A stretch of DNA of 64,000 nucleotides, taken from NCBI RefSeq assembly GCF_036971445.1, contig NC_091478.1, forward strand, positions 35,030,001 to 35,094,000, written 5' to 3'. The DNA comes from Narcine bancroftii. Its lineage: Eukaryota. The number at the start of each line of letters is the position of its first letter. Positions within the stretch are counted from its first letter, which is position 1. Below, one piece after another: positions 1 through 64,000 of this stretch. The position numbers were made by a program, and so were the translations under genes. The notes beneath the pieces were generated by a model, which saw only the letters and a program-made list of their open reading frames with translations, made no database searches and was not told the origin of the DNA.

Positions 1-3000
1 AGAAAGAATTGAATCAGGCAGTTACAGTTATTTTATGGAGAGGGAGAGAGAAAGAGATTGAGGGAGAGAGAGAGGAGAGCGAGAGAAAGAAAGAGAGATA
101 GAAAAGTATAGTTACCCATAATTAAATTCATCATAAAGACCCAAGGGTTGGAGAATGCACTGATGAAAAATTGTTTTTCCTCAATTTTACTTGACTCACA
201 CTTACTTCTCTTGTCCAGCCTCTTCCCACTTAGAACTGTGACAACTCTAATCCCTTCTACCACACAGTTTCTAGTTTCCTAATCCTAACCAATCCCTCAG
301 CACCTCCTTCCCAGACCAGGAAGATTGGGACCCCTTTGACCACTACTCTACTTATCCATTCACAATCAGATTTTTTATTGTTTAGTTGTAAACCTCTTTA
401 ATCTTGTGATCCATCTTAACAACTTTTTCTTAATTGGATAAAACACCAATGAACAGGTTGTTTTAAAAATCAAACTGTTATTTGTTTAAAAAGACTGGTG
501 CTCAAAATTGGACATCTGGCAGTATAACAAACATTAACAAACACTTGTTCCATTTGGATCAATACAGGTTGTACCTGGGTTATGAGTGCCTGCCCCGGGA
601 TACCTCTACAAACAAATTAGGTCCCATAATAGTATTAAATTCAATACATACATAATATGCTCCTGTCGACAAACAACAGAACGAGTTTCCATTCTCCACT
701 TTTAGTGATTGTTATTTTTCTCAGCTGTTTGTGCTTTTAATGCCATTCAGTAAAACATTGTGCAGGTTATGAAATGTTTTTTGTGTATTTTCTAATTGAC
801 AAAACCATTGTTTGCTGGGGACAGAATATACATGGACTGGAGCGCCATCAAGTGGTTGGAAAGTTTCTGTCCAAAAGTGCAGGAGTGAAGAGTGAAGAAA
901 CTATGTAAATTTATCTGTGTGGAGATCTCTGGGTATAGTATTCCAATTTTTTTTATACTCAGTTTCAATGAGATCAGTTGTTGATGAATTTTCTTAAATC
1001 TTTCTTGCAGAAGGGATTTCCCAGAATGTTGAGAGAAACACGAGAGGCTGCAGATGCTGTGATTGTAGTAATACCACCAAAATGCTAGAGGAACACAGCT
1101 GGTCTATTCAGCTTTCTGATTTTAACGTGAAGAAGGGCTCAGGCCCAAAACATCGGCAGTATATCTTGGTCTCCTATAGATGCTGAACAGACCAGCATTT
1201 CGGTGTTTTTTTTACCAGGATGTTGCTTGGATTAGATGGAATGAGCTAATTACAGGGGTTGAACAAACCTGGGTTGTTTTCTCTGGAGTGCAAGAGGCTG
1301 AGGTGAGAGCTGATCATTTTTTATCAAATTATGAGGCATGGACAGGGTAAACAGTCAGAACCAGGGTAAAAGTACCACATACAAGAGGATATACATTTCA
1401 GGTGAAGGTGGGAAGATCTTTCCTGGACCCAACATACTAATGGCATCATGAAGAATACACATCAGCACTCCTCAGGGGTTTGCGGAGGTTTGGTATGACA
1501 TCGGAAACCCTGGCAGATTTCTACAGATGTGTGGTGACCAGCTGCATCACAGTCTGATATGGGTTCACCAACGTCCCTGAGTGTAAAGCCCTGCAAAAGG
1601 TAGTGGACACAGCCCAGGACCTCACAGGAAAAATTCTCCCCACCACTGAGAACATCTACAGGGAACGCTGTGCTGGAGAGCAGCAGCAATAATTAAGGAC
1701 CCACACCACCCAGCACACATTCTGTTCTCATCGCTATCATCAGGAAAGAGGTCTAGGTCCCACAAGACTTGCACCGCCAGGTTCAGAAACACCTGCTACA
1801 CCTCCACCTTCAGACTCCACAACAACAAAGTGATCCATTTATGGACTCTTACTTTTGTACTTTATTGATTTTTTTTTTCTTTCCTTATTGCACAGTCTGT
1901 TTTATTTGTTTACATGTGGACATTGAGTACAATTTTTTTTTGCACTGCCAGTAGGTGGTAATTCTCCCTGGCCAACAGGAAAAAAAGAACCTCAGGGTTG
2001 CATGTTATGTCATGTATGTACTCTGACAATAAATCTGAAATCTCTGATGTTCAGGTCAAGTTTCCTTTACACAGAGAATGGTAAGTGCCTGGAAAGAGCT
2101 GACAGGCATAACAGTGGAAGCAGATATGAGAGTAATGTTTAAGAGGCTTCCAGATTGACACACTGATGCACAGGGAATGGAGGAATATGGATCATCTGCA
2201 AACAGAAGAGATTTTGTTTAATTTGGTATCAGGTTTGACACAGATATCATGAGCCAAAGGGCAGTTCCTGCACTGTGTAGTTTTTTTTTGTTTTATCTCT
2301 ATCATCCATTTCTTATAGAATGGGTTGAGCTAATGGAATGCACTGGTAGAAACTTTTATGAAAAGTTTATTGGTCTAAATTTCAGTTTCTAATGAAATTG
2401 CCTACTGTGACCATAGGATGTGGTGGGTATTCTCACTCATATGTAACTTGCATTAGCCTATGTAACATGTTCAGGTTAAGTCCTGTAGACCTTCTTTTGT
2501 AATTTAATCAATCTGTGAGAGCCAATGTGTTGTTCACCCTGAGTTGTAAGGTGCTTTAATTGACCTTTAACCTTTTTGCAATTCTAAGCGGTGGGAAAAA
2601 AGAGCAGCGTGTAATAAAGTTGGACTGCAGGGAAATGGGGGTGATGGGCAGATTATGCACACATTTTAATTCAAAAATGAATAGGCAAATAAACATATCT
2701 GAACAAAGTGAAGGGAGGAACTTTTAGGAGATAACAGGGGTACGTTTTTTACACTGAGAATTGTGGGTGCCTTGAATGCTTTGCTAGCTGTGGTGGTAGA
2801 GGCTGGACAACAGGGGCAATTAAGAGACTCGGAGACAGTCACATGGATAAAAGAAAAATGGAGGGTTATAAGGTTGAGAGAGTTTTGGGGTTTTTTTTGA
2901 TAGGCATTTACAGGTCGGAACAATAGGGCCTGTAGTGTGCTGTAATATTCATGTTCTATATATGTTCTATGTTGTAAATACTGGTGTGCCTGATTCTGTA

Positions 3001-3798
3001 GCCTGTGGTGGTGTATATCCCAATATAACTCATCTGCATGAATAAAACAGAGAGTGATTGCACAGTCACCAAAAGTGATCCACTGATCCTCTTGCAGCCA
3101 CCTGCCCTCTAATTCTGCAATCGGGTTCCTTGTTCAAAACCTCTGGATCCAGATTACCCACTAGAAATATTTTGGCATGCAGTAGCTGGCAAGGAAGACT
3201 TCCTCCCTGGTTGGATTTATGGGCAGCATCTTATCAAGGCAGAGGTAACTCTGTTTTGGCAGATTGGAAGCTGACAGATGGGGCCACAAACTTAGTGAAG
3301 GGAGCAGGGGTGTGCATTAAGCAGCGAGGTTTCTTTTGTTGTGACTTGTTTCAAGCAGATTATATCTATGCGTTTTAAGAAAATTCTATGTGCTATATTA
3401 AATGAGTTGAGCTGAAGAGCATGTTTCATGCTATATGGGGTTCTAGGGAAGAGATAACAGTGTCATGATGTTTGATAGGAGACCAGCAGATGATACTGTA
3501 ACAGATCAGTCTACCTAATGGGGATGACGACATCAGGAGATTTTTCAAGGTGTGTTGAATATTAGAAAGCAGGTTAGAATGTTATAAACAGCTTTGTATC
3601 GATGCTGATTTCAAATGACACTGAAAGAGAATAAACAGGTGGACTCCATTTAAAAAGTATAGCCACGAAAGGCAACAATTTCTAGATTATAACCAAATCC
3701 ATGCATATTAACATAGCTTAATGTAGTGTACGTGTTTACAGTGGTTTTGCAGTTAAAATACAAGACCAGAAATCTAGAGGCCTGGAGAAAGGACAATA

Positions 3799-4300
3799 CA
3801 GTCATGCACTGCATAACATTCGTTCAGGCAACGTCTGACCGCATATATATCTGTGGTTCGAAAAGGTTATAATAGAGTTTGGAAATCCTGAATGGAGGAC
3901 GGGAAGTTATGGACATAACTGGACACAGCAAATGCAACAGCTTCATGCACGCAACACGTGTATCTCATGTCTCACCCAACATTATGGTAGCCCTGCAAGC
4001 TCCAATTGTGCTAAGTACAAATTACATATTAGCCTTTATAAAAGTAATGTATATTACAATATATTATTATATTGTGTATACAGTATTGTACAGTATTAAC
4101 CTACTTAACCCAAATATTACATGGCCAGATACATCAGCTGAAATACAGTACAGTATGTGTACAGTATCTTGGCTATGTAGTCAATACAGGTACTCTACAA
4201 TATCTTTGCTAACTATAGAATATGGTGTTCACACAACATCCAAATTGCATAACGTCCTATTTCACAAAAAGTATCATGGATGTTCAGCGACACGTGATTG
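3799..4300. mobile_element. Tc1/mariner (Tigger3-like) non-autonomous element
   Basis: TA-flanked degenerate TIRs CAGTCATGCACTGCATAAC / GTTCAGCGACACGTGATTG. Confidence 0.65.
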
Positions 4301-5370
4301 TACTGATTTGATTGAGGAAGGTTGAGAGGAGGCTCAGTCACAGATAAACATCAGATTTAATGGTCTGTGCTAAATAGCTGATTTGCACTCTGATGTGTTT
4401 TCAATTATACTTTACACTTTAAACGGAGGCAAAACCACAGATTCGAGAAAACTGTTCAGTTGAGGTTTGAGCCAAATAGTAAAACCAAGTTTTAGGTTTA
4501 TGAGGAGAATATCTAAACAGATGAATCGTAGAATTAGTCTCTAACATATTGGGTGCCACATTTGAATAACCTATTCTCTTGAATTCTGTCTCATGTCATG
4601 CAGAGGGTTTGTACTCCATTGTGTCTGGTTCTCATCTACTGCTGGGAGTAATGTGCTAAGGACAAGTAGGACAAGCTACTAGTCAAGTTAGACAGCACAG
4701 AAGAGTGCAATGTGGACCACTGGCAACATTAGATTTGCAGCTATATCTACTTATCTGCTCTTCCAGATACGCCAATGTTTTGAGAGTCCTTGTGTGAGAA
4801 GCAGAGGTGCCTTCACAGTTTTCACTCGAGACAAAAATTGAGAAGAAAGAACATTTATTTTACAACAATGCAAAGTTGGGTGCTTCCCCTTACCCTGGGA
4901 ATACACACACATACTGGGGCTTACCCAATTTTTTATACATTCCATTTCAGTACAGAAGTACCTTCCCCCTTAACATTCTAATGCCTCCTGGATTGGTTTA
5001 GCATTAGATAATTCTGCCTACGTGTATTCTAACTTCTTATTAGTTTATGTGCCTTTCTGCAAACTTGTTTACCAGGAAGTGTCATGTCTTTGTTCTTACT
5101 TATTAATCAACCCCCAGGACTTGCTAAATCTATCTACTTGCTATCCTGTTTTTGAAAACCCCTATTTTATTATACTTGCTTAACCCTTCCTCACATTTCA
5201 TTCTTACTTCACCCTTATTTAACCCATCATAATTCATTCTTAATTAGCACTTGCTTGACTCCTCACATTCCATTATCCCTTACACTTGCCTCCACCATCC
5301 CTTGAGATTTCTCTGTGTACAACCACTATCAGTAGATTTATCTCTAAAGCCATCCACTAAACAAGGGATT

Positions 5371-5476
5371 TGCTGCATTATGTCCAGGCATGGGTGACAT
5401 GGAAACACACCTCGGAGACCTGCTGCATTATGTCCAGGCATGGGTGACATGGAAACACACCTCGGAGACCTGCTGC
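5371..5476. repeat. Perfect 50-bp tandem duplication
   Basis: TGCTGCATTATGTCCAGGCATGGGTGACATGGAAACACACCTCGGAGACC twice, then TGCTGC. Confidence 0.95.
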
Positions 5477-6769
5477 CTCTCTGCTCCAGTAATTTGGGCA
5501 TGATCTTGACCACCTGCTCTGTCTATATCTAGTTTGCGTGTTCCTCCTGTGACCACATGGCCTTGCCCAGGGCTCTAGTTACTTCACACAACTTGCAGGT
5601 TGATGCATTAATTAGCCACTGTAAAAATGCCCAGGGTGTGTAGTGGGGCGGGCTATATAGAATCTGGAATGAATTGATAAGGAATGTGGAGAAAATAAAA
5701 TGAGGTGAGTATTCAGGAGTGTCTGCTGATTGGCATGCAGTCAATCGTCTGAGTAATCTGTTTCCGTGCTGAAAGACTTGACAGAAGCCACTTTATCAGG
5801 ATTCCACTCAATTAGTTTGTGTCTGGAACTCACACCTTCCACAGTCTTGACTGATGATTTTGAACTTAGTAAAGTCTAAAGATGCCCAACACTTAGTCAA
5901 CTGTGGTACATGGTTATCAAATATTCCATGTACATTTTCTACAGTGAGCAGGGAATTGTACTTTGACCCTATTGATTCTGTTTGCATATTTATTAATGAC
6001 TCATTGGGACTCCCATCAGCGCAGTAAAAAGCAGTGACGTTCAGCCAGTCCATTAGCATTGCTGCATGTCGGAATCTCTGTCCTCTCACGACAGTACACG
6101 GAGTGGTGCAGCGAAGGAGAAGACTCCTTATTCACCGCCAGCACCTGCCACTCAGAGGAAACATTTCAACTTAAGAACAATTTAGTTTGGGAGGACAAAA
6201 TCAACTTGAGGATAAAATCCCTCAAGTCAAGCATTTTATCAAAAAAAGAACACGCAAGTATGTAATGGGACATTCGCTGTCAAATGACAATGAGTTCATG
6301 TCATCTTTAATGTATACAGTATATGCACCAAAATTCTTACTTGCTACAGCAAAACTGGAACTTTGTCAAAGAAAACAATAACAAAGATTACGCATTAAAT
6401 CGGGTTAAATTAAAAGGAGAGAATAAATATTTATGCCGTAGTTACCATGGTGCAAGAAAAATGGCATAACAATACTCCACATAGTCCTTTTTTGTGATGT
6501 CAGTCTACAACTACTATCAGTAGATTTATCTTATAAGACTATAAGACTTCGGTACTGCACACATGCAGGCAAATTTCTGACTTATGTCCATAAGGTACTT
6601 ATGATTGCTGTGGTAAGGGGAGGTTTAGTAGACTGATAACCATTGGAAGGAAATGGGTCCAGCATCTAGATTTCAGGTTTCTGTGCTTTCTTTCTAAAGA
6701 AAGAAAAGGTTGTGGTCAGGGTGATGGGGATAGTTTAGGATGTTGGCTGTCATCTTTTTATTGTAATAT

Positions 6770-7660
6770 TTTATTCATCATTTTAAGTGTATTTAACCAT
6801 CAACAATCATACCAAATACAAAATATCAAGAAATCCCCTCCCTCTACCTCCTCCCCTCTATACAAGTCCAATTAAACAGAGAAAGAATGAAGAAAAAGAA
6901 AAAAAAAATCATCCCAATGTCTGTGCATACAGTAAAACATATGGAGACATGATAATGCCACAGAGGTCTACTGGCTAGCCAGTAGCAATCGTAACCCTAT
7001 ATTGGCACCAGTGAGGTACTTATATGCTCTAAATAAGGCTGCCAGATTTTTTAGTAAGATGTTATATCCCTTCCTGAGATTGTATGTGACCTTTACAAGT
7101 GGAATGCAACTCTTCAACTCTGAAGACCACCTATCCATGAGTAGCTGGGAGTCAGACTTCCACGTTACAGCTATGCATTTCCTGGCCACACATAAGGCAA
7201 TTTCTGTGAATTTAATTTGAGAATTAGTAATCTACCAACCGGGGTAAAGTTCCCCAGAAGACAAAGCTCTGGGTCTACTGCGAAGGTGACTCCCGTGATC
7301 TTGGTTAGGGTGTCACAGAGGACATACCAGAAGGGCCTCTCCTTTGTGCAAAGCCGGGTAGAATGTAAAAAGGAACCTCCCTCTGCACCACACCTAAAAC
7401 ACATCTCTCTGATAATTCAGGTTTATATTGGTGTGATTTCTGTGGGTTGAGGTACAGCTGATGGAGAAAAATATAATAGACCAATCTATACCTGGCATCA
7501 CTAGTAGCCACAAACTTCTGAGACATAGATCTGACCTGAGTTGTTCATCAATTGTTATGTTTAGGTCTGACTCCTATCTCACCCTAGACATATGCAAACC
7601 TGGCTTTGGGGTTTCACTCAACAATGAAAAAGTTCATTCTAGAAATATTTGGCTGCCATC
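6770..7660 (-). mobile_element. Degenerate L1/Tx1 LINE 3' fragment
   Basis: MCFRCGAEGGSFLH and ARKCIAVTWKSD motifs. Confidence 0.8.
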
Positions 7661-10600
7661 TTGAGATGGCTCCCTACATAGATGTCTTCACTGGATGGGA
7701 GGTCAGAGCCTAAGATGGACCTGCCTATTTTTGCTACTTTCTACAGTTTTCTGCTTTTCTGTGCATTTGAATTGGCAAACCGGCTGTGATATAACCTGTC
7801 AGTATGCTTTCCTCAGAGTATTCAACGACATGCCAAATCTTTTCAGACTTTAGCTAGTTGAGGCATGCCTTCTCCATGGTTGCCTTTATATGCTGGCTCC
7901 AGGAGAGGTCTTCTACTATATGGACTCCCAAGAACTTAGGATACTAACCCTCTCCACCAGCATCCCATCAATGCAAGACAGCTGCCTTAGGGCACTTAAT
8001 TCTTGTGCATGCACTCACCAAACTCCAATACATGAACCATATGCCAACTGATGACACGGACATGCGCTCAGGAGTCAAGATAGCCATGCCCAGCCTAAGG
8101 ATGCCAGGATCCTGGGACACTGACTAACAAGATAAGCATGGACCAGGATGTGGAAAGATTCGCTAAGGTTGATCGATGAATTCGGGAAGCTTTAAATTGT
8201 TATCATCAAATCTACAATGAAAAAATTATTTGATTAAAAAGTTTACTTTAAGACTTCGGTACTGCACACATGCAGGCAAATTTCTGACTTATGTCCATTT
8301 CGAGATACGACTGATCCTACAGTCCCAATTACGGTCGTAAGTTGGGGAGTACCAGTAATCACCTTGGTCTTGGTGATGTTGAGTGCAAGATTGCTGTTCT
8401 AGCACCACACAACCAGACTCTCTCTCAACTGTACTGACTCATCATTTCCAATTATTTACACAGATGTGGATTCGGCACTGTGACTACCTCCGATGCTGGC
8501 TTAAAGATGGAACAACAATGACCCCCCCCCCACAACCCCATTCTGTGTCTGTACCTTTTACACAGAACGGCATGGCGCAATGTTCCTGGCTTGAAGAAGC
8601 TGTGTAAAAGGAGCTATAGATTTAATTGTAGAGGGACCAGATCCCTCAATTTGGTCATGTTTTGCGGGTATGATGATGTTGAACACCAAGCTGTAGTCAT
8701 TGAACAACAGCTTCACAATGAGATTCTTGTGGTCCAAGTGATTTAATGTCGAATGAAGGGCCAACAAAATGGCATCTTGTGATGACGATAGGTGAATTGA
8801 AGTGGGATTAGGTCCTTATTTATTTATCTGTCCACACTATTACAGCGCCAGTGATGCTCTATCTGTGAGGAGTTTGTATGTTCTCCCCGTGTCTGCAGAG
8901 GTTTCCTCCAGGGGCTCCGATTTCCTCCCATCATTCAAAAAACATACCGGGGGTTATAGGTTAACGGGGTGTAAATTGGGCGGCATGAAGCTAAATGGCC
9001 TGTATGTCTAAATGTAAATGTACCTGTAAGGCTGCAGCAAATAAGAATTTCCATTCATATGTTCATTGTGGACGATACACACATTGTCATTAGTTCCCTG
9101 AAAGGGGCTAATTAGATAGATACAGAGGTGAAGGAACCATGTGGAATTCTTTCTTTCATTGGTTAGGCCACAGATTATATCACAGTCCGTTGTAACTTAA
9201 CAAATACCAGTTGTAGACAACTAGACTATTGTGTGCTCTTCTTATTGCCAAACAATAAGTGTGATGGCTGTTGTAGTGAATGCAGAGGAGATTTACCAGC
9301 ATATGGCCTGGATTAGAGGAGTTCTGTTATGAGGGAGCTTGATAAGGCTGGGTTTTGTTTTCCCTGGAGTGAAGTAGGCTGAGAAGTAATCAAATTATTA
9401 GGAGGCATAAATGGTGTCAGTCAGACTCTAGGTTTATGAAAATCAGCAAGTCCTAGTTTAAGGTGAGAAGAAGGACTTTGAAAGAGGATCTGAGGGGGAA
9501 GTTTTTCCTTGCACAGAAGGTAGTCGATATCTGGAACTCACTGCCAGTGGAGGTGGTAGGAGTCAGACACAATCATTATCTTTAAGAGGCCTTTAAACAG
9601 ACATTTAAATGGACGAGCCATAGACGAGATTAGTGCAGAGGGGGAAAAGGGCAGCAAAAAATGGATGTGCTGGGCCAAAAGAGCTGTTCCTAAGCTGTAC
9701 AACTTTGTGACTCTAAATAGACATCTAATACTTCCCTCGGTCTAATGGAATATTGAGCACAAATGATTTAATATGAGAAAGACGTTGCATCCTTTCAAAG
9801 GTGTCTATCTTTGAATAGGATACTGTGATTCTCTAAAGTCTATGAAAGGAACGAGCCTTGGTGAATGCACTAATGTAAGCAGGTGAAAGATCACAAACAA
9901 TGGGTTATTAACTGAGGTAACATTATTATTGTAAAAGAGCTATTTGCTAAAGGGCTGTGATATTCATCAATAATGCATATCCATGAAGGTCTACTTCCTT
10001 GCTTGGTGATCGGTCATATCTTTAGAATCCGCCAGACCATATTTTCTACACCACCAATAACTAAAACTACAGGGGATGAGAGGTGAGAAGTTACAATCAA
10101 ATCTACTTGTGTCGGATGTGAATGTTAGTTTAAATTTCTAACAGTGAAACAGAGATGTTGCAATGTTTCTTCAAAAGGGAAAATTACGACTTTTTGTAGC
10201 AAAATATGGAATGTGATTTTTTTTAAAGTGCATCAAAGCAGATTTCTATTGTACATTTCTAAAGGGTACTTGAAGTCGTGATTGAAAAGGAAGATTGACA
10301 TAGCTATGGTGGAAAGATTAACCCATTGTTATTAACCCAGAAGAATGAATCTGTGGAGCCTGTGATTCAGCAATGAGACATGCATCTGCAATAATGGGAC
10401 CTTCTGCTCATGTGCACTATTTTAAGGGAGAAATTTATTGGTAGAAAGCTTAGAAATTGTCAAGTAACAAAATAAAATAAAGGCTGCAAAGCTAATATTT
10501 ATTTCTTTGATTTAATTTTAAATTGTAATTGAGAGTAACAACTTGAATCTGGCCTGGAGTTATCAGAAAGCTTAAATCATTCCTCTATCCATTGGCATAG

Positions 10601-10669
10601 TAAATCGAGCATAGTTCCTTTTCCACTTGTTCTCCCTTGCAGTGTACATCAGCTGCATCAAACTTTAAC

Positions 10670-11900
10670 TTTTTAAATTTTTTAATCAACGTGAAGTTAC
10701 AAAACAAACAAGATCAAAGTAACATCACAGATATATACAGTAAAATACCAAAACTGAACTACATGTTGATACACAAAGAAGGAAGAATTAACACATTATC
10801 ACAATTATCGAATTCTGCACTAGTGTTTACAAATACAAAATTACACACCCTGCCGATCCTTCAAAGAAAAGTAGGAAACAAACAAGAAAAGAGGAAAAGA
10901 GAAGAAAAGAGAAAACTCCCCTCCCCCAAAGAAAAAGGAGTAATTCTCCTATGTGATGTGACAAAATCATCTGTTTTCTAAAAGCATTAATTAGATACAG
11001 ATGAAACGTTCTGTGATTTATCTAGTGCTTACTTTCTCCTTTAAGGGATAAATGTCTTGATATGGACATCACAAGGGATACTGGAGATAATGGTTTTGGA
11101 GACTGGAGGGGGGGGGGGGATCATCAGAGGTTAACCCCCGCATATCTTCAATTTGGGTTCCATATTCTTAAAAGCATGTTGTAACATTTTCTGAGGTTGT
11201 AAATAATCTTCTCCACATCTATGTATTTCTGACTTCCAGTGGGTCAGAGTCAGTTGGGAATCAGATTTCCAAGTAATGGCTATACATTTCCTGGCCACCG
11301 CTAAAGTGAGTTTAACAAATTTCCACTGATATTTCGACATCCTCATTTTATGTCTTATATCTGTTAATTTCCCCAATAAAAAAACAAGAGTATCGAATTC
11401 TGGTCATTTGTTCCAGGAGATTTCCCTCAATCTTCTCTGAAGGATATCACCTTAGGGCATGACCAGATTGGATACAAAAAGGTCCCTATATCTTGACCGT
11501 CTCAAAAGCATAAATTGGACAATTCAGATTTAAATTTATTTAATTTTTGCAGAGTAAGGCACAGCTGATGCAAAAAAAATTATATTGCACCAGCCTATAC
11601 CTTCCATTAATTGTATTGTTTATGCTGACCCGACACAGGTCACATCAGCAAAATGGATCAATTTCTAAACCCAAATCTGATTCCCATCTCTCCCTTGACC
11701 TATCTAGGCCTTGGTTAGGGGCTTCCACCTGAAGTAAGAAATACATTTTTGAGATAAATTTCAAGCACTGACCTTACTGCAATGTACTGAAATAGAGACT
11801 CTGATATAAAAAGGGGATCACAAAGAAATTTATCTCTTGCTTGTGCTATCTTAAAATCAAAATATGGTTGACAAATCCATTTATATAGTGGAAATGTTAA
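10670..11900 (-). mobile_element. Degenerate L1/Tx1 LINE 3' fragment
   Basis: LAVARKCIAITWKSD motif plus 3'UTR and A-rich tail. Confidence 0.78.
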
Positions 11901-12029
11901 TCACGGAATTTCAAACAAATGAACTTCACCCGGCACATACTGAGAAATGTAGAAGTTAAAGGTGTATGGCATTATCCCACACATGGCAAATGCGATTTTT
12001 TTTTGGTGAGGTCATTTGTGAAACATAAA

Positions 12030-13090
12030 CAACAGCAGATGCTGGAATCTCAAGTAAACAGAGAGGCAGGGAGTGAAATGGACAATCAATGTTTTGGGTC
12101 AGAACAGTTTTGTTAGAAGAAGGTGGGAAGGAGCGATGGCGAGCATGAAAAGGAAGGGAGCAAATGCTGGAAAGGGACCAATCAGATCCTGGAAAAATGA
12201 AGGTGGGAGCAGTGGATTGGGAAACAGGTAGGGGAGGATTCCACTGTAGGGGAGTGATGGGACTTGAGAGAAACATGAGTACTGAAATGGGCTACGAAAT
12301 TGAGGTAAAAGACAGGTGGAAATAATGAAACCACATAGCGTTGGTGGGGGTTTACCTGACATTGTAAAATTCAAAGTCCATGCCATTTGGTTCGAGGCTA
12401 CCCAGGTTGTTCTTCAAGTTCATATTTAGCCTCATCAAGGCCATCAATGAGGCTAAAGATAGTCAGTTTTGTGTGGGAATAGTGAAAGGAATTAAAAAGG
12501 CTGGCCACTGGTCATTCCAGTCAGCATGCAAGGGTAGAGATCCAGTGTTTGACAAAATGGTCACTCAATCTGCGCTTGGTCTCACTGATGTAAAGGAGGC
12601 TACACTGAGTGCAACCAATGCTATAGATTAAGTTAGACAGGATGCATGTAAAAATACTGTCTTACCTAGAAGGTCTTTTTATGGCCCTGGATGGAAGTGA
12701 GGGGAGAGGTGCAATGACGTGTTCCAGGAGATGAGTAAGTGGGTGAAAGAATGAGTGGGGAGTGAAGAGTGAATCAGGGAATCATGGAGAGAAAAGCAAA
12801 AATGGGCGGTGAGATGAGGCTGGTGGTAAGAACATTGTAGTTGGTGGAGATGAGGAAAATGAAGTGGAGTGTGATGGGGTGAAAATTGAGGATCAGGGGA
12901 ACTCTTGTTCAGTCTGGGAGGATGGGGGAGTAAGAGAGTCCATGAAGTGGGAGAGATATGGTAAGGGCTTTATCAATGACCTCCCCTCCAGAGGTAACTT
13001 TTTTTGAAGAAGGAGGACATTTCATTTGTTCTGAAATGAAAAGAAACATTTCCAGTGAAGACTGAAAGGTATAGCATCCTTACAGGGTGG
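12030..13090 (-). mobile_element. Degenerate Penelope-like element
   Basis: Decayed similarity to the 14835-15750 element (PLE endonuclease-like region and purine-rich end). Confidence 0.55.
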
Positions 13091-13214
13091 GAAGAGGTGT
13101 AGTCTTGGAAGCCGTGGGAGTGTTGTGGAATAAGTGAACATGGAAATGGGAGAAAAACCACCTGCTTTTCATTCATTCATGTCATAATTTGTGAACATCT
13201 GAGCAGATCTTGGT

Positions 13215-14100
13215 TTCAAGTCGTGTTTATTGTCATCTGATGGCACAAGTGCAACCAATGAAACAGCGTTCTCCAGTTCTCGTGCAAAATACAACCAGAC
13301 ATAACGCAGACCAATAATACATAAGCAGGACAAATATTCATATATACATAAATAAATAAATATTGCTTTGCAAGGATGAGAGTCTCAGATGGTTTGTGTG
13401 AGCAGTTCCTTTTCGTTCAACATTCTCACTGCCCATGGGAGAAGCTGTTTCTCAGCCTGGTGGCGATGAATCTGATACTCCTGTATCTCTGTCTGACGGG
13501 AGCAGCTGAAAAATGCTGTGTGCAGGGTGGAAGGGGTCCTCAATGATTTTGAACGCCCTCTTCAGACAATGATTCTAGTCAATCACATCAAGTGGGAAGA
13601 GGAGGAGGGAAGAGAGACCCCAGTGATCCTCTCTGCCACTCTTATGGCCCTGTGGATTGACATCTTATCCATTTCCCTGCAGCAACCGTACCTCACTGTG
13701 ATGCAGCCAGGCAGGACGTTCTTGATAGAGATCCTGTAGAAGGTTGAAATATTGGTGGATGGTAGCCTTGCCTGCTTCAGTTATCTTAGGAAGCGCAGTC
13801 GCTGCGGCACCTTCCTGAGAAGTGAGGAGATGTTTTGTGCCCATGATGGGTCACTAGTTGAATGAACTCCAAGGAACTTGGTGCTTTCCACTACAGTTAT
13901 TGAGGTACAGTGGAGATTGGTCATTCCTGGTCTTCATGAAGACCATGATCACCTTCTTCGTTTTATCCACATTGAGCCTCAGGTTGTTCGTCTCGCACCA
14001 CATTACGAGATTTCCCACCTCTTCTCTGGAGTCAGATTCATCGTTGTTGCTGATGAGGCCAATGACCGTTGTGTCATCTGCAAACTTGATGACACCATTA
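13215..14100 (-). mobile_element. Rex1/Babar-type LINE 3' part
   Basis: IKFADDTTVIGLISNNDES..REEV..L..WC..NNL.LNVDKTK motif. Confidence 0.85.
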
Positions 14101-14430
14101 AGGTTGGATCTGAAGGAAGGCAGAAGGATGTAGGAGTCATTATGAACAGTGAGGTGACTATGGATAATTGTAAACAGAGTTAACATTTCAAATTAATGAT
14201 TGTCAGAGTTCTACTGAAAGGTCATAAACCTGAAGAGTTAATTCTGTTTCTCCCTCCAATTTCCAGCATTTTCTGTCCTAACTCAAGATTCTTGAATAAC
14301 ATCCCGCACATTATATTCCTATTTCAGCTGAATATTAATGTGATCTTGATGAGTAGGTTGATAGATTCATGCTATCCTGTTTCCTTTTCAGTTAAACTCC
14401 CCATTCATAGCTTTCTTGCCAGATCATATG

Positions 14431-14660
14431 TGTAGGGCTAGAGTGCTACCACCAGGAGGCGTCAGAGATGGAGTGTGTAGCATCTGGGGAATGTTGCATG
14501 TTGCGAGTGCTGTTGCACCTTGGGTAGATTCAAGAGGGATGCATCCACATGAGGTCTGGCATGAGTATGTTCTGTCCTTAGTGTTGTTTGATTAGATAAT
14601 AAATCTAGTTGTTTTTAAAAGAAAGCCAAGTTTCTTTATTGTAATAAAAGAAACATCACA
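14431..14660 (+). mobile_element. Solo LTR (230 bp)
   Basis: TGT...ACA termini, internal AATAAA, 5-bp TSD ATATG on both sides. Confidence 0.8.
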
Positions 14661-14834
14661 ATATGTGGTAAAGGTCTGTTTGTTGACTCAAGAATATTGC
14701 CCTTTTGGATTATTTCCATTTGTGATCAGCAAAATCGACAACATGTTATGAAAACAGAAAATAGTGTCAATGTTTAGCATTGTAGGTAGTACTCATGGAC
14801 AGAGAGAGAGAGAGAGAGTTGACACATCAGGTCG

Positions 14835-15750
14835 AAAAGCTGAAAAAAACAGACAAATGCTGGAGAAACTCAGCAGGTCAAACAGTGCCTTGATGTAGCA
14901 AAGGTGAAGATACATCACCAACGTTTTGGGCTTGAGCCCTTCATCAAGGTGTGGGGGAACATGAGAGATGCCCGAACAAAAGGGGGAAGGGAGGGTTGGT
15001 GAGGGGGAGGAGTCCAGGTTAGGTGGAGAGAGAGAGAGGAAGTAGGAATTGGAATGGGGGGGTGGGGGCAGGAAGGAGGCAAACTGTGAAATGCAGTGAA
15101 CTCAATCTGCCTTGGCGTTGGAGGGTGCCCAGACAAAAATGAGGTGTTGTACCTCCAGTCTGCAGGTGGTCAGGGTGGGTGTGGTGGTACACCACCGTCC
15201 TACTGCAGGGGGCAACCTCTGTACCTGCAGGAGTGTAAGGGGACAGGACAACACCTGGCCGGCTGTCAATCAGTGGGCCTGAAGGGATCAAGCCCCACCC
15301 GGTCGGGTGTCAATCACCCTCCGGGATAGAAGCCTGCTCTGGCCTCCCGAGGCCTCACACAGAGTTGCTGCAGCCACAGCCAGCCTGGCTCTGCGGAAGT
15401 CTTTGTGGATTAAAGCCTGTTGTACAGTCTTTACCTTGTGTGTGTCTGATTCTGGCTAACAGTGCACCACAGTGGGGTCATGTGAAAGGCCATGGGTGGT
15501 GAGCTTGAGAGTGTGACTCAGAGTGGAAAGGGTTGGCTACGGGGAGGTTGCTTTTGTTGCAGACGGAGAGGAGGAGCTGGGCGAAGCGGCCGGTCTCTGG
15601 GACGGAGAGAAGGCCCACAGGGGATGGACCGGATGCAGTAAACGAGTTCTTTGGAGGCACAGGTGAAGTGTTGCTTCACCTGAAAGGTGTGTTTGGGACC
15701 GTGGCGAGGGAGGAGATGCGGGCACAGGTGTGACACCTCCTGACAGCCAC
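14835..15750 (-). mobile_element. Penelope-like retroelement fragment (GIY-YIG endonuclease remnant and terminal region)
   Basis: HTFQVKQHFTCASKELVYCIRSIPCG resembles the PLE FTC.S..VVYCI.C..C motif; terminal GAAGGGCTCAAGCCCAAAACG repeat. Confidence 0.7.
15180..15471 (+). mobile_element. Solo LTR (292 bp) inserted in a Penelope-like element
   Basis: Terminal inverted TGTGGTG...CACCACA, ATTAAA signal, 5-bp TSD GTGGG. Confidence 0.88.
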
Positions 15751-15799
15751 AGTTCTGAAGGTTCCCATTGTTGTCATTTCAGATCCATTGGCTGCAAAT

Positions 15800-16430
15800 G
15801 TTATTGACAAGAGTTCAGTCTGGTCGGAAGATCCGGGGCGAGGTTCATGATGCAAAAAAATCGAGGAGGCCAATGAACGGAATGAAGCTCGTCCCTTCGC
15901 ATTCCCATTCCCAAACGAACCCTGCTCAGCTCTCCGGAACCTGAACTAGAACCAGGGTCCAATAGACGAGCTGCGAGCTCACAGGTACTCCTCCCTCCCT
16001 CCCTCCCTCCCCCACTTTCTGGTTGCCTCCCACGCTGGGACGAAGCGCACAGGACGGGTGTGGGCGAAGGGGGGAGCAGTGCCCATCCGTCTCTTCCCCA
16101 CAGCCAGTCCGGGACACAGATGGGAATCCTCTACTCGGAGGTAAGTGCTGAAGGACGGGACCGGACCGGACCGGGCGGGTGCCGAAAGGTGCGAGCGTCT
16201 GATGCTGGAAAATGACGGGAGCAAGACATTGATGGACGGTTTTTACTTTCCCAACTTTTTCACGGTGCTTGCTGGAAGTTGGGCACTTTGGTCGCGTCGG
16301 TAGACCTGTATCAATTGGGTGTCATCGCTCTCCTGGGCGTGGGCCGGCGGGGAGAGAGACCGGACCTTGTGGGTGGTTCCCAGGTTAACGCTGGAAGGAG
16401 AAGTGACGGCGTTGTTTCTTCTGCTGGGTT
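15800..16430 (+). promoter_or_regulatory. CpG-rich promoter/first-exon region of ANKRD22
   Basis: Local CpG/GC enrichment around the ATG exon in otherwise CpG-poor DNA; CCAAT motifs near 15870 and 15959; GC-box-like GGGCGG. TSS cannot be determined. Confidence 0.65.
16120..16140 (+). CDS. ANKRD22: ANKRD22 coding exon 1 (MGILYSE)
   Basis: ATG GGA ATC CTC TAC TCG GAG followed by donor GTAAGT at 16141. Matches the known ANKRD22 N-terminus MGILYSE and sits in a CpG-rich region. Confidence 0.93.
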
Positions 16431-16440
16431 CGGAAGCAGG

Positions 16441-18490
16441 TGGGGGGGAAAACAAGGTGTGACCAAGTTGGGGGGGGGGAGGAGGGGGAACAAGTGTGAC
16501 CAAGTTGGGGGGGGGGGAGAGGGGGAACAAGTGTGACCAAGTTGGGGGGGGGGAGAGGGGGAACAAGTGTGACCAAGTTGGGGGGGGGAGGAGGGGGAAC
16601 AAGTGTGACCAAGTTGGGGGGGGGGAGAGGGGGAACAAGTGTGACCAAGTTGGGGGGGGGGAGAGGGGGAACAAGGTGTGACCAAGTTGGGGGGGGGGAG
16701 GAGGGGGAACAAGTGTGACCAAGTTGGGGGGGGGGGAGAGGGGGAACAAGGTGTGACCAAGTTGGGGGGTGAGGAGGGGGAACAAGTGTGACCAAGTTGG
16801 GGGGGGGGAGAGGGGGAACAAGTGTGACCAAGTTGGGGGGGAGAGGGGGAACAAGGTGTGACCAAGTTGGGGGGGGGAGAGGGGGAACAAGTGTGACCAA
16901 GTTGGGGGGGGAGAGGGGGAACAAGGTGTGACCAAGTTGGGGGGGGGGAGAGGAGGAGGGGGAACAAGTGTGACCAAGTTGGGGGGGGGGAGGAGGGGGA
17001 ACAAGTGTGACCAAGTTGGGGGGGGGAGAGGGGGAACAAGTGTGACCAAGTTGGGGGGGGGGGAGAGGGGGAACAAGTGTGACCAAGTTGGGGGGGGGGA
17101 GAGGGGGAACAAGGTGTGACCAAGTTGGGGGGGGAGGGGGAACAAGGTGTGACCAAGTTTGGGAGGGGGAGAGGGGGAACAAGGTGTGACCAAGTTGGGG
17201 GGAGAGGGGAGAACAAGGTGCGACCGGGGGGAGGGGGAGAACAAGGTGCGACCGGGGGGAGGGGGAGAACAAGGTGCGACCGGGGGGAGGGGGAGAACAA
17301 GGTGCGACCGGGGGGAGGGGGAGAACAAGGTGCGACCGGGGGGAGGGGGAGAACAAGGTGCGACCGGGGGGAGGGGGAGAACAAGGTGCGACCGGGGGGA
17401 GGGGGAGAACAAGGTGCGACCGGGGGGAGGGGGAGAACAAGGTGCGACCGGGGGGAGGGGGAGAACAAGGTGCGACCGGGGGGAGGGGGAGAACAAGGTG
17501 CGACCGGGGGGAGGGGGAGAACAAGGTGCGACCGGGGGGAGGGGGAGAACAAGGTGCGACCGGGGGGAGGGGGAGAACAAGGTGCGACCGGGGGGAGGGG
17601 GAGAACAAGGTGCGACCGGGGGGAGGGGGAGAACAAGGTGCGACCGGGGGGAGGGGGAGAACAAGGTGCGACCGGGGGGAGGGGGAGAACAAGGTGCGAC
17701 CGGGGGGAGGGGGAGAACAAGGTGCGACCGGGGGGAGGGGGAGAACAAGGTGCGACCGGGGGGAGGGGGAGAACAAGGTGCGACCGGGGGGAGGGGGAGA
17801 ACAAGGTGCGACCGGGGGGAGGGGGAGAACAAGGTGCGACCGGGGGGAGGGGGAGAACAAGGTGCGACCGGGGGGAGGGGGAGAACAAGGTGCGACCGGG
17901 GGGAGGGGGAGAACAAGGTGCGACCGGGGGGAGGGGGAGAACAAGGTGCGACCGGGGGGAGGGGGAGAACAAGGTGCGACCGGGGGGAGGGGGAGAACAA
18001 GGTGCGACCGGGGGGAGGGGGAGAACAAGGTGCGACCGGGGGGAGGGGGAGAACAAGGTGCGACCGGGGGGAGGGGGAGAACAAGGTGCGACCGGGGGGA
18101 GGGGGAGAACAAGGTGCGACCGGGGGGAGGGGGAGAACAAGGTGCGACCGGGGGGAGGGGGAGAACAAGGTGCGACCGGGGGGAGGGGGAGAACATGGTG
18201 CGACCGGGGGGAGGGGGAGAACAAGGTGCGACCGGGGGGAGGGGGAGAACAAGGTGCGACCGGGGGGAGGGGGAGAACAAGGTGCGACCGGGGGGAGGGG
18301 GAGAACAAGGTGCGACCAAGGGGAGGGGGGGGGGGAAACAAGGTGCGACCAGGGGGAGGGGGGGAAACAAGGTGCGACCAGGGGAGGGGGGGAAAACAAG
18401 GTGCGACCAGGAGGAGGGGCAAACCAAGGTGTGACCAGGGGGAGGGGAAACCATGGTGTGACCAAGGGGAGGCGGTAACAAGGTGTGACC
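16441..18490 (+). repeat. G-rich compound minisatellite in ANKRD22 intron 1
   Basis: 16441-17210: about 33-37-bp units GAACAAG(G)TGTGACCAAGTT-Gn-AG(A/G)GGGG. 17211-18302: 39 units of 28 bp GAACAAGGTGCGACCGGGGGGAGGGGGA. Degenerate tail to about 18490. Confidence 0.97.
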
Positions 18491-18641
18491 AGAATGAGGA
18501 ACTATGCATTATTCAGAAAATGGCCCCATCAGCGATTTCGGGTGAAATTGAACATACTGTGTTGGGGAATAACGTGTTGTTGGGGCAGAAAATCACTACA
18601 GAGGGTCAATTGCCCAGCCTTCAAATTCCTCTGACCTACGA

Positions 18642-18992
18642 TAATGGTTCCCAACCTTTTTCTTTCTGTTCACATTCCACTTTAAGTAATCCCTATGTAG
18701 TAAGTGGTCTGTGACGAGTAAGGGATTGCTTAAGGTGGGATGTGAGTGGGAGGGGAAGGTTGGGAATCACTGCTCTGACCCAATTGTTACTGAAATATTT
18801 TGCTTGAGAAAAATTGTCATTGGCCCATTTCCTTTGGAGTCATGAAACTGTGCACATAACGAGTCAATTAGGTAAGATTAAAACAGTGGTTTTCAAACTT
18901 TTTCTTTCCACCCACATACCACTTTAAACAATCCCTCACTAATCACAGAGCACTAATGGCATAGGGAATACTTAAAGTGGTATGTGAGTAGA
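18642..18992. mobile_element. Same hAT composite MITE, opposite orientation; partial copy also at about 62540-62700
   Basis: Shared unit and spacer sequence (AAATATTTTGCTTGAGAAAAATTGTCATTGGCCCATTTCC). Confidence 0.8.
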
Positions 18993-20622
18993 TTTTGCTG
19001 ACATGGCCAGTATTTTCATTGGTTTGTGAGGACCCTGGTGAATTGGTGCCTTGGGCCACTGCTGTTCTTCTGCTGAAGGGGCTGGCTGGGCAAGGAAAAT
19101 GTACAACTAAAATTTTGTGATGCTGTGAGTATTTCCAGGATCTCAGTGAGGTGTGAGTGGATGTGGAGTATTCTGGTTCCAGTTCACCTGCTGCTTGTGT
19201 GCTTCTTGGCAGCCATGATCATGGGTTGGTGGGTGTGGAGTTGAGCACTGTAGATGACAAGATGCTACAAAGTTGGAGGGAGTGGATGTTTATGGTGGTG
19301 AATTCTCCAGGATAGATATTCATCCAGGCATATAGAAAGTACTTTGTAAAAACACAATTCTGGAGAAACTCAGTGGGTCAAGCAGTGTACTTTATATAGC
19401 AAAGATAAAGATTCATAATCAATGTTTTGAACTTGAGCCCTTCAGCAAGGTATGACAAAGTGTAACCAGGCACCCGAACAAAATGGTTGGTGGGGGGGTG
19501 GGTGGTAGAGGTGCTCAAGTTTGAAATTTTGGTATGAATCTTTACCTTTGCTATATAGAGTACTGTTTGACCTGCTAAGCTTCTCCAACATTGCAGACAT
19601 GAATGAAGTGAAAACACAGACTTTCATGTTTTAATCGTGTAGAGTACTTCGTCAATTTCCCAGCTCGTGTATTCTAGCCACTGGATTTGGTGATCTGAAC
19701 ATGCTGCAAGCTTGTCCAAATAAGTGTCTGGATAATGGTGATGCTTTCCCATTCCAAACCACTTGATGTTCGTGGTTTGGAGTGGGGAAACAATTGGTTA
19801 CAATGGTGCAACTGATGTCAAGGATAGGTGGTGGGTGAAAGTAGTCATTGTCTGCCACTGGTGCGGTGTGAATGGTACTTTAGATTAATGAGCAAGTAGT
19901 TTGATTGAAGGCCTTTGTTAAGAGCATATGAAGCAAGAGTAGAAGATCTGGCCCATTGAGTCTGCTCGGCCATCCAGTAAAATCAGATCCATTTGCCTGC
20001 CTGTTCCAATAACCTTAATACTCATTCAAAAACCAATCTATTGTAATTAATATTTAACATGTTGCGCTCTCTCTCTCTCTTTTGCTAAAGATCTGATTCT
20101 TTCAGTCAGTAGAGGGATTTGTTGGGGGATATGAGTGTTGGTGACCTTGAGTATTTTTATCACTGTCGTCTTGTGTAATAATAGTTTGTTGTGGTTCACA
20201 AGCAGGAGACTACTAAGCCTCTTCAGGGTACTAAACCTGGCCAATCTGTGCCTCAGCATGTTTCATAACTCTTGAAGCTAATTTTTCTTGCACTCTTCCA
20301 TTTTTGTTGATTTTTTTTTTTAGTTGAGAGGAGAGCATTGCTCAAGTCATCTCCATGTAATCTGTAACTTCTGCCCTAAATTGTCCAATGCACAACATCT
20401 CCCTCACATGACGCTTTGACTCATTTCTGTGAGATTCTCCCTTTCCAGTTGGAGCCTGCTCCTGCAATCCTCTGACTTTAAGGTAGGAATGCTATGAAGT
20501 CATTTTACCTCAGGAATATCCTTCAGCCCACTGAGCTGGTCATTGTAAATATGTCCAGTGCTGAGAGGTGAGAGTATTCTTAAATGTTGAAGGCTTTGTT
20601 TTCAATGTTCATTTAACATGTG

Positions 20623-21046
20623 TGGATGGGTCACGTCTCCAGAATGGAGGACCATCGCCTTCCCAAGATCGTGTTCTATGGCAAGCTCTCCGAGAGAGAG
20701 GTGCACCAAAGAAGAGGTACAAGGACTGCTTAAAGAAATCTCTTGGTGGCTGCCACATTGACCACCGCCAGTGGGCTGATAACGCCTCAAACCGTGCATC
20801 TTGGCGCCTCACAGTTCGGCGGGCAGCAACCTCCTTTGAAGAAGACCGCAGAGCCCACCTCACTGACAAAAGGCAAAGGAGGAAACACCCAACCCCAACC
20901 AACCAATTTTCCCTTGCAACCGCTGCAATCGTGTCTGCCTGTCCCGCATCGGACTTGTCAGCCACAAACGAGCCTGCAGCTGACATGGACTTTTTACCCC
21001 CTCCATAAATCTTCGTCCGCGAAGCCAAGCCAAAGAAGAAAGAAGA
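20623..21046 (+). mobile_element. RTE LINE 3' fragment, same family as 35001-37425
   Basis: Near-identical to the 3' end of the long copy (RGAPKKRYKDCLKKSL...); ends GCCAAGCCAAAGAAGAAAGAAG. Confidence 0.92.
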
Positions 21047-21653
21047 AAAAAGATAACTTCCCTCAACCCATAACTTTTTTAATTCAGCAAAGCCTTTAGA
21101 TTTTAAACTATTAAATGTTGATAAATGGAGAGAGGTGTTGGTGAACTGCCCACTTGCTTGAGCTTTGTGTAAAGGTGCCCAGTGAGCAAAAGCTGTGAGA
21201 AATGATACTTGTGCACAAAATTGCAGTTGTGGATTGAAATGTGATGTGTTAGTTTAATTTTGCATAATAGCTGATGATGTGTCACTTGCTACTAGGAAAT
21301 ATCAAGATGTAGCTTGCAAAATAGCAACATGTCTCAGAATGGTTACTTAACAATCATAATCCTACAACTGGGGGCCCATCATTTAAATAAATGTTTTGAA
21401 TTAATTCTCGAGGCAAAGAGTTGTTAGCATAGAGTCCACAGCTGGTCACTTTTGATGTTGAACTTTTGACCACTTGCAGACTGGAGTTTTGAGCATTTCT
21501 AACAATAGTGCTAAATGGATTGTTGACTGTACAATTTTGTCTGAGGTGCCCTTTGTTTTGGATTACCGGAGAAGGTATAAAGGAATGAATGGAGCAAACT
21601 CATTGAATTGAACCAGTCTCAAAAACCTCCCTAAAAGCACATGATGTGCCACT

Positions 21654-21883
21654 CAGTGGCATAGCTAGGGGGAGCAACCACTTACCCCCCCACCCCCACC
21701 GGCACATTCTTTGGAGGTGCCACCTTTTTGAGTTGTGTGCTTGCGGCTCTCTCTCTGTGGTGCACTTGCACTGGTGGCCCACCGAGTGGTGTGTCGCGGG
21801 AGGAAGGGCAGTGAGTGCACAGTTCGGGGGGGAGGGGGTGCCACTTTTGGGAAATGTACTCGGGGGGAGCGGTCTGGCCACTG
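21654..21883. mobile_element. Possible hAT-like MITE
   Basis: CAGTGGC...GCCACTG termini, GC-rich interior with GTGCCAC repeats; TSD not evident. Confidence 0.4.
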
Positions 21884-23897
21884 GCATCTGGGGAGGAATC
21901 GCTCTGAATCTATTTATTTCTCCTTGGCTTTCAAAATTATGATATGTTAGTGATAAAGGGTGTAAGTGTAAATTGTTTTTTAATAAATAATACGTTGGAA
22001 GAGTGGACAGAACAAAAATTATAAGCTACCCACGAATTTTGTGTTGTTTACAAGCAAACAAAACTTGGCACAGAGTAACATATTTTGTTAAGATTTTATT
22101 CTCTACATTGAAGTACATTACTTTAAGTAACTGGTCTTTTGTGCGCACGTAAATTCACTGCGTTCACACACAAACAGGGAAGAGTGGTTGCGTGCCTTTT
22201 TATGTGCTCACTTCCCCTAATGCCAGAATCTGGCAATGCCCATGGTGCCACTAACTTATTGAAGGGGAAGAAAATTGCTCGTTGGCTAACATGGTCACAA
22301 ACACTTTGTAAGTTTATAAACTCAGACAAGCAGTCTTTGGATATTGTGAACAAGGAAAAATATTAATTAATTCAATGCCGATGCAATCCTGAAGAAGGTT
22401 CGCCAGTAGCTATAGTTTGTGAGGAGTTTGAGGAGACTTGGTCTGTTATCAAAGACTCTCAAAAAATTTCTGCAGGTGCATCATGGAAAGCATTCTGTCT
22501 GGTTGCATCACTGTCTGGTATGGAGGCGCCAATGCACAGGACAGGAAAAAAAAACTCCAGAGAGTTGTTAACTCATGGGCTCCAGACTTTACTCCATCGA
22601 GGACATTGACAAGAGGTGGTGTCCTGAGAAAGCAGCCTCTATCTTCAAGGACCCCCACCACCCAGGCCATGTCCTCTTCACTCTGCTACTATCAGGAAGC
22701 GGTTACAGGAGCCTGAGGACGTGCGCTCAGTGGCACAAGGACAGTATTTTCCCCATGGCCTTCAGATTTCTGAATGGACCTCTGACACTACCTCACTTTA
22801 TCTTGTTGCACTTAAGATCTTTAATCCATTCACCATGCAATAGACACCTAGTTATTTGAATTGTAGCAGAGGATATGTTCAAATTGCTTCGTGTTCCCAT
22901 GTAGCTTATTCCTCTCTATACCAAAGATCCTTCTTATGGAGGAGTAAAACATGATTTACTTCAATCACAGTGACTGCAGGCTTTCATGTTTTTCTCCTGT
23001 CTACTGCATAACTCCTGGAGAGATGCCGACCCTGAAGTTTTCCTTTGCTCCCCAAAGGGAGTTCTGTGGGGTTCGCTCTCTCACTACTCCCCAGCTGTAA
23101 TCCCTGCTGCTCTCAAGCTCTTCCTCTATGCCCACTTCTACAGTCTCCCCGTCCCGTTCAAGACCCCTTCTCTGGCGTGCCCTTCCTCCCTTATCCACCT
23201 ATTGCCTTCTGCCTGTGGGGCCCTGCCTCTCACCCCCCCCCCCTACTATTTTGTTCAGGTGACAGCTCACATTTTCATCATGCCTTGATGAGGGACTCAA
23301 ACCCAAAACATTGATATTGGTTAGGCATCTCTACATTTGCTACATAAACTACAGTGTTTGATCTGAGTTTCTCCAGCATTGTGTTTTTCACATTCTTATT
23401 CTTATGACTGTTCTCAATTCTGTTTCCCAAGCCTTTTCAATCCTGCTTTGGAGAAGTACAGGATTCTTGCCCTTATTTAAGGGCAAGGGTTCAAACTTCA
23501 CCAAAGCCTTGTGTAATACTGATGAAAGTGAGGCTCATTCTTGTAATAAGACTCTAAACCAGCCTGCCTTCCTGCTTAGATGTTTACATGGTTAAGACAA
23601 ATTTAGACGTACATACAGCGCAGTAACAGGCCATTTTGCCCCAGGAGTCCGTGGCGCCCAATTTAGACCTATTTAACCTACACCCCTGGTGTGTTTCAAA
23701 CAATGCTAGAAAACCTGAGCCCCGGGGAAAGACACAGGGAGAACATACAAACTACTTTCAGACAGCGTGGGATTCAAATGCAGTTCCTGATTGCTGGCAC
23801 TGTAAAGGCATTGTGCCAACTGGGCCATCCTATTATTACTTGGAGAGCAGAACATGCTCTGACCAGTCAGTCGCCCCTCAACCAAATTCTTCTAACC

Positions 23898-24246
23898 CAG
23901 GGTTCTCAACCTTTTTCTTTCCACTCACATACCACTTTAATGCTCCCTATGCTATAGGTGCTCTGTGATTAGTAAGGGATTGATTAAGGTGGTATGTGAT
24001 GGAAAGAAAAAGTTTGAAAAATCACCCCATTGACTCGTTATGTGCACGGTTTCATAACTCCAAAGGAAATGAGCCAATGACAATTTTTCTCAAGCAAAAT
24101 ATTTTAGTAACAATTGGGTCTAGAGCAGTGGTTCTCATCCTACCCTTTCCACTCACATATCACCTTAAGCAATCCCTGATTAATTACAGAGCACCGATTA
24201 CTTAAAGGTGTGTGTGAGTGGAAAGAAAAAAGGTTGAAAACCACTG
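23898..24246. mobile_element. Non-autonomous hAT (Charlie-like) composite MITE
   Basis: TIRs CAGGGTTCTCAAC / GTTGAAAACCACTG; 8-bp TSD TTCTAACC/GTCTAACC; two palindromic units around a spacer. Confidence 0.85.
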
Positions 24247-24819
24247 GTCTAACCGTAAACTACCCCAGGACCTCCAAAAATTATGTCTGCATTTCTATTA
24301 ACATTTCACTTTTTCTCTTGTATTAACTGCAACTATTTACTTACCTATCTTTTGTATTTATTACCCTTTTTCTGTCCTGGAATCCTGTGGTAATTTAACT
24401 TGTACTGTTGTAGTTGGTGAATCCTGAGTGGCTGCAGAAGGTAATCATTTCAGTACATCTGCACTTTGAATTTGTGTATCTGACAATAAACTTGCCATCC
24501 CTCGAAATAACTATGAATCTCTCTGCTGATTTTGTGAGCAAATTGGCCTCTGCATTTGCGACAAAACAGTGTTTTATTTTTCAAAAAGCATTTTGCTGCC
24601 CTTTTGAAATTGCCCAGGGACAACTTTAGAATATTCAAGGACTTCCATTTCACCAAGCTGCCCTTGACTTTTCCCACTGGGCCTTTTTTTTTTGGTAACT
24701 TCCTATTTGTGGTACTTTTTGTAATTGTGAATCAGCTTTTGGCCACATTTGTCTGCTTAGATGTAATTGGGTGTGTTAAACATTGTATTTCTAACTGTCT
24801 TGATTTTCTTTGTCAATCT

Positions 24820-25990
24820 TTTTATTGGTTTTAATACATAGGTACATATAGTAGTAATAAAGTAAGTTAATATCAAGTTACAAGTATTAATAACGATAAA
24901 TAAGGTGCATAATGAACCCATGAGTATTCAATGAAAAAAAGTAAAAGGGAAAAAAAAATTATTAACTAATAATCAAACCCTCCTCTGAGGGTTTCTGGCC
25001 AAGTTAAGGAATCCACAATTATGGGGTCATTTTCTTTTTTTTAAGAAAAACAGATGAATAATCTACAAATTTTGAAAGTAATTGAGCAAAGGACCCCAAA
25101 GAGAGAGAGAGAGAGAGAGTTAAGATTTGTTGCAGTAGCAGAACATGTAATTATTTTCTAGAGAAGGACATGCCATCACATCTGATAACCATAGAGTATG
25201 AGTAGGATGGACATCTCGGCAAAATGGCCCTTCTAGCAATGAGGGGAACAAAAGCCACTACATGGGATTGTGGAAAAAGTCAGTATTAAATCCACTGGCC
25301 CCACTCACTCCATAAATAGCAATGAAAGGTCCAGGAGTCAAACTAATATTAAGAACTAACAATAAAGTGAAAAATGCGCCTTGCCAAAAATTAAAGAGAG
25401 AAGGACAAAGCCAAAACACATGACACAACATGCCTTCTTACACATTTTTCACATTTAGAGGTAATATTAGGATAAAATTTATCTAACTGAACCTTTGAAA
25501 AGTGGGCTTGATGGACTGCTTTAAATTGAATTAGTGCCTAGCACAAGGAGATGATGAGTGAACATGTTTCAAAATAGAATCCGATGTAGTTTTGGCAAGT
25601 GGTGGTTGAAAGCCTTGTTCCCATAATTTCTTAATAGCACCCAGGGAACTATCCCTAGATCTTCCCTAGAGGAGTTCGTAAACGGCAGAAAGCAATGTTA
25701 TATGATTAGGTTTAAAGTTATATACTTCCCAAATCAAGTTAAAATCTAAATCCTGGGGAAGCCTCAATGTAAAGAATTTAAGAAGGTCCTAATCCATAAA
25801 TAACAAAACAAAATGATGTTTGGGTATTTTAAAATTTAATAGATAATTGTTCAACAGAAGCCAAGTGTTGGTCGATTATACAAATCTAGAAAAAAAGATT
25901 GGATAGCTAAGCTTAGCCATTGAGTATAACCAGTATCTTAGACCGAAGGTAGGAAAAAGGAAATGTGTAGAATAGGGCGGATACTTTGGA
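24820..25990 (-). mobile_element. Degenerate L1/Tx1 LINE 3' fragment
   Basis: A-rich tail and decayed ORF2 C-terminal similarity. Confidence 0.55.
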
Positions 25991-26881
25991 ATCAATGGTA
26001 ATGTGCTTTTCCCTTGCTTTGTGTGGTACCTTCAGGTTATTGTTTCTGCCCTATGTACTTTACCAAGACTTGTAATTTTTCAGTTTCCATTTCACTTCCT
26101 TGCCTTGTTCTGCATTGTTAACTTTTTTAATTGAGCCTCTGAATCTAATAACATTTATGTTCATTGTTTTGTTTAGATGATGGTTAATTGATACAAACAG
26201 TGACTATGGATATTCTCCAACTGATTTTTAACAAAGCCCTTGCCCTACCTTTGCATTCCCCTTTTATGAGGAGACCAATTACCTCCCAGTATAGACTTTT
26301 TCAAAATACTTCCACTTGAAGTATACTAGTTGCTATTTTTCTTGTTCCAACTTTAATTTTTGATTCCTCTACCATTAACCTGCAGCTTGGTATAAAACTT
26401 CGATGGCACATAATGCCTAGCAAATAACTTGTTCTTTATCATCTATTTCCTCCTCCTCAAGTGACATTTCCGTACACTGTAAAACTCTAATCGGGCACGC
26501 TTGTAACTTTATCAGACTAGAAGATTTTCTGGACCATCAACACTCTCTTTAAATTAACAGTATTGTATAATTCAGTGTTTTTTTAAATTTTAATGAAGCA
26601 CGGGAAGTGGAACTCCCAGAAATGGGAAGAGACCACGGCCAGTGAGTCAGATGCCAGTGGCATTGAGTGTATAATTCTAATTCTAGATGTTGTCAGAGTG
26701 TTCTCTCTTCACTTTGCCAGTAAAATGTGACTCTGGTTAATATTTTTCATATTTTTATTTGTACCAATGGCCTTTAAGATATTAAAACATCCTAACCTAT
26801 TCTATTATAATCTGTATTGAATGTGTATAATAAAACATGGATTCAATTTAATCTGAGGCTTAACAGTCATAACCCAACCCC

Positions 26882-27121
26882 TGTGATAGTACAGATCTAT
26901 CACCAATGTACATAGTGTATATAGTTACTGTATCTAGACTGTGCTTACAGCGATTGGCTGAGAGCTAAGCCACACCTATTGTTTGGGCCTTAAAGGGTTG
27001 TGTCCCTAGCCAGGTCGGATCATTCCGGACTGGTCGGCCACCTGTGAAGAGCTCCGGTCTTTTGCTAATAAAAGCCTTGGTTTGGATCAACAAGTCTTTG
27101 GTTCTTTCGACGAGCTCTACA
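26882..27121 (+). mobile_element. Solo LTR (240 bp)
   Basis: TGT...ACA termini, AATAAA near 27067, 5-bp TSD ACCCC. Confidence 0.85.
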
Positions 27122-27586
27122 ACCCCTTAAAACACTTTTTTTTCCAGTTGGGTGTGTCTGTATTGAGAAACAATGGAAAACGTTTTCCTTGATATTTGAA
27201 TCGTTGCTGTGATAAATGAATTTGAATCAGTAAAGGAAATTGAACTTAATGGAGCATTGTTGGGAGAGCTGAAATGAATTTACTTGATCTACGCCAGATT
27301 CTATAGTATTACCCAATTTCTAGACCATGTGATTTTTTTTTTTGGTCTGAGGAATTATTCTGGTTTCTGAATGAAGACGGCCAATAGAGTTAAAATAGGG
27401 AACAATTGTTGTAATGCTGTGTCTGTTCCTAGGATTGTGGAAATGGATAAGAGGAACAGAAGTCAAAAGAGCTTTTTATTGCCTCTGGATTTTGCAACAC
27501 GGTGGATTTAAGACGAACTTTTTCATGAATAGCAAAGACAATTGAATGTTGTGCTTTCTTGTTTAAAGAACAGACCCATCTTGTAT

Positions 27587-27628
27587 TTCTTCTTTGGCTT
27601 GGCTTCGCGGACGAAGATTTATGGAGGG
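27587..27628 (-). mobile_element. About 40-bp RTE 3'-end insertion
   Basis: Exact RTE terminal motif; no clear TSD. Confidence 0.85.
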
Positions 27629-28250
27629 TGCACAAATGCTCTATAGTTAAACTGATTTAGATGTCAATTTGCAAGTTGGAAGGGCTCCAGATCCCCCATC
27701 TTCTGGTGAGAGGAATGGACCTTGGGGTGGTGGGGGGGCAAGGGGAGAGAAAAGGAAGGACACAAGAACCAGTGATCAACTGTGGTTCATAACTTGTGCT
27801 GCTTCCTATTGCTTTTTTAAAGTTTCATAACTTTTTTTGTTTCCCGTAGTAAAAGTAGAAAATAAAATCAGAATGCTGGAAATCTGCAATAGCTTCTGTG
27901 GAGGGGTGAGGGTATGATAATGTTTCAGGCAAAACATTTTTAAATGAAACCTTTATCTTTTTTCATACAAACATGATCTGGCTGGCAGTTTCCCAACACT
28001 ATAATCTGCATAATTTTGAGATTCATACCAATACATTTACACTTTAATGCTGCAGGTTATTGCCTTTACTTTCTGGAGGAAGAGAATTGGCAAGAATGTT
28101 TACTTACTCTTGCCACAGATACCTTCTGACCTGAATATTTCTAGTATTTGCATTTTTTAAATTTCAGCTTTCAAGCATTCTGCATGTGTCTTGCTTTTTT
28201 TTTAAAAAAACTCAGTTGCAACTTCAAGAGGAAAATGAAAGTATTTGTAA

Positions 28251-28335
28251 TCTTCTTTGGCTTGGCTTCGCGGACGAAGATTTATGGAGGGGTAATGTCC
28301 ACGTCAGCTGCAGGCTCGTTTGTGGCTGACAAGTC
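28251..28335 (-). mobile_element. 85-bp RTE 3'-end insertion just upstream of the ANKRD22 exon 2 acceptor
   Basis: TCTTCTTTGGCTTGGCTTCGCGGACGAAGATTTATGGAGGGG...GACAAGTC, matching the RTE 3' terminus. Confidence 0.9.
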
Positions 28336-28401
28336 ATGAAATACATGTGAACAAAACAATAGCACAGTGATGCTAATCTGTTTTTCTGTACTGCTCCACA
28401 G

Positions 28402-28587
28402 CCCATCTGCCAAGCAGCATATCAGAATGATTTTAGAGAGCTGAAGGAACTGCTGCTAGTAAACGATGTGAACCAACAAGATGCACGCTATGGAGACACC
28501 CCACTAATTGCTGCTTGCAGGGCAGGCAGGGTTGAAATTGTGCGATATCTACTGAGAAAAGAAGCTGATGTCAATCTCAGGAACAAG
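28402..28587 (+). CDS. ANKRD22: ANKRD22 coding exon 2 (PICQAAYQND...GDTPLIAACRAG...DVNLRNK), ankyrin repeat
   Basis: Acceptor ctccacAG, 186 nt (62 codons), donor GTGATT. Ankyrin TPL motif; joins exon 1 to give MGILYSEPICQAAYQND. Confidence 0.96.
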
Positions 28588-29216
28588 GTGATTTGTCTGT
28601 ATGTGTCTGGACTTGTAAATGCTTTTGCACATTCTCGCTGCTGTAGGCTCTGTGGAATGTTTCTTGTTAACCCAATAAGATACATATCTTACATAGTTTT
28701 ACCTGCAGATTCCTTTGCTTGGGCTAGTTTGTGTGTGTTGACCTGATTTCAGGTGCACACTTGATGAACTCTTCATTTTAGATTTCCTTAACCATTATGT
28801 AATTTTCAACCTTTTTTTCTCACCTCACATGTTTTTTTTTTGGACGGGGGAAACAATGGGATTCTTCATCAAATCCATCAATTCTTTCATAGTTGTTTCT
28901 CTGGCCTCAGCAGGTTGCTCATTAAGCTATGTGTAGGAGCTCCCACAATCCTGAGATAAACTGCTATAAACATTGTTTACAGCAAAGAAATTTAATAGCA
29001 GCTCCCATACACCTCCCCTACTTGATTAAAGAAAAAAAAAATCACACCATTTGCAACATTTCACTTAAAAGTGTGCATAAGAAGTCATTTTACTCTGTCC
29101 CTTCCTGGTGTGTGCGATCAACTCAAAATTGGTGTCTGTCAAAGATTGGGCCGTAACACTAAGATAACTCCTCCATTTACAATGGCCCCCTGATAGCTCC
29201 AAGCAAAACTAAGTGC

Positions 29217-29827
29217 AGTTCAAGTACCCCTTATCCGAAATACTTGGGACCAGAAATTTCTATTGGATTTTGTTTTTTTTATGGAGTTTGGAACAATTGA
29301 ACTAAGCAGGACAATAGCAACAGCAGAATAAACAACAACGATTAAACCACAACAGCAGGCTTTTTAAGTGCCAACTTGAAGCAACAAGTGGAAAATTCAC
29401 GTGAGATAATGTTTAGTACGGCTAAAAAAAGCCTTGCTCTCTGCTTACAAAAGAAGACCACCTCCCTACTGCTGCCGCCGGTCCCCGACCACCTCTGGTC
29501 CCCAACCACCTCCCCCACCGCAAGTCTGAGGTGACCTCCAATTTGGATGGCACCACACCAGATGCTGAGAATGGAGTTGCCTTCACCGACTCTGGCAGCA
29601 GCAGATGCTGAAGGATTTGGACCCGATTCCGTTTTGCATCTTTCTGGCCAGGAGGAAAGATTTCATTTAAAAAAAAACTATTATTGTAATCAAACTGGTG
29701 CCAACAGAGCGTCAGAGCCCCACATAGGCAAGTCAGGTGTTGAGTTCTTTTTCCACTTGGCGCTAAACAAAAAAATGTCAGTTTTTGGATCTTCTCTGTT
29801 TTCTTTAGATAAGGGGTACTTGGTCTG
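29217..29827. mobile_element. Tc1/mariner (Tigger4/Zombi-like) non-autonomous element
   Basis: TIRs CAAGTACCCCTTATCCGAAA / TTTAGATAAGGGGTACTTG, followed by TA on the right. Confidence 0.7.
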
Positions 29828-32800
29828 TACATGCAGGTTAATTGGATGTAAATTGGGCCGCATGGACACGTGGGCTGAAATGGGTTGTTATATGCTAAAG
29901 GTCTAAATTTTTTTTTAAACTACTTGGGCCAAGGAAAGGATTAGTTGGGAAGCTTAGGCTTTGCTAACATCGAGCATATTCTTTGCACTCCTTTTGTCTT
30001 TGTGGCCACTCTTTCAAATCCCTTAAGCCTATTTTAAAATATTTTTTTCCAAATGTGGCCTGCAAAATTTGGCTCTGCTTTTGTTTATGGGTGAATAATA
30101 GGCATCTGATGGATGGGTGCACAATTGTGATAGGAACCATGGCAGTGATTCCGGGGATGTGGGTAGATTACACCCACCAGAAGAATGGGGAGTAGACCAA
30201 GAGTGAAATTGGTCTGATATGAAACTCCTTTGTCACCAGTGCTGGCAAACTTCAATCCAGTTCTCCCAGCAGGTCCTTGATCTCTCTACTGAACAATCAC
30301 TTGCTGATTTAATTTCTGCAGACTTCTGTTACAATTTTGGGAACACTTTCTAAGATAATTTTTAAAGTTGTTGATGTCCACAGGGAGTGTTCTGGCAGCT
30401 GCTGAGGCACTTTGGCCCAATTTCAACACTTCTACACAGAGCAGATTCTCTCCAGCATGAATGGATATTCCTCTGGGGGTGTTTTGTTGAAATGAGGAAA
30501 GGGAGTACATGATGGAGGAGTAAGCAAGCTCCCAGCAGGGGTCTAGATATTAACCAAGTGCTGGGGTCAATTGTTCAGATAGGGGAAGAGCAATATTCAT
30601 GCTTCAATAAGAAATTCTTTGCTGAATTCTCACCAGTGCATGCATGTGTATAGGTTTATGAGAGGGCGTAGACAGTGGCAGCCAGCATCTCTCTTTTCCC
30701 CCCCAGGGAAGGAAAGTTTAGGGGAGATCTAGAAGAAAGTTTTCCTCCCGCCCACGCCCAGGCCCACGCCCACACAGAGTGGTGGGTGCCAGGAATGCAT
30801 TACCAGGAGTAGTGGTGGAGGCTGGTACAATAGGGAGATTTGAAAGACTTGAAGGTGGGCACATGAATTGTAAGCAAAATAGAGGCTTGTGAGGTGGGGA
30901 AGAGGTAGATGAATGGTGAAGTAGTTAGTGTGCAGGTCGGCACAACATTGACTGTACAGTTCTATGTTTTAACAAGGATCATATTGCCCATAGTTATTAG
31001 GTGCCCATGAACCTTGGTGGTTATGGCTGCTTGCAATCTGAAGCCATTTTCATTGCCATTTCCTGCTCACTGCTCGACCTGCCTTTCCTTGGCAAGGGAG
31101 AATGAAGTCGGGTCTGAATAGGGAGCAAGCAGAGGGGTGGCTCAGTGTCCCTGCCTCCTGATGAGCCCACTCGGGACTAGGCAGAGAGCACTGAGGCAGG
31201 TGTGGAGAGCGAGAGGAGCGGTTTTGACGGTGGTGGGCAGTGTGAGCAAGGAGCGAGGGGACCCAGATTGGAGCCAGGTCAGTTACAGGATTATGAGTGG
31301 AGCATTGGTCATGCCAGATTCCCATCAAGATCCCACTGTTGTGTTGGAATTACATTTTAAATTTTGTTTGCTTGTAATATCAGTGCTAAAGTTGATTAAA
31401 CATGCTGGTGTTTTCTGTGAATATTTTTTTCGTATGGATTCACAAAAGGACTGGGGCATAGTGACTTTTATTGGCAAGCTGTGTGTATGGCATGCAAAAC
31501 TAAGTTTTCCACTGTAACTCTGCACCTGTGTCAATAAACATTTTAATCTGGGTGACATCAAAAGGGGCCTTTTGAATGTATCCACACCATTTTCAGTTGC
31601 TCGATGTCAATTCTGCTGTGCATCAAAACCAAAGGGCTTTCCCTACCTCCATAGTACTGTCTGTGTGTGGCCACTGGTAGCATGTGCTTTAGATCATGGA
31701 GAGGAGGTAGATATGTACCTGGCCTTTCAGACCTGTTCCACCCTTTGTGTTCCCGACTGACCGTTTACCTCAGTACCATTTCTCTGCAAAATCCCCTTAT
31801 TACTTGGAGGGTGGAGTGCTGCTTTGCAACATCCTGCAGGCTCTTGAACACTGGCACCTAAAGCAAAAAGACTGAGTTTCATTGGAGCACTTGAATGCAA
31901 TGGAAGTTGCGCTGGCCATCGGACTCAGCATAATTGTGTCTGAATCGATTTGAAAGGCCTACCACTTATTGAAAAGGAATGCTTATGGAATTTTTGCAAT
32001 ATCTTGTGTCAACTTGAGGTTCTTGTTTTATGTTACACAGGACTTTGAGCAAGCATGTAAATTCCCTGTTGCTCATATCCAAGTGCCTCTCCTTTGACTA
32101 CCTTACTTCAGAGGAGAGTAAAGTTGGGTGTGGTTTTTTAAAACCTTAACAGCACTGCTGTACCCTTTACCCAGGTGTCTATTAAAATGAAGATTCTGCC
32201 TCCAACCTAACTTCACTATGATGTAAGGTGTCAGTATCTGAGCTGTTAGCTTTGAACATCAAATCAAATGACATTTTGCCTTCCTCTTAATTATCTTGAC
32301 ATATAACCCCAGCCTGACCTGATGGTAGAACTTACTTGATTTAAAGGAGGGAGGGAGAGCGGGAGAGAAAGCCATGCAAAAACAAGGTTGCAATGAGTGC
32401 GGTGCTGGTGATGAGGTGGCATTGGAGAAGTGTGCTTCTGGCAGCTTGAAGGCCTGAGAGGTTGTGCGATGTAAGGAAGAGATCTGCGTGCCTAGCACCT
32501 GCAATCACGTCAACCCCTCAGTTGGCTTCGACGCTGTTTTGTCTGGTAGGTCTCACTGCTACAGTAGATTGGCTGGTCGTTGAACAATGACACGCAGAAT
32601 TTGTGCATTTGGTGGGAGATGGGATTTGACAATGCATTGATCATGTGCATGAGATTATTGAATGTCCTGTAATGCTATTTTTATGTCCTTGATCACACTC
32701 CATGTATTTAGCTATCACAGCTGTCTCACTGCAATGAACAGAAAACAAAAGTAGGTATCCTGTTCACATCAGAAACAATGGATGCAGTTAACTGTGATAT

Positions 32801-33364
32801 TGAGTTTATCATATGCATTATACAATGTACACGTACACCAAAATCCAAACTGGTACTTGATACGTGTGCGTAAAACCTACAAAAATAGATTTAAAAAAAA
32901 CTAGAACGCAATGCATAATTTAATTAAAAAGGGATAATAAATATGAACAATTGATTATTAATATTTGCTGTTCTCCAAGTGCAAAACAAAGTGCCTTGAT
33001 TCCCAAAGCCTATTTTCAGGGGTCAGTAGGGGTTTGTGTTAATTTGTCCCTTGATTTCCTCATCCCACTCCTGAGTTCTTTCTGAACAGGAATCTCTTCC
33101 TGCACTCTGCAGAATACTTTGCATTACAATGACCAACTTGGTCCTAGTGTGTGGGGGGAGTGGGGGGGGAAATGTTTAGCACAGCTCAGGCCTGTGTATC
33201 AATAAGACTTCCACATCAACCCTCTGACCCTACTACTCTGCAATTTTCCATAATTACATGAAATTCGATGCTAATTGTGGAAAGCTGCCTGCAGTGTTAG
33301 AAAATCAAATAAAATGATATGCATGTATATTTTTTACTAAGTTTTTGTTTCCTCACTGACTTGA

Positions 33365-33529
<165 letters not shown>

Positions 33530-33610
33530 TAGTGTTGTCTCTATTTAAGTTGCAGCGTATCTACCTTCCAACTTCCAGTGCATTAATTTGCTGTGGTGGT
33601 GCATGTAGCA

Positions 33611-34402
33611 TAGGGGTTCTCAACCATTTTCTTTCCACTCACATTCCACTTTACGTATTCCCTACTGCCATAGGTGCTCGGTGATTAGTAAGGGATTGCT
33701 TAAAGTGTATGTGAGTGGAATGAAAAAGTTTGAAAACCTGTTTTAATCGTACCTCATTGACTCGTTATGTGCACGGATTCATAACGCCAAAGGAAATGGG
33801 CCAATGACAATTTTTCTCAAGCAAAATATTTCAGTAACCATTGGGCCTCGAGCAGTGAATCTCAGCCTTCCCTTCCCACTCATATCTTCTTCTTTGGCTT
33901 GGCTTCGCAGATGAAGATTTATGGAGGGGTATGTCCACGTCTGCTGCAGGCTCGTTGGTGACTGACAAGTCTGATGCGGGGCAGGCAGGCACGGTTGCAA
34001 GGGAAAATTGGTTGGTTGGGTGTTGGGTTTTTCCTCCTTTGTCTTTTGTCAGTGAGGTGGGCTCTGCGGTCTTCTTCAAAGGAGGTTGGTGCCCGCCGAA
34101 CTGTGAGGCACCAAGATGCACGGTTGGAGGCGAGATCAGCTCACTGGCGGTGGTCAATGTGGGAGGCACCAAGAGATTTCTTTAAGCAGTCCTTGTACCT
34201 CTTCTTTGGTGCACCTCTGTCTCAGTGGCCAGTGGAGAGCTCGCCATAGAACACGATCTTAGGAAGGCGATGGTCCTCCATTCTGGAGACGTGACCCACC
34301 CAGCGCAGTTGGGTCTTCAGCAGGATAATTACAGAGCACCGATGACATAGGGATCACTGAAAAGTGGTATGTGAGTGGAAAGATAAAGGATGAAAACCAC
34401 TG
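33611..34402. mobile_element. Same hAT composite MITE, interrupted by an RTE fragment
   Basis: TIRs present; 8-bp TSD ATGTAGCA/ATGTATCA. Confidence 0.85.
33885..34323 (-). mobile_element. RTE LINE 3' fragment inserted inside a hAT MITE
   Basis: Same RTE 3' sequence; interrupts the MITE right-hand unit. Confidence 0.9.
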
Positions 34403-34609
34403 ATGTATCAGGCACTATGCAGCAAGGCACATATATGAATGCTTTTCACTTGAGGTTTTTTTTTTCTTGCATAAACTACTTTGCAAGGTCTTTGTTATAA
34501 TGTATATATAAAAAAAAAATCTGCAATATGACTATTCGGAAATCCTGATGTTCAGGCATTTGACTCACCTCTCGTGTGGTATTACCATAAAACACAAACC
34601 TTTCACTTT

Positions 34610-37600
34610 TTTTTTCTCTTCCTTTTTTTTCAATTTTTTATTTTTCACACCATAAATCACATTAACCATGATACACACTTTTTCCTTTTCACACATATAC
34701 AGTGTCATTTTCTCCCCCCCCCCTCCCTCCTCCCATCCCACCCTCCCTACCTCCCCCCTCCCGTCCATTTAAGGTACAAAATCTAGGATACATTAAACCA
34801 GTCAAACAATGTTGTCATTCAATAAAAATACACAAGAAATTCCACTGAGTCCATTCTTTTAATTTCCTTTTCCTTCCGTTAACTTAGGTAGTGATTGTCC
34901 CCGGTAGATTTTCGCTATTGTGTTTCATGTAGGGCTCCCATATTTGTTCGAATATTTCAATATTATTTCTTAAACTATATGTTATTTTTTCTAATGGAAT
35001 TCTTTGGCTTGGCTTCGCGGACGAAGATTTATGGAGGGGGTAAAAAGTCCACGTCAGCTGCAGGCTCGTTTGTGGCTGACAAGTCCGATGCGGGACAGGC
35101 AGACACGATTGCAGCGGTTGCAGGGGAAAATTGGTTGGTTGGGGTTGGGTGTTGGGTTTTTCCTCCTTTGCCTTTTGTCAGTGAGGTGGGCTCTGCGGTC
35201 TTCTTCAAAGGAGGTTGCTGCCCGCCAAACTGTGAGGCGCCAAGATGCACGGTTTGAGGTGTTATCAGCCCACTGGCGGTGGTCAATGTGGCAGGCACCA
35301 AGAGATTTCTTTAGGCAGTCCTTGTACCTTTTCTTTGGTGCACCTCTGTCACGGTGGCCAGTGGAGAGCTCGCCATATAACACGATCTTGGGAAGGCGAT
35401 GGTCCTCCATTCTGGAGACGTGACCCATCCAGCGCAGCTGGATCTTCAGCAGCGTGGACTCGATGCTGTCGACATCTGCCATCTCGAGTACTTCGACGTT
35501 AGGGATGTAAGCGCTCCAATGGATGTTGAGGATGGAGCGGAGACAACGCTGGTGGAAGCGTTCTAGGAGCCGTAGGTGGTGCCGGTAGAGGACCCATGAT
35601 TCGGAGCCGAACAGGAGTGTGGGTATGACAACGGCTCTGTATACGCTTATCTTTGTGAGGTTTTTCAGTTGGTTGTTTTTCCAGACTCTTTTGTGTAGTC
35701 TTCCAAAGGCGCTATTTGCCTTGGCGAGTCTGTTGTCTATCTCATTGTCGATCCTTGCATCTGATGAAATGGTGCAGCCGAGATAGGTAAACTGGTTGAC
35801 CGTTTTGAGTTTTGTGTGCCTGATGGAGATGTGGGGGGGCTGGTAGTCATGGTGGGGAGCTGGCTGATGGAGGACCTCAGTTTTCTTCAGGCTGACTTCC
35901 AGGCCAAACATTTTGGCAAAGCAGGACGTCAAGCGCTGAAGAGCTGGCTCTGAATGGGCAACTAAAGCGGCATCGTCTGCAAAGAGTAGTTCACGGACAA
36001 GTTTCTCTTGTGTCTTGGTGTGAGCTTGCAGGCGCCTCAGATTGAAGAGACTGCCATCCGTGCGGTACCAGATGTAAACAGCGTCTTCATTGTTGGGGTC
36101 TTTCATGGCTTGGTTCAGCATCATGCTGAAGAAGATTGAAAAGAGGGTTGGTGCGAGAACACAGCCTTGCTTCACGCCATTGTTAATGGAGAATGGTTGA
36201 GAGAGCTCATTGCTGTATCTGACCCGACCTTGTTGGTTTTCGTGCAGTTGGATAATCATGTTGAGGAACTTTGGGGGACATCCGATGCGCTCTAGTATTT
36301 GCCAAAGCCCTTTCCTGCTCACGGTGTCGAAGGCTTTGGTGAGGTCAACAAAGGTGATGTAGAGTCCTTTGTTTTGTTCTCTGCACTTTTCTTGGAGCTG
36401 TCTGAGGGCAAAGACCATGTCAGTGGTTCCTCTGTTTGCGCGAAAGCAAACCCCAGAAAGAGGTTCAATGTTGGAAACCTGCAGTCAGACGAAGCGAGAG
36501 GAAACTTCCAGGCAAACCTCAAAGCAAAGCTCGACGATGCAACCCGCCTCACGGACCCGTCCCCTGAAACCCTCTGGGATCAGTTGAAGACTACCATACT
36601 GCAATCCACTGAAGAGGTACTGGGCTTCTCCTCCAGGAAAAACAAGGACTGGTTTGACGGAAACAGCCAGGAAATCCAGGAGCTGCTGGCAAAGAAGCGA
36701 GCTGCCCACCAGGCTCACCTTACAAAGCCGTCCTGTCCAGAGAAGAAACAAGCCTTCCGTCGCGCATGCAGCCATCTTCAGCACAAACTCCGGGAGATCC
36801 AAAATGAGTGGTGGACTAGCCTCGCCAAACGAACCCAGCTCAGTGCGGACAATGGCGACTTCAGGGGTTTCTACAAGGCTCTAAAGGCTGTGTACGGCCC
36901 CTCACCCCAAGTCCAAAGCCCGCTGCGCAGCTCAGACAGCAAAGTCCTCCTCAGCGACAAGATCTCCATCCTCAACCGATGGTCAGAACACTTCCAATCT
37001 CATTTCAGTGCCAACCGCTCAGTCCAAGATTCCGCCCTGCTCCAGCTCCCTCAACAGCCCCTAAGGCTAGAGCTGGATGAGGTTCCCACCCTGGATGAGA
37101 CATATAAGGCAATCGAACAACTGAAAAGTGGCAAAGCAGCAGGTATGGATGGACTCCCCCCAGAAGTCTGGAAGGCTGGCGGCAAAACTCTGCATGCCAA
37201 ACTGCATGAGTTTTTCATGCTTTGTTGGGACCAAGGTAAACTGCCTCAGGATCTTCGTGATGCCACCATCATCACCCTGTACAAAAACAAAGGCGAGAAA
37301 TCAGACTGCTCAAACTACAGGGGAATCACGTTGCTCTCCATTGCAGGCAAAATCTTCGCTAGGATTCTACTAAATAGAATAATACCTAGTGTCGCCGAGA
37401 ATATTCTCCCAGAATCACAGTGCGGCTAATGGAATACATTTATTCATTTCTATATACCATTGTTGTATTTTCAAATTATCTTCCAATTTCCAGGTTGACA
37501 TAATACATTTTTTTGCTACGGCTAGAGCTATCTTAACAAATCTTTTTTGTGCATCCTCCAAATCAATTCCAAATTCTTTGTTTTTTATGTTACTTAGGAG

Positions 37601-38218
37601 GAAGATCTCTGGATTCTTTGGTATATTGTTTTCTGTTATTTTATTTAATATCTGATTTAGATCTTCCCAAAATTTTTCTACTTTCTCACATGTCCAGATT
37701 GCATGAATTGTTGTTCCCATTTCTTTTTTACATCGAAAACATCTATCAGATACTATTGGGTCCCATTTATTTAACTTTTGAGGTGTAATGTATAGCCTGT
37801 GTATCCAGTTATATTGTATCATACGTAACCTCGTATTTATTGTATTTCTCATCGTTCCAGAGCATAACTTCTCCCATGTTTCCTTTTTTATCTTTATATT
37901 TAAATCTTGTTCCCATTTTTGTTTAGTTTTACCATTTGTTTCCTCATTCTCCTTTTCTTGGAGTTTAATATACATATTTGTTATAAATCTTTTGATTATC
38001 ATTGTATCTGTAATCACATATTCAAAGTTACTTCCCTCTGGCAAACTCAAACTGCTTCCTAATTTATCCTTCAAGTAGGATCTCAATTGGTAATATGCCA
38101 GTGCTGTATCTTGAGTTATGTTGTATTTATCTTTCATTTGTTCAAAGGATAATAATCTATTTCCTGAAAAACAATTTTCTATTCTTTTAATCCCTTTTTT
38201 CTCCCATTCTCTAAAGGA
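34610..38218 (-). mobile_element. Young 5'-truncated L1/Tx1-clade LINE (ORF2 C-terminal CCHC region + 3'UTR + A-rich tail), interrupted by the RTE
   Basis: ORF with C..C........H....C knuckle continues in frame (..KCIPL|EKITYSL..) across the insertion to TAA at 34884. 16-bp TSD ACAAACCTTTCACTTT at 34594-34609 and 38219-38234. Confidence 0.93.
35001..37425 (-). mobile_element. Young RTE-clade LINE, 5'-truncated and 5'-inverted
   Basis: Minus ORF 35054-36418 with RT motifs (FVDLTKAFD, GVKQGCVLAP, LFADD); upstream part on + (about 36448-37425, NYRGITLLS..ESQCG). 10-bp TSD CTAATGGAAT at 34991-35000 and 37426-37435. Confidence 0.95.
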
Positions 38219-39956
38219 ACAAACCTTTCACTTTGAAGCAATTGTCAATATTCTGAATTTTGGCAGTGGGAGAAAGATCATTCTATATATATATATCTTG
38301 ACAATGGCAGCTGTACAAAATGTTGATTGGAACTGGGAGAGTTGGAAGAAATAATGTAAATATTCTAAATATAATGAAAAGAGAAATGGTCCAAATGGGA
38401 TCCAATAAACAGTAGGTGGAAGGAGAATTCTGCCTAATGGCACCTTTGTTCACACACTCAGCACCTGGCATTTTAATTTTTAAATTAATTTTAAAATATT
38501 AAAAATGTGCAGCATGGTAGAAGCCAATTCCAGCCATTTAAATCTGAGCCACCCAATTACACCTAATTTAATCTATAACCCCATGTGTTTTGGAGGGTGA
38601 GAGGAAACCAGAGCACCTGGGACAGACCCTCGCGGAGGCTGGGAGAACATACAAGCTCCTTGCACACAGCGTCAGATTCGAACCTGGGTTGCTGGCACTG
38701 TAATAATGTCACGCTATCCGCCACTCTAACCTCATTATTGCTACCTCCCTTAAACTGAGTGAGATCTTGACTGCTCTAATGAGATGGACATTTCTTAAAT
38801 TATATCAACCAAAAATAAAATGATATTGGATCTGGTATCTGTCCCACCCAGCTGTGTTGATGGGTTCCACCTGCAGCTGTTGCCTTGTTGATAGAATCAC
38901 CAAGAGGCAATGGCAGATTAACCACCACCCGAGACCCTAGGCTGAATTTTAGTAAGGCCCGCACCTCCAGGATCAGCGTCATGGTGGGGGTATTCGTGAC
39001 CATGCCTCTACTCACCAACTTCTAATCCTCTTGCTCTCTCACACGCACTTGGAGTTGTGCGTGCCACAGCTTGTTGTTTGGTTTAGTGGAATTTTTCTAT
39101 GCTCTGTAAACTTGAGGACAAATATGTGTTGTGGTGGTAAATGTAATTTTGGAAGAAAATAGGGCGGGTGGCGTGGGGAGGGGTAATGACTTATAATCAG
39201 TTGTAGTTCCAATGCTTGTGTTTTAAATGGAAGATTCGGCTATTTAAATTGAAGCTTATGCCCACTCACATCTTAAGATGATTTTGTGTGGGTGTGCGTC
39301 ATGTCAGTTTCAATCTTTAAAGCTGTCCTATGCGTTATCGCCCTTTTTGGGTTAGTCTTTTCGCTGTTCATGTTGGAGATGTCATTATTCTCCATGGACG
39401 CTCTCTGAGCCACGAGGCCCCTCCAGCTTTTCCCAGGCAGCGGACTGACTGAGCTCCCCCTCCCTTCCTGCCCATGACAAGCCGAGAACCTCTGACCCCG
39501 GACGGCACGAGCCTTGACTGAGCGACTAGAGGAGAAGTTCAACTTCACTAATATGTACTTAGTACTATATAACATCCATAAATAAAAAATATCACGAAGA
39601 CAAGTTCGATGAATCGATGATAACAGATCTTGTATTCCACATTATTATCCATCATAATTTGGTCACATCGTGCTCTTTCTTTGCTGCACAGATTATTTCG
39701 ATTAAGTTGTTGAGGTGTTCACTTCGTTTATGGAAAAACAAGTGACTTGTTGGGACAGGAGAGGGGTCAGGTGGATGCTGGAATATAACAAGGAAGAGTT
39801 TAGGAGTCTGGCCCCCTCGAGTCCCAACGAGCACGACCCGGGCTGGCAGCAGGCACTGAACTAGCCTTGTAACCTATCCCAGAAGTGGCACTGGTAGTTT
39901 GATGCCTCAGTTGCTGGCCCGGCGTCATGTCATGCTCGTCGGGACTCTTTCCCCAC

Positions 39957-40285
39957 CTCCTCCACCTTCCCGAGCACCAAACTATTAGATTTTTAACATC
40001 TCTCTGAGTGAATTGGATGTTGAAAATCTAATAGTTTGGTGGTGGGAGGAACTGAGGAAGGTGGAGGATTGGGGAGTGTGTGCTGGTCTGCCACTGTGAC
40101 CTCAGTGAGGTGACCTCTCAGTCAATCACAGCGGTGCCCACCAGAGTGCCGCTAAATACTTAAGTGTCTGCCTCCGAATGCTCTCGAGGGGCAAGTTGAG
40201 CTGCTTTTCAACCTGTGGCCCCCTCCCCAATCATCCTCGATTCCTCCACCTTCCCACCAAACTATTAGATTTTTAACATCCAATT
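39957..40285. repeat. Three alternately oriented copies of a short motif, forming a hairpin
   Basis: CACCAAACTATTAGATTTTTAACATC at 39975-40000, inverted at 40016-40041, direct again at about 40255-40280. Confidence 0.85.
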
Positions 40286-40689
40286 CGATTGGAGTCTGGT
40301 CATCCATTCGCAATCATCTCACACACTGGACACATCACCCATCGAAATGCCGCAAAAAAAATGCAAATCTTCATCATGATCCTGCCAGCAGCTCCCATGA
40401 GCCACTGCGCGCACCTCACCCCGGCAATGGCGCAGCGCGGACTCTGGCCACGGCCACATTTCCGCCGGCTTCTTCTGCGCAGGTGGCGATGCATTAAGTA
40501 GAGACCAGGCAGCAGGTGTCTACCCTTAAATGAACAGCTGAAGCCTAGGGGCTTACCCTTACCCTTCAGGCCCCAAGGCTTCAGCACCTACTCAGCCTAA
40601 TGGTTTATCTGCCACTGCTAAGAGCCACAGCTGTTGGCACCTGCAGTGTGCTCAATATCAGGCAGAATGAACATTCTGGAAAACTGCAC

Positions 40690-41327
40690 CAGTGGCATCA
40701 CTTGGGTTGGTGTCACCCAGTGCAGTTACCACCCTGGACTTCCTCCTGTACAAGATCATACCCAATCCTTAGTCATGTTTTTTGAACCGATGTTACTCAG
40801 GAAATCGTCGTTCCCATGCATCACTGAATGTAATGGCAATAGTAGTGAGATAAACAACTAGCAAAATTAAAATTACATCTTTAAATTACAATATCTTATG
40901 CACAACCTAAATTTATTTCAAATACTAATGATCACAATATTGTAGCTAAAACACCAGAAATTTTGACAAAAGTAGCGACTATAAGAATACCAGCAACAAC
41001 GAAAACAACAGCGCATGCTTGTAGCGTGTGCAGACAAAACCATGTGATTTAAAGCGTCATTGTAATTGGGTAATAATAACAGCTCTGACCAGAGTGCATT
41101 AAAAGGTTTAAAAAGCAAATTAACATCGAGTTTTCGTCTTGTAGGTATATTGATACATGTAAGCTGGGCTAACGAAAAATGTTTTTGTTAGTTCTACAGG
41201 GATATTTTTATAAAAATAAGAAATTTTTGCTGAAACACTGCACAAAAATTTTATAGACATTCACTTTGGTGTCACCCCCTCCGATGGTGTCACCTGATGC
41301 GGTCCACACCCCCTAGTGACGCCAGTA
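40690..41327. mobile_element. Non-autonomous hAT element
   Basis: Imperfect TIRs CAGTGGCATCACT / AGTGACGCCAGTA, subterminal GGTGTCACC repeats, 8-bp TSD AACTGCAC/AAATGCAC. Confidence 0.75.
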
Positions 41328-41419
41328 AAATGCACCATTAAAATTATAAATTTAGACCTACAACAGAGCAACATGCCCTAACAGCCCACAAGCTTGTGAT
41401 GTCCAATTAACCTACACAG

Positions 41420-41897
41420 CTGCAGAGCACAAAGCTATATCCAGCGGATGGACAACATGCTTCAGGCATATAAAATCATGAAGTGCACCATGTCGATGAA
41501 AATTCATTTTCTGCATTATTCGCACTTGGACATCTGCCCTGCTAATCTTGGTGCAGTCACTGACAAACATGGTGAAGGGTTTCTCCAGGACATTGTGATC
41601 ATGGAAAAGAAGCATCATGGCAACTAGAATCCATCAATGCTGGCTGACTATCGTTGGACACTGACATGAGAGGCATCTGATGCAGAGTGCAAACTAAAAT
41701 CAATGGTAAAACATTTTTAAGTCAGTTGAACTAACACAATGTGTCAGCATCATTATGCAAAATGTTTCTCCAAATTACTATGCGATACAAAGATAATTTC
41801 AGATTTGCTGTATCAGTTTGAAGTTGTCTATCATAATCCCTATTTTTTTCCCCCAGGAAGAAAACCCTTTGTGGGAGAAAAAAATTGTTGTCCAGTG
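41420..41897 (+). mobile_element. Chapaev3-like (CMC) transposase C-terminal relic with right TIR
   Basis: Translates MSMKIHFLHYSHLDICPANLGAVTDKHGEGFLQDIVIMEKKHHGN*NPSMLADYRWTL; ends TTGTTGTCCAGTG followed by TAA. Confidence 0.68.
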
Positions 41898-42259
41898 TAA
41901 TTTACAAAATTGCTTCAATTAAGGTTGAGAATCAATTTAGATATTAGAGAATTACACACACAAAAAAGAATCTACATGGCAGCTTTAAACAGAAGTGTCA
42001 CCGTGAGTTCAATAGTTGAGCCACAGTGATATCTTGGGGTAGATGACCAAGAGATGTGTCGAGGAGGCTGTATTGACATTTCTCCAGAGGGGAAATGAAA
42101 GTGGAGCAGTTTAGGGAGGCCTTCTATAGATTGGGGTTTTGGAACCTGAAACTTAACAATGAAAAAGGAAGGATATGGGGATCATTGGATGGCCTGAATT
42201 CAAAGAGCATGGAGATTTCTTGGGTGGGGGAATCCCAAGTCAGAAACAAACTAACCAGC

Positions 42260-43790
42260 TGTACACTTCACAATGTTACGTACATGTGCTGTATAATGCT
42301 CTCCCATGCAATCAGGAAGGCAAAGTGTGAGTATGCACAGTGAAGCAACAGACAACTGTGTGACACCAGCAACGTGAGGCGTATGTGACGGGGTATACAA
42401 ATCATAACTGACTACAAGTCGGTGACGATGATTACCTATGTTGTCAGGTTGAATACCTTCTATGCTTGATTTGATGAGGAAAAACAATGTGACCCCCCCC
42501 CCAAAAAAAAAATAGCCTCTCCTTCCCCTGAAGGAGATCTGCATAGCACCCCGCATAGCAGCTGAAGTTAGAAGGATCCTATCTAGGATGAGAGCCCGCG
42601 CAAAGCAGCTAAACCAGACAGCCTCCCTGGTAAGGTACTGAAGGTCCTAACTGACATCTTTAACATTTCAATGCAGCAGTCCATTGTCCCTGCAGGATTC
42701 AAGGCAGCCATCATCATCCTGGTGTCTCAGAGAGCATCATTAACTGGTCTAAACAACTACTGGCCAGTGGTACTGAGCTCTGCAATCATGAAGTGCTTTG
42801 AGTGAGTGGTAATGGATCGCTTCAAATCATTACCTTCCAGCGACAGTGGACCTTTTCCAGTTTGCATACTGTCCAAACCGGTCCATAGCTGATGCTAAAA
42901 TAAGAACATAATGTTGGAGAAACTCCTCAGGTCAAAAAGTGCCCTTGATGAAGGGCTCAAGCCCAAAATGTCATATCTTGATGAAGGGTCCAGCTTGAAT
43001 GGTCAGTTATGTAATTTTATCTTGCTACATAAAGGACTCTGTTTGACCTGAGTTTCTCCAGCATTTTGTTTTACTTCAACTCTGGTGTCTGCAGACTTTC
43101 GTGTTTTACTTCCCATAGATGATGTATTGACCTTCCATTCCATCCTGACCTATCTAGAAAATGGTGCCTCATGCTGTCGTTCATTGACTTCTGCTCAGCA
43201 TTCAACACAGTCTTCGCTTTGGCCCACTGTCCCTCTCGGCAACTGGATTCCTTGACAAAAGACCATAGTCAGTCCGGGTTGGTAGCGGAACCTCAAGTCC
43301 CATCACCTCAGTGGCCTTCTACCATTCATGTCGCTGACTCACAACTGAGCTGCCAGATTATGTTCTAACAGAATCAGCAAGTTTGTAGATGATAGCAGTT
43401 GGCCTCCTCGGCAACAGTGATGAGTCTGCTTACAGAGAGGTTGACTGGTTTGTAAAATGGTGCAAGATCAATGACCTGTCTCAATGTTGACAAGGCAAAG
43501 GAGATGATTGTGGACTTCAGGAGGATGAAGGTCAATCACTCTCCATTACATATACTTAGTTCTGTTGTGGCCATAGTGGAGAGCACAAAGTTCCTTGATG
43601 GACCTATGTCCTGCACCCACGCCACCCCATTAGTCAGAAAGGCACAACAGCACCGACACTTACAAAGGAGGTTGAGGGGAGTAAGGCTACTGACCCCCTC
43701 TTGACAGCCTTTTACAGGAGCATAATTGAACATGTCTAGCTGCATCTTTGTGTAGTTTGGTGGCTGCAAAGCATCAAGCAGGGAGTGGAT
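42260..43790 (+). mobile_element. Degenerate Rex1/Babar-type LINE RT region
   Basis: FIDFCSAFNT and LNVDKAKEMIVDFRR motifs with frameshifts. Related pieces at about 1420-2040, 7680-7980, 8360-8800, 22440-22790, 45330-45870. Confidence 0.8.
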
Positions 43791-43799
43791 ATGTTCTTT

Positions 43800-44185
43800 G
43801 GAAAGGAAAATCACAATCAAAACTGCTCTGCTAAAGAACATCCCTATCCTACCCCCTGGAATCAATGAATGTATCATGGAGTTCATTTCCCTCTTAAGTC
43901 CCAGCATATCACCATTGCCAGTGTCTGCTTCAACTGTCATGAGTTCAGACAAAGACGAGGAAAGTTTCTTTGAGCACCTGGCCTAGACTATTCAGAAACC
44001 AGCGACAAACTTGTCATCTTGGGAGACTTCAATGCGGGTGGGGATAGATAGCGACAACTGGGAGACATGGAGTGGGAAAATCAACAGTAATGGCCTGCTG
44101 GCTTTTGAGTAAGTGTGCTGAACACGACCCGTGCATCATTAACACGATGTTCAGACTTGCAAACAAGTACAAAACCACTTGGATA
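43800..44185 (+). mobile_element. Old RTE-type APE endonuclease fragment
   Basis: LVILGDFNA, GVGKINSNG and KYKTTW motifs across frameshifts. Confidence 0.65.
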
Positions 44186-44491
44186 ATAAACTTCAAATAG
44201 TTAACTTAAAAATAGTTTGGGCTTTTTAACTGGGGGCACTTCTTTTCTGTGTACTCTAAGTTAATGCAGGTATTTAAGAATCAAAGCTAGCCACATGTGG
44301 TCTACAAACGCAACGAGTGGGTTCCCTTTTATTGAAATGGGACCTCCGTATTTTCAACATTGCAGTCACGACTAAGGAGAAAGTTGTTGATTCATCCTGA
44401 GAAGTAACAAGGTGGTAAATAAATTTTTGCATATAGGTAGAGCAAGTACAAATTGTATTGATCATTATTTGCTTAATTTTCTTTTGCACAG

Positions 44492-44569
44492 GAATCAAAG
44501 AAAAGACGCAATGAAACATTGATCAAGATATTGCTGAACGCTAAAGTGGATGTAAATGCAACAGACCAT
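44492..44569 (+). CDS. ANKRD22: ANKRD22 coding exon 4 (ESKKRRNETLIKILLNAKVDVNATDH)
   Basis: Acceptor ttttgcacAG, 78 nt, donor GTAAGG. Second half of an ankyrin repeat (LL..K.DVNATD). Confidence 0.94.
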
Positions 44570-45887
44570 GTAAGGAATAGTTCATTTTGGCATATTATGT
44601 TCATTTGAATTGGTTTCACCCAATTCCATCGCGCTGGCTCTTGGACAATCATCTAGTCCTTTCATTGGGTCTTTAGTTCCAATTTATTTTTTAAATGTAA
44701 GTAGGCTTGTACCTTGATGCCTTGCAGAAGGGGAAAAAGGAATGATTCGAACTGATCTGAAGCCCATTTGAGAAAATCTTGGAAGAAATGTTAATTCTGA
44801 GAAACAATTTTCTTCGAAATGTAGCTTCCACTCTGTCGGCAAAATTGGGACTGTTCTCTCTTTTGAAATTGTTCTCCCCAGCACCAAGGTCACTGGCTTT
44901 TCCCCTTCCTCCAGTCCCTCTGGCATTTAACTTTTTTCTTGCCTCCAGGCATTGCTTTCTTTTTGCTCTCCTAAATTGTACTTCTGCTGTAGTTCCTTCA
45001 ATTTGCAAAAACCCTCATCTCTGATTCCCATATTGCAACTGGTTATTATTGAAATGGGGCCTCCCTATTTCCAATGTTATTGCTTGGTGGTCAGGACAAA
45101 GCAGAAAGCTGCTTTTTCATTCTGAGTTGTAACAAAGTGGTAATAAAGATTTGGGTCTTGTTTGCAGATGCAGTAAGTACAAATTACCACATATCTTCCT
45201 TGTTCAGTGGCCTCAGTTACTGGTTCTTCCTGTGGTGTTTCCCAACACTTCTGTGCATTTGATTTTTTTTGTTCTAAAGGGTTAATTTCTAAAGTGTGAC
45301 CTATCATAAACACACATCTCCTCACTTGTCAGATAGACTGCATCTCCTGAGAAAACTGAAGAGGGCAAGGCTACCAGCCACTTTCACATCAATCTTCTCC
45401 AGGAACTCTATCACTGCAGAGAATTGATTTGGAGGTCAATCCACACGACCAAAAGAGTAGTAGAGGGGATCAATGGGGGTTCCCTCCCCCCCCCCCCCCA
45501 CCCCAATCGATGTGATCAACCAGAATTATTGTCTGAAGACAGCGTGAAAAGACCCTTATCACCCCACACACAGCATCTTTCAACTACTCTCATCAGGAGT
45601 ATCACCAGCAGGAATAGCTTCTTCCCAAAGGCAGTCAGAGTGCTGAATAGCTAAAGAACTGCTCACACTAACCATCTGAAGCACTAATCTTACTAAACAA
45701 TATTTATTTTTATACATGTATATTTGTCCTGCGTATGCATTGTTTGTCTGTATGTGGTTTATGTCTGGTTGTGTGCCTGCAAATTTTGCACCAAGGACCA
45801 GAGAATGCGGTTTCGTAGGGTTGTACTTGTGCAGTTGGATAATTTTAAAAGTGTGGAATTGAACTTGAACTTCATTCCAAAATTTGT

Positions 45888-46054
45888 NNNNNNNNNNNNN
45901 NNNNNNNNNNNNNNNNNNNNNNNNNNNNNNNNNNNNNNNNNNNNNNNNNNNNNNNNNNNNNNNNNNNNNNNNNNNNNNNNNNNNNNNNNNNNNNNNNNNN
46001 NNNNNNNNNNNNNNNNNNNNNNNNNNNNNNNNNNNNNNNNNNNNNNNNNNNNNN
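45888..46054. other. Assembly gap (167 N)
   Basis: Run of N ending 22 nt before ANKRD22 exon 5. Confidence 0.99.
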
Positions 46055-46076
46055 TTAGCTCTCAATCTCATTACAG

Positions 46077-46175
46077 CAAGGTAACTCAGCTCTTCATTAT
46101 GCTTGCCAAATGAAAAATCAACGGATTGTTTCCATTCTCATTAAAGCAAATGCAGATGCATCCATTGCCAATAAG
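46077..46175 (+). CDS. ANKRD22: ANKRD22 coding exon 5 (QGNSALHYACQMKNQRIVSILIKANADASIANK)
   Basis: Acceptor ttacAG, 99 nt = one 33-aa ankyrin repeat, donor GTAAGT. Confidence 0.95.
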
Positions 46176-46559
46176 GTAAGTATTTTATACATTCCATGCT
46201 GCACCATTGAATTCTAATATTAGATCACAAGTTTAATTGTTGTGTATATTTTAACGGAGGATGCAGAGTTGGGAAACCTCTTACTCTTTCTTCCCCACCC
46301 CACCTTCTCTACACTATCTTGCCCAATATGAAGATCCATTTAATTAAATTTGGGGGTAAAAACCTAGAAAATTTCATTCAGATACATTGTGCTTAGAATT
46401 GAACTTGGCCAACTAGGGCACCAATATCAATCAAAGCCAATTTTTTACCCCATATTAGATGCCATAGGAGCTTCTGAAATAATTGATAAACCCAAAAGTC
46501 ATTGATGTGCAATTTTAGAACATTATAGGAAGACTGGGTCTTTGGCCACCTCATCCATG

Positions 46560-48830
46560 CCAAGTAATTTTCCTAGAACATTATGGCACTGAAACAGGCC
46601 TCTTTGGTCCTTCTAGTCTGTGCCAAATCATTTATTTCTGCTTAGTCCCACTGATCTGCACCCAGTCCATTAGCCTTCCAAACCTCTCCCATCCATGGAC
46701 TTGTCCAAATGCCTCTTAAATGTTAAAATTGAGCCTGCATTCACCACTTCAGCTGGAAGCTCATTCCCCACCCCCACCACACTCTGTAAAGAAAGTATCC
46801 CCTCACAATCCCCTAAACCTTTCCCCTTTCACTCTTAAACCATGTCCTTTGGTTTGTATCTCACCTATCCTCAGTGGGAAGCCTATCTACACTTTCTGTC
46901 TATCCCCCTCATAATTTTAAAGACCTCAATCAAATCTCCCCTCATTCTGCTATGTTTCAGGCTATAAAATTCTAATCAGTTTAACCTGTCCCTGTAAATC
47001 AGTCCCTGATGTCCAGGCAACACCCTGGTAAATAAACTCTGCACTCTTTCTTGTATCTTTCCTGTAGTGAAGTGACCAAAACTGCACATAATACTCCAAA
47101 TGTGGCCTCACCAATGTCTTGTACAATTTTAACATAACATCCCAATTCCTGTAATCAATACTTTATGATTCAATCCATAGCTATTCAAGTAATTGAATAT
47201 CCATTCTCTTAGAACACCTTCCAATAATTTACCTACTACTGACGTCAAGGTCACCGGCCTATAATTCCTAGGGTTACTTTTGAAGGCTTTTTTAAACAAC
47301 AGAACAACGTGAGCTACCTTCCCATCCTCTGGCACCACATCTGTAGCTAAGGACATTTTAAATATTTCTGCCAGAGCTCCTGCAATTTTTACACTAACCT
47401 CCCTCAAAGCCCGAGGTAATATCTTGTCAGGTTCTGAGGATTTATCCACCTTTATTTGCTTTAAGCCAACAGGCACTTCCTCCTCTTTAACCTGTATTGG
47501 TTCCATAAGCTCTCTGCTTATTTTCCTTACTTTCCACAACTCTGTGCCCTTTTCCAGAGTGAATACTGATGGGGGGGGGGGGGGGAGGCATTTAAGACCT
47601 CTCATATCTCTTTGTCTCCATACAAAGCTGACCACTCTGACCTTCAAGGGGATCTATTTTGTCCCTTTTGCTCTTAATATACCTGTAGAAACCCTTAGGA
47701 TTTTCCTCCACATTGTCTGCCAAAGCAACCTCATGCCTTCCTGATTCTTTTGAGGTTTTTCTTGCATTTTTTTGTACTCCTCAAGTACCTCATTTGCTCC
47801 ATGTTGCCTATACTGTTATACACCTTGCAAAACAGTTCCCCAATATTCCTTGAAAACCGAGGTTCCCTATGCCTTCTAATTATTCCTTTGATCCTGACCA
47901 GAACGTACAAACTCTGTACTCTCAATCTTTCACCTTTGAACGTCCTCTACTTACCCCACACAGAAATAATTTATCCAGATCCACGCATTCTAGATCCTTT
48001 CTCATTTCTTCAAAATTGGCCTTTCTCCAATTTAGAATCACACCCAATGCCCAGACCTAGCCTTTCTCCATAAATAGCTGGCATTATGATCACAGGACCC
48101 AAAATGTTCCCCAACACATACTTCTGTCACCTCACCTGTCTCATTCCCTTGTCTTTAGCCACGTGTTAAGCTGCACTATCCTCCTATTTCTAACCTCACT
48201 AGCATGTAGCACAGATGGCAATCCTGAGATCACAACCCAGGAGGTCCTGTCCTTCAACTAGGTGCTCAACCCCCCCTGAAATCACCTTGCAGGACCTCTT
48301 CACCCTTCCTACCCACGTCATTACTCCCCACATGGACCACAACATCTGACTGCTCACCCTTCCTCCTGAGAATGCCATGAACTCTATCTGAGATACCTCG
48401 GACCCTGGCACCAGGGAGGCCACATACTATTCGCGATACCCGATCTCTCTTCCACTGTACCTCTTATCTGTCCCCAAAACTACAGCTCACCTCTTCTCCT
48501 CCCTCCCCTTCTTAGCCACAGGACCAGAATTTGTGCTAGAGAACTGATCTGTGGTTTGTCCCTGGTAGGTTTCCCCCACCAACAGTATCCAAAATGGTAT
48601 ACTTGTTACTGAGGGGGGCAGCCACATGGGGTGCCCTGCACTGCCTGCCTGTTCACTTTCCCTCTCCTGTCACCCATCTACCCTCCTCCTGCTCTCCTAT
48701 CACCCTCTCTGCCTCCCGAATGATTTGGAGTTCTTCCAACTCCACCTCCAATTCCTTAACTTGGATGGTCAGGAGGCAGCAGCTGGATTCTCTTCTCGCT
48801 GATGAAGTTGTCAGGGATACTGACAACCCA
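46560..48830 (-). mobile_element. Degenerate CR1 LINE
   Basis: ORF 47129-47647 with DKSSEPD..LFKK..NPRNYRPVTLTSVVGKLLE (CR1 RT N-terminus). Other CR1 3' pieces at about 1215-1420, 2050-2280, 2700-2960, 9090-9710, 30650-30970. Confidence 0.85.
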
Positions 48831-49962
48831 CATTAGGAAAATTGTTGAGAGGTAAATCCTTGTTTATGTACCTGTTAATAAAATAGACACAGCATATAGT
48901 GTGGTATATAAATTCTGTGGTCATGTTTCTGGTGTTTAAGGCTTGCAAGGGAAATTGGACACATTTTGCATATGTAAATATCCTACTACCAATTTTGAAA
49001 TATTTCACCAAGTTCTCTGCATTGAGGGTAGATGTCTCTTTTGGCATAACCATGGCTACCTTCAGCTCCCTGGATTCTTTTGAGGTAAATGTTGCGTGTG
49101 TGTGGAGAGAGGAACTTCTTAATATGAAAGCAGAAAGGCCCTTCCTAGGTTGTTGACTGGCAATTCTGTGGATTGTCACAAGTCATTTACCAGCCAGCAC
49201 CTGAATGTTACCCTTGCATCATTGTCTGCTGAGCTGCCGATCGAATTGAACATACTCATTTTGGTGTGTCCCTTCACTTAACTGGGGAAACAACACTTTT
49301 TTTGAACTCCAAGTTATTGTGTATTGTGTTAACATAATTTATACTCATGGTGTATTAATGTACCTCTGAAGCTGCAGCAAACTAGAAGTTTGCAACTCTA
49401 TGTTGTACTTGTGTATGTGACAAGCTCTTATCAGTTTTGACCTTTTTCTAACTGAAGGTTATAGAAACATCTGAGGATTGTTAGCCTCCACTCTCAGGAA
49501 GTGTTCAATGAACTTTAATCTCCAATAAACTATCCTGTTGAGGAAGAACTTTCTCTACCAGGGCTGCTAAAACGTTTTCAAACATGATCTTTTGGATGAA
49601 CTCAGTGGGTAAGACAGCATCAGTGCATGCAAAAGAATGGTTGAGGAGTCTTGGCTTCAAAATGGCGACCATACTTTTTCTCCCACTGATGCTGCTTGAC
49701 CTGCCAAGGTTCTCTAGCAGTTTGTACTTGGGTTTTGATACCTGCCTTTGCAGTGTCCTGTGTAAAGCTAAAATTGAAACACTTAAATAGAGTCCTCAGA
49801 ATACTAAGTATAAATCAAGTACGTTTTCATTGGGTCTTTTAATTCAAGCACTGTGAATCATTACACTGCCCTTTTTGGAATAAGTGTCATGAATTATCTG
49901 TAGAGTTGCTTACTGGTTCATTAAGTAAACTGTTGGAAATATTGATTGGATTTCTTTTCTAG

Positions 49963-50040
49963 AATGGAGAAACTCCTCTGGATATTGCTACAAAATTGAA
50001 GTTTCCAAAAATTGTGGCTGAGCTGCGGAAAGAATCCTAG
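49963..50040 (+). CDS. ANKRD22: ANKRD22 last coding exon (NGETPLDIATKLKFPKIVAELRKES*)
   Basis: Acceptor tttcttttctAG, 78 nt ending TAG. Resembles human GESSLDIARRLKF; spliced total is 189 aa. Confidence 0.95.
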   Translation, partial: NGETPLDIATKLKFPKIVAELRKES

Positions 50041-50431
50041 AGGTTTTTGAAATCTGTTTGTACGCAGCAGATGAATAACTCTTTTTTACATCTTTACATA
50101 AGTGGAGATTCTGACTTTACATGCAATTGAATTTGATGCAGTGTTAACTGACACCACGTGGAGCCAAGTGATTATGTATTCTTTTCCCACTCCAGAGATT
50201 TGAACACAAACTAGACATATTTTGGAGCAATCCTGAAGGACTATTACTAACTTTTAGATAAGACACTAAACCTATCCTCTTGGGTGGACAAAGATACAAG
50301 GGAACCATTTTAAAAATGAGGATTTCCATGGAGCAGTAATAGTTTTTTTTAAACAACTTCATAGCAATTTCTTTCTTCACTTCATTGCTGTTTAATTGAG
50401 CAACGATGTGGCTGCAAAATATTTTAAAAAA

Positions 50432-50670
50432 AATAAAAGCATTCATAATGAGTCCTGGGATAGTTTAGGTGCCACACCAGTGAAACATCTTTCAGGGTGC
50501 CTCTTGGTTTATTCAGTTGAAAAATTATGGCTGATATCTAAAGCTGAACCATCTCAATCATGTGGCACCAATAACTAAATTTGTCAAACCTGTCAGTTAC
50601 TTATGAATGCTTTCACCTTAGAAGTGAAAATATAAGGGGAACTGGCCAGCTTTAATTTCATTGCAATAAA
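50432..50670 (+). terminator. Candidate ANKRD22 polyadenylation signals
   Basis: AATAAA at 50432-50437 and 50665-50670 downstream of the stop; usage unknown. Confidence 0.4.
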
Positions 50671-51662
50671 TTCTTGTTATATCAAGACTAAATGATCAAA
50701 AATTTATTATCCTGTCATTTTCAAAAAACTATTTCATGTCTATTTCTAACATTGAAAGACCTTTCCATTTGTAGAGTGTTAACTATACTTCTGTCAGTGT
50801 GAAACTTTGTTTCTAGTGTGTCCAAACTGTGTGGAGCAATTGCAATGTTAGGAAATTTGAGTCTTTCTTTTGCATTACTAGAGTTAAATTCTAATTTATA
50901 ATGCTACTTGAGAACCTGTTCGAGAAGGTGCACATGGCATCATGAAAAGTTGTAAATTCATTTGTGGGGTTGACTGGGATGCTGCGCAGAAATTTAACTT
51001 TCTGGCTTTGAGAAAAAATGACGGCAAGAATTAGCAAAGGGCTGTTTGGCAACTATATACTGAATTACTGGTCATCACTCATCTTTTACCTTTCACCACT
51101 TTCCTAACCCCATAATCCTTTGATTAGCATACCATCCACAATCATTTGTCAGAAGTATACTGAAACTCTTCAGCTCTTTTGACGAGTGAACTCCTAAAGG
51201 TTTTGTCCCCTGCGTGTCAGATTGCAATTTCCAGAAACAAGGCATCATCATCCCTGCATCTGTCTGGTGAAGCCCTGTCAGAAATAATTATTATAATCTC
51301 AAGTGCCTCAATTTTAGAATGTAGAAGAGAATATAAATCCAGTCTGCTGAATCTATATGCTTTCTACCATCGCAGAGTCAATCAGGTGATCTTTGGTAAC
51401 TGTACAGCACTCACAAGTCTGTCCTCCTTTATCCTGGGGATCCAGACCTATACATTATGTGTAAAGGTTGTCTCACCAAAGGCACATATAAATGATCTCT
51501 ACGCTTGAAACCAAATCCTTTATTGCAAAGGCAAGTAGACCATTTGCCTCCTTAATTCACATATGCACAACTTGTGTACAAAGATACCATGTTTCTCAAC
51601 TTTAGGAAAAAAAAAGCATGAAATATTTAAAAATAAATTACCTCATTTTGCTGCAGTGTTGT

Positions 51663-51925
51663 TAAGGCAGGACTGTTGGAATAGCAGTTAGCGCAATACC
51701 TTTACTGCTCCAGTGATTGGGACTGGGGTTCAAATCCCGCTGTCTGTAAGGAGTTTGTATTTCCTTCCCATGTCTGCATGGGTTTCCCCCGGGGGGCTCT
51801 GATTTCCTCCATTGTTCAAAACTTACCAGAGGATGTAGGTTAATTGGGTGTAAACATTGGCAGCACAGACTTGTGGGTTGAGATGGCCTGATACTGTGCT
51901 GGATGTCTAAATTTAAATTTTTAAT
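51663..51925 (+). mobile_element. tRNA-derived V-SINE
   Basis: A/B-box-like head (GGTTCAAATCCC), V-domain GAGTTTGTA..TCCC..TGTCTGC.TGGGTTTCC, AT-rich tail. Other copies at about 5530-5780(+), 8830-9020(+), 23597-23830(-), 38490-38730(-), 61620-61865(-). Confidence 0.8.
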
Positions 51926-53570
51926 TTGTTTGACCTATCACGATCTCCCTCAACCCTCCCTGCATCCTCTTTACAGCACTTGGCATTTGATCTTCTCTAG
52001 CCAAAATCAATGATTATAGATTGTGAACTGGGACCTTGAACAGTCCATTTTGTCAAGGTTTCTCAACTTTTTTTGTTCATTAATTTTCCATTCATGTTAT
52101 TGCAACACTCTCTAGTGTTTTCTAATTTAACAGTCTCATTTAGCACACTGTCTCCTGAATGCCCAGATACACAACTAAGTAGGTCATGGTGAATCAGTTG
52201 TAATGTACAACTTCAAACACCAACTGATTTTTAACAAGCATAGATTCTTAAATTTTATAAATAGAAAGCACATCAACTCCCAAATATTGCTCAATTTTTG
52301 TTCAAAGTGTAATACATTGTAACAGCAAGAAGACAGTGACAAGCCAAGTTGCATAAATGTTTCAAATGAGAAGCAGTCACTTTCAGAACGGTCAAAATTC
52401 AGATTTATTGTGTGGTCATTCATCTGCTTTTAACCACTTCATTCAACACCATAACAATTATACTCAAGGTATTGTGACTATTCAAAATTTACCTTTGCTT
52501 TGAACTTTGGCTGAGTGCCGACAGATACTCTAGCCCTGAATGTTCCAATGTAAATAAAATAAATTATACACAATTACAATGTCCTGGCAATTGGAGTTCA
52601 CAGTTAATCCACAAGCATTAAAAATTACAAAATTGTCACTGTAGCTGATTTTATAAAATAATGTCATTAGTGAACATTAAAAAAAAACACCACATTCCAG
52701 TCAGTTCACTTCACATATATATTAGTTTACATGGTTTTGTAAATATCGGTAAACCCAAATGAGGCTGTGTTCCCTGGATGTTGGATTATCAATCTGTAAA
52801 ATACTCTATTCCATTTTCCTGCAATGTGTTCACAGAAGCACAAACTCAGCATTGCTCATGGATTCACATCGCTATGAATTCAAATGGTGTCATTAAAAAT
52901 AGATTTAAAATTAGACTCAAATCAGCAACTGTACAATCCCACACACCTTTTACATTTAGGACATTAACTAAACCTGGGCTCAACCCCACTCAAGTGTTTG
53001 TGGAAATTCCAATATTTTAATTGAACAATATTAGTAAACTGATTTTTAAATTTTACCATTTACTGACTTTAAACGAGGTGTGGATTGTCCCATGCCACCA
53101 GTTGACATCAAACATGAAGACCAAATTCAATAATCGAAAATAAATTTAGCCAAATTTAAACTTGTGACACAAGTTTCAAAACGCAGAATTGGTTTTAAAA
53201 AAATTTAGTGAACACTGTTTCATCACTGTGCTATCTCAAAGGAAGAGAAACAATAATTATATCTGAAATTAAGGCCTCTCAGGAATTCAGTGCTTTGATT
53301 TGCACATCTGAAACGCTTAATGCCTCATGGCAGACGTACCATTATGAGCCCTGCTTTGATTCAGAGAGCTATTCAGTCTGGACCAGAAAAGAACATTTAC
53401 CAGAATGTGGTGTTTTTAAAGAATATTTACCAGGAGAAAACTTTTTTTTTTTAAAAAAGGGCTATATTTAACACAATTAGTCTAAAGTCTCAGTAGAACA
53501 GCTTGGCTGCATAAAAATAAAAACTTTTAAAAATTCATTTTGTCAGTTTCTACAACTAATAGTAAAGATT

Positions 53571-53576
53571 TTTATT
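53571..53576 (-). terminator. Candidate lipase polyadenylation signal
   Basis: AATAAA on minus about 370 nt after the stop; weaker ATTAAA at 53792-53797. Confidence 0.45.
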
Positions 53577-53712
53577 CCCTCTGGGATCATTTCCAGATAA
53601 CATTATCTGCCAGTGATGAATCACATCATAGCCTAATATTATCCCCATGACCATCAGGTTACCTGGACATAGGATTGGACACACATTCACCTCTTGCTTA
53701 AACACAGCCACA

Positions 53713-53756
53713 GTCTCTTTGGCTTGGCTTCGCGGACGAAGATTTATGGAGGGGGT
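53713..53756 (-). mobile_element. 44-bp RTE 3'-end insertion downstream of the lipase stop
   Basis: RTE terminal motif flanked by 11-bp TSD ACACAGCCACA (53702-53712, 53757-53767). Confidence 0.92.
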
Positions 53757-53948
53757 ACACAGCCACAATTTGGGCATTAAATTACCAAAGCTTTAATTAA
53801 AAATCTAGTATAGTCTCTTTTAAAAAAAAAAAATTATCGAAGACCAATCAATAGTCCAAGTGTTGCAATTGGAATGTAAAAAAAATACACAAAACATCAA
53901 ATAGAGTGATTCCAGTTTTAAAGTGGTTTATCGCACACTGTTTTGCGT

Positions 53949-54182
53949 TCATTGATACTTTCTCATGATATCAATGATTTCCTTGTACAAACGATTTGGA
54001 GCATCCAGGCCCCAGATGAAATCCAGATGTTCCCAATCTGGGATTTGCTTGTGGAAGAGAAGTTTGGGGATTTTCCTCAGTAACATTTTCACATCACTGG
54101 GATCAGCCAGCCAATCGTGGCCTCCTGACCAGAGAGCAGTGGGAATATCCATCTGTTTTATGTTGTACAGAGGTGGCATTGT
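53949..54182 (-). CDS. LIPA: Acid lipase last coding exon (TMPPLY...[10 protein letters not shown]...[13 protein letters not shown]...MRKYQ*) with catalytic Asp and His
   Basis: Acceptor ttttgaacAG, 234 nt, TGA stop. C-terminus MRKYQ as in human LIPA. Family is certain; exact orthology versus LIPF/LIPM is less so. Confidence 0.92.
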
Positions 54183-57100
54183 CTGTTCAAAAGAAGTGAA
54201 AGATTAGAATTAAGTCATTCTGGTTAAAACACAGAATTTGTACCGTTAATTTCTAGCACAAGTGCACTACATTGGCAGGCGATACAGCTGAGACAAGGTG
54301 ATGCCCCTCATGGTGAATCAAAGTATTTGTGTAACTCTCCAGAGGACAATTAAACTGATGAAGTTGGAAGCAATCTGCACATCCCAACCTTCTCGGGTGC
54401 AGGAAACGGATGAACCGAGATAAAGATGATTAAAATCAACAAGAAAACTCAGTGTTTTCATGGTAAAATTCATAAATGTTAAATGCAAGGATACTCAGAT
54501 TGCTTGTTTAATCCTTTGTTCTGGTTCTTAAGATTTTAAAGTTTATAATTTTATGACCTACAGCATCTAGGTTTGCTTGAGTTGCTTAACTGAGACTCTA
54601 AACACAAAACAGCTATATTATCCTGCAGATAAGAAGCTGTACACTAAAGGCCAATTTGTGAAGCGTGTGGGCAGAGTTCGGAGGACAAGATAACATGAAA
54701 TAGATCCCAATCTTTCCCTCCCTACACAGTTCGACTGTTCCATCTATCAGGGTTTTAATACTAGTTAAAATTAAAAGCCATCACATTTTTCACACATTAC
54801 AGCAAGCTGGTGTGTCACTGCAACGGACACAAATCTCTGAACAATGCCACTGATAAGCTCGTCTCCAGATGACTGACTAATGTGTCACATGATCTGGTAT
54901 TAAGGGCCAGATGCAAAGACAATGACTTCAAATTAGATGAATCCCCAGACTCCAGCATTTGCAGAGGTTGAGAGGCTGGGCTTGTGGAGGGCCTTGTGCC
55001 ACTGGATTATGGGATTGGTCACCACCTGAGCTGGTAACATGCACTGCTGTGGTTATTGACTGGATGCACCTGTACTTCTTTCCAGTTGGGATAATCCCTA
55101 ACACCACCTCCACCCCCATACAAGGACACATGGTTTTCCAACTCAATCACTCGGGAGAATAGGTATCCTTTTTAAAAAAAAATTAAACCTGTAATCACTA
55201 AGAACGCATGAAATATCAAGGGACAAAATTAATAGTTGTTTATCACTTAGTCATTAAGAGAGTAGGGATGACTTGCATAAAGTATGGAAAAAAAAACATT
55301 AATGACTTAACATTAAACTGGCTTGTCAAGAAGAAAGTAATTACAGATATGTTGGATTGGATTCAACCAGATTTTGATCTAAAGAATGACTTCTAGCAAC
55401 ATAAAGGACAACTGATTCAGGCACAATGGGATATCACCATCTACATGTTGTCTTCCATATCATACTCTATCCTTGCTTGGAAATGTATCATCGGCTCCTC
55501 ATTGTTGCTAGGTATAAATCTTGGAACTGCATATTCAATAGCTCCGTACAGTTGCTTCATAAAAAGGACTCCAACAGTGCAGACTGAGAGCGTACCACCA
55601 CCTTCTCAAAGTTAAATTGGGAAAGGCACTAAATGCTGGCCAAGCCTGTGATACCCAGATCCTAAAAGATGACAATCAAATGATGCCAAACATATCAGAA
55701 AACTGATGACCAGTTTCATTCTGGTTAGAAATTTATTTTAACTATTATACAAAAAAAAAGTTGCATGTGTGAGCGGGGTTGACTCCATATACCAAGAAAT
55801 TCTACTCCACCAGTAAAGTTACTATAGAATGGTGCAGATAAAGGACCCTTTGACTATTTTGGCTGGTATTGCACAAGTTTAGTTACATCCAAGTCCTGAA
55901 TATTTCAGATGGCAAATAGGTGTCCTTCAGATAGCCTTTCTCAGGGATGGACGAAGGCGGTGACAGCCCCGATTTGGGTGAAGAGAGATCAGAACAACTG
56001 ATGTTGGGAGAGAAATTGAGGGGTGGGAGTTTGTGGGGAGGGATAGGAATTGCAGTTCAGAAAAGGCAGCAGTGTCTACAAGTTTTGGTGAAGAGAAGGC
56101 CCAAGGTCAAAGGTAAGTAATTTACAAACCTGCAAGTCTCTTCAGTTTGACAGAGATAAGACCATGCTATTCCAGAAGGACCATAACAATGTCTTAATAG
56201 GGATTTAAGGTGCTGAATTTCAGATTGTGCGATCCTGATATCAAATTTATGCTGGTGTTAAAACAGTGACGATGGCAGGCGGTGGTCAGAAATCACCCGT
56301 ACCTGGTCATCAAGCCTATTCTACTCCCTCTCCATGAAAATTCAAATACATTTCACAGCGAGTTAACAGCATGCGAAATTTGTATCAATTCAACTGATTT
56401 GCCAGTCTGTGGAGGTATGTTGGTCAGCAACATTCCTGGGATTTGTTAAATCATACATGTGTGGATATTCTGACAGTGATGTCAATTTTGAAGAATAATA
56501 AATGTTATAGATTAGTTTTTATGACATCGGCTGAAATCAGATAAATCTTTCAGGTACTTTTTTTTTAAGAAAAAAAAGCATTCCACCTGGTCAGGTTTTA
56601 AATTAAAACCATTTGGATGGAACAGAGTATTTTTAGAACTGGAGTTAAATTCCTTCAAGATTCTATGCTTTTCTTATTAGATAATTTATTAGGAGTAAGA
56701 CCAAAAATTAAATTTAACTAGTTTCAAAAGGAATTTACACTTGCAAGAAAATATGTGGCAGTAACATGGAAATCCAATACATATTTGGGATTGGACAGAT
56801 GGCATGTTGAAATACGTAGTTGTATACCTTTCGAGATTACATAATTTTAGAAATAGATATGATTTATTGAAGATTTGGAGCAATTTGTAGGTATTAATTT
56901 ATAAAAGATATCTCCCTAGACCTCTGAGAACTTTATCAGCTCCTTGGAGTTAATTAATTAATATGTATTTGGTCAAGGTACAAGTTTGCTAAAATTATGG
57001 GAAATTTAATAACGAGACGTGTTCTTCTAACTTCTAACTTTTCTCTTAATTTCTTACTTTTTAAGTTACTCTTTCCTTTTCTGGGGTTATTATGGGGGGT

Positions 57101-57346
57101 GGGTGTGGGAAAGGGGAATATATATGGATGCATTTTAGTTACAAGATTGATATATTCAGTACTTTATATATGTACTTGATATATGTGTGGAATGGAAATA
57201 AAATATTTTGGAGAATAATGCTGCCTTCACTGTTATAATTGTAAAGTCTAGTGTTTGTATAAATGACCAGAACATGCAGGAAACAGAATGCAACATACAT
57301 AAAGGCATCACTTTTTTTCCTCCATGAGTAGTTTCTGGTACAGTAC

Positions 57347-57418
57347 CTCATTATAGTGAGCCATATTTTTATCTTCAGAACCCCAGTCATAAGCCTGAAA
57401 TTGTCCAGTTTTCACATC
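57347..57418 (-). CDS. LIPA: Acid lipase exon (DVKTGQFQAYDWGSEDKNMAHYNE)
   Basis: 72 nt, acceptor gtttttcAG, donor GTACTG; FQAYDWGS...N..HYN motif. Not in the ORF track; read manually. Confidence 0.94.
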
Positions 57419-58099
57419 CTGAAAAACAAATGAAGATTGTTCATAACCCAGATGCCAGGAATTTCAAATGCAGAAAGGCTCATCTTATGCAAACAGATAA
57501 TTAATATTTTCTGGTGTGAAATGGACAATAACTATTGTAGGTCATTTGACTTTGCTTTAGAAATTTCTCCAAGATGTGAATCACCCCTGTTTCATAATAT
57601 GCGCAGTGCAGGGTGAAAAAGTGTTGATATCTTCTCCCATGAGCATTTGTAGGACCCGTGCTCTTCCAGCTTGAAACTGAGTCATGCCAGATAAGGCAGT
57701 CAATCAGCTTTCGTTCTTCCAGTAATGATAACCCCTCACTCCAGTTCTGTAATCCATTGTACTCCCATTATTCCTTCCCCAAACTTGTAATTGCCCCAAT
57801 GCTGCAACACCCCATCAGAAGATCCAAGCCTAAACCCCCCCGCCCCCTGATCTGTGCATCGACCCTCTGACCATTCATTACAGCACATCCCATCAGTGAA
57901 CAATCACAGGGTCACAGCACTGGCTGGATTGGACCCACATGATCTTCAGTGACATCCTTTCAGAAGATTGCAGATTAATCTGAAAATAAAAAGGCATCTT
58001 TTCATGCCAAAGTGTGCAAAAGCTCACTAATTTGAATTTTGGTCCTCAATAACCAAACTGGCCTTGGCAGCCAAAGACTTTCCCAATCCTCTGCGCATA

Positions 58100-59200
58100 T
58101 ATTTTTAAAAAAATATTGGGACAAAAAAAAAGCACGTCGTCTATGTCACATCCCACCTCTTTAATCCCAATCCTTTCCCTGCTGGGGCAGATTGTTTCAT
58201 TTCCTTTATTCCGAAGGGGTGAAATTATATCTGTGTACCTATAGGTTTCAGATAGGGTTGCCACACTCTTAACAAATGCATCATATTTCCTCCTTATATT
58301 GTACGCGATTTTCTCCAGGGGAATGCAACTCTGCATCCCCATCGTGTGGTATTTAGTTGGGAGTCGGACTTCCACGTGCCCGCTATACACTTCCTGGCTA
58401 CGACAAGTCAACTTTCATGAACTGAATTTGGTATTTGGACAGTTTAAAACTTAGGTTCCCAATATCTCCCAGAAGTTACAACTCCAGATCCTGTGGAAAT
58501 TTCACCTTTGTAAATTTTTTTCAGAATGTCCCCCAGAAGGACCTCACCTTTGATCTCCAGGTTGAATGGATAAAGGTTCTAATCTCCACACCGCACCTAA
58601 AGCACATTTCCAAGATTTCTGATTTAGATGTATGTAATTTTTTGTGGTGTGAGGTACAGTTGATGCAGGAAATTGTATTGCACCAAGTTGTACCTGGCAT
58701 TAATAACTGCTGTCATGCTGTCCAGACATAGGTCTGGCCACCATTGCTTATGGATTGTTGGGGCCAAGTTAGATTCCAACCTTTCCCTCGACCTGTGTAA
58801 GCCTGGTTTCGGGCCCTCACTTTGGAATACGAAATACATTATAGAGATAAAATTACACATATTCCACCTTTGAATTAGAATCTCCATGTCACTACACATG
58901 GGCAGGGTCATAGATGGTCCAAATTTGTCCCTTAAAAAAGATCTTTCTTGCAGATAGCAGAAGAATGTCCCCGATAGACAAATCATATTTATCCCTCAAT
59001 TGCTTGAATGACATGAGCTGCCCTCGCTTGTAACAATCCTCAATACCACCTGATCCCTTTCTGGCACCAGGTGTCCAGGATCTTATCGTCCAGAGTCATG
59101 CATATTAAGTTGTTCTGGGGACCCCTGCATTGTTGAGGGGGAAGGATGTTTTTAAAATCTTTCTCCTGCTGTTGATGGCTTCATTGCCAAACATCACTGG
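58100..59200 (-). mobile_element. Degenerate L1/Tx1 LINE 3' fragment in a lipase intron
   Basis: INARYNLVQYNFLHQLYLTPQK and CIPLEKIAYNIR motifs. Another L1-like 3' end on + at about 56690-57200. Confidence 0.8.
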
Positions 59201-60087
59201 ATAAGGCAGAGCTGAAATCCTCATTGAATCAGGCTTGATAGTATTCGTGGGGCAGCAGTCACTATTATATAGATTGTGGAGACTCCTGCTGACAGTCTAC
59301 AATGCTTCACGGATGCCTTGCTTTCAGCTGACTATCTCACTGGACACAATTGTAATGCTATGGAATATAATGAAGGCCACCCTCAATGTAAAGATGGCAC
59401 TTTGTCCATTAGAGGTCAGTGCAGTGATCACTCCTACCAAAGTTCACATGGAGAAATTAACCTATAACAAGTGTATTGGTGAGGTCGTGACTAAAGGGGT
59501 CCATTCACTATGTGCTAGAGAGCCAATGCAGCACACATGTTGGTCTCATCTTGGCCAGCTGAATCACTGTCATGGAGTCCGAGACACGTCATTTTGCAGG
59601 TAGGTTCTTGGTTTTCAAATCATCTTCACTGCCAATATCTTCAGAGTCTATTCAAGCACATCCAATCACCTCTCCCTTCTCCCACAATCTAATGTCCGAC
59701 ACCTCGTACCTGCCTGCTTTGTAATGCTCCTCCATTGCCTCAGAGCCTAACCCAATTGTTGGTTCACTCTTCCCAACACACACATTTGCCCTTAAAACAT
59801 GCATTAAAGTCCCCAAACCAACTAGATTCCTCCCTACGTAATGCAGCCATCCCACCACCTCCCTTCCCACTCAACCCTAATAATCCATGACCTCTGTGCA
59901 AAGCTTGGCCTAATTATAGAGGATGAATTGTTACTCGGGGCAGGCAAGATCTTTGCTACTCGCAAGGAAACAAGTGCAGCCTCCACAATATCTCTTCTTC
60001 AGGCAACATGGAACTTCTAGGCCATTGTCTTCATGCACCAACAATTGCAATAAATAAGAATAATGATGAGACATTCCGAGTTTGTAC

Positions 60088-60159
60088 CTGGCTCCAGTGG
60101 ATAATATTTTGGACAGAGGTTCCAGCCGGACAGTGTGCTGAATAGATTGGGATTCTGCT
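60088..60159 (-). CDS. LIPA: Acid lipase exon ([24 protein letters not shown])
   Basis: 72 nt, AG/GT bounded; [12 protein letters not shown] family motif. Confidence 0.94.
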
Positions 60160-60709
60160 CTGGAAAACATACGAAATACCAAGAAGTGAATCCACTAAAC
60201 ATGTAGGATACATACTTTGAATTATGATAATAGAAACAGGTCGAAATCAAAGAATGTGCTTTTCATCTGATGGTTGCTCTAGTATCCAGCAGTCATTGGG
60301 AGAGAAAAAAAAACTCCAAACAGGATACACGCAAACTCAGCTCCACTGATTGCCATGCCAGCACCATCTTAAAATCACTGCAAATTGTGTATGTATATAG
60401 ATATGGTAAATTGCCAAACTTGTAAGATTTTATACTTTTGTGTTTGGCAGACACTTCATCATTATAGAAGGGGCAGATGTACTTTTATTTAGAGCATCTC
60501 TACAACAGTGTTAGAGCACTGCATGGTGAATCAGTAATTGGGTGCATTTTAGGCACAAGTCATGAGCACTTCCTGGTTTAAACCAGGATGCAAGACAGGC
60601 AAGTAAAATTATCAACTCCAAAAAAGTGTTGTTTATTATTAAAGAGCTGCATAGTAACAATGCAATCCAACTGTTATGAAATCCCTATGGCTTGGCATCT
60701 GACTCACTG

Positions 60710-61255
60710 TGCCTTGCTACCTTTTCACTCATGAGAACCACTGCTCCCTGACCCATCCTATTCCCTTGCCGACACGTCTGTCCATGGTTTCATGCACTGC
60801 TGGACTAAGGCCATCTGCAATTGGAGGAACAACACCTCATCTTCTGCCTGGGTATTCTCCAACCAGATGGCATTATTATCAACTTTTCCATTTCCGTTAA
60901 GCCACCCCTCCCTTCTTCCCCCTGTCACCTTTCCCCCAGCTCTGACTCTCCTTTTCCCCCTCTCTTTTCACAGAGCCAAAATCAATTCTCATCTTTCCTC
61001 ATCATATTTAATTAACATCTTTTGATTGTTGGTCTGGACTCCTCCTTCCCCTCCCATTCTTCTTCCTATCACTCCCAATCTTTATTCAGGCACCTGCCTG
61101 ATTTTTGCTTATTCCCTGAAGAAGGGTTCAGATCCAAAATGTCAGTAATATATCTTTACCTCCTATGGACGCTGCAAGACCGGATGAGTTCTTCCATCGC
61201 TTACTGTGTATTTTTACCACCATCACAGCGTCTTCAGACTTCAGTGTTTCACTGC
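60710..61255 (+). mobile_element. Penelope-like element 3' fragment
   Basis: LEEQHLIFCLGILQPDG motif typical of the PLE C-terminus, then pyrimidine tract and GAAGAAGGGTTCAGATCCAAAATGTC terminal repeat. Related short pieces at about 1030-1215, 19355-19620, 22990-23390, 42900-43110, 49560-49760. Confidence 0.65.
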
Positions 61256-61257
61256 AT

Positions 61258-61490
61258 TCACTGGGGCCACTGTTCCTATGTTCACCTTCCACTCCACTCA
61301 CTCGGGCCCATTTCTGCACCCCCTTTCCTGTCCCTGGGGTCCCTGTTCCGTGCTCCCTTTCCACTCATTGTCCCCTGTTCCTGCATTTCCCTTCCACCAT
61401 CTAGGGTTCCTATTTTTGCCCTCCCTTTCCACTTCCTAGGGCACTGTTCCTGTGCTCCCTTTCCACTCACTGGGGCCCATTTTCCCACCT
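61258..61490. repeat. Degenerate pyrimidine-rich minisatellite (about 30-35-bp units)
   Basis: Recurring CTCCCTTTCCACTCACTGGGG/CTGTTCC motifs. Confidence 0.6.
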
Positions 61491-61956
61491 TCTCTTTAAA
61501 TATTCCAATTTTAAAATAATTTTCTCATACATTTAAAAAAATATATTACACAGTATTTACGGAAATAGCATCCAATAGATTAGAAAATCTTCCGGACCAG
61601 CATCTGAGCTTGTTTATTTAAAATTTAAATTTAGACATATAGCTCGGTAAAAGGCCCTTTCAGTCCACAAGCCCAATGACACCCAATCGACCTACATCCC
61701 CTTGTACATTTTTTTTTTTGAACGGTGAGAGAAAACCGGAGCCCCTGGAGAAAACCCACGCAGGCACGGGGAAAACGTACAAACTCCTTATTAACAGCGC
61801 AGGAATTGAACCCCAGTCCCAATTGTTGGCACTGTAACAGTGTTGTGCTAACCGTACAGCCCCATTTATGTTAACGGTAAATGATAAAAATGTAAAGATT
61901 TTGCTTATTTTCAGATTCAACATTTATTCCAGCTTTCAAACTTCTGTCATGCTTAC

Positions 61957-62103
61957 CATGTTGAGGTTCTTCACATTGAATCCACTTATTAAAAAGAATA
62001 CATTGCCACACAGCTCCTCAATCACAAAACGATTACATATGTGCGTAGCAAGCCACGTTATTATCTCAGTCTGCGGAAGGAAATCCCGAGTTCCAAATAT
62101 TTC
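61957..62103 (-). CDS. LIPA: Acid lipase exon (EIFGTRDFLPQ...HICNRFVIEELCGNVFFLISGFNVKNLNM), lid/cap region
   Basis: AG/GT bounded, 147 nt as in LIPA-family genes; lid Cys pair conserved. Confidence 0.93.
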
Positions 62104-63943
62104 CTGAAAACCAAAACAAATGACAAAAAAAAAATTTATCACCAACAACATCTGTTAGGCATGTTCAGTGGCGACAATAGAGAGGGGTGCCATTCCTACT
62201 GGGGACCTTCTTCCAATCATTTACATAGATTTCAGCACAGTGCTCTGAGAAAGCGGGTGTAAGTGAATCCATGCGAAGTCATTCACTTGAATGACTGCTG
62301 GACAGATAGATCATCATGATGTTGCCCTTTTCTTTTCACTGAAACTGGTGGAGTTCAGCAGTACCTTTACCACATGTTTTGTGGCCATAACTTTGTTTTT
62401 TTTCCCCCCCACGGGATTTGCGGAGAATCAGTGTCCAAGGCCTCACAGCTGCAAACCCACCAATCCCTTCCCCTATCTTTAATCATCCCACAGATTAGGT
62501 TAATTGGACAGTGAAAAGGGCAGAAGATGGACAAACAGAGCCAGAGGTTCTCAATCTTTTTCTTTCCACTCACGTACCACTAAGTAATCCCGATGCTCTG
62601 CGATGAGTAAGGGAGTGTTTAAGGTGGGATGTGGGTGGGAAGAATCACTGCTCTAGACCCAATTGTCGCTGAAATATTTTGCTCGAGAAAAACTGGCATT
62701 GGCTGAGTACTACTACCATTTTCTAGCTTTGAATTAGGACCATCAAATATGCAGGATTTTTAAAAAAGCATTTACTGTGTAACTCAAAGGGAAGAGAATA
62801 AAAGTGAAATATTTATAATTGTCCAGATATTTTTGGATCTTGCACAAAATTACTTCAGTCTGAATTGACCACCGTCCATTTCTGGAACTCTGACGTTAAC
62901 CCCAACTGATTCCATCTGCTCCAAATCCCTCAGGCAACTTTCTACATCATCTTAAGGGTGACTGTCCCCTCCTAGACTTCCCAATAAATCCTCAGTCCAA
63001 TTTTTCTCATGCTCAGTGGCTTTCCCCACTTCGCAGAAGCATCAATGCAATTTCACGGGCTCCACTGGTCTCTGCCACCCATCTTGGGACAACTGGAGGG
63101 CAGGCCAATGAGCTTGTACTTTAACTCGATTAATAAGTCAAATCTGCAACAATCTCAGCCAAGGTTACCTCGAGTCCTTCTGGCAAATCTGTAGTGATGG
63201 TCCTCCACGTGGATTGGATTGGTATGAGGCAAGAAGAGGATGGAAAGTGATGAGGGTTGTTTTGATTGGTAGGTTAATTGAGAAACTGTAAATTTGCAAG
63301 AGCAGGAGAATTGTGTGGAGAAGTTAATGACATGAGAGGGGGTAAAAAAAATCAATGGGATTAGCATAGTTTCAATGCTTGAAGGTGTGTGGAGATACAA
63401 TACACAATAGGTGGTGGAGTAGGCCAATTGGCCCGTCGAGCCAGCATTGCCATTTATCTGATCATGGCTGATCTTTCTCTTTCAATAACCAATCCAAACC
63501 CTCAACTCCCCTGCCCACAAGAGCCTAATCCAACTCTTTTAAATCTATCCAGTGAATCTGCCCCCCACAACGCTCTGAGTCAATGCATTCCACAGATCCA
63601 CAACTCTCTGGGTAAAAAAAAATTCTCCTAATTTCTGTCTTAAATGGCCTTCCCTACAGTGAGCTGAAGAGCCTATTTCTGTGCTTTATGACTCTATGAA
63701 CCCGTAATTTAACCACAATCATCAAGCCCTGTGCATAATATCAAATGAACAGCAAATAATAGTTTTTAGGCTTTATTCAGGCATGCTCTGGTTGCAACTA
63801 GATGACCTCTCCCCTTTCTCCACAGAACCTGTGAAATGGCAAGTTTAATTGCCTCAAAAATTGTCAAGGTGCATTCAAAACCCAAGAACCCCTCTTTCCC
63901 AGTCACGAATACTCTCTTAGCAAGACGAAAAGTAAACACTTAC

Positions 63944-64000
63944 TCTAATAAGAAATTCTGGAAATTCACCAAGTTTTACCAATGGGCTGGTAGCATATTT
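63944..64000 (-). CDS. LIPA: Acid lipase exon, partial (KYATSPLVKLGEFPEFLIR); gene continues beyond window
   Basis: Minus-strand frame ends at donor GTAAGT. Aligns to human LIPA ..TSPMAKLGRLPDHLIK. Confidence 0.88.

Follow-up and report, generated by a model that had tools for sequence, protein, structure and literature searches.

The DNA analysed here, referred to as the window, is a stretch of 64,000 nucleotides from Narcine bancroftii (contig NC_091478.1, positions 35,030,001 to 35,094,000 of the forward strand), in which positions are counted from the first letter. At 35001-37425 it carries an insertion of an apparently RTE-like LINE, which interrupts an L1-clade LINE, termed the host element (34623-38219). 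The host element has its own 16-bp target-site duplication (TSD) at 34594-34609 and 38219-38234, as located by a TSD search. A sister copy of the host element gave a protein score of 328 bits against human L1 ORF2p, and the zf-RVT match in the 5' piece of the host element was weak and below the Pfam cut-off. The features of the locus are collected in Table 1.

Table 1. Features of the insertion and of the host element, in window coordinates
Feature	Position	Strand	Basis
3' piece of host L1-clade LINE: end of ORF2, 3' UTR, A-rich tail	34623..35000	-	BLAST to another natural copy
TSD on the 3' side of the element: CTAATGGAAT, or ATTCCATTAG when read in the element's direction	34991..35000	+	Sequence; single in 12/12 other host-element copies
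Sense 3' part of RTE-like LINE (consensus 2246-3701), with the remainder of the RT domain and a C-terminal Cys/His motif	35001..36447	-	BLAST 98.8%; Pfam RVT_1
Stop of the 3' part at 35054-35056; 3' UTR of about 53 nt, ending GCCAAAGA	within 35001..36447	-	
In-frame 9-nt deletion in the 3' part	near 35916	-	Comparison to consensus
AAA inserted between the inverted and sense parts	36448..36450	+	Junction aligned to consensus
Inverted 5' part, 975 nt (consensus 1272-2246), comprising the linker and the first portion of the RT	36451..37425	+	BLAST 98.9%; haplotype common to 3' part
TSD on the 5' side of the element; the element sequence runs on into its first two bases, CT (2-nt microhomology)	37426..37435	+	
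5' piece of 5'-truncated host L1-clade LINE	37426..38219	-	96.3% to another copy

Read in the direction of the element, the insertion consists of a TSD, an inverted 5' piece, three extra bases, a sense 3' piece with its GCCAAAGA end and a second TSD, the 10-mer CTAATGGAAT being read directly in the sequence on both sides. BLAST against a family consensus of 3,701 nt, built from 11 long copies, placed the sense piece at consensus 2246-3701 with 98.8% identity and the inverted piece (36451-37427) at 1272-2248 with 98.9% identity, or, without the microhomology, 36451-37425 at 1272-2246. The two segments are thus contiguous on the consensus, in agreement with the original prediction, in which the plus segment ending in ESQCG was continued directly by the minus segment starting GCTTTCGC. 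Of the two ends of the inverted piece, the one abutting the TSD is the one whose sequence is resumed by the sense piece (ESQCG, then FRANRG). The two pieces overlap by 1 nt when CT is assigned to the TSD, and by 3 nt (GCT) when the 2-nt CT microhomology is included. The AAA at the internal junction, absent from the earlier account of the locus, adjoins a stretch of 5 nt (AAAGC) that the first bases of the sense part share with the family sequence immediately ahead of the truncation point, and the junction as a whole occurs only once in the genome. A Pfam RVT_1 match is retained in the sense part (E=6.5e-23); the copy is 5'-truncated, without the endonuclease domain and the 5' UTR. The insertion is dead, and no function is evident for this single copy in the window.

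The insertion site is uninterrupted and holds a single 10-mer in 12/12 further copies of the host element, unaltered in 10 of them and with one change in 2, and the insertion therefore duplicated 10 bp and lost nothing. The claim that a single 10-bp TSD brackets both parts was in this way upheld. The same evidence weighs on the proposal that the 5' part was inverted after insertion, or that two independent insertions came to lie side by side. The family is dense, with 45,548 genome matches to an exact 40-mer near its 3' end, so opposite neighbours do occur, and one of 30 inspected matches to the genome-wide pattern described below was such a pair. Here, however, one TSD encloses both parts with no loss of target, the coordinates are contiguous, the inverted part has no 3' end and a five-site haplotype spans both parts; a later inversion should moreover also make the mirror geometry, for which 0 matches were found against 704 of the observed form. 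We regard both versions of this proposal as extremely improbable.

Relative to the consensus, the window copy has 19 substituted positions in addition to the in-frame 9-nt deletion. Five of the 19 are common family variants, and their combination, which spans both pieces, is the commonest among long uninverted copies (8/20). The possibility raised beforehand, that the segments belong to two subfamilies or to independent insertions, was looked for and gave one haplotype across both parts within one enclosing TSD. The remaining 14 substitutions are private or nearly so, in 2,422 nt (0.6%), and set against the median identity of 97.9% to the consensus in an unbiased sample of copies they make the window copy one of the younger copies. 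A recent origin had been proposed from the open reading frames. Both frames are indeed open, but they say little about age, since 19 random substitutions leave no stop 46% of the time, and the private substitutions are the better measure.

A misassembly of the locus would be suggested by the assembled short-read contigs, none of those listed spanning the internal junction. These contigs, however, offer pieces of only 31-35 nt in a collapsed repeat, with a unique flank depth of 3.5-4.5, and the two joints found in them come from other copies, one being the normal collinear arrangement (36447/37424) and the other the empty host site (34990/37426), with 10 letters in common. The exact TSD matching the empty site, the consistent haplotype and the hundreds of like structures with TSDs of their own all speak against misassembly, which we consider scarcely credible. 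Fold-back copying at the window locus was likewise rejected, as it would duplicate the 3' part and not supply 5' sequence.

The family from which the insertion derives has a single open frame of 1,145-1,195 aa in the long copies L068 (1000-4437) and L074 (833-4420). Exo_endo_phos and RVT_1 matches lie above cut-off in long copies, which places an APE endonuclease and an RT in one ORF, and no separate ORF1 was seen in the family element. The frame ends at consensus 3645 of 3701, followed by a 3' UTR of about 55 nt, and the tails are short AAG/AAAG repeats with no poly(A). The encoded protein is distant from both L1 ORF2p (72 bits) and R2 (75 bits). Placement of the inverted element in the L1 clade was rejected on this score (72 bits versus 328 for the host element), together with the lack of poly(A) and of any TSD of at least 15 bp. 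The available excerpts of PMC6007223 and PMC4245944 describe RTE-clade LINEs (BovB and RTE-1 types) as having a TSD peak at 10-12 bp, a TSD that starts with A, a T stretch about 10 nt upstream, a short A-containing 3' repeat, and APE and RT in one frame. The present family resembles them in its TSD mode of 11-12, A as the first base in 32/38, upstream Ts, short-repeat 3' end and single APE-RT ORF. Set against those descriptions, anatomy and target-site features thus point to an RTE-like family. None of the 120 protein matches listed carries a clade name, and the named relatives among them are from amphioxus and a carp (70-75% identity) and from crustaceans (64-65%). Such likeness to amphioxus, carp and crustacean sequences hints at horizontal transfer among aquatic animals. 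From its uninterrupted frames the family may have been active recently.

Several other features of the family were observed. A variable array of a 15-bp unit lies near consensus 265-446 in the copies L064, L066, L074 and L076, where it is in frame and Ser/Thr/Pro-rich, and in some long copies it is preceded by a repeated 5' motif of roughly 43 nt. Of the uninverted truncated RTE copies, only roughly one in four to one in three had an exact TSD of at least 9 bp, against all of the inverted copies (100-copy sample, L031-L060, L081-L140, L171-L178).

The rate of inversion was estimated from the first 100 listed matches of the 40-mer, which are consecutive and fall in one 6-Mb stretch of one chromosome arm (contig C1, 2.0-8.2 Mb). 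An adjoining inverted 5' piece was present in 8/100 copies (Wilson 95% CI 4-15%), inverted pieces under about 18 nt being missed, and an exact TSD of 9-13 bp accompanied 8/8 of them. When the copies were divided by the length of the sense part, inversions were found in 0/33 under 400 nt, in 8/48 at 400-1,500 nt and in 0/19 above. Among the long copies from the first search, where 40 were scored, 5/32 were inverted after one doubtful case had been dropped. A genome-wide pattern was also applied, consisting of an antisense motif at consensus 2800 followed by a sense motif at 3000 within 400 nt, which covers a breakpoint interval of 185 nt. It returned 704 antisense-then-sense matches and 0 mirror-image matches, alongside 33,176 collinear ones. 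Inspection of the first 30 of the 704 gave 25 with a TSD of 9-14 bp at the inverted end, 1 with 8 bp, 3 for which no TSD was called and 1 that consisted of two separate copies; by chance, at least 9 nt were shared in 1/300 mismatched flank pairs. The original prediction, which had extended twin-priming-type inversion to the family as a whole and proposed a genome-wide count, is thus borne out by the consecutive copies and by the strict polarity of the matches. Inversion of the 5' part is a regular feature of this RTE-like family, and the twin-priming slip known from mammalian LINE-1 is likely to be routine here too.

A set of junctions was assembled from 45 flagged copies, of which 43 were kept and 38 of the 43 had a TSD of at least 9 nt. 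Two candidates had been dropped before the junctions were counted: L153, in which the inverted piece reaches the 3' end, indicating two copies, and L003, a 21-nt match with a TSD made of a TG repeat. Amplification of an already inverted master copy was also rejected, as the window junction occurs once and the 43 breakpoints differ.

The internal ends lay within 20 nt of each other in 25/43 inversions, a figure based on BLAST ends that are uncertain by a few nt and on a pattern-selected set that favours close ends. In 16/43 inversions, 8-141 nt were present on both pieces, and this duplication of 8 nt or more requires two copying events. It bears directly on a repair-made inversion, in which the 5' piece of a single cDNA broken near 2246 would be reattached in reverse through microhomology-mediated end joining, or the top strand would be extended by a host polymerase. 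Such a route yields the same orientation and TSD, the microhomology levels equal those of plain truncations, extra bases are present at the internal junction in the window, and remodelling of the ends at L1 cut sites has been described (bioRxiv 10.1101/2024.12.14.628481). A single broken cDNA, however, cannot supply sequence to both pieces. The full TSD was moreover kept in 8/8 inverted copies against 21/92 uninverted ones (p=2e-5; 32/85 uninverted with a looser search), which is the opposite of what end resection would give. On balance a repair-made inversion seems unlikely. Four of the 8 unbiased inversions are without 168-1,531 nt between the pieces, gaps that a two-RNA or repair route also explains. 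At the junction between TSD and inverted piece the mean microhomology was 2.1 nt (n=38), against 0.33 by chance, and at least 2 nt were found in 22/38, against 6% by chance. The CT microhomology to which attention had been drawn in the window is real, at 2 nt, but is not diagnostic of priming on RNA, as uninverted truncated copies have it equally often (mean 2.0, n=23).

The co-resident L1-clade family is also subject to inversion. Its pattern, based on conserved motifs, matched 85 inverted, 7 mirror and 8,965 collinear copies, and the rates are not strictly comparable with those of the RTE-like family, as the two patterns differ in spacing. A T run early in the match was seen in 5/7 listed L1-clade mirror matches, as for a second copy inserted the other way. 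Among the first 30 L1-clade inversions (L191-L220), 19 had a TSD of at least 9 bp, against 2/300 by chance, and 9 of these 19 were 15-16 bp long. In contrast, the TSDs of RTE inversions, called at 9 nt or more, were 9-14 bp in 38/38, with a mode of 11-12 and none of 15 bp or above (0/38 versus 9/19, p=1e-5). The target sites of the RTE inversions had T at -1 in 31/38, A at +1 in 32/38 and T at -13 and at -12 in 29/38 each, and their tails were short AAG/AAAG repeats, the same as in uninverted copies. The window locus is without the T pair at -13/-12, which counts against the reading favoured below. Taken together, the length of the TSDs, the AAG-type tails and the T|A sites speak for the protein of the RTE element itself and not for that of L1, and, as judged from these sequence features, each clade appears to use its own enzyme for its flips.

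These comparisons were set against the possibility that an L1-clade protein mobilised the RTE RNA in trans, the flips being a property of L1. In its favour, the genome contains thousands of copies of an L1-clade family that is itself subject to flips, and human L1 makes 5'-inverted pseudogenes according to PMC12016303. The 15-16 bp TSDs seen in the L1-clade inversions are, however, missing from the RTE ones, there are no poly(A) tails, the tails match those of uninverted RTE copies and the target-site bases fit the RTE signature. Mobilisation in trans is thus largely refuted by TSD length and tails, and we hold it to be very unlikely.

We therefore favour, with high confidence although from sequence comparison, the reading that the window holds one dead, 5'-truncated, single-ORF RTE-like insertion whose front 975 bases are inverted within a 10-bp TSD, probably made by twin priming in cis by the element's own protein. 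What the sequences show is the geometry, the TSD, the common template, the recurrence in about 8% of sampled copies and the strict polarity. From the geometry we infer twin priming, and with it the order of the cuts, the use of the RNA by the top strand as a priming template and the way in which the two cDNAs were joined. In outline, the element endonuclease would cleave the bottom strand at a T|A site, and the AAG-type 3' end of the RNA would be the starting point of reverse transcription. While the first cDNA was still incomplete, the top strand would be cleaved at a distance of 10 nt, and its freed 3' end would pair over 2 nt (CT) with the same RNA near 2247, from where a second cDNA would run to 1272. 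The first cDNA would stop at 2246. The two cDNAs would then be linked, for which the 5-nt AAAGC match may have served, with a slip of 3 nt, and the remaining gaps would be closed by repair.

A model of 5'-inverted, twin-primed L1 insertions was reportedly put forward by Ostertag and Kazazian in 2001. The mechanism itself is known, and the present data extend its documented range to a single-ORF, non-L1 clade. In the excerpts available, a twin-priming model is described for the 5' inversion of mammalian L1 (PMC2912911, PMC4245944, PMC12016303), and 5' inversion is described for mammalian L1 and for RNAs carried by L1 (PMC6895275, PMC4476161, bioRxiv 10.1101/2024.12.14.628481, PMC12016303). Early top-strand cleavage is called possibly 'nearly an exclusive feature of L1' in the excerpt of PMC2912911, and inversion in human cells is reported almost only for L1 in that of PMC4245944. 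In the cell assays of the latter, none of the zebrafish ZfL2-1 inserts was inverted, and chicken cells yielded one inverted Nimb-2_DR insert but no inversion of human L1; second priming is argued there to require an overhang of at least some 10 nt, and non-L1 inversion is called L1- and host-dependent. No report of 5' inversion in RTE elements was found in the main texts searched, in which the prime sign cannot be searched for, so that absence from print is not established.

The RTE-like inversions share with mammalian L1 twin-primed inserts the order of TSD, inverted 5' piece, sense 3' piece, tail and TSD, as well as small overlaps or gaps, microhomology at both junctions and a TSD of at least 10 bp that is nearly always kept. 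Close internal ends are likewise common to both, the proportion within 20 nt found here (25/43) standing beside 46% of human L1 inversions in the available text of PMC12016303. Unlike mammalian L1, the element has one long ORF, no poly(A) and TSDs of 9-14 bp instead of about 15 bp, and its inversion rate is lower, at 8/100 against 18-22% in PMC12016303. The TSDs of 9-14 bp fit the need for an overhang of about 10 nt argued in the available part of PMC4245944, but in contrast to the single non-L1 case in the assays described there, hundreds of natural copies and two clades in one genome are involved here. New are the flip rate, the polarity control and the comparison with L1 in the same genome.

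It seems to us somewhat more probable than the contrary that twin priming is general to endonuclease-type LINEs with a stagger of about 10 nt or more, and that it needs no ORF1p, poly(A) tail or mammalian host factors. On this generalisation, given with the same reserve, early top-strand cleavage would not be special to L1, and second priming would protect the overhang, hence the full TSD in flipped copies, which most plain truncations lack. Flips at a rate of about 8% in a single-ORF, non-poly(A) LINE, together with L1-clade flips that have longer TSDs, argue that the outcome is decided by when, and with what stagger, the second strand is cleaved, which is a matter of debate for LINE integration in general. 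By extrapolation, 8% of more than 45,000 copies amounts to thousands of events that could be mined for the rules of second priming. Repeat annotators split such flipped copies into two insertions.

Other elements were observed in the window. Five older, short 3' fragments of the RTE family (33891-34323, 20623-21036, 27591-27636, 28254-28335 and 53716-53766) are 89-94% identical to the consensus. An element with inverted arms, at about 33612-34401 (33615-33666/33687-33738, 34361-34401), surrounds an older RTE fragment and is possibly an interrupted MITE. A G-rich tandem repeat array at about 16250-18700 gives long spurious open frames on both strands. At about 46570-48150 on the minus strand lies what we take, from a motif, to be an old CR1-like LINE fragment. 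Its relatives in other loci are mostly only 65-80% alike, and exact patterns are therefore unsuited to the use of this family as a short-TSD control. Outside the window, L071 (4573-5325, reverse strand numbering) contains an older RTE copy that carries an inverted piece of 55 nt at its front and lies beside a younger copy.
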